Of a stretch of 39,085 nucleotides of DNA, positions 1 through 39,085 are shown piece after piece. The stretch spans positions 1-39,085 of the forward strand of contig CAYWCO010000002.1 of NCBI GenBank assembly GCA_964456815.1, written 5' to 3'. Position 1 is the first letter of the stretch. Every line of letters begins with the position of its first letter. The translations under genes and the position numbers were made by a program. Source of the DNA: an uncultured Dehalococcoidales bacterium. Lineage in GTDB: Bacteria > Chloroflexota > Dehalococcoidia > Dehalococcoidales > BS750m-G39. The notes below the pieces were generated by a model, which had not been told where the DNA came from, searched no databases, and saw only the letters and a program-made list of their open reading frames with translations.

Positions 1-1
1 G

Positions 2-2500
2 CGCTTTGCCCCCCACCCCACAATACTTGAGCCGCGACCCGGGCTATCTATAATAAGAATTGACCCCGCTCCTGGGTTTGACTCTTTCACCAGTGAGGTG
101 CACCGAGTAATTGAGGAACGTGGTAGGAGGGTCTGCTACATCTTTGATAACCTTTCCACCCTGGTTGAAGAGTGGGCTACGGATGAGTCGCTGGCCAACT
201 TCTTTCAGGTGACCTGCCCCTACCTTTTTGAGGTTGACGCCGTCGCCTACTTCGCTCTCAGGCGTGGACAGCATGGGCACAAGACCATAGCCCGCATACG
301 TAATACTACCCAGATACTGATAGATGTTTACCATGTCGGCGACAATAGTTACATCCAGCCATTAAAGGTGGAGGGGCGCTACTCCCCACGGATGTTTTTG
401 CCCCATCTAATCACGGCTAATGGCTGGGAGCCTATCTCTCGCAGTGGCGAGGCGGCCAGGATACTGACAACCGCCGTTAAACGGCCGCTTAGTGTCAGCT
501 CTGAATCTATCGCTCCCTGGGATACCGTCTATAGAAAGCTGCTGCAAAAGCGGGAACTGCACGGTGGTGTGCCGAGGACAACCCCTGAAACTACGGTGCT
601 AAAGGAAGCACTATCAAGAATGATGATTGGTAATCATCAGAAGTTAATTCGGCTATCTGACCGTTACCTGAGCCTGGATGAGCTGCTCCGGGTAAGAGAC
701 CGCCTCATTGGTTCAGGGCGAATCGGCGGCAAGGCAGCCGGCATGCTGCTGGCAAGAAGCGTTTTGCTTTCCGCTGGTCGCCAGGACGGCTTTTCCCAGG
801 TTTTGGAGGAGCATGACTCGTTCTATATAGGCTCAGACGTGTTCTTTACCTTCCTGGTGGATAACGGTCTCTTCCAGCTCAGGCTGGAGCTATCAAAAAA
901 AGGCAAGCTCTCGCGGGATGAGTTCGCCAAATTGGAACAGAGGTTTCTCAAGGGCAAGTTCCCCGAAGAAACGATGGAGCAGTTCCGCGGCATGATTGAT
1001 TACTACGGACAGGCGCCCATAATTGTCCGCTCATCCAGCCTCCTTGAGGACGGCTTCACCGATGCCTTTGCCGGGAAGTACCGCAGCGAGTTCTGCGCCA
1101 ATCAGGGTAGCCCTGAGGAGCGTCTGGAGGCCTTCTTAAGAGCCATCAAGCTGGTTTATGCCAGCGCCCTGAACCCTGATGCCCTTGCCTATCGCCACCG
1201 GCGCGGCCTCGGCGAAGGCGACGAGCAGATGGCAATTCTGGTGCAACGTGTCTCCGGCATGCCCTACCAGCAATACTTCTTCCCCAGCCTGGCCGGGGTA
1301 GCTTTTTCACGGAACCTCTATGCCTGGACAGACCGCATCGACCCCAAAAAGGGGATGATACGGCTGGTGTTCGGTTTGGGAACTCGGGCTGTTAACCGCG
1401 TAAGCGGCGATTACCCCAGGATGATTGCCGTCAGCCACCCCAATATAAGGCCGGAGATTGGTCTGGAGGTGGCCAAGTATTCCCAGCGGATGGCAGACGT
1501 CCTTAATCTAAAAGAAAATACCTTTGAGACTAAGCCTTTCGCCGAGATAATCAAAGGGGGTAAATACCCCACCCTGAACCTGCTGGCATCTGAGGTAGCC
1601 GATGGCTACCTGCGTGACTGGTTTAAGACCTCAGCCGGTGGTTCGGAGAAGAACCTGGTCCTGACCTTTAACAATCTGATAAAGCGAACCGAGCTGGTCA
1701 GCATAATCGGGGAGATGCTAATAAAGCTGGAGGAGGCGTGGGGGCAGCCGATAGATATTGAATTTACCGCCTACGTGGACGGTGAGGGTAAGGTAAGGGT
1801 TAACCTGCTGCAATGCCGCTCGCTGCGCGTACCAACACTGGCTGGCACCGGGGTCAGCCTGCCCCAAAAACTACCCAAAGAGGATGTGCTTTTCCGCTCT
1901 AACCGGGCGATAAATGCCGGCATGGTCGGCGATATTGGCTACATCATCTATATAGACCCCGGAAGATACGCCGAAGCCGCCACGGTAGATGTTAAGAAGT
2001 CTATGGGGCGGGTGGTCGGTAAGCTGAACAGCCACCTGCGCCAGAAGAAGGGTAGGGTCATGGTAATGGGGCCGGGCCGCTGGGGCAGCAACAACATTGA
2101 GCTTGGTGTAAATGTGGGCTATGCCGACATTGACGGCACCGCCGTTCTGGTAGAGATTGCCCGCGAGGAAGCCGGCCATACCCCGGAGGTCTCTTACGGG
2201 ACCCACTTCTTCCAGGACCTGGTAGAGTCCGACATACTTTATCTTCCCGTTTATCCCGATGACGATGCCGCTGATTTTAACACCGGCTTCCTTTCCCGTT
2301 CACCCAACATACTAAAAGACTTACTGCCCGAACTAGGCGATTTTGAGGACATTGTACGTGTGATTGACGTGCCAAGGGCAACGGGCGGCGCTTACGCCAG
2401 GGTTATTGCTGACCCGCAAACTCGCCATGCCGTCTGCTTCTTTGATAGAAGCGGAAGGCAGGGGAATATTACTAGAAAGACCAGGAGGAAGAAAAGATGA
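2..2500 (+). CDS. PEP/pyruvate-binding (PPDK_N / PEP-synthase ATP-grasp type) domain protein; 5' end runs off the window
   Basis: The frame is open from nt 2 to the GTG at 98 with no stop, so the ORF-track start is only a minimum. The central region has PPDK_N hallmarks (RIGGKAAGMLLA; IIVRSSSLLEDGFTDAFAGKYRSEF). The first ~90 aa (VCYIFDNLSTLVEEW...ILIDVYHV) weakly resemble the end of a RecA/KaiC-type fold. I saw no phosphohistidine swivel-domain motif. Confidence 0.65.
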   Translation, partial: RFAPHPTILEPRPGLSIIRIDPAPGFDSFTSEVHRVIEERGRRVCYIFDNLSTLVEEWATDESLANFFQVTCPYLFEVDAVAYFALRRGQHGHKTIARIRNTTQILIDVYHVGDNSYIQPLKVEGRYSPRMFLPHLITANGWEPISRSGEAARILTTAVKRPLSVSSESIAPWDTVYRKLLQKRELHGGVPRTTPETTVLKEALSRMMIGNHQKLIRLSDRYLSLDELLRVRDRLIGSGRIGGKAAGMLLARSVLLSAGRQDGFSQVLEEHDSFYIGSDVFFTFLVDNGLFQLRLELSKKGKLSRDEFAKLEQRFLKGKFPEETMEQFRGMIDYYGQAPIIVRSSSLLEDGFTDAFAGKYRSEFCANQGSPEERLEAFLRAIKLVYASALNPDALAYRHRRGLGEGDEQMAILVQRVSGMPYQQYFFPSLAGVAFSRNLYAWTDRIDPKKGMIRLVFGLGTRAVNRVSGDYPRMIAVSHPNIRPEIGLEVAKYSQRMADVLNLKENTFETKPFAEIIKGGKYPTLNLLASEVADGYLRDWFKTSAGGSEKNLVLTFNNLIKRTELVSIIGEMLIKLEEAWGQPIDIEFTAYVDGEGKVRVNLLQCRSLRVPTLAGTGVSLPQKLPKEDVLFRSNRAINAGMVGDIGYIIYIDPGRYAEAATVDVKKSMGRVVGKLNSHLRQKKGRVMVMGPGRWGSNNIELGVNVGYADIDGTAVLVEIAREEAGHTPEVSYGTHFFQDLVESDILYLPVYPDDDAADFNTGFLSRSPNILKDLLPELGDFEDIVRVIDVPRATGGAYARVIADPQTRHAVCFFDRSGRQGNITRKTRRKKR

Positions 2501-4173
2501 ATTTACGAAGACCTAATGCCAGTGATGCCACCAGAACCACCAACCGTTCCAAAAGCGTGGTGCCGATGAGTGGTCTATGCACCCGGTGTGTTGACGGCTG
2601 CACCGGGAACTGCGAGGTTTTTAAGGCAACCTTTCGCGGTCGGGAGCTAATCTACCCCGGACCCTTTGGAGACATCACTGCGGGGGGAGACAAGGACTAT
2701 CCTGTTGACTACTCACACCTCAACATCCAGGGATATGCCCTTGGAGCCAGGGGACTACCCGAGGGTGTCATCGGCGACCCGGATACGGCTGTCTTCCCGG
2801 CGGTAAGTACCGAGACTGAGTACGGCTGGGATAAAAAAGTCAGGATGAAGCTGCCCATATTCACCGGGGCGCTGGGTTCCACCGAGATTGCCCGCAAGAA
2901 CTGGGAGCATTTTGCTGTCGGCGCTGCCCTCAGCGGGATAACCCTCGTCTGCGGCGAAAATGTTTGCGGCATTGACCCCCAGCTTAAACTTAATAAATAC
3001 GGAAAGATTGCTTCGGCGCCTGACCTGGACCGTCGGATTGAAATCTACCGTCGCTACCACAGTGGTTACGGCGAAATCCTGGTGCAGATGAACGTTGAGG
3101 ATACCAGACTGGGCGTTGCCGAGTACGTAAGCCGGAAGCACGGGCTGGATACCATTGAGTTGAAGTGGGGGCAGGGCGCCAAGTGCATTGGCGGGGAGAT
3201 AAAGGTTGACAGCCTGGAGCGTGCCCTGGAGCTGCAGAGGCGCGGCTATATCGTCACCCCCGACCCCTCGCACCCCTTGAGCCAGGCAAGCTTTAAGGAC
3301 GGCTCGCTGAAGGAATTTGAGCGCCACAGCCGCCTCGGCTTTATTGATGAAGAGGGCTTCTACGCCGAGGTCGAGCGTTTGCGGAAGCTGGGCTTCAAGC
3401 GCATCACCCTGAAGACGGGCGCCTACAGCCTGCGCGAGTTAGCCATGGCTATCAAGTGGGGCTCAAAAGCCGAGATTGACCTGCTTACCATAGACGGCGC
3501 CGGTGGCGGCACCGGTATGAGCCCCTGGCGCATGATGGAGGAATGGGGTATACCCACTATCTATCTGCATTCTGCAGCCTATGAGTTCTGCCAGAGGTTA
3601 GCCAGAAAGGGCGAGCGAGTACCCGATATCGCCTTTGGCGGCGGCTTCAGCAGCGAGGACGGCGTTTTCAAGGCGCTGGCTCTGGGGGCACCCTTCACCA
3701 AGGCGGTGTGCATGGGACGGGCGCTGATGATACCGGGCATGGTAGGCAAAAACATTGCACGGTGGCTTGAAGAGGGCAAGTTACCCCATACCGTCAGCCA
3801 GTTCGGCTCAACCCCGGAGGAGATATTTGTCTGCTATGAAGAGGTTAAAGACCTGGTCGGTGCTGACGAAATGAAGAATATCCCGCTCGGTGCGCTGGGA
3901 ATATACAGCTACAGTGAAAAGATAAGGGTAGGGCTACAGCAGCTAATGGCTGGCGCCAGGTGCTTCAGCGTACCGGCAATCAGCCGTGATGAGCTGATGT
4001 CACTAACCGAGGAATGCGCCAAGGTAACCGGCATCCCTTATCTGATGAACGCTTACCGAAAGGAGGCAATTGATATTCTTGAGGGGCGTCACAACGGGCT
4101 TGGTGAGGATTACGCCCTCAGTTCGCTGGTTGGCCATGTGGGCACTTCCCGCAGATTCAGGACCTACGAGTAA
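2497..4173 (+). CDS. FMN-binding glutamate synthase-family (GltB FMN-domain-like) oxidoreductase with N-terminal Cys cluster
   Basis: The ATG overlaps the upstream stop (ATGA, 2497-2500), with AGGAGGA 8 nt upstream. TIDGAGGGTGMSPW and the GGGF...KALALGA region match the glutamate synthase FMN domain. The N-terminus has CTRCVDGCTGNCEV (C-x2-C-x3-C-x3-C). Confidence 0.75.
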   Translation: MNLRRPNASDATRTTNRSKSVVPMSGLCTRCVDGCTGNCEVFKATFRGRELIYPGPFGDITAGGDKDYPVDYSHLNIQGYALGARGLPEGVIGDPDTAVFPAVSTETEYGWDKKVRMKLPIFTGALGSTEIARKNWEHFAVGAALSGITLVCGENVCGIDPQLKLNKYGKIASAPDLDRRIEIYRRYHSGYGEILVQMNVEDTRLGVAEYVSRKHGLDTIELKWGQGAKCIGGEIKVDSLERALELQRRGYIVTPDPSHPLSQASFKDGSLKEFERHSRLGFIDEEGFYAEVERLRKLGFKRITLKTGAYSLRELAMAIKWGSKAEIDLLTIDGAGGGTGMSPWRMMEEWGIPTIYLHSAAYEFCQRLARKGERVPDIAFGGGFSSEDGVFKALALGAPFTKAVCMGRALMIPGMVGKNIARWLEEGKLPHTVSQFGSTPEEIFVCYEEVKDLVGADEMKNIPLGALGIYSYSEKIRVGLQQLMAGARCFSVPAISRDELMSLTEECAKVTGIPYLMNAYRKEAIDILEGRHNGLGEDYALSSLVGHVGTSRRFRTYE

Positions 4174-4185
4174 TTGTCGCCTATT

Positions 4186-4214
4186 TTGACATACCGGTAA
4201 TAACGCGATATGAT
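4186..4214 (+). promoter_or_regulatory. sigma70-like promoter for the nrpR-like/hisF(/gdh) unit
   Basis: TTGACA (4186-4191), 17-nt spacer, TATGAT (4209-4214). It lies 35 nt upstream of the ATG at 4250. Confidence 0.45.
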
Positions 4215-4249
4215 ATGGCAAATGGCGTCCATAATCCGTTTATACTGCG

Positions 4250-5251
4250 ATGGGATTTGAAACTCAAGACGTTGAAAGAAAGATTATCTCTATCCTGAAG
4301 GTTCTCAGCGATTCTGAGAAGCCCCTGGGTTCCAGGGTGATTGCCCGCCGCTTGAAGGACAGCGGAATTGAGCTGGGCGAGAGGGCGGTGAGATACCACC
4401 TCAAGCTCATGGACGAGCGTGGACTGACGCAGCTTGTCGGGCGGCGGGATGGCCGAGCCCTTACCGATCAAGGTATTGAAGAGATAGAGTATGCCCTGGT
4501 GAAGGACAAGGTTGGTTTTGCTATCTCCAGGATTGAGTTACTCGCCTTTCGTACTGATTTTGATCTGGACAAGCGCACCGGTTCTATTCCAATAAATGTT
4601 TCCTTTTTCCCGAAGGCGAGGTTTAGCCAGGCACTTCAGATAATGAAGCCAGCCTTCAAGGCCGGGCTTGGCGTCAGTGAGCTGGTGGCGGTGGCGCAGG
4701 CAGGCGAAATGCTGGGGGAGATAGCGATACCCCAGGGTAAGGTGGGGTTAGCTACGGTCTGCAGTGTTGTCATAAACGGTATCTTGCTCAAGCTCGGCGT
4801 GCCCATGGACTCTAAGTTCTCGGGCATTCTTCAGATTAGAAATTCAAAGCCTCTTCGCTTTGTTGAGCTTATTCACTATGCCGGGTGTTCTCTTGACCCC
4901 TCGGATGTGTTCATCAGGGCTGGGATGACCTCGGTATCTAAGGTGGTGAGGGAAGGTGGGGGGAATATACTGGCTACCTATCGGGAGATACCGGCACAAT
5001 GCCAGCCGATAATGGAGAAGACGATATCTAGACTGAAAGAGGCTGGTATAGGCGGAGTACTGGTTATGGGGGGTATCAGCGAGCCGGTGTGCGAGATAGC
5101 GGTAGAACTTAATCGAATCGGGATAATCCTTGTCAACGGGCTGAATCCCGTGGCTGCGGCTGTGGAAGCCGGCGTGGAAGTTGAAAATTATGGCATGAGC
5201 ACGGTCATGGAGTACCAGAATTTGATTAATTTTCAGGAGCTTATAAATTGA
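4250..5251 (+). CDS. nrpR: NrpR-type regulator (winged-helix plus one DUF128/NrpR domain), homologue of the methanogen nitrogen repressor
   Basis: An N-terminal winged helix (KIISILKVLSDSEKPLGSRVIARRLKDSGIELGERAVRYHLKLMDERGL) is followed by a ~250-aa domain. This is the architecture of short NrpR proteins. Family recognised from memory, not searched. Confidence 0.65.
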   Translation: MGFETQDVERKIISILKVLSDSEKPLGSRVIARRLKDSGIELGERAVRYHLKLMDERGLTQLVGRRDGRALTDQGIEEIEYALVKDKVGFAISRIELLAFRTDFDLDKRTGSIPINVSFFPKARFSQALQIMKPAFKAGLGVSELVAVAQAGEMLGEIAIPQGKVGLATVCSVVINGILLKLGVPMDSKFSGILQIRNSKPLRFVELIHYAGCSLDPSDVFIRAGMTSVSKVVREGGGNILATYREIPAQCQPIMEKTISRLKEAGIGGVLVMGGISEPVCEIAVELNRIGIILVNGLNPVAAAVEAGVEVENYGMSTVMEYQNLINFQELIN

Positions 5252-6018
5252 AAACAGTAAGTATCATACCCTGCCTCGATGTAAAAGAGGGGAGGGTGGT
5301 AAAGGGAATAAAATTTGTAAACCTGAGGGACGCCCGCGACCCGGCAGAAGCCGCGGCCGCTTACTGCCGAGAGGGCGCCGATGAGCTTGTCTTCCTTGAT
5401 ATATTTGCCACCGTAGAGAATAGAGGGACAAGGCTGGAGTGGGTCAAAAAGGTCTGTGATGTGGTCACGGTTCCCTTCACCGTAGGCGGTGGCATAGGTA
5501 GCATCAAGGATATGAAGGCACTATTTGATTTGGGCGTGGACAAGGTCTCGATAAACACGGCGGCGGTTAGAAACCCGGAGCTGATTAGAGAAGCAGCCGG
5601 AGAGTTCGGCGGGGAGAGGCTGGTAGTTGCCATTGACGGCAGGAAGAACCCGGCAGATAGCCGCCTTCCCCACCTTGAGGTTGTGGTCAAGAGCGGTGAG
5701 GAGTCAACGGGCATGGATATTGTTGACTGGGCTAAGCGGGTGGAGGAGTTAGGTGCCGGCGCCATTCTGCTCACCAGCAAGGATGCCGATGGGACCAAGG
5801 ACGGCTACGACCTGGAGATGACAAAGGCGGTCGCCGAGGCCGTATCCCTGCCGGTCACCGCCTCTGGCGGTGCCGGCAAACTGGAGCACCTTTACCAGGC
5901 GGTGGCTATAGGTAAGGCATCAGCGGTATTAGCCGCTTCCATATTTCACTTCAAGGAGATAACAATAGCCGAGGCTAAGAAGTACCTCAAGGAGAGGGGA
6001 ATAGCGGTTAGGGACTGA
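5248..6018 (+). CDS. hisF: imidazole glycerol phosphate synthase cyclase subunit HisF
   Basis: Motifs IIPCLDVKEGRVVKGIKF, VVAIDGR, LLTSKDADGTKDGYDL, TASGGAG and AASIFHF. The TTG start overlaps the nrpR stop (TTGA), with AGGAG 8 nt upstream. Confidence 0.85.
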   Translation: MKTVSIIPCLDVKEGRVVKGIKFVNLRDARDPAEAAAAYCREGADELVFLDIFATVENRGTRLEWVKKVCDVVTVPFTVGGGIGSIKDMKALFDLGVDKVSINTAAVRNPELIREAAGEFGGERLVVAIDGRKNPADSRLPHLEVVVKSGEESTGMDIVDWAKRVEELGAGAILLTSKDADGTKDGYDLEMTKAVAEAVSLPVTASGGAGKLEHLYQAVAIGKASAVLAASIFHFKEITIAEAKKYLKERGIAVRD

Positions 6019-6052
6019 CTATGGTATTACCCATCTCGCTATCAGGTGAGAG

Positions 6053-7324
6053 TTGACTCTAGAGGGAGAAAATAAATTGGAAAAGATTAATCCATTTGAG
6101 GTGGTAAAGCAACAGGTAGACAGGTGCGCCGAAATTCTGGACCTATCACCCGAAATAACCATAATGCTTAAAACCCCCATGCGAGAACTCCACGTATCAC
6201 TGCCAGTACGGATGGACGACGGCTCTCTCAGGGTATTCCAGGCGTTTAGGGTTCAGCACAATGATGCCCGGGGCATAACCAAGGGAGGCATTAGATTCCA
6301 TGCTGATGAAACAATTGATACCGTTCGGGCACTGGCGGCATGGATGACGTGGAAGTGCGCCCTGCTTGACTTACCCCTGGGAGGAGCCAAAGGCGGCGTT
6401 GTTTGCAATCCCAAGGAGATGTCTGCCGGTGAGTTGGAACGTCTGAGCCGGGCATATGTGCGGGCCGTATTCCAGTTCATTGGGCCTGATAAAGATGTGC
6501 CTGCCCCCGACGTTTATACCACTCCGCAAATTATGGCCTGGATGATGGACGAGTATTCGGCAATTGCGGGCAAGCCGCAATTTGGTGTTATCACGGGCAA
6601 GCCACTGCCCATTGGCGGTTCTCCGGGACGGAATGATGCTACGGCTCGTGGTGGGATGTATACTATCCGTGAAGCCGCCAAGGCGCTTGGCATTGACCTA
6701 GGCAAAGCCACCGTCGCCGTGCAGGGTTATGGAAATGCCGGATATTATGCGGCCCGGTTATGCGGCGAGCTTTTTGGCTCTAAGATATTAGCCGTGTGTG
6801 ACAGCAAGGGCGGGGTATTCTGCAAAACCGGGGTTGACCCGGAGGCGGCTTATGCCTGTAAGACCCAGACTGCCTCGGTGTGCAATCTGCCAGACATGGA
6901 ACGCATCTCCGCGGAGGAACTCCTGGAAATGGACGTGGATATACTTATACCAGCCGCCATAGAAAACGTAATAACCGAAAAGAATGCCCCGAATATCAAA
7001 GCCAAGATTGTTGCCGAGCTGGCTAACGGTCCAACGACGCCAGAAGCCGATGATATTCTATATAAAAATGGGGTTCACGTCATCCCTGACTTTCTGTGCA
7101 ACGCCGGTGGCGTGACGGTTTCTTACTTTGAGATGGTCCAGGACTCTTACATGTACTTCTGGGATGAAGCCGATGTTCGCCAGCGCCTGGATAAGAAGAT
7201 GACCGCAGCCTATCAGGCTGTTTTGGATACAAGCCGAGAATACAAGGTAAATATGCGACAGGCAGCCTACGTAAGGGCTATCGAACGTGTGGTAGAAGCA
7301 ATGAGACTTCGTGGCTGGGTCTAG
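6053..7324 (+). CDS. gdhA: glutamate dehydrogenase (Glu/Leu/Phe/Val dehydrogenase family)
   Basis: Motifs KGGIRFH, PLGGAKGG and VQGYGNAGYY, and a length typical of hexameric GDH. An alternative TTG start at 6077 has the better SD (GAGGGAG, 8-nt spacing). Confidence 0.9.
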   Translation: MTLEGENKLEKINPFEVVKQQVDRCAEILDLSPEITIMLKTPMRELHVSLPVRMDDGSLRVFQAFRVQHNDARGITKGGIRFHADETIDTVRALAAWMTWKCALLDLPLGGAKGGVVCNPKEMSAGELERLSRAYVRAVFQFIGPDKDVPAPDVYTTPQIMAWMMDEYSAIAGKPQFGVITGKPLPIGGSPGRNDATARGGMYTIREAAKALGIDLGKATVAVQGYGNAGYYAARLCGELFGSKILAVCDSKGGVFCKTGVDPEAAYACKTQTASVCNLPDMERISAEELLEMDVDILIPAAIENVITEKNAPNIKAKIVAELANGPTTPEADDILYKNGVHVIPDFLCNAGGVTVSYFEMVQDSYMYFWDEADVRQRLDKKMTAAYQAVLDTSREYKVNMRQAAYVRAIERVVEAMRLRGWV

Positions 7325-7342
7325 CCCATCTTTTTATCCGAA

Positions 7343-7388
7343 GTGGGCGGTAGAGGACTTGAACCTCTGACCCCCTGCGTGTAAAGCA
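7343..7388. repeat. 46-bp direct repeat: orphan copy of tRNA-Val positions 30-75 (distal att site of the island)
   Basis: gtgggcggtagaggacttgaacctctgaccccctgcgtgtaaagca is identical to 17794-17839. Identity stops at 7389 (c versus g) and at 7342/17793 (a versus g). Confidence 0.9.
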
Positions 7389-7824
7389 CTCTTGTTAAAA
7401 GGCGGAGGCCGCTTGCCTCCTTTCTGAGAGTCTATTATACCTCCCCGCGTTGCAGCAGTCAATCCCCCCTTGCATTTTGGGTTTGGCTTACAAGCAAACA
7501 ATCCGCTAAATCGTACAATACCCCCTGCCGTAATTCTGGGGGGAGCCTCAGCCTGAACGACGTTGTGTGGCTTGACAATGAGAGCCCTTTTATTGTAAAC
7601 TTTGTTTGTCTTAGCCTAGGTTATTAGATGGTTGTTTAAGACACCTCAGATTTACCCGCGTATTGGGTGACCCTAGCTTTTGCTAGTGTATGGAAGTGGA
7701 GTGTCTGTCTAACCAGCCTTCAGGATAAGTTGCCCCAAATTCTTGATTGTAGGATTGCTTTTGCTTTCAGCTACTTGACCCACCTCAGCACGGTGGGCGG
7801 AAACAGAGGAATAAAAATACTAAA

Positions 7825-9135
7825 ATGGTATCTATCTACTTTGTGGGAACACACAAACCTATAATGTGCGGGATAGCCGACTACACGAGCTTTGTTGCTC
7901 GTGAGATTCCTGCTGGAAGGTGGGGCGTCATATCTTTTGATGTCGAGAGGTATGGCGCGCCACTAATAATTGATGACGAGGTAGTGACAGGTGGGGTTTG
8001 GTACGGCATTCCCGGTCGCCATGAGTTCTCTGCCCCGGTGATTCTGCAGGGGCTTAAAGAACTTGGCGCCAAAAATGAAGACGCCGTCTTGTGGTTTCAG
8101 CATGAGAATGGCATCTGGCCTAGTAGCATACGGTTCACTGCTATGCTCAAGAACCTGAATATACCGAAGGTGGTGACTTTTCACACCCTTCATTTCCAAA
8201 GCTCCGAAACTCTGACCGGCCTACGCAGGGATCAATATGACCTATTGAAAGTCTTGCTGCCTTACGTCGAGGCTATCACCGTTTTCAGCAGCGGCGTTTA
8301 CCATGCCGTCACTTCGGCATTCCCTGAACACCGCGACAAGGTCTATGTCATGAAGCATGGCATAAATCCGTATCCAGAGATAAGTCACCTCAGTCGTAAG
8401 GAGGCTAAAGAGAAACTCAATGACTTCCTGCTCCATGAATCAGGTCTTGACCGGAAAACAAAGGAAGCCCTGGGCAAGCGGCGGATATTTCTTGATTCAG
8501 ACACTGTGGTGGTAGGCCAGACTGGATTCCTGGAACCAGCGAAGAACTCTGAATTGCTTTATTCTGCCAGAGATAGTTTACAGAAGGCTATCCCTCGGCG
8601 GAGAATCGTAGCGGTACGCATTGGTGTCTCAAGAAACGAAGTGCAGAGAATTTACACTGAAAAGCTGCGAAGATGGCAGAATGGGAAGAATAAATTTCTC
8701 CTCGAGGTTCGGCTGCCTCAGGATATACTTCCTCTGACACAGCGGGCTTTCGATGTCAACTTCTACTGGCCTCACGAGTGCACTCAAAGTGGTCTTCTAT
8801 CACACGCTCTGGGTGTCGGTGCCATAGTAGCTTGCCGCGATTTGGAGGGTGTTGGCGAGGCAGTGAAAGAGGCTGGCGGGATTGTGGATACAGACCTAAA
8901 GCATTTGCTGTTTAAGATAACAAACCTCATACTCAACCCGGGTCTTGGAGAAGGGATAGAACAAAGAGCGCTAAGCTATGCTGTAGAGTTCTCCTGGAAA
9001 AACCAAGCTCGGAGACATTATGAGTTGGCTGAGCGTATCTTATCCCCAACGCCTAGACGGTCATCGCCACATTCACCTCCACCGGTGCAGTCTATTGGCA
9101 CCATGGCTACTTCAGCAACTGCGAAGTCCATTTAA
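7825..9135 (+). CDS. divergent GT-B (GT4-like) glycosyltransferase
   Basis: The N-terminus MVSIYFVGTHKPIMCGIADYTSF resembles the ...P.ECGIA.F... start of GT4 mannosyl/glucosyltransferases. The C-terminal half (WPHECTQSGLLSHALGVGAIVACRDLEGVGE) resembles a degenerate EX7E region. No clear SD. Confidence 0.55.
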   Translation: MVSIYFVGTHKPIMCGIADYTSFVAREIPAGRWGVISFDVERYGAPLIIDDEVVTGGVWYGIPGRHEFSAPVILQGLKELGAKNEDAVLWFQHENGIWPSSIRFTAMLKNLNIPKVVTFHTLHFQSSETLTGLRRDQYDLLKVLLPYVEAITVFSSGVYHAVTSAFPEHRDKVYVMKHGINPYPEISHLSRKEAKEKLNDFLLHESGLDRKTKEALGKRRIFLDSDTVVVGQTGFLEPAKNSELLYSARDSLQKAIPRRRIVAVRIGVSRNEVQRIYTEKLRRWQNGKNKFLLEVRLPQDILPLTQRAFDVNFYWPHECTQSGLLSHALGVGAIVACRDLEGVGEAVKEAGGIVDTDLKHLLFKITNLILNPGLGEGIEQRALSYAVEFSWKNQARRHYELAERILSPTPRRSSPHSPPPVQSIGTMATSATAKSI

Positions 9136-9377
9136 TCATTCCAACTCAGGTGTATACTCTTGATACCGCTTCTCTTCATGCTCATACTATAAATCCCTGT
9201 TCAAAGGCATAATACAACTCGTTTTATGGCGGTAACACTAAAGAATTGTCTGGGGAGTTCTCGCTAGGTCAACATAATGCTAAACTAGGGAGACAAGATT
9301 GGCGGATTGCAAAAATATTGTAGTTATGCGAAAATTCCTAGAGTCCTTTTTCGGTATCTATTTTGAAGGAGAATAGC

Positions 9378-12300
9378 GTGAAGGACGTCAATCATATTAC
9401 CTCTTCAGGCTTAAGTTCTCAAACCAGCACCCCTCGGGAAAAGGTAGAAGTAGCCTCTCTCGAGAAAAGTGAGGAATGCTTCAGAGCGGCTATAGCAGAG
9501 CCACTAAGCCAGGCGGAGAAAATAGGCGAGGCTGGTATAGTGGTGGGGATTCCCTTCTATGACGAAGACGATACTATCGGGGCAGTGTTGAAAACGGTAA
9601 GAGAAGGGTTAGAGGAATTTTATCCTGACCAGAAATGCGCCATCGTAGCCGCTGGCTCCCCCGCAGGCGGGAAAGCCCTCAAGGTAGTGAATGACCTTTC
9701 TCAAAGCAGCGAGATAAGCCAGATTGCCTTCTTGCTGAATGATGAAAGGATAAATGGGAAGGGCTGGGCTTTGCGGGCAATTATGGAAGTAGCCCGAATC
9801 CTCGGTGCTGACCTGGCCATCGTGGAAGCTGATTTGAGAAGCCGGGAGAGGAATGGAGAGACTGAAGGACTCGCCCCAGATTGGATTAACCTTCTCCTTG
9901 AACCTATTAAGAGGGAGAAGGCGGATTTAGTTATCTCTCGATTTAACCGCCATTACTTTGAGTCCCCTATTTCCACTCATGTGCTTTATCCACTGCTCAC
10001 CGCGATCTATGGTTGTCCCATTCATGACCTGGTAGGGGGACAATGGGGGATTTCTCACCGCTTGCTTCGAACCTATCTGAAAACCCCGTGGAGTACCGAT
10101 ATTGGAGGCTATGGTATAGATAGCTGGCTGGCTACCATAGCCATTACCAATGAAGCCCTAGTTTGTGAAGCCAACCTGGGAATAAAGGTTCACTGGCCAA
10201 CGGCGGGGAAGGCAGAGCTTGTGCTGCGCAAGCTAGTCAGAGTGCTGTTCGAGCGAATCGTGACTGATAAAAGATGGTGGCGAGAAACAGAGGAGATTGG
10301 CGAGCCACCTTCATTAAAGCCTCTGGCTACCTTCGGGGTCAGGAAGGCACATCAACCCGATGAGGTGCAGATAATTCCTCAGCAACTGATAGCTAGATAT
10401 AAACGAGGGTTCAACGAATTCCATTCCCTTTACCAGAGGATTCTCCCGCAGGAAGTCTACCGACAACTGGAGGAGCTGGCTGGGACCGAGACTAAACGGT
10501 TTGTCTTCCCGGCTCAGTTGTGGGCACAAATTGTCTATCACCTTCTGCTGGATTTTGCTTTTCGACGGGAATTTGCCAAGGACGACCTGCTGAATTCCTT
10601 TATCCCTCTTTATGAGGGGTGCGTGGGCAGCTTTGCCCTGGGAATAAAAGCCCTGAAAAATAGGATAAAACGCTCCCTCCCCCAGGAAGCAGAACGTCTG
10701 GTATCTTTGGAAGCCCAGGGGCAAATAGAGGCGCTGTCGAATGAATTTCTCCGCCAGAAATCAGACTTCCTGGCAACGTGGGAAATGAGGGAGGAAGCCT
10801 TCAAGCCGCCGGTGCCTAAAGTGACCTACCGTGAGTTCATTCCCGGGGTCCCCTTGGTAGTGCCCTCAGAACTCACTACCCCGAAGGGGAAGGTAGTAGC
10901 TACTGCCAATGGCACCTACGATTCCATATTTCATAGATACAAGAGAGAATTTGAACAATTTGTTTATGAAAAGCTGAAAGTCCCCCGAGATGCCAGTTCC
11001 CTGAAAATAGCGGAAGGAATAAGAAATTTCATGCATCGGCTGGAGGCAGAGATAGACAAGACTCTCTTGCCGGGAGAGCTCTCTACCGTAGAAGGAACAC
11101 AGGAGGTAGCCGAGGCCATATTTCGCCACTTCCCCCGTCAGGATAGCTTTGCTTTGATTCCGGAAATGGCTTCCAGGTTTTTGCAGCAATACCCACCCTA
11201 CAATCTGCTGACCAAGCTAGGCTACAGCAACCTTGAGGCACTGCTTAGTCAATATGAACCCAATGATGCTCTAGCCCTAGCTGGTTGGTCAGAAGAGCAA
11301 GAATATGTGGAGCAGATATGGGGGCTAACCAAGAAAAGTGTCCGCCCAGAACATTTTCGAACCCGCCCTGTGAAACCGCTGGTGGTCCGCCATGAAGAAT
11401 TCCCCTCGCTGGTAGAGATGAAAGAAATCGGTGCTCTTAGCAAGATTACTGGGAGGGTAGTAATAAGCAACCTGCACAAGGGCATGGGCGGCGAGTTCCC
11501 CAAATTGCGCTACTTTACCCATATTGCCAAGGCTATTATCGAGATTGAGAGGTTCGGTAAGATATGGCGAAGTTTCGCCGAGGAAAGGAAAGACTTCGGG
11601 GAAAAGGTGATAAATTCACTAGAGGGTCATTGGGGGAGGGAGCCACTATCAGCCCATAATATTTTTGAAAACGGGCATCAGCGGGTGCTGGTAGAGCGGC
11701 TGGGGGAAATGGCGCAGCGAATCACCCAAGAAGCGGGCGGCGATGCCTCTCGCCTGAGCCTGGCTGAACACCTCCAAATTATGGCTGATTCTTATCACCT
11801 GGCTTTTGTCCTTCCCGATGGCACCTTCATCCCCTGCTCCGCCTGGACCTGGGCGAGTTACAGCTTTAATGGGGGAAAAGGATTGCCCCCTCCTCTTTCC
11901 CAGCATGTGGAGCGGGATTGGTCCTCACGGGAATTCCTCACCGAGTATTTCAAAGCGGGTGGAGGCAGGGAGGAAGCAATAGAGGAAAAGATTATAGACC
12001 TTATGGAGGAGGGCAGGGAATGGGAGGATTTAGCTCCGATGCTACTTGGGGAAGTAAAAGAAGCCGAGGGGGTAATGCCAGAAAAAATTGTCACCCCTGG
12101 GCAGCCGCCGGCAGGAGCCCTGAGCCGTTTTGCTGCCAATCCCATACTTGAGCCCATTAAGGAGCACCCATGGGAAGCAAAAAGCGTCTTCAATCCAGGT
12201 GTCATAAATCTAAAGGGCAGGGTTTATCTCATCTATCGGGCTTTGGGAGAGGATAACATCTCTCGCCTTGGACTGGCGGTAAGTAAAGATGGATTTAAGT

Positions 12301-13058
12301 TTACCGAAAGACTCGAAGAACCAATATTTGAGCCAAAGAGAAAGAGTGAAACCAGAGGGTGTGAAGACCCTCGGTTGACCCTAATCGGCGCTCGCCTTTA
12401 CATGGTGTATACCGCTTATGACGGCTTAGTGGCTCAAATTGCCCTCGCCTCCATCGGGGTTAATGATTTCCTGAACCACCGCTGGGGAGCCTGGCATAGA
12501 CACGGTCTGGTTTTCCCCGGCTTCACTGACAAAGACGGTACTTTATTTCCCGAACGCTTCAATGGGCGATTTGCCATGCTTCACCGCGTTGACCCACATA
12601 TATGGATAACCTTTTCTTCCCATCTGCGTTGTCCCTGGCCCCGGAAAGAGCACAAAATAGTGGTCGGGTCAACAACTGGCATGACATGGGATGGGAGGAA
12701 GATTGGTGCTGGGACTCAACCGATTAAGACCAAGTATGGCTGGTTGCTCATCACTCACGGTGCTGACCATTTTCATGTCTATCGGCTAGGGGTGATGCTG
12801 CTTGACTTGAGTGACCCACGAATCCTCCTTTATCGTTCACCCAATTCTATTCTCGAACCCACGGAGAAGTGCGAAATAGGAGAACCCGGTACGCATTGCG
12901 TACCCAATGTGGTTTTTACCTGTGGGGCAGTGCCACGTGAAGGTAACAAAGAGATGCTTGATGCTGAGGACGAAGTGCTAGTTTACTACGGTGCCGCCGA
13001 CTCAGCGGTGGCTGTGGCTACAGCCAAAGTTGCTGACCTCATCCCTGAGGAGTTATGA
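9378..13058 (+). CDS. 1226-aa fusion protein: N-terminal GT-A glycosyltransferase (GpgS/MGS-like), central domain of unknown function, C-terminal GH130 (beta-mannoside phosphorylase-like) domain
   Basis: GTG at 9378 has AAGGAG 7 nt upstream (the ORF-track TTG at 9363 has none). N-terminus: VVGIPFYDEDDTIG, GKGWALR, AIVEADL, PDWI, LVGGQWG, GYGIDSW. C-terminus (~last 330 aa): NPILEPIKEHPWEAKSVFNPGV, GCEDPRL, YMVYTAYDG, VYRLGVMLLDLSDP, VPNVVFTCGAV, VYYGAADS. These are the classic GH130/DUF377 pattern. Confidence 0.7.
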   Translation: MKDVNHITSSGLSSQTSTPREKVEVASLEKSEECFRAAIAEPLSQAEKIGEAGIVVGIPFYDEDDTIGAVLKTVREGLEEFYPDQKCAIVAAGSPAGGKALKVVNDLSQSSEISQIAFLLNDERINGKGWALRAIMEVARILGADLAIVEADLRSRERNGETEGLAPDWINLLLEPIKREKADLVISRFNRHYFESPISTHVLYPLLTAIYGCPIHDLVGGQWGISHRLLRTYLKTPWSTDIGGYGIDSWLATIAITNEALVCEANLGIKVHWPTAGKAELVLRKLVRVLFERIVTDKRWWRETEEIGEPPSLKPLATFGVRKAHQPDEVQIIPQQLIARYKRGFNEFHSLYQRILPQEVYRQLEELAGTETKRFVFPAQLWAQIVYHLLLDFAFRREFAKDDLLNSFIPLYEGCVGSFALGIKALKNRIKRSLPQEAERLVSLEAQGQIEALSNEFLRQKSDFLATWEMREEAFKPPVPKVTYREFIPGVPLVVPSELTTPKGKVVATANGTYDSIFHRYKREFEQFVYEKLKVPRDASSLKIAEGIRNFMHRLEAEIDKTLLPGELSTVEGTQEVAEAIFRHFPRQDSFALIPEMASRFLQQYPPYNLLTKLGYSNLEALLSQYEPNDALALAGWSEEQEYVEQIWGLTKKSVRPEHFRTRPVKPLVVRHEEFPSLVEMKEIGALSKITGRVVISNLHKGMGGEFPKLRYFTHIAKAIIEIERFGKIWRSFAEERKDFGEKVINSLEGHWGREPLSAHNIFENGHQRVLVERLGEMAQRITQEAGGDASRLSLAEHLQIMADSYHLAFVLPDGTFIPCSAWTWASYSFNGGKGLPPPLSQHVERDWSSREFLTEYFKAGGGREEAIEEKIIDLMEEGREWEDLAPMLLGEVKEAEGVMPEKIVTPGQPPAGALSRFAANPILEPIKEHPWEAKSVFNPGVINLKGRVYLIYRALGEDNISRLGLAVSKDGFKFTERLEEPIFEPKRKSETRGCEDPRLTLIGARLYMVYTAYDGLVAQIALASIGVNDFLNHRWGAWHRHGLVFPGFTDKDGTLFPERFNGRFAMLHRVDPHIWITFSSHLRCPWPRKEHKIVVGSTTGMTWDGRKIGAGTQPIKTKYGWLLITHGADHFHVYRLGVMLLDLSDPRILLYRSPNSILEPTEKCEIGEPGTHCVPNVVFTCGAVPREGNKEMLDAEDEVLVYYGAADSAVAVATAKVADLIPEEL

Positions 13059-13359
13059 TAAAACCTGTCGCTGGCGTGGCCTAACGGACTTGTTGTCCCG
13101 GATTCCTAGGTAAAGCCGAACACCACCTTGAAAATTATATCTTTAGTTCTACCTATTGAATGACTCGAGGAGCCGAGCAGGATTCGGAATTCGCTAGAAA
13201 GCGAAAGAGGCCGTAAAAACTATTACTTTTAGCCTGCACGATCTATCGACTATGATTTGACCGTTCTACGCAGCAATGAGCCAACTTGTTCACTCCCCCG
13301 TAGCTTCAAGTTTATTCCTGTGTAGATGGAAACCATGGAATTTTGCTATAGTGTGAAAT

Positions 13360-16068
13360 GTGAAAGAGCAATGGCATAATCTCAGCCCAGATGAAGCGTT
13401 GCTAGTACTTAATTCCAAGCACTCTGGACTAACTGAAACCGAGGCTCAGGCACAGTTAGTTCGATACGGCCCCAATGAGTTAAAGGGCAAGAGGAAAACC
13501 CCACCAATCCTGGTTTTCCTCAGACAGTTCCTTAGTCCACTTATATACGTACTCCTTCTCGCCGCTATAATCTCAATCGTTGTGGAGCACTTCATTGATG
13601 CTGGGGTAATACTGGGAGTGCTGTTACTCAATGCTGTTGTTGGCTTCACGCAGGAAACGCGAGCGGAGAAAGCTATGGAAGCTCTCAAGCGGATGGCGGC
13701 ACCCAGGGCGAGTGTAAGACGTGAGAGCAAGGTAAGGGAGATACCAACCAGAGAAATAGTACCCGGGGATATACTGCTCCTTGAAACCGGCGATAGAGTA
13801 CCCGCCGATGCCAGGCTAATAGAGGTATCAAATTTAAAGGTGAATGAAGCAACACTCACTGGCGAATCAATAGCTGTAGATAAGCATACCAAACCCGTCT
13901 CTGAAGAAGCGCCTCTAGCCGAGAGAAAGAACATGATATATACGGGCACCATCATTACCTATGGAAGAGCCACGGCTGTAGCTGTGAAAACTGGCTTGTC
14001 GACAGAGATAGGCAAAATTGTCACCACTATTCAGGAAGTCGAGACCCCAAAAACACCACTCCAGCAGAACATAAGGAAGCTTAGCCAGTATATCCTTGTC
14101 CTCTTCCTAGGAATTTGTGCTCTGCTGATAGTTGTCGGAGTGCTCAAAGGGATAGGGTGGCTGGAAATCTTTTTGGTAGCCGTCGCTGCTGCCGTCTCAG
14201 CCATACCTGAAGGATTACCAGCGGTTGTGACCGTTGTTCTGGCGATAGGCATGCATATGATGGCCAATCGTAATGCCATCATCCGCAAGTTGGTAGCCGT
14301 CGAAACCCTGGGTTCAGCTACTGCCATCTGTTCTGATAAGACAGGTACCCTGACTCTAAACGAGATGACGGCACGGCGTCTTTATGTCAGCGGTCAGTGG
14401 ATTGAGTTAACCGGTGAAGGTTATGAGCCAAAGGGAGAATTTCGCCAGGAAGGAAAGAGCCTGCATCCGCAAGATAAGCCACCTTTAACTTTGCTCTTAA
14501 AGATAGGAACCCTGTGCAATGACGCTCTGCTCACCAAGGAGGATGGGGGTTTCAGTATTTTGGGGGATCCAACCGAAGGCGCTCTGTTAGTAGCTGCGGC
14601 CAAGGCGGGAACGAACAAGGAAAAGCTAGAAAAAACCTTTCCTCGCCTCGATGAAATTCCCTTCCAGAGCGAAAAGCAATACATGGCTACCCTCCACCCC
14701 CAAGATGGAGGTCGAGTGGTCTATGTAAAGGGAGCAACCGAAAGGCTACTGTCCCTCAGTAAGTATCTCCTAAAAGAGAACGGAATTGCCCTCCTCGGCG
14801 AATCCGACGTTGAGGCTATTATGCAGGTTAACCTTTCTATGGCAAAAGAAGCCATGAGGGTCATCGCTATTGCCTATGCTGACCTTCCCGCCGAATTAGA
14901 AGAGCTGAAAGACGAAGACATCAGGGGCAACCTAGTTTTTGTTGGGCTGGTGGGGATGGATGATCCGCCCCGTGAGGAAGCCAAAGAGGCAGTAAGGCTT
15001 TGCAAGCAGGCCGGTATCAAAGTAATCATGATTACCGGTGACCACGAGGTGACGGCTGAGTCGGTGGCTCGCCAGCTGGGTTTACCACCGGGCAAAGCTA
15101 TAACCGGTGCTGAACTCAAGGAAATGAGCGATGAAGAATTATCAAGGCAAGTAGAGGATACTTTCGTTTTTGCCCGGATTGAGCCACTACAGAAGTTCAG
15201 GATAGTAAACGCGCTCAAAAGCCGAGGGCATGTTGTCGCCATGACGGGGGACGGGGTTAATGATGCCCCGGCTCTGAAAACAGCTAATATCGGCATTGCT
15301 ATGGGTATCACCGGCACTGATGTAGCCAAGGAAGCCTGCGACATGGTACTGGCTGATGATAACTTTGCCTCGATTGTGGCTGCCGTTGATGAAGGCAGGG
15401 CAATTTTCAACCGCCTGCGCAATGTGATTTTCTTCTTACTGAGCACTAACCTCGGAGAGCTACTGGCACTGCTCTTAGCCGTTACCTTTATTGGTAAAGC
15501 ACCGCTACTAGCCGTGCAGATTATCTGGGTTAATTTGGCTACCGACACGGCAGTGACTATCCCACTGGGGCTGGAGCCAAAATTCGGCGATGAACTCAAA
15601 TACCCTCCCCGCCACCCAAAAGCAGGCCTCATCTTCCCCGGGCTTCTCCTCCGTGTTGGCTTCCTGGCTCTAATGATGGGTGCGGGTATATTCTTAATCT
15701 TCAATTGGGCGCTCCCCAGGGTAGGCCTTGAAGAAGCCCGCACTCTTGTCTTTTGCTCACTGGTTGCATTTGAATGGTTCAGAGCTTTTAACGCACGCTC
15801 GGATGAATATACTATCTTCAGGCTGGGTGTATTCCGCAACCGCTGGCTGGTCATTTCCATCTCGGCAGCTATTATATTGCAGCTAGCTATTGTCTATGTG
15901 CCCTTTCTTCAGGTGGCTTTCGGTACAGTGCCTCTAACTATTAACCAGTGGGGTATTGTTATACTGGCCGGTTGCTCTCCCTTTATTATCGATGAAGTTC
16001 GTAAAGTCTTTTTCCCACAGCTCTTTACATTAGGGAAATGGAGACCATGGCGAAAATCAGCTATCTAG
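13360..16068 (+). CDS. P2-type (SERCA/PMCA-like, Ca2+/cation) P-type ATPase
   Basis: Motifs [32 protein letters not shown], and the TM4 motif [11 protein letters not shown] at 13360 is the first possible start, because an in-frame TGA lies 6 nt upstream. Confidence 0.9.
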
Positions 16069-16172
16069 GGCATTAGCTTCTAGACAGTAGGTACCTAATA
16101 AGGGTATCTAAGAGGGGAAGGTTATTGCTCCCGTTTGCTATTCAATTGCACAATCAGCCATTTTGTAGAGGC

Positions 16173-16661
16173 CTATCTTCGCCACTTACCGAACGATATG
16201 CGGTATAGTAAGCAGTCCCAAGAGTTTCCTAGTAGGTTGCCAAGCCGAATCATTCGAAGCATTAAGTGAATGGCTTCTACCTTTTCAAAGCCATATGTCT
16301 GCTGCAACTTTTGGACGGCTTCGGGGTCAGGATGAGCATTGGATTCAGCCCAGTGCTGCGCATAGATTACAGCCACAGCCTCCTCTTCTGGACAACTATC
16401 AACATCTCCTGACAGTAGCTGGCTAATCTCTTCCGGGGTAACCCCGCTTTTCAGCGCTTGCTTGGTATGGAAGTAGGAACAATAACGGCAACCTTCTACT
16501 GCGGTTACAGCCAGCATGAGCCTTTCCTGGAAAGCCGGTGATATTAACCCCTTATTCTTTACTTCCTTCAGTCGCTTTCTGTTTCTAATTGGAAAGCACA
16601 AGTCGCTAAATAATTCTTTCGGGTTGTTATATGTTCTTTTGTTGAATTTCATAACCAGCAC
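16173..16661 (-). CDS. carboxymuconolactone decarboxylase / AhpD-like family protein
   Basis: EGCRYCSYFH (CxxCxxxH) sits in an all-helical ~160-aa protein. The gene is convergent with the ATPase gene. Confidence 0.7.
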   Translation of the reverse strand: MLVMKFNKRTYNNPKELFSDLCFPIRNRKRLKEVKNKGLISPAFQERLMLAVTAVEGCRYCSYFHTKQALKSGVTPEEISQLLSGDVDSCPEEEAVAVIYAQHWAESNAHPDPEAVQKLQQTYGFEKVEAIHLMLRMIRLGNLLGNSWDCLLYRISFGKWRR

Positions 16662-17118
16662 TGCCGAAGGTTACAATATAGTGAGGAACACAATATTAGT
16701 ATGTTTAGTATAGCCACATCAAATGAAAAAGTCATCCCAGATGCAAAGGGGAAACCTGTTTCTGCTCGCATCACATTCCATCGGAATGTTACCCCAAACA
16801 ATGGGCGACCTCAGCGGGTAGCCAGGCAAATGTCTACACGTAAATGATGCGTTTAGCTATAGTTTTGTCGCTCCCTCAGATATGAGTCAACTGCTTTTTG
16901 TCTATAAGAGCGGCAGTATCATTTTGTAGGTTGAGGATGAGTTGGCATGGCATGGCATGGCGATTGGAAGAGTCACCCCGGTACCTAACGCTAAGTTATG
17001 TTGCCAAGCTTGTCTGCAAGATATGAGGTATCCTAAAACTAGGCTTGATTGAGCCGATGAATCTCTCTATAGGCTGGAGTCTTACCGTACTGAAAAGGTA
17101 GTGGCTGAACCGTATGGG

Positions 17119-17682
17119 CTACCGATAGCAGGCTGAGCACTCTAGACTGAGCATGCTCGGCTGAGGGTGCTGGGATGAGCAGGCTAAAGCCATTGTTCTA
17201 TGGGGTGACTGAGGCTGAAAATACAGGTGCTGGGAGTACTCACTAACGGCTTCACTTGAATAAGGCTGAACGACGTTCAGCTTTGGGTTTTTCAACTTGA
17301 TTTTAGCCAGAGGACTTTCCAGGATAAAGCTTTCCCTGACGCACCAGTTGAAGAAAGCCTTAAGAACGCAGTAGTAGTGGTGGACTGTGCAGTAGGTGGC
17401 CTTTGTCCGGCTTGACTCTGATCCGTTACCTTCAAGCCCCCATCGGTTCCCTTCTCCTGATACATAGGCTAAAAATTCCCTGATATGCCATTCTGTAATC
17501 ATGTGGACATCTTCAGGCCATTCTTGCCTTTCCGCGTACCACAGGAAACGCCGTAGATTGCTTTCATAATACTCAATAGTGCGGGGGCTTTTACAGTCGG
17601 TGCGCTGGGTGAGGATAAATCCTTTAACGAGAGAGTTAAGAGACGTACTGACGGGTGCTTGTGGTCTTATAGACACAACCAT
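17119..17682 (-). pseudogene. tyrosine recombinase/phage integrase, N-terminal SAM-like domain only (catalytic domain missing)
   Basis: SPRTIEYYESNLRRFLWYA...ITEWHIREFLAYV...KATYCTVHHYYCVLKAFFNWCVRE is typical of the integrase core-binding domain. After ~aa 145 the ORF becomes unrelated sequence and stops at 187 aa. No R..HxxR..Y catalytic region follows. Confidence 0.7.
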
Positions 17683-17791
17683 TTTTCATTTTGCGGAGCC
17701 GCCCATTTATACAATCAGGTGGTCTATATTATATCTAACCACCTATGCTTTTCACAACAACCATGAGGTCTAGAAATCTCATCTAGCCTTA

Positions 17792-17868
17792 TGGTGGGCG
17801 GTAGAGGACTTGAACCTCTGACCCCCTGCGTGTAAAGCAGGTGCTCTAACCAACTGAGCTAACCGCCC
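17792..17868 (-). tRNA. tRNA-Val(TAC), CCA encoded
   Basis: The reverse complement is GGGCGGTTAGCTCAGTTGGTTAGAGCACCTGCTTTACACGCAGGGGGTCAGAGGTTCAAGTCCTCTACCGCCCACCA. It folds by hand into a cloverleaf with anticodon loop TTTACAC. Confidence 0.9.
17794..17839. repeat. 46-bp direct repeat within the intact tRNA-Val (proximal att site)
   Basis: Identical to 7343-7388. Confidence 0.9.
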
Positions 17869-17871
17869 CTA

Positions 17872-17948
17872 TGGTGCGCTTGGCGGGTCTCGAACCCACA
17901 ACCTCAGCCTCCGCAGGGCTGCGCTCTATCCTGTTGAGCTACAAGCGC
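17872..17948 (-). tRNA. tRNA-Arg(GCG), CCA encoded
   Basis: The reverse complement is GCGCTTGTAGCTCAACAGGATAGAGCGCAGCCCTGCGGAGGCTGAGGTTGTGGGTTCGAGACCCGCCAAGCGCACCA. Anticodon arm: CAGCC-CTGCGGA-GGCTG. Confidence 0.85.
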
Positions 17949-17965
17949 CCAAACGCTTAAAAAAG

Positions 17966-18048
17966 TGCCGAAGGGGAGATTTGAACTCCCACATCCTTAC
18001 GGATACTACGCCCTGAACGTAGCGCGTCTGCCATTCCGCCACTTCGGC
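17966..18048 (-). tRNA. tRNA-Leu(CAG), long variable arm, CCA not encoded
   Basis: The reverse complement is GCCGAAGTGGCGGAATGGCAGACGCGCTACGTTCAGGGCGTAGTATCCGTAAGGATGTGGGAGTTCAAATCTCCCCTTCGGCA. Anticodon loop: TTCAGGG. Confidence 0.85.
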
Positions 18049-18062
18049 ACGGAGACAAGAGG

Positions 18063-18092
18063 ATTATACCCAGTTAAGTAATTGGGCGTCAA
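18063..18092 (-). promoter_or_regulatory. sigma70-like promoter of the tRNA-Leu/Arg/Val operon
   Basis: On the minus strand: TTGACG (18087-18092), 18-nt spacer, TATAAT (18063-18068). It lies ~14 nt upstream of the tRNA-Leu 5' end. Confidence 0.5.
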
Positions 18093-18095
18093 GGG

Positions 18096-18123
18096 AATAA
18101 AAAGAGGGGGCAAAGCCCCCTCT
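18096..18123 (-). terminator. intrinsic terminator after rpsI
   Basis: A 9-bp GC-rich stem (AGAGGGGGC / GCCCCCTCT, 18103-18123) with a 3-nt loop is followed on the minus strand by TTTTATT. It starts 19 nt past the rpsI stop. Confidence 0.7.
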
Positions 18124-18142
18124 TAAAACTGCTTTATCTGAA

Positions 18143-18547
18143 TTACCGCTTGGTGTATTGAGGTGCCTTGCGCGCCCGCCTGAGACCGGCTTTCTTCCTC
18201 TCTTTAGCCCGTGAGTCTCTGGTCAACAGCCCGTGCTTGCGCAGTACCGCCTTGAGGCTCTCGTCAGCCGCTAATAGGGCGCGGGCAATACCGTGTGAGA
18301 TGGCGCCACCCTGCCCTGATATGCCACCCCCCTCTACCTTAATCACGACGTTATACTTGCCCATGTTCTCCGTAACCAGGAGCGGCTTCAGTATTATTCG
18401 ACGGTGCTCAGGGTAGGGGAATAGCTTCTCGTAGGGGGTGCCGTTGACAATAATCTCACCCGTCCCTGGTATCAATTTCACCCGGGCTACTGCCGTCTTA
18501 CGCCTGCCGGTGCCGTAATAATAGTTTTGCTTCTCGGTTTGAACCAC
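18143..18547 (-). CDS. rpsI: 30S ribosomal protein S9
   Basis: YYGTGRRKTAVARV...GGGISGQGGAISHGIARAL...ends KR. Confidence 0.95.
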   Translation of the reverse strand: MVQTEKQNYYYGTGRRKTAVARVKLIPGTGEIIVNGTPYEKLFPYPEHRRIILKPLLVTENMGKYNVVIKVEGGGISGQGGAISHGIARALLAADESLKAVLRKHGLLTRDSRAKERKKAGLRRARKAPQYTKR

Positions 18548-18985
18548 CTAGTTCTCAGCCCCCTTTGTCCTGGCCTTGGTCTGAGCCAGGTGAGGATGAG
18601 CCTCACCAACATAGACCCTTAGCCGTTTCATCATGCCAGCCCTCAAGCGATTTTTGGGTAACATCCCCTTGACGGCGTATTCAATCACCCGGGTAGGCTT
18701 AGTCTGCGATAGCTTCTCCAGATTTATGCTCTTGAGTCCCCCCGGATACCCTGAATGTCTATAGTATAACTTCTGCTGGCTCTTATTGCCAGTAACCCGC
18801 ACCTTTTCGGCGTTGATAATGACAACGAAATCGCCGCTGTCCAGATGGCGACTGAATATCGGCTTGTGCTTGCCCATGAGCAGGCTAGCCGCCTCGGTGG
18901 CGACCTTTCCCAGAATCTTGCCCGAGGCATCAATCTCATGCCACTGGCGCTTAATCTCGGAGGCTTTAGTGCTGTAGGTCTTCAT
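18548..18985 (-). CDS. rplM: 50S ribosomal protein L13
   Basis: [28 protein letters not shown]...GMLPKNRL. Confidence 0.95.
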
Positions 18986-19748
18986 TATTCCTCTCTAGAT
19001 GGTTGGGGTAATTTACCCGGGTAAGATATAGTCCGCAGGAGGGGGCAGTAGGCCCCGCCGTCCCCGGCTTTTTCATCTCAATTATGCTATTAAATTCGGT
19101 AGTGCTCATCTTGCCAAGGGCGACCCTGAGCAGGGCACCAACCGTGTTTCGAACCTGATGGGGCAGGAATGAGTTCGCCACCATATTGAAGGTGACCACC
19201 TCCCCCTCCCTTTCGAAACTGGCTTTAGAGACACGCTTCACCGTGCTCTTTATCCTCGTCCCGTTGGAGCTGGCAAATGAGGCGAGGTCATGCTCACCGA
19301 TAAGAGCCCGGGCTGCCCGGTTGGCAGCTTCAATATCCAGAGGGCTGGTAACAAAGTAGGAAAAGCCCTCTCTCACCGGCGAGCGGGTGGGGCTGTTTAA
19401 TATGTAGTAGCTGTATTCCCGGCCGGTGGCATCACGCCTGACGTTAAACGAGTCATCCGCTTTATAGGCTGCCTTTACCGCAATATCCCTGGGTAAGTAG
19501 TGGTTCAGGCCGCTTATAAATGTATCGGTGGGAAGGGAGGAGTTGGTCCTGAAGCTCACCACCTGCCCCATGGCATGGACTCCGGCGTCGGTGCGGCTGG
19601 CAGCAATCACCCGGCACCCCTCCCCGGTAAGCTTTTTTATGGCTGTCTCCACCTCTTTCTGAATGGAGGGCAAGTCATCCTGCCACTGGAAGCCGTGGTA
19701 GTTTGTACCATCATATTCTATAATCAATACAATCTTTTTAGTCTTCAT
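18966..19748 (-). CDS. truA: tRNA pseudouridine(38-40) synthase TruA
   Basis: [14 protein letters not shown] and [15 protein letters not shown] (catalytic Asp motif). The gene overlaps rplQ and rplM. Confidence 0.9.
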
Positions 19749-20095
19749 ACCAGCTCAATCTGAGTCATGGGTGCTCCGTCACCCAATCTCGGGCCTAGCT
19801 TGGTGATACGGGTATATCCGCCCTGACGCTCAGCGTATCTGGGAGCAAGCTCGGCGAATACCTTCTCCGTTACCTTCTTATCTAGGATAAAGGAGAGCGC
19901 CTTGCGGCGGGATTGGAGTCCCCCCTTCTTGCCCAGGGTAATCATCTGCTCCGCCAGACTGCGTATTTCCTTAGCCTTGGCTTCGCTGGTGGTAATCTTC
20001 TCATGTTTTAGGAGGTCGGTCACCAGGTTGCGGTACAGCGCCTTGCGGTGGGCTGAAGCTCGCCCCAGTGTCCTCCCGGCTACCCTGTGCCTCAT
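19745..20095 (-). CDS. rplQ: 50S ribosomal protein L17
   Basis: [24 protein letters not shown]...TTSEAKAKE. Confidence 0.95.
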
Positions 20096-21060
20096 GTCGC
20101 TTGCTCCTCCATCTCGCCCTCCTCCTCACCGAGAGGAGAAAGGGATAGCTCCATTGCCTCCAGCTGCTCCGTTACCTCTTGCATTGACTTCTGCCCGAAG
20201 TTATGCAGCGAGAGCAATTCCCTCTCTCCCTTGCTTATAAGCTCGCCCACGGTGGTGATGCCACCCCGCCTCAGGCAATTCATGGTACGCACCGATAGCT
20301 CCAGCTGGTCCACCGGCATGTTATATTTTTCATCGGGGATGGAGGCGCGAACAAGCTGTTTTTCCGCCTCGATGCGGGAGACCCTGGCGTAATCAATGAA
20401 TGGGTCTAGCTGCTCGGTCAAAACCCTGGCACTCTCGCTGATTGCCTCTTCCGGTGAGATTGTGCCATCGGTCCATATCTCCAGCTCCAGCCGCTCATGG
20501 CTTGTCTCCCGGCTGATATGGCTCGGCTCAACGGTAAAATTGACCTTGCGTATCGGGGTAAAGAGGGCATCTACCGGAATCGCCCCTATGGGCAGGTTAT
20601 CGCTGGACTCAGCCTCCCGATAACCTTCGCCCAGTTCAACATCAAACTCAACATAGAGCTTGGCTTCAGGCGAATCTAATGTAGCCAGATAAAGCTCGGG
20701 GTTGGCAATTTCAAAGTCGGTTGACGGCTCAATGTCAGCGGCAGAAACTCGCTTCTCCCCCTCCACATTCAGTATTAACTTGGCCGGTTGACCGGAGAGG
20801 GGTTTTAGCCTCAGCGCCTTAACATTGAGCAGAAACTCGGTGACGTCTTCTTTGACAGAGGGGATGGTGGTGAATTCATGCTGAATCCCCTCAATCGTAA
20901 CCCGGGTCACCGCCGCCCCGGGAAGGTAGCCAAGGAGAGCTCGCCGCATGGCGTTGCCCAGAGTAATGCCAAAGCCCTTTTCCAGAGGCTCAGCCCTGAA
21001 GCGTCCAAAGTTATCCTTACTTTCAATACACTCAATCTTAGCTACGGCTAGTTGGGACAA
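20092..21060 (-). CDS. rpoA: DNA-directed RNA polymerase alpha subunit
   Basis: [15 protein letters not shown] and the C-terminal domain [23 protein letters not shown]. Confidence 0.95.
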
Positions 21061-21077
21061 GGTGCCACCTCCTCAAC

Positions 21078-21704
21078 TTATCGTGAGTAATACTCAACTA
21101 TACCCGGCAGTTCAAATTTGGCCTCAATGTCAGAGGGGGTGGGCAGGGATATAACCTGACCAGCGCCCTTCTCTATGTCCAGGCTCAACCAGCTTGGAAT
21201 AACCTTACCCTCAATGCCTTGAGCCATTTGCTCATAATAGCTGCCGGTGGTGCTGCTCTCCTTCCAGCTAATGGTGTCACCCTCCTTGACCAGATAGGAG
21301 GGGACATCTACCTTCTTTCCATTAACCAGAATATGCCCATGACGAACCAGCTGACGACCTTGGGAGCGGGAGTCGGCAAAGCCCAGGCGATAGACTATAT
21401 TGTCCAGCCGCCTCTCCAGCAGCACCAGTAGATTTTCCCCGGTGATGCCTGCCTGCCTCTCTGCCGCTTCAAAGAATCGCCGGAACTGTCTTTCCAGCAT
21501 TCCATAGCTGTAGCGGGCTTTCTGCTTCTCCCGGAGCTGTACTCCGCGGTCGGAAAGCCGCCGACGCCGCATGGGCTGGTGTCCCGGTGGTTTTCCCCGC
21601 CGCTCCATAGCGCATTTGGGGGTGAAACATCGGCTACCCTTGAGCATTAATTTATCGCCGCTACGCCGGCATAACCGGCAAACTGCTGTTGTATATCTTG
21701 CCAT
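21078..21704 (-). CDS. rpsD: 30S ribosomal protein S4 (Zn-ribbon form)
   Basis: The canonical start [16 protein letters not shown]... is Met14 of the track ORF, and using it avoids overlap with rpsK. The Cys pattern is CRLC...CFTPKC. Confidence 0.9.
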
Positions 21705-21708
21705 TTGC

Positions 21709-22101
21709 TTACACCCGCCTCCTCTTACGCGGACGACAACCATTGTGGGGGATGGGGGTCACATCCCTGATGCTGGTAATAGCCAGCCCCGAAGCCTGGA
21801 GGGAGCGAATAGCCGCCTCCCGTCCGCCGCCTGCCCCCTTGACATAAACCTCCACCTGACGCAGCCCATGCTCCATCGCTTTTCTGGCGGCATCGCGAGC
21901 TGCCAGTTGAGCAGCATAAGGGGTGCCCTTGCGTGAACCCTTAAACCCGGCAGTACCCGAGCTTCCCCAGGCAATAACATTGCCCTGGGGGTCGGTGAGG
22001 GTCACGATGATGTTATTAAAGGTAGCTTGGATGTAAGCCCTCCCCGCAGGGATGGACTTACGTTCCCGCCTTCTTGTTCTGGTTTTCTTCTTTTCTGGCA
22101 C
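21709..22101 (-). CDS. rpsK: 30S ribosomal protein S11
   Basis: [20 protein letters not shown]...[14 protein letters not shown] start with TAGGAGGA upstream. Confidence 0.95.
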
Positions 22102-22121
22102 TCAGTCCTCCTAAAATAGCG

Positions 22122-22265
22122 TCAAAATTCCCTGAATATCTTACTAAAGGCTAAGCCTGCTCCGGCAAGGATGAGACCGGCTAGCAGGAGTGCTTCGTGG
22201 GCGAAGTAGGTGAAGTTCACGGCAATAAGAATGATACCAATTATAAACAGTATTCCTCCAAACAT
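22122..22265 (-). CDS. small hydrophobic protein (47 aa, two predicted TM segments), unknown function
   Basis: Not in the ORF track because it is under 60 aa. ATG at 22265 has AAGGAGG 8 nt upstream. Translation: MFGGILFIIGIILIAVNFTYFAHEALLLAGLILAGAGLAFSKIFREF. It fills an unusually long 202-nt rpsM-rpsK gap. Confidence 0.5.
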   Translation of the reverse strand: MFGGILFIIGIILIAVNFTYFAHEALLLAGLILAGAGLAFSKIFREF

Positions 22266-22303
22266 TTTTGCGGCCTCCTTAATAAGTTTTTTATTTTATA
22301 GAC

Positions 22304-22693
22304 TTATTTCTTGGTTACGCCTCGCCTCTGTCCTCTACCGGCAACAGTTTTACGGGGACCACGCTTGGTGCGAGCATTGGTTCTTGTCCTCTGCCCCCTG
22401 GCCGGCAAACCACGGCGGTGCCTGGTGCCCCGATAGCTGCCAATCTCAATCAGGCGCTTGATGTTGAGGTCAGCCTCCTTCCTCAGCTCACCCTCAACAT
22501 TGTGCTCCCGGTCAATAATCTCCCGGATGCGATTGACCTCTTCTTCAGCCAGTTCGCTTACCTTGGTTGATGGGTTAACGCTGGCTTGTTCCAGAATCCT
22601 GTGGCTCAGGCTGGGGCCAATGCCATGGATATACTGCAATGAAACTGCAATCTGCTTATTTTTGGGTATATCTACCCCGGCGATACGCGCCAT
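22304..22693 (-). CDS. rpsM: 30S ribosomal protein S13
   Basis: [26 protein letters not shown]. Confidence 0.95.
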
Positions 22694-22711
22694 CTACATC
22701 CTCCTTGCTGG

Positions 22712-22825
22712 TTATCCCTGCCTCTGCTTATGTTTCGGGTTGGAACAGATGACCCTGACCACACCGCGTCGCTTTATTATTTTGCACTTTTCGCATCTAA
22801 CCTTAACCGAAGCCTTTACTTTCAT
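22712..22825 (-). CDS. rpmJ: 50S ribosomal protein L36 (Zn-binding form)
   Basis: Hand translation gives [37 protein letters not shown] (37 aa). Too short for the ORF track. Confidence 0.9.
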
Positions 22826-22839
22826 AACTTGCTCTCCAA

Positions 22840-23058
22840 TTACTTAAACCGGTAGGTAATCCTGCCTCGAGTCAGGTCATAAGGGGAAAGCTCGACCAGG
22901 ACCTTGTCACCGGATAATATTCTAATATAGTGTAATCTTATTTTGCCCGAAATGTGAGCCAGCACCTTATGCCCGTTAGCCAGCTCAACACGGAACATGG
23001 CGTTAGGTAGCGGCTCAACTACCTTCCCTTCAACCTCAATAGCCTCCTTCTTAGGCAT
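22840..23058 (-). CDS. infA: translation initiation factor IF-1
   Basis: [39 protein letters not shown]. This start is Met22 of the track ORF. Confidence 0.9.
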
Positions 23059-23815
23059 AGGCTCCTTCCCTTGCCGTGAGCACCTCGGCTTCACCATCAG
23101 TAATGGCGATGGTATGTTCAAAGTGGGCGGAAAGGCTGCCGTCTGCGGTCAGCACCGTCCAGTGGTCATCGCCAACCCGGGTATGCCAGTCACCCACGTT
23201 TATCATCGGCTCAAGGGCGAAGGTCATGCCTTTCTCCAGCATCGGCCCCGTCCCCGGTAGCCCAAAATTAGGTATCTGGGGCTCCTCATGCATCTCTCGC
23301 CCGATGCCGTGACCGGAATACTCGCGCACCACTGAATAACCCCTTGATTCGGCATAGCTTTGCATGGTAGCCGAAATATCCCCCAGTCTTGCCCCGGTGC
23401 GGGCGGCAGCAATGCCGGCGGTCAGCACCCCTTCGGTAGCCTTAATCAGCTCTTGAGCCTGGGAGGAGATTTCCCCCACGCCTATACTAACCGCAGAATC
23501 ACCCTGAAAACCCATAAATAATGCTCCAAAGTCTAATGATACTATATCACCATTCTTTAGGACACGCTCCCCGGGAATCCCGTGCACAACCTCGTCATTT
23601 ACCGACACGCAGAGGTTAGCCGGGAAGCCGTGATATCCCTTAAACGAGGGCTTGGCTCCCAACCTCTCCACCTCTGTGGCCGCAATAGCGTCTAGCTCTT
23701 TGGTTTTCATTCCCTCTCTTGCCTGCTTCATCAGAATCTCCAGCACCGTGGCTACAATCCTGCCTGCCTGGCGCATGATATCAATCTCTCGCTCCGATTT
23801 GATAATTATACCCAT
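23051..23815 (-). CDS. map: type I methionine aminopeptidase
   Basis: [19 protein letters not shown] and FALEPM metal-ligand motifs. Confidence 0.9.
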
Positions 23816-24475
23816 CTATCCAGCTATGGATGCTCCTTTAACGGCGGTGGTTATTCTCCCTGCCACCTCAGCCACATCCCCCTCACCATCCACTTCCACC
23901 AGCTTATCCGCCCCGGTGTAGTAATCAATCAGCGGGGCGGTCTCGGCAAAATAGACCTTAAGCCGCTTTTTAACGCTTTCCTCCCTGTCATCGGGGCGCT
24001 GGTAAAGCTCGCCGCCGCACTTATCACACTTACCCCAGACCCTGGGTGGGGAGTTGGTGACGTGGTATGGGGTCTGGCACTGGCGGCAAATCCAGCGCCC
24101 GCCCAGGCGCTTCATCAGCTCTTCTTCCGAGACCTTAATATATATTACCTTGTCCACGTTCTTGCCCTGCTGAGCTAAGGCTTTATCCAGTGCCTCAGCC
24201 TGCTCCAGGTTGCGGGGGAAACCATCAAGGATTACCCCCTTTTTGCCATCCAGGGTTGAGAGGCGCTCCAAAACCATATCTATTGTTACCTGGTTAGGGA
24301 CCAGCTCCCCCCTTTCCATATAAGACTTAGCCTTTATGCCTAGTTCCGTTCCCTTCTCCAGCGCCTGCCGGAACAGGTCGCCGGTGGCGATATGAACCAG
24401 CTCAAGCTCCCCAGCCACATTGGCTGCCTGAGTTCCCTTACCTGCCCCGGGGGCGCCCAGAAAGATAATATACAC
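23816..24475 (-). CDS. adk: adenylate kinase (Zn-lid form)
   Basis: GAPGAGKGTQA P-loop. The lid carries CRQC...CDKCG. Confidence 0.95.
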   Translation of the reverse strand: MYIIFLGAPGAGKGTQAANVAGELELVHIATGDLFRQALEKGTELGIKAKSYMERGELVPNQVTIDMVLERLSTLDGKKGVILDGFPRNLEQAEALDKALAQQGKNVDKVIYIKVSEEELMKRLGGRWICRQCQTPYHVTNSPPRVWGKCDKCGGELYQRPDDREESVKKRLKVYFAETAPLIDYYTGADKLVEVDGEGDVAEVAGRITTAVKGASIAG

Positions 24476-24483
24476 CTTTTTCC

Positions 24484-25806
24484 CTATTTAATGAAGCCTT
24501 CATAGCGGCGCATTACCAGTTGCGCCTCCATCTGTTTCATAGTATCCAGAACAACACCGACCACAATAAGCATGCCCATGCTGGATAGCTGTATCATCTG
24601 AACGTCGGTAATCTCCCGGGCAAGGAAGGGTATTACCGCCACCATTGCCAGGAATAAGGCTCCCGCCCAGGTAATACGTTTTATCACCCCGTCAAGGTAT
24701 TCCTTGGTGTGGGCGCCGGGCCGGATACCGGGGATAAACCCTCCCTGTCGCTGCAGGGTATTGGGCAAGTCCTGCTGCTCAAAGATTATCATGGTATAGA
24801 AGAAGGCAAAGGCAACCGTCAGCAGAAAATAAAGCCCCCAGTAGAATAAGCCCATAGGCAGTGCCGCATTGGGGTCAAATAAGCTCATAATATAATTAGC
24901 GAAGTTAGGGTCGGCTGTAGTGGGATTGGCAAAATAGCTGGCAACGACGCCGGGGAAGACAACTATTGACATGGCGAAGATAAGGGGTATCATGCCGGCG
25001 GTGTTTACCCGCAGCGGGATATGGGTTGAGCCTGACTGCCGGTACATGCGACCGCCACGGAAGGTACTGCGGGAATACTGGACGGGGACGCGGCGGTGTG
25101 CCTCGGTAAAATAGACAATAAATACGGTTGTAGCCAGGGCAATAAGAATATAAACAACGGCACCACCCCACTGCCCCTGTCCGGCAGCGATGAAGACCTG
25201 TCCTGCCGTTTGCCAGTAGCCAGCCACAATACCGCCAAAGATTATTATTGATATGCCGTTACCAATGCCGTACTCGGTGATACGCTCGCCCAGCCACACC
25301 AGGAACATGGTGCCGGCGATTAAGGATACAACCATGGTGAACATGGGTAGTGCTGCCGCCGAGCCGATGACCCCCTCGCGCTGGAGGTAGATGAGCTGTC
25401 CATAGCCCTGAAGACCGGCCAGGGGGACAGTCAACCAGTGGGTAATGCGGTTAATCTGGTTTCTGCCTGCCTCCCCCTCCATGGAGAGGGCTCGTAGCTG
25501 GGGGATGATAGGCACCAGTAGCTGCATAACAATTGACGCCGTTATGTAGGGGTAGACCCCCATCGCCGCCACACTGAACTGCCTCATAGCACCGCCGCTG
25601 AACATGTCAAGCATACCGAGCAGGGCGTTGCGCTCAAACAGGTCCTGCAGCGCCACAAGGTCTACGCCGGGAAGAGGTATGTGAGCGACAAAGCGGAAGG
25701 CTATCAGGATGCCAAAGGTAATGAGAATCCGCCGCCTTAAGTCGGGCAGACTGAAGGCGTCAATCATTGCCTGTAGTAGTCGTGGTCTAGCCTGTCGCGG
25801 TCTCAC
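24484..25806 (-). CDS. secY: preprotein translocase subunit SecY
   Basis: Multi-TM protein with ...DLRRRILITFGIL...GMLDMFSGGA. GTG at 25806 has GGAGGAG 7 nt upstream and overlaps rplO by 20 nt. An alternative ATG at 25767 has no SD. Confidence 0.9.
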   Translation of the reverse strand: MRPRQARPRLLQAMIDAFSLPDLRRRILITFGILIAFRFVAHIPLPGVDLVALQDLFERNALLGMLDMFSGGAMRQFSVAAMGVYPYITASIVMQLLVPIIPQLRALSMEGEAGRNQINRITHWLTVPLAGLQGYGQLIYLQREGVIGSAAALPMFTMVVSLIAGTMFLVWLGERITEYGIGNGISIIIFGGIVAGYWQTAGQVFIAAGQGQWGGAVVYILIALATTVFIVYFTEAHRRVPVQYSRSTFRGGRMYRQSGSTHIPLRVNTAGMIPLIFAMSIVVFPGVVASYFANPTTADPNFANYIMSLFDPNAALPMGLFYWGLYFLLTVAFAFFYTMIIFEQQDLPNTLQRQGGFIPGIRPGAHTKEYLDGVIKRITWAGALFLAMVAVIPFLAREITDVQMIQLSSMGMLIVVGVVLDTMKQMEAQLVMRRYEGFIK

Positions 25807-26248
25807 CCTTAATCTCCTCCGCCTTTCCTCCGGCGGCCTCTATCTTGGCTTTAGCCGCCGCCGAGAACTTATCTGCCTTTATCACCAGCGGGTGGGCAAT
25901 TTCACCACTCCCCAGAATCTTAATCGGGCGCTTTAGGGATTTCACTATCCCACTAGCCACCAGCTTCTCCGGTGTTATCTCGCTCTCTGGCTCAAAGACG
26001 GCAAGCTGGCTGATATTAACCGTGCTGTACTCCGTCCTGAAGATGTTGACGAAGCCCCGCTTCTCCGGCAGGCGCTTGATCAGGGGCAGCTGCCCGCCTT
26101 CAAAGCCGGGACGCATCTTATAGCCGGCGCGGGACTTTTGCCCTTTGCAACCGCGCCCGGAATAGGTGCCGTGACCGCTACCATCCCCCCGCCCCACCCT
26201 CTTCCTATTCTTTTTAGAGCCGGGGGCCGGGGAGAGTTTTTCTAACAT
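25787..26248 (-). CDS. rplO: 50S ribosomal protein L15
   Basis: KRVGRGDGSGHGTYSGRGCKGQKSR. Confidence 0.95.
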   Translation of the reverse strand: MLEKLSPAPGSKKNRKRVGRGDGSGHGTYSGRGCKGQKSRAGYKMRPGFEGGQLPLIKRLPEKRGFVNIFRTEYSTVNISQLAVFEPESEITPEKLVASGIVKSLKRPIKILGSGEIAHPLVIKADKFSAAAKAKIEAAGGKAEEIKGETATG

Positions 26249-26430
26249 CAGCCTTCCTCCTCCACCTTAATCAGATGCCTCACCTTGTCAAGCATACCCC
26301 GGATGGGGAGGGAGTTGTCATGGATAACGCTCTGGTTTAGCCGATTAAGCCCCAGAGCCTTCAGTGTTTTCTTCTGAGTCTTGGCATAGCCAATGCCGCT
26401 CTTGACCCAGGTGATGCGCAACTTAGCCAC
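26248..26430 (-). CDS. rpmD: 50S ribosomal protein L30
   Basis: [26 protein letters not shown]. Confidence 0.9.
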
Positions 26431-26947
26431 CGCTTACCTCCTCAACCTTAGCCGGGGCTAGCTTGCGCCGGGCTATTTCCTCTTTTGGCTCCTTGAGCTG
26501 GCTGAGGGCGATTATTGTCGCCTTAGCCGTATTAATCCGATTCGGGCTGCCCAGTGACTTGGTCAGAATATCCTTGATTCCGATGGCTTCAACCACGGCT
26601 CTAATGCTGCCACCGGCAATAATACCGGTGCCCGGTGCCGCCGGCTTCAGCAGGACATTGGCCGCTCCGAATCTGACCTTTATTTCATGGGGGATGGTCG
26701 CCCTGGGTAAAGGAACCTTAATCAGGTTCTTTTTGGCGGTGGCGCCAGCCTTGTTAATCGCCTCGGGGACGCTGTTAGCCTTGCCCACCCCGATGCCGAC
26801 ATGCCCATTGCCGTCGCCAGTTACCACCAGGGCGCTGAAGCTGAGGCGTTTGCCTCCCTTCACCACCTTGGTCACCCGGTTGATATAAACCAGCTTGTCA
26901 TTTAGTGCTAGTTCGGTTGGGTCTATCTTACTTATCGGCGGTTTCAC
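26423..26947 (-). CDS. rpsE: 30S ribosomal protein S5
   Basis: [36 protein letters not shown]. Confidence 0.95.
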
Positions 26948-26963
26948 TTATTCTCAAAACTCC

Positions 26964-27329
26964 CTAAAATTCTAGTCCTGCCTGCCGAGCCGCCTCGGCG
27001 AAGGCTTTAACTCTGCCGTGGTATTTGTAGCCACCACGGTCAAAGACCACCTGACTTATTCCTTTATCTATTGCCCGCTTGGCCAGCAACGAACCGACCA
27101 GCTCAGCGCGGGCTGTCTTTGCCTTGCCATTAGCCTCGCCGGCAATCTCTGGCTCAAGGGTTGAAGCCGAGGTCAGGGTATGACCCTTAGCGTCATCAAT
27201 CACCTGGGCGTAAATATGGTTCAGGCTGCGAAAGAGGCAAAGCCTCGGTCTCAGCGCGATGCCCGTTACCCTGGCTCTGACCCTGAGGTGTCTTCTTTTA
27301 CGTGCTAGCCTTGTATCAACCTTTGTCAT
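26964..27329 (-). CDS. rplR: 50S ribosomal protein L18
   Basis: RKRRHLRVR...[10 protein letters not shown]...[20 protein letters not shown]. Confidence 0.95.
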
Positions 27330-27883
27330 TATTGCCTCTGACCTATAGCCTTACCTGCCTTGCCCGGCTTGAGACGGACTGGCTCACCAAGATATCTAAT
27401 CCCCTTGCCCTTATAGGCATCAGGGGGACGAATGGCCCGAATTTCGGCCGCCATCTCACCCACCACTTCCTTGTCAATACCCGAGACCTTGATACGGTTT
27501 CCCCCCTCTACATCCAGGGAGACGCCGGGTATTGGTGATACCTCCACCGGCTGTGAGAAACCAATACGGAGTACCAGCTTATCGCCGGTCTTTTCCGCCC
27601 GGTAGCCCACGCCCACTATATCAAGGCTCTTGTCAAAGCCCTTGGTTACCCCTTCAACCATGTTAGCCAAAAGAGTTCGCGTCAGCCCGTGTAGTGAGCG
27701 GTGCGTCTTGCCGTCGCTGGGCCTTGATACCAGGAGCTCGCCATTATCCAGGGTGATAGCCATATCCGGGTTGAAGCGGCGGCTAAGCTCCCCCTTGGGG
27801 CCGGTTATGGTGACCAGCTCCTTGGTAATGTTCACCTTTACCCCCTCTGGTACCGGTATCGGCGCCTGCCCTATCCTAGACAT
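27329..27883 (-). CDS. rplF: 50S ribosomal protein L6
   Basis: [17 protein letters not shown]...GVGYRA...[12 protein letters not shown]. Confidence 0.95.
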
Positions 27884-27901
27884 ATATCACCCCGAGACTT
27901 T

Positions 27902-28300
27902 TTACCATACATAGCATAGAAGTTCACCGCCAACCCCGCTGCGCCAGGCTTTCTGCCCGGTCATTACACCCTTAGCTGTGGAAACGATAGCCACCCCCAG
28001 GCCACCATAGACCCTGGGGATTTCCTTCTGCCCCACATATACCCTCAACCCGGGCTTACTAACCCGTTTCAGCCCGGAGATAAACGGCTGATTTTTGTCA
28101 TCATATTTGAGGTGGAGCTTGATTGTGCGGTGGGGCTTACCCCTTAGCACCTCGTAGTCAGTGATGAACCCCTCCTCCTTGAGGATTTTGGCGATAGCCA
28201 GCTTCATCCTTGACGATGGCACGGGCACGAAATCATGCCTCGCAATAATGGCGTTTCGTGTTCTGGTTAACATATCAGCTATTGGGTCAGAGACGCTCAT
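27902..28300 (-). CDS. rpsH: 30S ribosomal protein S8
   Basis: [13 protein letters not shown]...[15 protein letters not shown]. Confidence 0.95.
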
Positions 28301-28307
28301 ATCAACC

Positions 28308-28493
28308 TCACCAGCTTGCTTTCCTGACGCCGGGAATTTGCCCGGCTAAGGCTAACTTGCGGAAACAAATCCGGCACAAGCCAAACTTGCGAATGTAGGC
28401 TCTGGGTCGACCGCACAGGTAGCAGCGGTTACGCTGCTGCACCTTGTATTTGGTCGGTCGCTGCGATCTTATGACTTGCGATAGTTTAGCCAT
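28308..28493 (-). CDS. rpsN: 30S ribosomal protein S14, short type-Z Zn-binding form
   Basis: 61 aa with [22 protein letters not shown]. Confidence 0.9.
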
Positions 28494-28505
28494 TACTATC
28501 CTCGC

Positions 28506-29048
28506 TTAATCCTTGGCAAAGGGCACGCCCAATAATTCCAGCAGTTGCCTGCCTTCATCGTCGCTCCTAGCCGTGGTCGTAATTGATACCTCCAGCCCTC
28601 GCGCCTTGTCTATCTTATCGTACTCTATCTCGGGGAAGATGGTTTGCTCCTTAAACCCGAGTGTATAATTGCCCCGCCCGTCAAAGGAGTTCTGGGGAAC
28701 CCCCTGAAACTCACGCATTCGGGGCAGGGTAACATTAACCAGCCGCTCAAAGAAGTGGTACATGCGCTCCCCCCTGAGGGTCACCTTCAGTCCGATAGGC
28801 ATCCCCGCCCTCAGCTTGAAGGCGGCGATGGACTTCTTGGAGCGGGTTATAACCGGGTGTTGCCCCGAGATGGCAGCTAAATCTCCTTCTGCCGCTTCCA
28901 TAGCCTTGGCGTTCTGGATTGCCTCACCCAGTCCGATATTAAGGGCAATCTTTTCCAGGCGCGGCACCTGCATTACATTCTTATAGCCGAAGCTCTTCAT
29001 CAGCTTGGGAACGACCTCTTTTTTATATTTATCCTTAAGCTCCGACAT
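28506..29048 (-). CDS. rplE: 50S ribosomal protein L5
   Basis: [20 protein letters not shown]...MYHFFERLV. Confidence 0.95.
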
Positions 29049-29360
29049 TTAGTCAATCACCTCGCCACAGGAGCGACAAAACCGGACCCTTTTACCATCA
29101 GCCAGAAGGCGGGAGCCAACCCGAGCCGGGTGGTTGCACTTATTGCACAGCAGCATAACATTAGACACATTGATTGGCGCTTCACGCTCAATTATGCCTG
29201 CCTGCCTGGCTGCCCCCCTCGCCCGGCTATGCCTCTTGATAAAGTTGATTCCTTCCACCAGCACTCGCCCATCCTTGGGGTAGGCAAAGCGCACCTTGCC
29301 CTTTTTACCCCTGTCCTTACCGGCAATAACGAGCACGGTATCGCTCTTTCTGATATTCAT
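29049..29360 (-). CDS. rplX: 50S ribosomal protein L24 (with C-terminal CxxC...CxxC)
   Basis: MNIRKSDTVLVIAGKDRGKKGKV (KOW motif). This start is Met4 of the track ORF; GTG at 29369 is the alternative. The C-terminus is CNKCNHPARVG...FCRSCGEVID. Confidence 0.9.
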   Translation of the reverse strand: MNIRKSDTVLVIAGKDRGKKGKVRFAYPKDGRVLVEGINFIKRHSRARGAARQAGIIEREAPINVSNVMLLCNKCNHPARVGSRLLADGKRVRFCRSCGEVID

Positions 29361-29365
29361 CCCTC

Positions 29366-29734
29366 TCACACCACCTCAGGTGCCAGAGACAAGATCTTGG
29401 TAAAATTCATATCCCTCAGCTCCCTGGCTACTGGTCCAAATATTCTTGTCCCTTTAGGATTATTCTTATCGGTTAAAATCACGGCTGCGTTCTCGTCAAA
29501 CCTGATATAGGAACCATCAGGGCGCTGCTGCTGGCGGGCGCAGCGGATAATAACCGCCCTGACCACCTCCCCCTTCTTTACCAGCCCGCGGGGGGTCGCC
29601 TTTTTCACCGATGCCACGATAACGTCGCCGGCTCGGGCGTATCTCCGGCCACTACCGCCTAGGACGTTAATGCACATAAGCTCTTTGGCGCCGGTATTAT
29701 CGGCGGCTTTAACTCTGCTGTAGGATTGAATCAT
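29366..29734 (-). CDS. rplN: 50S ribosomal protein L14
   Basis: [28 protein letters not shown]. Confidence 0.95.
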
Positions 29735-30102
29735 GTTATTTTCTCCGGTTCGACCTCAGCCTTAACCTCGGTTACTTCTTCCTTGGCTTTTTTCTCCGGT
29801 TTGACCTTGGCTAACTCTTCCCGGGTTATTTCCTCGGGCGAAATCTCCACCACCTCTCCCTTGGTTACTATCTCAGCTACCCGCCACCGCTTGTCTCTGG
29901 AGAGGGGGCGGGTCTCTATAATTCTTACCTTGTCCCCCTTCTTGCACTTATTTTCCTCGTCATGGGCTTTATACTTGACCACCCTCCTGACGGTCTTCTT
30001 ATATATGGGGTGGCGCTTGGGAGTTTCCACCGCCACCACCACTGTCTTATTCATCTTGTCACTTACAACGAGACCGAGCCTAGTTTTTCGCTTTGTTTCC
30101 AT
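29731..30102 (-). CDS. rpsQ: 30S ribosomal protein S17 with ~38-aa Lys/Glu-rich C-terminal extension
   Basis: [17 protein letters not shown]...HPIYKK...[13 protein letters not shown], followed by [38 protein letters not shown]. Confidence 0.9.
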
Positions 30103-30106
30103 AGTG

Positions 30107-30304
30107 CTACCTTGTCGCCAGTTCTTTTTCCCTTATTATTGTCTTGAGCTGGGCAATCCTCTTTCTAACCCTGGGGAGCTCACGATGGTTTACCAGTTGC
30201 TTGGTTTCCAACCGGAAGCGAAGGTTAAACAGCTCCTGGTGAGCCTCCTCCAGTTGCTTCTTAAGTTCTTCAGTGGTGAGGGCCCTAATCTCTTCAACCT
30301 TCAC
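30107..30304 (-). CDS. rpmC: 50S ribosomal protein L29
   Basis: [25 protein letters not shown]. Confidence 0.9.
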
Positions 30305-30323
30305 TTAGCTAACTCTCACTTTC

Positions 30324-30755
30324 TTATTCGGTACCAACGGCTACGGCGGTTTCCCGGGCGACAAATCTGCTTTTTATGGGCAGCTTATGCGACGCCAGGC
30401 GCATTGCCTCTTTGGCTACCGGCTCACTGACTCCCCCCATTTCAAACAGGATTCTCCCCGGCTTGACCACAGCCACCCAGTGGTCTGGGGCACCCTTGCC
30501 CCCACCTTGGCGGGTTTCCGCTGGCTTCTTGGTCGCCGGCTTATCGGGGAAGACGCGGACCCAGACATTGCCACCACGGCGGATATGGTGGGTGATGGCA
30601 CGGCGTGCCGCTTCAATCTGCTGGCTGGTAACCCAGGCCGGTTCCAGCGCCTTCAAGCCAAAATCGCCAAATTCAATCTTGCTGCCGGTGCTGGCTTTAC
30701 TCTTCATCCGGCCCCGGTGGCTCTTGCGATATTTTACTCGCTTCGGCTGTAACAT
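30324..30755 (-). CDS. rplP: 50S ribosomal protein L16
   Basis: [17 protein letters not shown]...[10 protein letters not shown]. Confidence 0.95.
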
Positions 30756-30768
30756 CTTTTTCCTCTAG

Positions 30769-31452
30769 CTATGACTCAGCCGGAGTCTCCTCGGTAGTCT
30801 CCTCGGTAGTCTCCAGCTTAGTTACCTCGGGCAGAATATCACCCCGGTAGACCCAGACCTTCACCCCGATCCGGCCCAGGGTGGTGTGCGCCTCGGTAAA
30901 GCCATAATCAATATCAGCCCGCAGCGTATGCAGCGGCACCCGCCCCTGATGCGTAATCTCGCGGCGAGCTATCTCAGTACCACCAAGTCTGCCGGCACAG
31001 CTTATTCTTATTCCCTTAGCCCCGGCCTGGGTGGTGCGGAATATTGCTTGTTTCATTGCCCTGCGGAAGGCAACACGATGCTCAATCTGCTCAGCTATTG
31101 CCCTGGCTACCAGATAGGCGTCAAGTTCGGGCTGCTGAACCTCAAGGATATTAAGTTGAATCCTCTTTCCAATAAGTCCCTCAAGCTGGAGCCTCAGTTC
31201 GTCAACCCGCTGTCCTCCCCGCCCGATGACCACGCCGGGGCGGGCGGTATGAATGGTTACCGACACCTTATTTGCCTGGCGCTCAATCTCCACGTCAGAG
31301 ATGGCGGCTTCAGGGCCTATGGACTCAATAGCCTGGCGAAGCTTCAGGTCTTCGTGTAAAAATGCAGAGTAGTTCTTCTCCGCATACCACTTGGCCTGCC
31401 AATCGCGTATGACTCCAATTCTAAAGCCAAAGGGATGAACCTTGTGACCCAA
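30769..31452 (-). CDS. rpsC: 30S ribosomal protein S3
   Basis: [24 protein letters not shown] plus KH-domain motifs. The tail is [17 protein letters not shown]. Confidence 0.95.
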
Positions 31453-31791
31453 TTACTGTTCCTCCTCAGCAACGATAACTGTTATATGGCTGGAACGCTT
31501 AAGGATGGGGTTTACCCGCCCCCGCGTCCCCGGGCGATACCGCTTCAGGGTTCTCGCCTCATCGGCAAATATTTTGACAATCTTCAAATCAGCAGGGGTG
31601 AGCTGAGCATTATTCTCGGCGTTAGCCGCCGCTGATTTCACCACCTTAGCCACAGCCCTAGCCGTGGGGGTAGGGGTAAACTTGAGCAGGTCCAGCGCCT
31701 CGTCTATCCTCATCCCCTGCACCAGCTCTATCACCGGGCGCACCTTGCGTGGTGATATGCCGATATTTTTAGCTACTGCCTTCACTTCCAT
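31453..31791 (-). CDS. rplV: 50S ribosomal protein L22
   Basis: ISPRKVRPVIELVQGMRIDEALDLLKF. Confidence 0.95.
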   Translation of the reverse strand: MEVKAVAKNIGISPRKVRPVIELVQGMRIDEALDLLKFTPTPTARAVAKVVKSAAANAENNAQLTPADLKIVKIFADEARTLKRYRPGTRGRVNPILKRSSHITVIVAEEEQ

Positions 31792-31810
31792 TTTTGTCTT
31801 ATTTCCTCAC

Positions 31811-32086
31811 CTAGGTGGTTTTATCAGCCCTGGTCATGTGTCCCCTGAAGGTTCGCGTCGAGGCGAACTCGCCGAGCTTGTGCCCGACCATATTTTCGGT
31901 GATATAAATGGGCACGTGCCTTCTGCCATCATGGACGCCGATGGTAAAACCCACCATCTCGGGCACGATGGTAGACCAGCGCGACCAGGTCTTGATTACC
32001 GTCTTCTCGCCAGAGCGGCTCATCGCCTCAACCTTCTTCAGTAGTTTGGCGTCAACGGCTGGACCCTTCTTAATTGACCGTGACAT
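31811..32086 (-). CDS. rpsS: 30S ribosomal protein S19
   Basis: [12 protein letters not shown]...[26 protein letters not shown]. Confidence 0.95.
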
Positions 32087-32090
32087 GATA

Positions 32091-32918
32091 TTACTTCCCT
32101 CTCCGTTTTATAATCAGCCTATCTGAAGCCTTGGGCTTGCGCGTCTTATAGCCCAAGGCTGGCTTACCCCAGGGTGTCTTCGGTCCGGGCAGGCCTATCG
32201 GGGATCTACCCTCACCACCACCATGAGGATGGTCGCGGGGGGTCATCGCCGTGCCCCTAACCGTGGGGCGCAGGCCCAACCACCGTTTGCGGCCTGCCTT
32301 GCCCAGGCTGATACTGCGGTGGTCGACATTTCCCACCTGCCCGATGGTAGCCAGGCAATCACCTCGGATACGCCGCAATTCGCCGGAGGGCAGCCTGACC
32401 AGGGCATATTCACCCTCCTTAGCCATCAGTTGGGCAGCGGCTCCGGCACTTCGCACCAGTTGCCCGCCTCCCCCTGTCTCCAGCTCAATATTGTGTATTA
32501 GCGTCCCGGTTGGTATTAGCTTTAGGGGCAGGGCATTGCCCGGTTTAACCTCGGCGTCACCACCAGACTTTATAACATTGTTAACTTCAAGTCCAGAGGG
32601 AGCCAGAATATAGCGCTTCTCCCCGTCGGCGTAGTTAATCAGGGCAATACGGGCGGAGCGGTTGGGGTCGTATTCAATTGAGACCACCCTGCCCGGAATG
32701 CTAGGCTTATCGCGCTTGAAGTCCAGCACGCGTAGCCGGCGTTTGGCTCCGCCGCCGCGGTGACGAACCGTTATCTTCCCCTGATTACTGCGCCCCGCCT
32801 TCTTCTTCAGGGGTCGGAGCAGCGATTTCTCCGGCTTGCTCTTGGTTATTTCCTCAAAGTTAGCGCCGGTCATACCCCGTCTACCGGGGGAGGTGGGGCG
32901 ATATACCTTTAGTGCCAC
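32091..32918 (-). CDS. rplB: 50S ribosomal protein L2
   Basis: [15 protein letters not shown]...[17 protein letters not shown]. Confidence 0.95.
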
Positions 32919-33203
32919 TTAGACCCCCTCCACAATTTCTATCTTGTCTCCTGGTTTAAGGGTAACAACTGCCTTCTTCCACGGTGAGCTTATGACCATT
33001 CTTCCCCGCATCCTCCGCCCCTTACCGGGCACTGTTATCACATTAACCTTTGTTACCGTAACCTTAAACGCCTTCTCTACCGCTTGCTTAACCTGTTCTT
33101 TATTCGCCTCTCCAGCGACCTCAAAGGCATATTTGCCCTGGACCTGGAGGGCGGCATTCTTCTCCGTTACCAGCGGGCGGCGCAATACCTCATACAGGTG
33201 CAT
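32919..33203 (-). CDS. rplW: 50S ribosomal protein L23
   Basis: VLRRPLVTEKN...KYAFEV...KAFKVTVTKVNV. Confidence 0.9.
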   Translation of the reverse strand: MHLYEVLRRPLVTEKNAALQVQGKYAFEVAGEANKEQVKQAVEKAFKVTVTKVNVITVPGKGRRMRGRMVISSPWKKAVVTLKPGDKIEIVEGV

Positions 33204-33867
33204 TGCTCTCTCCCCGTACCTTTACCCCAGAAATCGGAGATTTCTGGGGGTCCCATAATTCCTCTGCCTTGCGTACCGCAGCCTCGGTCATCAATAACCT
33301 CTTGTGGGAGAGGATGTCAACCACATTGAGTATATTGGCGGGCATGGTCTTGACCTCTGCCAGGTTGCGAGCTGACTTAACTATGTTTTCCTCCGGCTCA
33401 CCGGTGACGATAAGGGCTGAGGAATCCACCCCCAGCGCCGTCAAAATCCCTGCCATCTCCTTGGTCTTGGGACGGGCAAGCTCCAGCTTCTCCAGGACCA
33501 TTAGCTCCTCATCCCTTGCCTTAGCTGATAGGGTGCACCTTAGTGCCAGGCGCCTCATCTTCTTCGGCATTTCCTGGCGGTAGCTCCTCGGCTTGGGGCC
33601 AAAGGTGATGCCGCCGCCCCTACGTAGTGGCGACTTCTTGCTGCCCGCCCGTGCGAAGCCGGTATGCTTCTGCCGGAATAGCTTTCTACTGCTGCCGGCG
33701 ACCTCACCGCGAGTTTTGGTGCTGGCTGTTCCCTGGCGGGCATTTGCCCCTTGCCTTACCACGGCTTGATGTACCACTGTCTGATTAAAGGGCACGCCAA
33801 AGACGCTGTCGCTTACTTCAATTTTTTTAACCACCTCGCCGCTAAGGCTATAAACTGGGAGCTGCAC
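33190..33867 (-). CDS. rplD: 50S ribosomal protein L4
   Basis: QGTASTKTRGEVAGSSRKLFRQKHTGFARAGS. The gene overlaps rplW by 14 nt. Confidence 0.9.
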   Translation of the reverse strand: MQLPVYSLSGEVVKKIEVSDSVFGVPFNQTVVHQAVVRQGANARQGTASTKTRGEVAGSSRKLFRQKHTGFARAGSKKSPLRRGGGITFGPKPRSYRQEMPKKMRRLALRCTLSAKARDEELMVLEKLELARPKTKEMAGILTALGVDSSALIVTGEPEENIVKSARNLAEVKTMPANILNVVDILSHKRLLMTEAAVRKAEELWDPQKSPISGVKVRGESNAPV

Positions 33868-34455
33868 TTACTTCCTCCCCACCGCTTTCTTTATCAGTAA
33901 TAGGCCGTTCCTTGCCCCGGGGACAGCCCCCTTAATCAGCAAAAGGTTACGAGCCGGGTCAGCCTTACGTACCTCCAGATTGCGAGCCGTAACCCGACTA
34001 TTGCCCATATGTCCTGCCATCCGCATCCCCTTGAGCACCCTGCCCGGTGAGGTAGTTGAGCCGATGGAGCCGGGGGCGCGGTGGCGGTCGGACTGTCCGT
34101 GGGTCTTTGGCCCGCCGGCAAAATGGTGGCGTTTCACCACCCCGGCAAAGCCCTTACCCTTTGACACCCCGCTAATATCAACCAGGTCGCCCTCCTTAAA
34201 GAGGCTAACGTCAACCTTATCTCCAACTTTAACCGCTTCACTGTCGGCTACCCTGAATTCCCGCAGGTACTTGGGCCGCCCCTTCTTGGCTTCACCAAGT
34301 CCGAGCCGGGCGGCGTCATATCCATCCTTAGCCCTGGTTTTGAGCTGGGTTACAATGCACGGGCCAGCCTCAATGGCGGTGACTGCCTCAACCTCGCCAT
34401 CTTCTCTGAAGAGCCGCTCCATGCCCAACTTTTTACCAATAATCCCTTGAACCAT
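33868..34455 (-). CDS. rplC: 50S ribosomal protein L3
   Basis: [13 protein letters not shown]...[35 protein letters not shown]. Confidence 0.95.
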
Positions 34456-34466
34456 ATCCTTAAACC

Positions 34467-34775
34467 TTATAGCTTAATGTCTATTTCAACCCCTGCCGGT
34501 AGATTCAGGCTGCCCAGGGCGTCTATCGTCTTGGACGTACTCTCAACAATATCAATCAGGCGCTTATGGGTTCTAATCTCAAACTGCTCCTGCGAGTCCT
34601 TGTCAATAAAGGGGGAGCGGATGACGCTGAACCTCTTAATGCGGGTGGGTAGGGGCACCGGCCCGATAACAACCGCCCCCGTCCGCTCCACCGCAGCTAC
34701 AATCTGCTCTGCCGACTGGTCCAGAATCTTGTGGTCGTAGCCCTTTAGCTTAATCCTAATTTTCTGCTTCGGCAT
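34467..34775 (-). CDS. rpsJ: 30S ribosomal protein S10
   Basis: [22 protein letters not shown]...[14 protein letters not shown]. Confidence 0.95.
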
Positions 34776-34784
34776 ATAGAACCT

Positions 34785-36863
34785 CTATCTAACCTTGGTC
34801 TTACCCGTTATCTCATCTGCCAGCTCGGCAGAAACCTCCTGATAGCGATAAAATTCCAGGGTATGGGTTGCCCTGCCCTGGGTTAGCGATCTGAGACTGG
34901 TTGCGTAGCCGAAGGTCTCGGCTAAGGGTATAAGGGCACGAATAACAACCATCTCGTGGCGTGTCCCCACAGATTCAACATGTCCCCGCCTTGAATTCAG
35001 GTCACCCATTATATCACCAAGAAACTGCTCTGGTGCAACTATTTCCAGCTTCATAATCGGCTCAAGCAGTATTGGCTTGGCTTTCATCACGCCGTCCCGT
35101 AGCGCCATTGAGGCTGCCATCTTGAACGCCATCTCCGAAGAGTCAACCTCGTGGTAGCCGCCGTCATAGACGGTTGCCCTGATGTCAACTACGGGATAGC
35201 CAGCCACCACGCCGGTCTCCATAGCCTCCTTGACGCCCATCTCTATCGCTGGTATATACTCCTTGGGGATAGCCGCCCCTTTAATGCGGTCGGCAAATTC
35301 AAAGCCGCTGCCCCGCTCCCTAGGCTCAAGCCGGAGCCAGACATGGCCGTACTGCCCCCGCCCGCCGCTCTGGCGGATAAACCTCCCCTCCACCGTTACC
35401 GGTGTGGTAATGCTCTCCTTATAGGCGACCCTGGGCTTCCCCACCTTTGCCCCGACGCCAAATTCAGTGAACAGTCTGTCTATCAGATACTCCAGGTGAA
35501 GCTCGCCCATACCCGAGATAATTGTCTGCCCCCCCTCCTGGTCGTAGTTTACCTTGAAGGTGGGGTCTTCCTCGGTCAGGCGTTGCAGGGCTAACCCCAG
35601 CCTGTCCTGGTCAGCCCTGGTTGTGGGCTCAACGGCAACCGAGAGCACCGGCTCGGGGAAGCGGATTGGTTCCAGAAGCACCGGCTGGGAGTAATGGCAC
35701 AGGGTATCGCCGGTGAAGGTATTCTTGAGACCTAAGGTAGCAACGATATCACCGGTATCAGCCCTGGTTATCTCCTCACGATGGTTGGCGTGCATTCGCA
35801 GCAGGCGTCCGATGCGCTCTCTCTTGCCCCGCGTTGCGTTAAGTACCTGCGCTCCCACCTTAACCTTGCCCGAATACACTCTAAAATAGACCAGTCTGCC
35901 GACGAAGGGGTCGGGAACCGCCTTAAACGCCAGCGCGGAGAAGGGGGCGTCGTCTTTCGGTGGCCGGGTGACTTCGCCGCCTTTCCTGGTATCAATGGCC
36001 CTTACCGGCGGCATATCCGCCGGCGAGGGAAGGTAGCTGACGATGGCATCAAGTAGTGGCTGAATTCCCTTGTTCTTGAGGGCGCTGCCACAAAGAATGG
36101 GTACCCCTTTTGCCGCCAGGGTTACCCTTCTCACGGCTTGCCTTAAATCGGATGGGCTAATACTGTCGCCCCCAAGATAATCCGCTATAACCTGGTCATC
36201 AGTCTCAGCCAGTCTCTCAATCAGGAGCTGGCGAAACTGCTCACACCTTTCCCTCTCCGATTCAGGAATGGGCGCCTCAACCGGCGGTAACGTGGGGTCG
36301 GCATCAAAATGCCATGCCTTGTTCTCCACGAGGTCAATAACGCCCACGAACGATTCTTCGCTGCCCAAAGGCAGCTGCACGGGGAGGGGATTGGCGCGTA
36401 GCTGGTCTTTAATCATGGACAGGGTGCGCTCAAAGTTGGCGCCAATTCGGTCCATCTTATTGATGAAGCAGATTCGGGATACATTGTATCTATCCGCCTG
36501 CCGCCATACCGTCTCCGATTGGGCCTCAACCCCGGCCACAGCGTCAAAGACCACCACCCCTCCATCCAGCACTCTAAGGCTTCGCTCTACCTCGGCGGTA
36601 AAATCAACATGCCCCGGGGTATCAATAATGTTAATGCGGTGTTCCTGCCAGTAGCAGGTGGTAGCGGCAGCGGTGATGGTAATGCCACGCCTCTTCTCCT
36701 CGTCCATCCAGTCCATCACCGCCGTACCTTCGTCCACCTCACCAATCTTATAGGTACGGCCGGTATAATAGAGGACTCTTTCGGTAGTGGTGGTCTTACC
36801 GGCGTCAATATGGGCGATAATAGCAATATTACGTATGTGTTCTAATGGGAAACTCCTGGGCAC
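34785..36863 (-). CDS. fusA: elongation factor G
   Basis: [26 protein letters not shown] and DTPGHVDF. I place the start at GTG 36863 (VPRSFPLEH...), with GGAGG overlapping the rpsG stop. The track ORF's extra 23 codons would overlap rpsG. Confidence 0.9.
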
Positions 36864-36873
36864 AGTCCCCTCC

Positions 36874-37344
36874 TCACCATCGGTAGTGGGCGAAGGCTCT
36901 GTTAGCCTCAGCCATCTTGTGAGTGTCCTCACGCTTCTTTATTGTTGTCCCCTGTCCTTGGAAGGCATCACTAAGTTCCGCCGCCAGCTTTTCCGCCATG
37001 GATTTACCCCCCCTGGCCCGGGCTGATGCTACCAGCCAGCGCAGAGCCAGAGACCGCCCCCGCGTTGGTCTAACCTCTATTGGTACCTGATAGGTGGCGC
37101 CCCCAACGCGGCGCGGCTTGACCTCAAGCTGGGGGGTGACCTTCCTCACAGCCTGTTCCAAGAAACTAGCCGGCTCCTTTGCCCCTTGCTGTTCAATCAT
37201 GTCAAGGGCACCATAGACTATCCTCTCCGCCAGGCTCTTCTTGCCCCCTGCCATTATCTTGTTAATCAAGCCGGCTATGATTTCACTGTCATATTTGGCG
37301 TCAGTTGGTATCTGTCTTGTTGTTGCACGAGCTCGTCTTGGCAT
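36874..37344 (-). CDS. rpsG: 30S ribosomal protein S7
   Basis: [18 protein letters not shown]...ends NRAFAHYRW. Confidence 0.95.
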
Positions 37345-37353
37345 TTTTATCTC

Positions 37354-37860
37354 TTATGTTTCGGTTTCGGTTTTTTCAGTAGCCTCAGCTTCTGGAGCCG
37401 CCTCAGCCGCCGGAGCTGCTTCACCTATCGGGGCAGCCCCAATGGGCTGGGCAGTTCGTTTACTTCCGTACTTACTTCGCCCCTGGCGGCGGTTGGCAAC
37501 CCCGGTGGTATCCAGTGCCCCGCGGATGATGTGGTAGCGGACGCCGGGTAAATCCTTTACCCTTCCGCCGCGAATCAAGACCACCGAGTGTTCCTGAAGC
37601 TCATGCCCCTCACCGGGGATATAAGCGGTTACCTCTATGCCACTGGTCAGCCTCACCCTGGCTATCTTGCGCAGTGCCGAATTAGGCTTCTTGGGGGTGG
37701 TAGTCTTAACTTGGACACAGACCCCCCTCTTCTGCGGGGAGCTCTTCCCCGGCACAAGCCTGTTCTTAAGCGCATTGTAGCTAAGGTGCAGTGCTGGTGC
37801 TTTGGTCTTCTTTAGCACCTGCTTGCGCCCTTTCCGTATAAGCTGGTTAACCGTAGGCAC
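37354..37860 (-). CDS. rpsL: 30S ribosomal protein S12 with ~35-aa Ala/Pro/Glu-rich C-terminal extension
   Basis: GTG at 37860 ([13 protein letters not shown]...) has AAGGAGG 5 nt upstream. The core ends ...RSKYGSKR, followed by [33 protein letters not shown]. Confidence 0.9.
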
Positions 37861-37885
37861 TTCTTCCTCCTTGCCCACACAACTA

Positions 37886-37913
37886 TAATGGATGAGCTAT
37901 AGCTCATCCATTA
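37886..37913 (-). promoter_or_regulatory. perfect 28-bp palindrome (14+14) in the rpsL 5' leader
   Basis: taatggatgagcta|tagctcatccatta. It lies between the predicted rpsL promoter and the SD, ~25 nt upstream of the start codon. Confidence 0.6.
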
Positions 37914-37968
37914 AAAGCTGACTTTCAATCCTTAGCCGTCAGCCGAAACTGCTGAGCGTTAGGGTGTA

Positions 37969-37997
37969 ATATTATCACACTAATAGCTATATGTCAA
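37969..37997 (-). promoter_or_regulatory. sigma70-like promoter of the rpsL-led ribosomal cluster
   Basis: On the minus strand: TTGACA (37992-37997), 17-nt spacer, TAATAT (37969-37974), with a TGn extended -10. Confidence 0.55.
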
Positions 37998-38018
37998 CAA
38001 ATCTGGTATAAATTATGC

Positions 38019-38047
38019 TTGACAAAGCTTTTGCCTTGTGTTAGTAT
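38019..38047 (+). promoter_or_regulatory. sigma70-like promoter of the stand-alone 23S rRNA gene
   Basis: TTGACA (38019-38024), 17-nt spacer, TAGTAT (38042-38047), with a TGn extended -10. It lies ~145 nt upstream of the 23S 5' end. Confidence 0.55.
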
Positions 38048-38104
38048 TTGGACGATGACAAGCTTGGAGACGTGAGTAGGGAAGTTGGTGATCGTAAGCC
38101 AAGC

Positions 38105-38133
38105 AGCGGCTTGGTGAATTTCACCAAGCCGCT
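38105..38133 (+). promoter_or_regulatory. boxB-like leader hairpin
   Basis: AGCGGCTTGGTG-aattt-CACCAAGCCGCT forms a 12-bp perfect stem, followed by ATTTTAT. It lies just 5' of the boxA-like element, in the same boxB-then-boxA order as rrn leaders. Confidence 0.4.
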
Positions 38134-38145
38134 ATTTTATGTCCA

Positions 38146-38157
38146 GCACATTAACAA
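38146..38157 (+). promoter_or_regulatory. boxA-like antitermination element
   Basis: GCACATTAACAATT versus E. coli rrn boxA GCTCTTTAACAATT. The 9-nt core TTAACAATT is identical (E. coli sequence recalled from memory). Confidence 0.5.
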
Positions 38158-38191
38158 TTGAATACTGAGGGCTAATATCAAATCTGAAGCA

Positions 38192-39085
<894 letters not shown>

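Follow-up and report, generated by a model that had tools for sequence, protein, structure and literature searches.

Glutamate dehydrogenase (gdh) and tRNA-Val(TAC) stand about 10 kb apart in this genome of an uncultured Dehalococcoidales bacterium, and the locus raised the question of whether the intervening DNA is an integrated mobile element and, if so, whether this element can still move. We analysed a window of 39,085 nucleotides, the whole stretch of DNA available around this locus. The segment between two copies of a direct repeat (7389-17793, ∼10.4 kb) is very probably an immobilised remnant of a tyrosine-integrase element of Dehalococcoidales that targets tRNA-Val(TAC). Its parts lie in the order tRNA, int, cargo and att, and the features of the locus were as follows.

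6053-7324, plus strand: gdh, the chromosomal left flank (Pfam ELFV_dehydrog, 5e-79)
7313-7333: terminator-like hairpin at the gdh end (terminator scan)
7343-7388, minus strand: displaced 46-nt 3' part of tRNA-Val(TAC) that forms the distal att remnant; the tRNA 5' half is missing
7389-7424, no strand assigned: conserved distal arm of "family A", CTCTTGnTAAAAGGCGGAGGCCGCTTGCCTCCTTTC, with a 6-bp GC-rich hairpin
7434-7462, minus strand: predicted outward sigma-70-like promoter, TTGACT-17-TATAAT, 11/12 (promoter scan)
7563-13054, plus strand: cargo block 1, a GT4-like glycosyltransferase and a 1231-residue protein
7825-9135, plus strand: GT4-like glycosyltransferase gene (Pfam, NCBIfam)
9363-13058, plus strand: gene for the 1231-residue protein, N-terminal GT-A and C-terminal GH130
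13279-16085, plus strand: cargo block 2, a gene-sized module with a P-type cation ATPase (gene 13360-16068)
16173-16661, minus strand: carboxymuconolactone-decarboxylase/AhpD-like gene (Pfam CMD, 5e-11; NCBIfam ahpD_dom)
16662-17244, no strand assigned: non-coding scar, the probable former place of the integrase catalytic domain and possibly of other backbone genes
17119-17244: out-of-frame tail of the int open reading frame (ORF)
17245-17682, minus strand: remnant of a tyrosine recombinase (integrase) gene, covering residues 1-146 with the SAM-like core-binding domain (Pfam PF13495)
17683-17791, minus strand: int-proximal arm, with a hairpin abutting the tRNA 3' end, a palindrome and the int start
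17792-17868, minus strand: intact tRNA-Val(TAC), whose 3' 46 nt (17794-17839) are the proximal att copy
17872-18048, minus strand: tRNA-Arg(GCG) and tRNA-Leu(CAG), the right flank (ARAGORN, Rfam)

Comparison of the two repeat copies showed that 46/46 bases of 7343-7388 and 17794-17839 match in direct orientation and that the repeat corresponds to positions 30-75 of the intact tRNA, just as the sequence-only reading had described. Neither half of the repeat had a third site in the window, even at 3 mismatches, and 100 shuffles yielded 0 matches. ARAGORN and Rfam detected an intact tRNA-Val(TAC) only at 17792-17868 (73.7 bits); no tRNA was called at the 7343 copy, where the next bases on the chromosome side are TT and not CA. 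Insertion is therefore at the 3' part of a tRNA that was kept intact, and the 3' end of this tRNA is directly repeated at the distal boundary, as expected for a tRNA-integrated island. On the left, the upstream synteny of gdh (glutamate synthase-NrpR-hisF-gdh) is kept across Dehalococcoidales relatives, while the Leu-Arg-Val tRNA cluster on the right sits at the end of a ribosomal-protein gene region.

Base composition was examined across both boundaries. The island had a GC content of 49.0%, compared to 54.3% and 54.6% in the flanks, and in 500-bp windows the values were 49.2 ± 2.7% for the island and 54.6 ± 2.7% for the flanks (Welch P = 7e-9). Tetranucleotide distances to the flank profile ranged from 0.26 to 0.37 inside the island and from 0.16 to 0.24 outside it, third-codon-position GC was 0.49 to 0.53 in island genes versus 0.55 to 0.68 in flank genes, and the best two-change-point segment was 6901-17800. 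These results confirmed, by the windowed GC and tetranucleotide analysis that the sequence-only reading had itself suggested, a composition unlike that of the flanks; the break is real, but its size had been exaggerated by hand counts of ∼45% versus ∼58%. The shift is modest, at ∼5 points, and the right flank, being a ribosomal-protein region, may exceed the genome average in GC.

An int ORF (17119-17682, minus strand; Phage_int_SAM_4) begins 109 bp from the tRNA, so the integrase fragment reported earlier just inside the tRNA is present, and an integrase gene adjoins the tRNA, though truncated after residue 146. The match to PF13495 was above threshold (6e-7, 30.2 bits, cut-off of 27). Full-length relatives have ∼313 to 323 residues and contain PF00589 (Phage_integrase); residues 1 to 146 of the remnant are 77 to 82% identical to three of them (P0005, P0021 and P0028), and homology ends at residue 146. 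The catalytic domain (R-K-H-R-H/W-Y) is absent: tblastn with six full-length relatives found nothing beyond residue 146, and no relics in other frames were detected anywhere in the window, in agreement with the loss that had been proposed. The scar matched neither full-length integrases nor any of the fetched loci, and it contained no notable ORF. Integrases of this family are abundant in these communities (172 homologs), and in other Dehalococcoidales full-length relatives are found immediately 3' of tRNA genes. P0026 and the L103 integrase follow Leu-Arg-Val(TAC), P0028 follows tRNA-Val(CAC) and P0005 follows tRNA-Ala, and integrases follow the same Leu-Arg-Val cluster in L088, L103, L107 and L119.

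Both ends of the element carry conserved structures. The family-A arm is near-invariant beside the att remnant in six other elements (L093, L100, L110, L126, L129 and L165/L218), beyond which their sequences, and their cargo, are unrelated. Its hairpin folds on both strands. The predicted outward promoter points through this hairpin and the att core, and this promoter recurs in the same register in 4/6 family-A ends whose sequences are otherwise unalignable; in a shuffle control, 0/20,000 rounds reached ≥3 ends. At the other end, the int-proximal palindrome (AGGTGGT-N14-ACCACCT) overlaps a promoter-like site at 17757-17728, and the fold z-scores of this arm were -2.45 and -2.69. The arm is kept in L119, L103, L154, L124 and L134, with one compensatory pair, and six elements share the hairpin that follows the tRNA. 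Within the island, only 7389-7562 and 16086-17791 are element specific.

The same 46-mer was detected in >118 metagenome contigs. In 61 of the 80 loci that were fetched it is part of an intact tRNA, and in 15 it is a tRNA-less remnant. These remnants carry two conserved kinds of element end, of which the window matches family A. Flanks of remnants and of intact tRNAs in other lineages had short matches only (60 to 146 bp). In L110 and L142 the att remnant is followed by another integrase, and in L129 a distance of 1151 bp separates two att-plus-arm copies; an integration hot spot would be expected to show such patterns.

The occurrence of full-length relatives after tRNAs and of 46-mer remnants with matching ends indicated that the island is a decayed member of an element family. 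Members of this family would recombine with the 3' 46 nt of tRNA-Val(TAC). Judging from the layout, integration between the attP core and the tRNA gene would have restored a complete tRNA next to int, and the chromosomal 3' half that it displaced would be the copy at 7343-7388, next to gdh. A later deletion probably took the integrase from residue ∼147 onward plus whatever backbone followed, and an island with such a deletion cannot excise by itself. The proposal of a site-specific island in the 3' part of tRNA-Val, with a tRNA-int-cargo-att layout, was thus borne out by the exact repeat, the integrase remnant and the composition break.

An empty gdh/tRNA-Val site, which the sequence-only reading had suggested as a check, was detected neither in conspecific contigs nor in any of the relatives examined. 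Exact-protein look-ups, including S9 and NrpR, recovered four conspecific contigs; three cross the site and are all occupied, and the fourth breaks inside the repeat. The island is present in every conspecific contig recovered, and as these assemblies are nearly clonal, they reveal little about mobility in either direction. Samples that contain the organism are ENA ERZ27245787, JGI 3300022553 and 3300025824, and SRA SRR6481098. Relatives of gdh were scanned in one genome per species, with a best match of 84% identity. No tRNA-Val was present up to 10 kb downstream of gdh in the 13 closest loci, and the downstream genes differ. Similarly, gdh was absent from every fetched locus of the 46-mer metagenome scan, and the nearest relative, L119, has other content after the same tRNA.

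Five ORFs were detected between the repeats, encoding the GT4, GT-A/GH130, P-ATPase and AhpD-like proteins and the integrase stump; among these there was no conjugation machinery (relaxase, coupling protein or type IV secretion) and no virion, packaging or lysis gene. The 1231-residue protein starts with a GT-A domain whose fold is like that of mannosylglycerate synthase and ends in a GH130 domain similar to beta-1,2-mannobiose phosphorylase; the two are separated by ∼480 residues of unknown fold. Sequence searches of PDB and Pfam with its first 946 residues gave nothing useful; the best Foldseek matches were to mannosylglycerate synthase (2y4j/2bo7; E value of 1e-10, target TM of 0.72), and the AlphaFold model has a pLDDT of 82.5. 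The ATPase resembles the Ca2+ PMR1/SERCA types yet falls under equivalog cut-offs (NCBIfam TIGR01522, 2e-218, 727 bits, cut-off of 798). All cargo ORFs are full length. The gene for the 1231-residue protein is 92.6% identical overall to that in L212 and 86.8% identical at third positions, an excess of overall over third-position identity that indicates purifying selection on the cargo. Plausibly, the cargo serves glycoside or compatible-solute metabolism and cation and redox homeostasis. With intact cargo under purifying selection, the island would now behave as a fixed fitness island.

Divergence from related loci was then used to compare the histories of these parts. The int-proximal end is 96.5% identical to that of L119, whereas neighbouring host genes are ∼80% identical at third codon positions; by this comparison, the int-proximal element end is younger than the split of the host from its nearest relative. 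At the same site, L119 has an integrase of the same family that is differently deleted. Cargo block 1 is 91.1% identical to L212, in which no int or att was detected. A related genome (L212 and L214-217) also has the 8.5-kb cargo block, there with the ATPase in inverted orientation and no integrase, att site or tRNA-Val close by, and hence the cargo need not have come with this integrase. Identity of the block to L212 is 90 to 93% (87% at third positions), compared to 96.5 to 97.9% (93% at third positions) for the ATPase module against L212 and L218. This module has sharp ends in two other contexts and is inverted relative to its neighbours; no repeats were found around it or around the L212 block. 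In L218 the same ATPase and a family-A arm are joined to restriction-modification/defence-like cargo, and a 1232-residue gene occurs in yet another context in L213. Furthermore, conspecific contigs that are identical elsewhere differ by 6 to 9 synonymous changes in a 92-bp patch (12887-12978), which shows that recombination over short tracts is still going on. Overall, the cargo is a mosaic: its modules have different histories and are in circulation among related Dehalococcoidales. The earlier suggestion of recent acquisition followed by rapid inactivation holds insofar as the element end is younger than the L119 split, but it is too simple for a mosaic cargo and for a site at which the L119 integrase was deleted differently.

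This mosaic bears on whether the island arrived as one unit. The int gene and att ends could derive from one element and most of the cargo (7563-16085) could have been inserted or swapped in later by recombination, an origin to which we give close to an even chance. The different levels of identity of the cargo block and the inverted ATPase, the confinement of element-specific sequence to the two ends, the other combinations in L218 and L213 and the recombination patch all point in this direction. However, a search inside the island for degenerate att copies or a second arm, either of which would mark a seam, found none, the modules have no flanking repeats, and the order of events is not reconstructable from present data. 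A composite origin would concern the cargo; a related integrase, encoded elsewhere in the genome or on an incoming element, would concern mobility, as it could move the island in trans. Such cis-mobilisation is doubtful. In its favour, the two 46-bp cores and the two conserved arms have stayed intact, homologs of the integrase are common in these communities (172 in number), tandem arrays exist at the site in L110, L142 and L129, and the same idea has been put forward for the Dehalococcoides ssrA islands (PMC3146451). Against it, the 39-kb window contains no second integrase, the conspecific contigs that cross the site are all occupied, and no empty or circular junction was recovered.

Two further explanations were considered. 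Some full-length integrase relatives head regions of small hypothetical genes, as in L088 with a DNA polymerase III beta gene and L084 with a Rep-like gene and DUF87, and these regions suggested a prophage or satellite remnant in place of a non-viral island. Yet there is no structural, packaging or lysis gene between the repeats, the 46-mer had 0 exact matches in IMG/VR, and the integrase had one viral match at 31% identity; a viral origin is highly improbable and was rejected on the missing virion, packaging and lysis genes and the absence of the 46-mer from IMG/VR. We consider it more improbable still that no transfer occurred and that the 46-bp copy is a relic of a duplicated tRNA-Val with native DNA in between. 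Duplicates do arise, since two tRNA-Val(TAC) genes occur in L097 and the Val(CAC) and Val(TAC) genes of L088 have a 32-nt stretch in common, and the cargo genes are typical of Dehalococcoidia. However, the copy ends exactly at an integrase-type core boundary, the arm beside it is common to six other elements with unrelated cargo, an integrase remnant lies at the tRNA, and the composition shifts at the boundary. Local duplication was rejected on these four findings, and the immobilised remnant of an integrative element is the preferred explanation.

As such, the island is a new case of a known kind, a textbook tRNA-integrated genomic island. The pheV islands of Escherichia coli (PMC11537424) and the asn-tDNA islands of Klebsiella pneumoniae (PMC4891358) have, as here, insertion at the tRNA 3' end, a repeat at the far boundary, int beside the tRNA, atypical composition, adaptive and mosaic cargo, frequent integrase decay and a hot-spot site. 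They differ in that the present island lies in an uncultured member of the Dehalococcoidales (Chloroflexota) and uses tRNA-Val(TAC) as its target, with a long 46-bp core. Its integrase family is small (∼320 residues; XerC/D-like SAM_4 plus Phage_integrase), and the cargo comprises glycosyl-transfer, P-ATPase and AhpD genes where theirs confers virulence or resistance. Similar islands are known within the same bacterial class: the ssrA islands of Dehalococcoides lie in tandem downstream of a small stable-RNA gene with direct repeats of its 3' end and are low in GC, and some have no recombinase of their own and may be fixed or cis-mobilisable (McMurdie et al. 2011, PMC3146451). These islands use a tmRNA target, a 20-bp repeat, the CcrB-like serine recombinase DsiB and a six-gene integration module, and they carry reductive dehalogenase genes (PMC3146451), whereas the window has a tRNA target, a 46-bp repeat and a tyrosine integrase stump, and the island is not of the ssrA type. 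The island also resembles another class in that its cargo lies between two intact att sites and a functional integrase is missing. Cis-mobilisable elements (CIMEs) are att-flanked islands that have no recombination or transfer genes. The window island differs from CIMEs, which are mentioned in PMC3146451, in keeping a recognisable integrase stump.

The ends of the island have the anatomy of a promoter switch: an outward promoter lies at the end far from int, and the stretch from tRNA to int forms a structured leader. State-dependent switching of the integrase promoter is known for ICEKp1, ICEclc and ICEEc1 (PMC13023037; Pcirc of ICEclc, PMC5812530). In these elements, as here, the tRNA is immediately followed by int, whose leader contains stem-loops, and the outward promoter at the opposite end would be joined upstream of int in the excised circle. 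In a circularised form of our element, the distal promoter would be directed across attP toward int. The window element is known from its anatomy, with int destroyed, and unlike ICEKp1 and ICEclc it has an invariant hairpin between promoter and core; having no conjugation genes, it is not an ICE. Both ends probably keep regulatory relics of the mobile state and, with int destroyed in this copy, the switch itself could only be a relic.

These observations leave the accepted view of how genomic islands work unchanged. Small non-conjugative Dehalococcoidales elements may carry an attP module made up of the promoter, the invariant hairpin, the 46-bp core, the tRNA-abutting hairpin and int, which by analogy with ICEKp1 and ICEclc could act as an excision-state switch; if so, the mechanism would reach into a distant phylum and include minimal elements. 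It may also be that single genes, the Ca-type P-ATPase among them, move between islands and chromosomal sites as gene-sized cassettes, and as this ATPase has sharp ends and no recognisable repeats or recombinase, its movement would imply an undescribed route of cassette exchange. That the conserved switch and the cassette movement both hold is quite unlikely. The results show that tRNA-Val(TAC) serves as a hot spot for integration in uncultured Dehalococcoidales, most of them living in sediment, and that the genes carried on such elements include a cation pump and genes of the glycoside or compatible-solute type. The analysis also defines the att core, the two arms of the element and the family of its integrase, which gives a practical means of tracking down this group's flexible genome in metagenomes, where many contigs break exactly at tRNA-Val(TAC).

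Features of the island and the adjoining tRNA cluster
7389-7824, non-coding stretch of 436 bp
7825-9135, GT4-like protein
9363-13058, 1231-residue protein, GH130 domain at the C terminus (Pfam, 4e-54)
13360-16068, cation-transporting P-type ATPase (closest models Ca2+ PMR1/SERCA, 2e-218)
16173-16661, minus strand, AhpD/CMD-like protein
16662-17244, 583 bp without coding signal
17119-17682, minus strand, ORF similar to phage-type integrases in their N-terminal SAM-like domain
17792-17868, minus strand, tRNA-Val(TAC)
17872-17948, minus strand, tRNA-Arg(GCG)
17965-18048, minus strand, tRNA-Leu(CAG)

The segment at 7389-17793 is very probably the immobilised remnant of an integrative element that targeted tRNA-Val(TAC). 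The perfect direct repeat described in the sequence-only reading was confirmed: 7343-7388 and 17794-17839 were identical at 46/46 bases and corresponded to tRNA-Val positions 30-75, starting with the final three bases on the 5' side of the anticodon stem and ending with the first C of CCA. The copy at 7343 was not a tRNA. Searches with either half of this 46-mer, allowing up to 3 mismatches, detected no further match in the window and none in 100 shuffles. Comparison with 17792-17793, beside the intact tRNA, showed that the displaced chromosomal copy at 7343 is followed by TT, and hence the tRNA-Val gene present before insertion would not have encoded CCA; the CCA end of the rebuilt tRNA is supplied by the element. 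An encoded CCA was also missing from some intact metagenome tRNA-Val genes (loci L097, L107 and L128 were compared).

A compositional break had also been proposed, from hand counts of ∼45% GC inside and ∼58% outside. The break was real but smaller, with 49.0% GC between the repeats and 54.3% and 54.6% in the left and right flanks, respectively. Windows of 500 bp had 49.2 ± 2.7% GC inside and 54.6 ± 2.7% outside (Welch P = 7e-9), and tetranucleotide distances from the flank profile were 0.26 to 0.37 inside versus 0.16 to 0.24 outside. An unsupervised fit of two change points selected 6901-17800 as the best segment. Third-codon-position GC was 0.49 to 0.53 in island genes and 0.55 to 0.68 in flank genes.

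Judged by its sequence, the island has the defining features of a tRNA-integrated genomic island apart from an empty site, which was not seen in any of four conspecific contigs. This type of island is well known, and the lineage is poorly studied. An integrative conjugative element was ruled out by a lack of transfer genes and a prophage by a lack of viral genes, while the Dehalococcoides ssrA islands, also ruled out, have a recombinase of the serine type and an ssrA repeat of 20 bp (PMC3146451). The island is of modest interest for a conserved promoter-hairpin attP module and for a gene-sized ATPase module found in several contexts.

Protein searches detected 172 integrase homologs; those of full length had 300 to 323 residues and both PF13495 and PF00589. 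Six full-length homologs aligned with the window only over residues 1 to 146 (17682-17245; 71 to 82% identity), and the rest of the window had no match to them at an E value of <0.1 in any frame, indicating that ∼175 residues, the whole catalytic domain, have been lost. Full-length relatives were located directly 3' of tRNA genes, and the family had one hit in IMG/VR, at 31% identity.

tRNA genes preceding full-length integrases
P0026 (locus L088), after Leu(CAG)-Arg(GCG)-Val(TAC), the same cluster as in the window
P0028 (L084-L087), after tRNA-Val(CAC)
P0005 (L083), after tRNA-Ala(TGC)
313-residue integrase (L103), after Leu-Arg-Val(TAC)

The att site is a natural hot spot. Exact matches to the 46-mer were found in JGI metagenome contigs (>118 among the matches listed) but not in IMG/VR. 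In 61 of 80 fetched loci, the tRNA 5' half (≤2 mismatches) lay before the 46-mer; in 15 it was lacking and the 46-mer was a remnant, and the others stopped at a contig edge. Many contigs ended at tRNA-Val. An integrase or integrase fragment of the same superfamily lay just downstream in 9 of 57 intact tRNA loci. Locus L097 had two tRNA-Val(TAC) genes, both complete and separated by 1.5 kb (5855-5929 and 7432-7508), and a tmRNA gene was close to one of the two.

The element-side flanks, or arms, of the remnants were of two kinds. Family A, CTCTTGnTAAAAGGCGGAGGCCGCTTGCCTCCTTTC, was present at 7389-7424 of the window and in L093, L100, L110, L126, L129 and L165/L218, with only ∼36 bp conserved and unrelated sequence beyond. 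Family B was conserved over >100 bp (L109, L134, L142, L145, L153, L155 and L166); the conserved stretch abuts the same 46-bp core and resembles a gene end. The att site is thus shared by two or more unrelated element families. The int-proximal 109 bp (17683-17791) was common to the window, L119, L103, L154, L124 and L134, and thus both ends of the island, this one and the family A arm, belong to a recognisable element family. Remnants were followed by another integrase in L110 and L142, and L129 carried two att-plus-arm copies 1151 bp apart (1-46 and 1152-1197), which is a mini-element or a tandem array; these three arrangements look like tandem accretion. No internal att or arm copy indicative of a second unit was found inside the island.

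A hairpin directly 3' of tRNA-Val, including the CCA end (ΔG of -16 kcal/mol; z = -2.45), recurred in six elements and showed one compensatory pair. A palindrome, AGGTGGT-N14-ACCACCT, came next and overlapped a promoter-like site (17757-17728). The opposite end of the element had a sigma-70-like promoter (TTGACT-17-TATAAT; 7462-7434, minus strand) pointing outward across the invariant hairpin and then the att core. Promoter-like sites matching at ≥10/12 positions occurred in the same register in 4 of 6 family A ends, with the -35 box 72 to 74 nt from the core, and the upstream 74 nt of these ends was otherwise just 20 to 36% identical; same-register sites in at least 3 ends did not arise in any of 20,000 shuffle rounds. 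In an excised circle, the predicted promoter would point across attP toward int. Such a layout has been shown experimentally in ICEKp1, ICEclc (Pcirc) and ICEEc1, in which int is expressed from the tRNA promoter upon integration, with attenuation by leader stem-loops, and from the far-end promoter in the circular form (PMC13023037; PMC5812530). The window has the same anatomy, known here from sequence, although a promoter switch in this copy would be at most a relic. As now placed, the predicted promoter is directed antisense toward gdh.

The cargo is a mosaic, most of which had close matches outside this element.

Matches to island cargo in other loci
7563-13054, GT4 and 1231-residue genes, in L212/L214-217, 91.1% identity
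13279-16085, ATPase module, in L212 at 13953-16757, 96.5% identity, inverted
13279-16085, ATPase module, in L218 at 9914-12726 (L218/L165), 97.9% identity, inverted

The glycosyl-transfer block of L212/L214-217 was situated between ABC-transporter genes and had no integrase, att, tRNA-Val or flanking repeats, and L213 provided a fourth context for the long gene (1232 residues, 92.8% identical). At third positions, the glycosyl-transfer genes were 87% identical and the ATPase 93%. The ATPase module had sharp ends in all three contexts (∼80 bp upstream and ∼17 bp downstream of the gene), which were unrelated and included both orientations, with no flanking repeats or nearby recombinase; it thus behaves like a gene-sized cassette. 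In L218/L165, it lay between a methylase/helicase/ATPase_2 defence-like cluster and a family A arm with an att remnant. The genes of this sister island (L218 2188-9738; N6/N4 methylase, ResIII helicase and an 821-residue ATPase_2 protein) were restriction- or defence-like. Sequence specific to the element backbone is confined to 7389-7562 and 16086-17791. The cargo had a GC content of 49 to 51%, near that of the L212 flanks (51 to 52%), which fits a donor among lower-GC relatives, and its ORFs were full length and conserved.

The family of the 1231-residue protein comprises at least 176 full-length members (55 to 92% identity), most often annotated just as 'glycosidase'; those with a source name were from Dehalococcoidia, Dehalococcoidales or Chloroflexota. 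The NCBIfam model nearest to its GH130 domain was beta-1,2-mannobiose phosphorylase, with a score under the cut-off, and the ATPase scored just under the PMR1/SERCA equivalog cut-offs. The first 920 residues had no significant Pfam or PDB sequence match, a GT2 hit being just under threshold. An AlphaFold model of residues 1 to 929 (25-sequence alignment; mean pLDDT of 82.5) best matched mannosylglycerate synthase (2y4j/2bo7; E value of 1e-10, target TM of 0.72, at 13 to 14% sequence identity), followed by glucosyl-3-phosphoglycerate and mannosyl-3-phosphoglycerate synthases. The architecture was a mannosylglycerate-synthase-like GT-A domain (by fold match only), ∼480 mostly helical residues and a GH130 phosphorylase-like domain. 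In combination with the GT4 protein and cation pump, this modelled fusion suggests a possible role in making or turning over a mannoside-type solute or glycoconjugate and in ion homeostasis.

The host belongs to the Chloroflexota and is Dehalococcoidales-like. Synteny with Dehalococcoidales MAGs was seen in the left flank (glutamate synthase, NrpR, hisF and gdh), with a best gdh match of 84% identity. An archaeal-style NrpR-type nitrogen regulator (4250-5251) is flanked by a gene with a glutamate synthase domain and by hisF-gdh, an arrangement kept in Dehalococcoidales relatives. The right flank was a ribosomal-protein gene region followed, on the opposite strand, by the start of a 23S rRNA gene (38192-39085); no 16S rRNA gene was present upstream in the window, and the rRNA genes may be unlinked.

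Four contigs from other samples (ENA ERZ27245787, JGI 3300022553, JGI 3300025824 and Logan SRR6481098) encoded an identical NrpR protein and matched the window at 99.93 to 100% identity across as much as 15 kb. The island was present in three; the fourth stopped inside the 46-bp repeat. The only differences from the window were 6 to 9 transitions in one 92-bp patch (12887-12978), of which six were checked against the reading frame and were silent. The other contigs mostly had the L212/L213 alleles here, so that the patch looks like a short gene-conversion or recombination tract within the GH130 domain.

The nearest other lineage was L119 (JGI Ga0315541_1000498), in which rpsI, rplM and truA were 88.6 to 91.8% identical to those of the window (79 to 84% at third positions). 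The tRNA cluster of L119 was the same, and after it came an integrase of this family with different damage, residues 1 to 40 being fused in frame to residues 145 to 213 and then truncated, and then unrelated genes. From the tRNA to int codon 40, the two were 96.5% identical (8 mismatches in 229 bp), far above the neutral host level, indicating that this element end is younger than the host split and hence that both lineages acquired or exchanged the element by horizontal transfer. Integrase decay was therefore independent in each. Consistent with this age, a neutral 46-bp remnant that is still perfect would have diverged by <∼6.5% since insertion (95% bound, our own calculation). The earlier proposal of a recent acquisition thus holds relative to speciation. 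The two integrase remnants were complementary, with the stump in the window ending (residues 144 to 146; ∼17245) where the second L119 segment starts (residue 145; L119 7781-8173). This shared position may be a coincidence (∼5% chance by a rough estimate) or a common breakpoint at the domain boundary.

Follow-up and report, generated by a model that had tools for sequence, protein, structure and literature searches.

The window, a 39,085-nucleotide stretch of DNA from an uncultured Dehalococcoidales bacterium, carries on a tRNA-integrated genomic island a pair of genes in which a divergent, GT4-type glycosyltransferase-like gene precedes a fusion gene whose product joins a GT-A-type module (N), a previously undescribed domain (X) and a GH130 module (Table 1). 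This three-module make-up is confirmed, and homologous sequences indicate that the fusion family is broadly conserved across several phyla. We propose with moderate confidence that the fusion protein and its partner build and phosphorolytically recycle a small glycerate-anchored mannoside or beta-1,2-manno-oligosaccharide. Both open frames lie where the sequence-only reading had placed them, at 7825-9135 (+, 436 aa) and 9363-13058 (+). The second begins at TTG 9363 (1231 aa, the numbering used for residues below), but a canonical SD, AAGGAG at 9366-9371, lies 6 nt ahead of GTG 9378, which is probably the start of the gene and gives a product of 1226 aa. Neither a signal peptide nor a membrane segment was seen by eye in the fusion protein, which is probably a cytoplasmic enzyme.

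Table 1. Features of the island and of the predicted fusion protein (residues counted from TTG 9363)
Feature	Position	Strand	Basis or remark
Left island boundary, 46-nt perfect copy of the 3' part of tRNA-Val, att-type direct repeat	7343..7388	.	Identical to 17794-17839
GT4-type (GT-B) glycosyltransferase-like partner, 436 aa, divergent	7825..9135	+	Pfam, gene pairing
Fusion gene, 1226 aa, from probable start GTG 9378	9378..13058	+	SD and full-length homologues
Module N, predicted retaining GT-A domain with helical subdomain, aa ~46-480	9498..10802	+	Foldseek, conservation
Module N motifs: G132-K133-G134, E155-A-D157, R196-H197, G251-x-D253, K275-x-H277			Conserved in 180 sequences
Module X, conserved domain, aa ~485-905	10815..12077	+	AF2 model, conservation, no family or fold match
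GH130 module, beta-1,2-mannoside-phosphorylase-like, aa ~917-1229	12111..13049	+	Pfam, PDB matches, residues
GH130 key residues: R959, E1001-D1002, K1057, R1075, H1132, D1213			99-100% conserved in 135 sequences
P-type cation ATPase, island cargo	13360..16068	+	Outside the conserved cassette; shared only with locus L072
CMD-family (carboxymuconolactone decarboxylase-like) gene, island cargo	16173..16661	-	
Tyrosine-integrase remnant, N-terminal SAM-like domain only	17119..17682	-	
tRNA-Val(tac), integration target, with the right-hand repeat (17794-17839) inside	17792..17868	-	tRNA coordinates, repeat

The C-terminal module is assigned to GH130, a family of five-bladed propeller domains, by its match to Pfam PF04041 (aa 936-1226; 184 bits; E 4e-54; profile positions 29-314 of 320), and with GCEDPR present at aa 999-1004 and D1002 kept it is complete and has its catalytic Asp, as had been claimed. 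Its best solved relative is the 1,2-beta-oligomannan phosphorylase 9fj8 (E 1e-55 to 5e-55), 7fip also matches (E 1e-53), and it is 43% identical to Teth514_1788 of Thermoanaerobacter, whose equivalent residues align with D1002, R1075 and H1132. Phosphorylases of this family have a proton-donor Asp, an Arg/His phosphate-binding pair and no signal peptide, and the beta-1,2 signature, tied to beta-1,2-mannosides, consists of a Glu before the catalytic Asp and a Lys at the position of R150 in Uhgb_MP (residue roles from Table 2 of PMC7660257); we infer the correspondence to Uhgb_MP numbering from motif and spacing. None of the catalytic or phosphate-binding residues has been lost, and with D1002, R1075/H1132 and no signal peptide detected by eye the module fits a predicted phosphorylase, not a hydrolase. 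The Glu/Lys pair, E1001 and K1057, is 100% conserved at both positions and would place it in the predicted beta-1,2-specific clade. The NCBIfam model of the beta-1,2-mannobiose phosphorylase equivalog (NF052550) gave 244 bits, below its cut-off of 450; the module is related to this equivalog but does not belong to it.

Module N is weakly detectable by sequence and clear by fold. Profile searches with the window protein gave only sub-threshold matches to Pfam GT2 (E 2e-3; 18.4 bits vs 23.3) and to NCBIfam GpgS NF010496 (E 0.15; 11 bits vs 262) and no match to Pfam MGS_GT, so that of the HMM checks proposed by the sequence-only reading the GH130 one was significant and the GT-A one fell below family thresholds. 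In Foldseek, with a predicted model of pLDDT 87.8, N matched best the mannosylglycerate synthase (MGS) structures 2y4j and 2bo7 (E 1e-10; TM 0.74-0.76, normalised to the target) in an alignment spanning the whole target, followed by GpgS (4dec; E 2e-7; target TM about 0.61) and then MpgS. The suggestion of an N-terminal GT-A domain of the GpgS/mannosylglycerate synthase type is thus borne out at the level of fold, and N is predicted to be a retaining GT-A of the GT81/GT78 type. It shares with MGS of Rhodothermus marinus (GT78; 2bo4, 2y4j) the GT-A fold and a C-terminal helical subdomain, and with both MGS and the GT81 synthases (4dec) the second Asp of the DXD motif and the metal-binding His. 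Unlike these enzymes it passes no curated sequence threshold, and in the fusion family it is always followed by X. Since identity to solved MGS and GpgS is 13-21% and the Pfam GT2 and NCBIfam GpgS scores are sub-threshold, the donor and acceptor cannot be read from the sequence of N. All the GT-A motifs listed earlier are found, at aa 131-277, and are conserved across 180 relatives; E155-A-D157 and H277 match the DXD/His residues known as D136/H258 in GpgS and D102/H217 in MGS (PMC2581804), an equivalence drawn from sequence. Stand-alone relatives of about 415 aa match NCBIfam GpgS at E 1e-17 and Pfam MGS_GT at E 1e-7, and two of them are named glucosylglycerate synthase in the JGI annotation. 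A link to glycerate is provided by relatives of N joined in one protein with a DUF4147/MOFRL part of the glycerate-kinase type; in others the fusion partner is a HAD phosphatase.

The unassignable middle region is real but smaller than the roughly 550 aa (aa 330-880) first described: X comprises about 420 aa, and aa ~330-480 form the helical subdomain of the MGS-like module N. The fold check that had been suggested for this region returned a confident AF2 model (pLDDT 89.4; pTM 0.89) with no Foldseek match in PDB (best E 0.28) or BFVD (best E 0.098); the N+X model reached a pTM of only 0.54, making the predicted relative orientation of the two modules unreliable. The window sequence of X had no match in Pfam or NCBIfam, 20 diverse members searched against Pfam up to E 10 gave nothing recurrent, and two profiles searched against PDB sequences gave nothing significant (best E 0.07). 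Being large, well conserved and confidently modelled with no detectable relative, X is a candidate new family of carbohydrate-active proteins. It is an autonomous module, found both in proteins that lack GH130 (N-X and N-X-TreT-like GT4) and in proteins that lack the GT-A domain (X-GH130 and GH130-GH130-X). Three specific identities were discarded: a nucleotidyltransferase that would connect Man1P with GDP-Man (X is not Rossmann-like, and ManC is separate in Bacillota), a Cys- or His-phosphatase (no CX5R or RHG motif seen by eye) and an (alpha/alpha)6 epimerase or hydrolase (no toroid match by Foldseek).

More than 170 full-length homologues of the fusion were found in Dehalococcoidia, methanogen-related archaea, Bacillota and other lineages, the carriers including peat and bog methanogen relatives, ANME-1-type archaea and subsurface Bacillota; protein searches and a GTDB scan yielded MAGs or SAGs throughout and no cultured carrier. 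With over 120 of them at 55-92% identity among the matches listed, the fusion is not a chance event. The genome survey called for earlier thus recovered the same fusion in several phyla, often with a GT-B neighbour: such a gene lies at most 700 bp away in 40 of 58 loci and no GT-B gene adjoins the fusion in the other 18, archaeal ones among them. In the window this partner scores below the gathering threshold of Pfam Glyco_transf_4 (E 5.5e-5; 23.7 bits vs 28.5), but 15 of 27 members of its family match that model (best E 8e-13) and only four match Glycos_transf_1, in keeping with the GT4-like gene originally reported. A sequence search of PDB with the partner found no solved GT4 or other match, and by eye its usual EX7E motif is apparently replaced (QSG...SHALG).

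In the reading that we prefer, module N would take a hexose from an NDP-sugar, with GDP-mannose or ADP/UDP-glucose as the likeliest donors, and place it on D-glycerate or 3-phosphoglycerate, giving an alpha-hexosyl-glycerate. The GH130 module would then reversibly shift mannose between alpha-mannose-1-phosphate and the 2-OH of the glycoside or of a growing beta-1,2 chain, plentiful Man1P favouring extension and high phosphate favouring Man1P release; the GT4-type partner would attach a further sugar, and X, between or beside the catalytic modules, may bind or modify an intermediate, although it could be merely structural. The identities of the domains, their intact catalytic motifs, the conserved pairing of the genes, the connections to mannose activation and glycerate and the location on an island are observed; which donor, acceptor and product are involved, which way flux runs and what X does are inferred. 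The idea of mannose-plus-glycerate synthesis and phosphorolysis is strengthened by the fusions of N to glycerate-kinase-type proteins and HAD phosphatases, by the GH130 Glu/Lys pair, and by four Bacillota loci in which genes for ManC, a mannose-6-P isomerase cupin and PGM/PMM adjoin the fusion and link it to mannose activation. We know of no glycerate-linked beta-mannoside in these organisms, which counts against this explanation.

The ManC and PMM genes of Bacillota also suit a salvage role, of the kind proposed for Teth514_1788/1789 beside ManC and a GT4 gene (PMC4264767), in which the GH130 module only degrades beta-1,2-manno-oligosaccharides, imported or derived from another polymer of the cell, to Man1P, a separate ManC turns this into GDP-Man and the GT modules make an ordinary solute such as mannosylglycerate. 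This would imply ATP-free mannose activation coupled to solute synthesis, with no new glycoside. We regard it as unlikely: no transporter or secreted glycosidase is conserved beside the fusion in 80 loci, none lies on the island, and a phosphorylase fused to a transferase while ManC stays separate offers no obvious channelling. Less probable still is that GH130 is the sole catalytic module, with N and X as degenerate or regulatory appendages serving oligomerisation, allosteric sensing of an NDP-sugar or glycerate, or localisation. The sub-threshold sequence scores of N, the absence of a recognisable catalytic fold in X and the replacement of H277 in about 38% of long fusion proteins (kept in 87/141, as against 28/29 stand-alone forms) would fit such a role, but D157 is kept in 133/141 long and 28/29 stand-alone forms, and the (E/D)xD, GKG, RH and GxD motifs are at least 90% conserved across both. 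Moreover, in X about 35 residues, polar or aromatic, reach at least 88% conservation in 146 sequences and stay near-invariant down to 27% identity, and proteins without GH130 occur as N-X (P0121, P0137, P0138) and as N-X-GT4. Finally, envelope glycan loci often contain GT-A and GT4 pairs, and some JGI names of stand-alone N relatives read 'glycosyltransferase involved in cell wall biosynthesis', as would suit modules and partner building a beta-mannose cell-envelope or S-layer glycan on a lipid or protein carrier. This is highly improbable, given that no signal peptide or membrane segment was seen by eye and that the conserved neighbours include no flippase, polymerase or polyprenyl-phosphate GT. 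In addition, the enzymes that N resembles in fold use glycerate or phosphoglycerate, and GH130 enzymes of the phosphorylase type have been described as intracellular (PMC7660257, PMC4264767).

Several known systems resemble parts of the proposed build-and-recycle module. The beta-1,2 GH130 genes Teth514_1788/1789 adjoin GT4 and ManC genes (PMC4264767), and Teth514_1788 shares with our module the EDPR motif of the proton donor, the Arg/His phosphate pair and the Glu/Lys pair; their products are single-domain proteins of about 300 aa, whereas here the module is the C-terminal third of the protein. In Petrotoga, gpgS (GT81) adjoins mggA (GT4) for mannosylglucosylglycerate (MGG) synthesis, which uses GDP-mannose and a glycerate-derived acceptor (PMC3736172). 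The MGG pathway of Petrotoga mobilis and Rhodopirellula baltica (GpgS, MggA and a phosphatase) thus pairs a GT81-type with a GT4 gene as here, and the partner gene of one fusion locus (L055) carries a phosphatase domain; in contrast, MGG has an alpha-mannosyl linkage made by a Leloir GT, the system here includes an inverting beta-mannoside phosphorylase and X, and our partner lacks detectable similarity to any solved GT4. Beta-1,2 GH130 enzymes can also use GDP-Man, and in Leishmania, where GH130-like GT108 mannosyltransferase/phosphorylases handle mannogen, an intracellular beta-1,2-mannoside, as in dual-activity GH130 enzymes such as Uhgb_MS, one GH130-type site builds and degrades with GDP-Man or Man1P (PMC12814180). 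These proteins share the GH130-type active site with the fusion but are single-domain, with no fused primer-making GT or X. The cyclic beta-1,2-glucan synthase Cgs, which joins a GT84 with a GH94 phosphorylase domain for trimming or control of the product, is a precedent for a Leloir glycosyltransferase and a glycoside-phosphorylase domain in one polypeptide; it differs in its families (GT84/GH94 vs GT81-like/GH130), in being a membrane protein acting on glucose and in lacking X.

As to novelty, 'GH130-GT81' modular sequences are recorded in CAZy (a single mention in PMC7660257, 2020) and may be members of the fusion family; we found no characterisation of this type of architecture in the literature. 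The earlier claim of an undescribed module therefore stands for X and for function, and gives way for the architecture, which appears to be catalogued already. Because GH130 phosphorylases are >99% single-domain (PMC7660257), the conserved fusion of one to a primer-type glycosyltransferase suggests a built-in cycle of beta-mannoside synthesis and recycling, of which we know no bacterial or archaeal example. The carriers are abundant, mostly uncultured anaerobes whose carbon storage and osmoadaptation are poorly known. In the boldest reading, which we consider unlikely, X would be a new catalytic or carbohydrate-binding fold and N-X-GH130 with its GT4 partner a new intracellular, glycosyl-glycerate-primed pathway to beta-1,2-mannan or oligomannoside, present in Dehalococcoidia, methanogen-related archaea and anaerobic Bacillota. 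Such a pathway would give prokaryotes a counterpart to Leishmania mannogen, with a glycerate primer like that of mycobacterial MGLP; the polymer would be charged and discharged via Man1P without ATP cost, and the pathway would spread as a mobile cassette of two genes. Chemical synthesis of beta-mannosidic bonds is difficult, and a single chain that may combine acceptor synthesis with beta-1,2-mannosylation has possible synthetic use.

The island said to carry both genes is real, and the broad distribution of the family rejects the notion that the fusion is peculiar to it. Its ends are the 46-nt tRNA-Val repeats; the integrase fragment adjoins tRNA-Val, with no ORF for a catalytic domain after the remnant, and GC dips to 0.47-0.51 within the island compared with 0.53-0.58 outside.

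The fusion gene and its GT4-like partner gene lie on the same strand of the window (see table). Residue numbers of the fusion protein are counted here from position 9363; a canonical Shine-Dalgarno sequence (AAGGAG, 9366-9371) lies 6 nt 5' of a GTG at 9378, so the product is likely the 1226-aa protein that the sequence-only reading had proposed. That reading had also divided the protein into a GT-A domain, some 550 unassigned residues and a GH130 domain. Three modules are indeed present (here N, X and GH130), and the N-terminal motifs it listed are all found in the sequence, but aa ~330-480 do not belong to the unassigned middle. The AlphaFold2 model of aa 40-905 (mean pLDDT 87.8) splits at a low-confidence linker around aa 481-489, and its first half, with a helical subdomain reaching ~aa 480, matches Rhodothermus mannosylglycerate synthase (MGS) across the whole target (E 1e-10, TM 0.74-0.76), which makes this stretch part of the transferase module N. 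Weaker fold matches followed, first GpgS of M. tuberculosis (E 2e-7) and then MpgS; at the N-terminus Pfam gave only a GT2 match below threshold (E 2e-3). In 180 N modules, fused and stand-alone, G132-K133-G134, (E/D)155-x-D157, R196-H197, G251-x-D253 and K275 are ~90% or more conserved; H277 is present in 28/29 stand-alone and 87/141 long proteins, the window protein among those keeping the His. The metal ligands are D136/H258 in GpgS and D102/H217 in MGS (PMC2581804), and D157 and H277 are their probable counterparts by motif position.

Features of the island and its two-gene cassette in the window
Feature	Position	Strand	Size	Remarks
Left att-type repeat of tRNA-Val 3' part	7343-7388		46 nt	Perfect copy of right repeat
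GT4-like partner ORF	7825-9135	+	436 aa	ORF call
Fusion ORF	9363-13058	+	1231 aa, counted from first TTG	ORF call
P-type cation ATPase	13360-16068		902 aa	E1-E2 type, Cation_ATPase N- and C-terminal domains; island cargo
Integrase fragment	17119-17682			N-terminal SAM-like domain only; adjoins tRNA
Right att-type repeat	17794-17839		46 nt	Inside tRNA-Val

An exhaustive search with aa 40-905 retrieved 1205 cluster representatives, many of them stand-alone proteins of ~400-430 aa that align to query residues ~10-400 at ~30% identity. These stand-alone relatives match Pfam MGS_GT and GT2, as well as NCBIfam GpgS at E 1e-17, and form a very large family (> 6600 clusters at 90% identity), two members of which carry the JGI annotation label glucosylglycerate synthase. 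Two relatives join N to a DUF4147/MOFRL protein of the glycerate-kinase type (P0163) and to a HAD phosphatase (P0185), fusions that indicate an acceptor chemistry based on glycerate or phosphoglycerate in the N clade.

The GH130 module (Pfam GH130 at aa 936-1226, E 4e-54) has β-1,2-mannobiose phosphorylase as its top NCBIfam model, with a score of 244 bits (cut-off 450). The closest solved proteins are Teth514_1788 (9fj8, E 5e-55, 43% identity) and Teth514_1789 (7fip). Using the residue roles tabulated for GH130 enzymes (PMC7660257), with Uhgb_MP numbering transferred through the Teth514_1788 alignment and motif spacing (e.g. K-to-R being 18 residues in both), we assigned the proton donor (D1002, within GCEDPR), the phosphate pair (R1075/H1132), the +1-subsite residues (R959 and D1213) and the E1001/K1057 pair that marks β-1,2 specificity; all seven are 99-100% conserved across 135 family sequences. 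GDP-Man can also be used, weakly, by β-1,2 GH130 enzymes (PMC12814180). At some related loci stand-alone GH130 paralogues of 312-326 aa adjoin the fusion gene (L021:3080-4060, L045:4958-5896 and L075:10629-11597), recalling the two-enzyme chain-length split of Teth514_1788/1789.

Among the matches listed there were at least 120 full-length homologues of the fusion protein at 55-92% identity, all named only generically (e.g. 'glycosidase'). Scanning the GTDB species representatives yielded 80 loci, the majority from Dehalococcoidia and the others from Methanomicrobia, bog/fen methanogen relatives, Methanophagales, Moorellales, Dethiobacter, Halanaerobiales, Desulfobacterales and Bipolaricaulota; all carriers found are MAGs or SAGs. 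Several genomes hold two to three copies, and diverged copies within single MAGs (L013/L021, L018/L030/L035, L025/L028, L022/L044 and L024/L046, with three in JABMQN bin.164) suggest paralogous specialisation or repeated acquisition.

When the ORFs of these loci were clustered, the sole widely conserved neighbour was a GT-B glycosyltransferase, within 700 bp of the fusion gene in 40 of the 58 loci with sufficient flanks and mostly immediately upstream on the same strand. Pfam Glyco_transf_4 is matched by 15/27 members of this partner family; a few loci draw the neighbour from two other GT-B families, and some have a longer version of ~760 aa that carries an additional C-terminal domain. This longer form (about a dozen loci, including L001:5405-7690, L007:3495-5816 and L079:1819-4089) combines a GT4 domain with a ~350-aa C-terminal domain that has no Pfam match; it shares only ~21% identity with the partner in the window and often lies downstream or in divergent orientation. 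A Guaymas 'Deltaproteobacteria' MAG encodes a GT4-like partner (L055:308-2035) with a C-terminal dual-specificity-phosphatase domain bearing the CX5R motif (CRYGKGR), followed by a second GT4-like gene and then the fusion gene; the phosphatase domain hints at a phosphorylated intermediate. By eye, the usual EX7E motif was not seen at ~aa 318-347 of the window's partner, which reads QSG...SHALG...EGVGE. The GT4 family also includes retaining phosphorylases, and the window's partner may differ from ordinary Leloir GT4 enzymes. Four Bacillota loci additionally carry ManC, a mannose-6-P isomerase cupin and PGM/PMM, linking the system with GDP-Man and Man1P.

The best-supported model, to which we give an even chance, is a cytoplasmic enzyme that, together with the GT4 partner, would carry out two coupled reactions: the fusion enzyme would make a hexosyl-glycerate primer, which would then be reversibly lengthened with β-1,2-mannose through Man1P to give a small solute or reserve oligomer. 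What the analysis shows is which domains are present, that their motifs are conserved, that the two genes are paired and that they lie on an island; the substrates, the product, the direction of the reaction and what X does are inferred. That the system is instead a channel for Man1P salvage we consider unlikely. Still less probable is that the N and X modules are inactive. Assembly of an envelope glycan is the least probable alternative, and we regard it as very doubtful.

X ranks among the best-conserved portions of the fusion protein. Across 146 sequences with identities as low as 27%, K706, G709, G710, R716, Y717, E727, E729, W735, H756, W757, S763, H765, E769, Y811, H812, D819, C825, S826, W828, W830, E850, R851 and W853 are 88-100% conserved. 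Modelled alone (aa 485-910; pLDDT 89.4, pTM 0.89), X is predicted to be dominated by helices, with a small sheet at its N-terminal end and two hairpins. The conserved residues fall mainly at loops and helix ends in the C-terminal half of this model, which suggests a ligand-binding or catalytic pocket. Foldseek found no relative of X in the PDB (best E 0.28, TM below 0.17) or BFVD (best E 0.098), a Pfam scan of 20 diverse members gave no recurrent match and family profiles had no match among PDB sequences; X is not described in any of the libraries searched.

Local HMMs for the three modules, applied to 150 representatives, identified N alone in 94, N-X in 18 (some complete at ~870-890 aa), N-X-GH130 in about 13, X-GH130 in seven and GH130-GH130-X in one (P0146). 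P0143 is a complete X-GH130 gene that lacks a neighbouring N gene, and in P0125 and P0141 N-X is joined to a TreT-like GT4. Judged from these arrangements, X is an autonomous module partnered with sugar-transferring domains. Only 6/1592 CAZy GH130 entries were multimodular, in the combinations 'GH130-GT81' and 'GH130-GH130' (PMC7660257), the former suggesting that the architecture had probably been catalogued already; full-text literature searches that paired GT81 with GH130, or GH130 with Dehalococcoidia, yielded no characterisation.

The cassette lies in a decayed, tRNA-integrated island of ~10.45 kb, whose GC content between the repeats is lower than outside and which looks immobilised, its integrase being reduced to the SAM-like domain. 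Only the two-gene cassette is common to other Dehalococcoidales contigs, the ATPase being shared as well with L072 alone among the related loci. In L002, L004 and L005 the cassette has 91-93% nucleotide identity to that of the window, and their flanks are unlike the window's. Just outside the island lies an NrpR-type nitrogen repressor gene (4250-5251), neighboured by a Glu_synthase-domain gene, hisF and a Glu/Leu/Phe/Val (ELFV) dehydrogenase-family gene.
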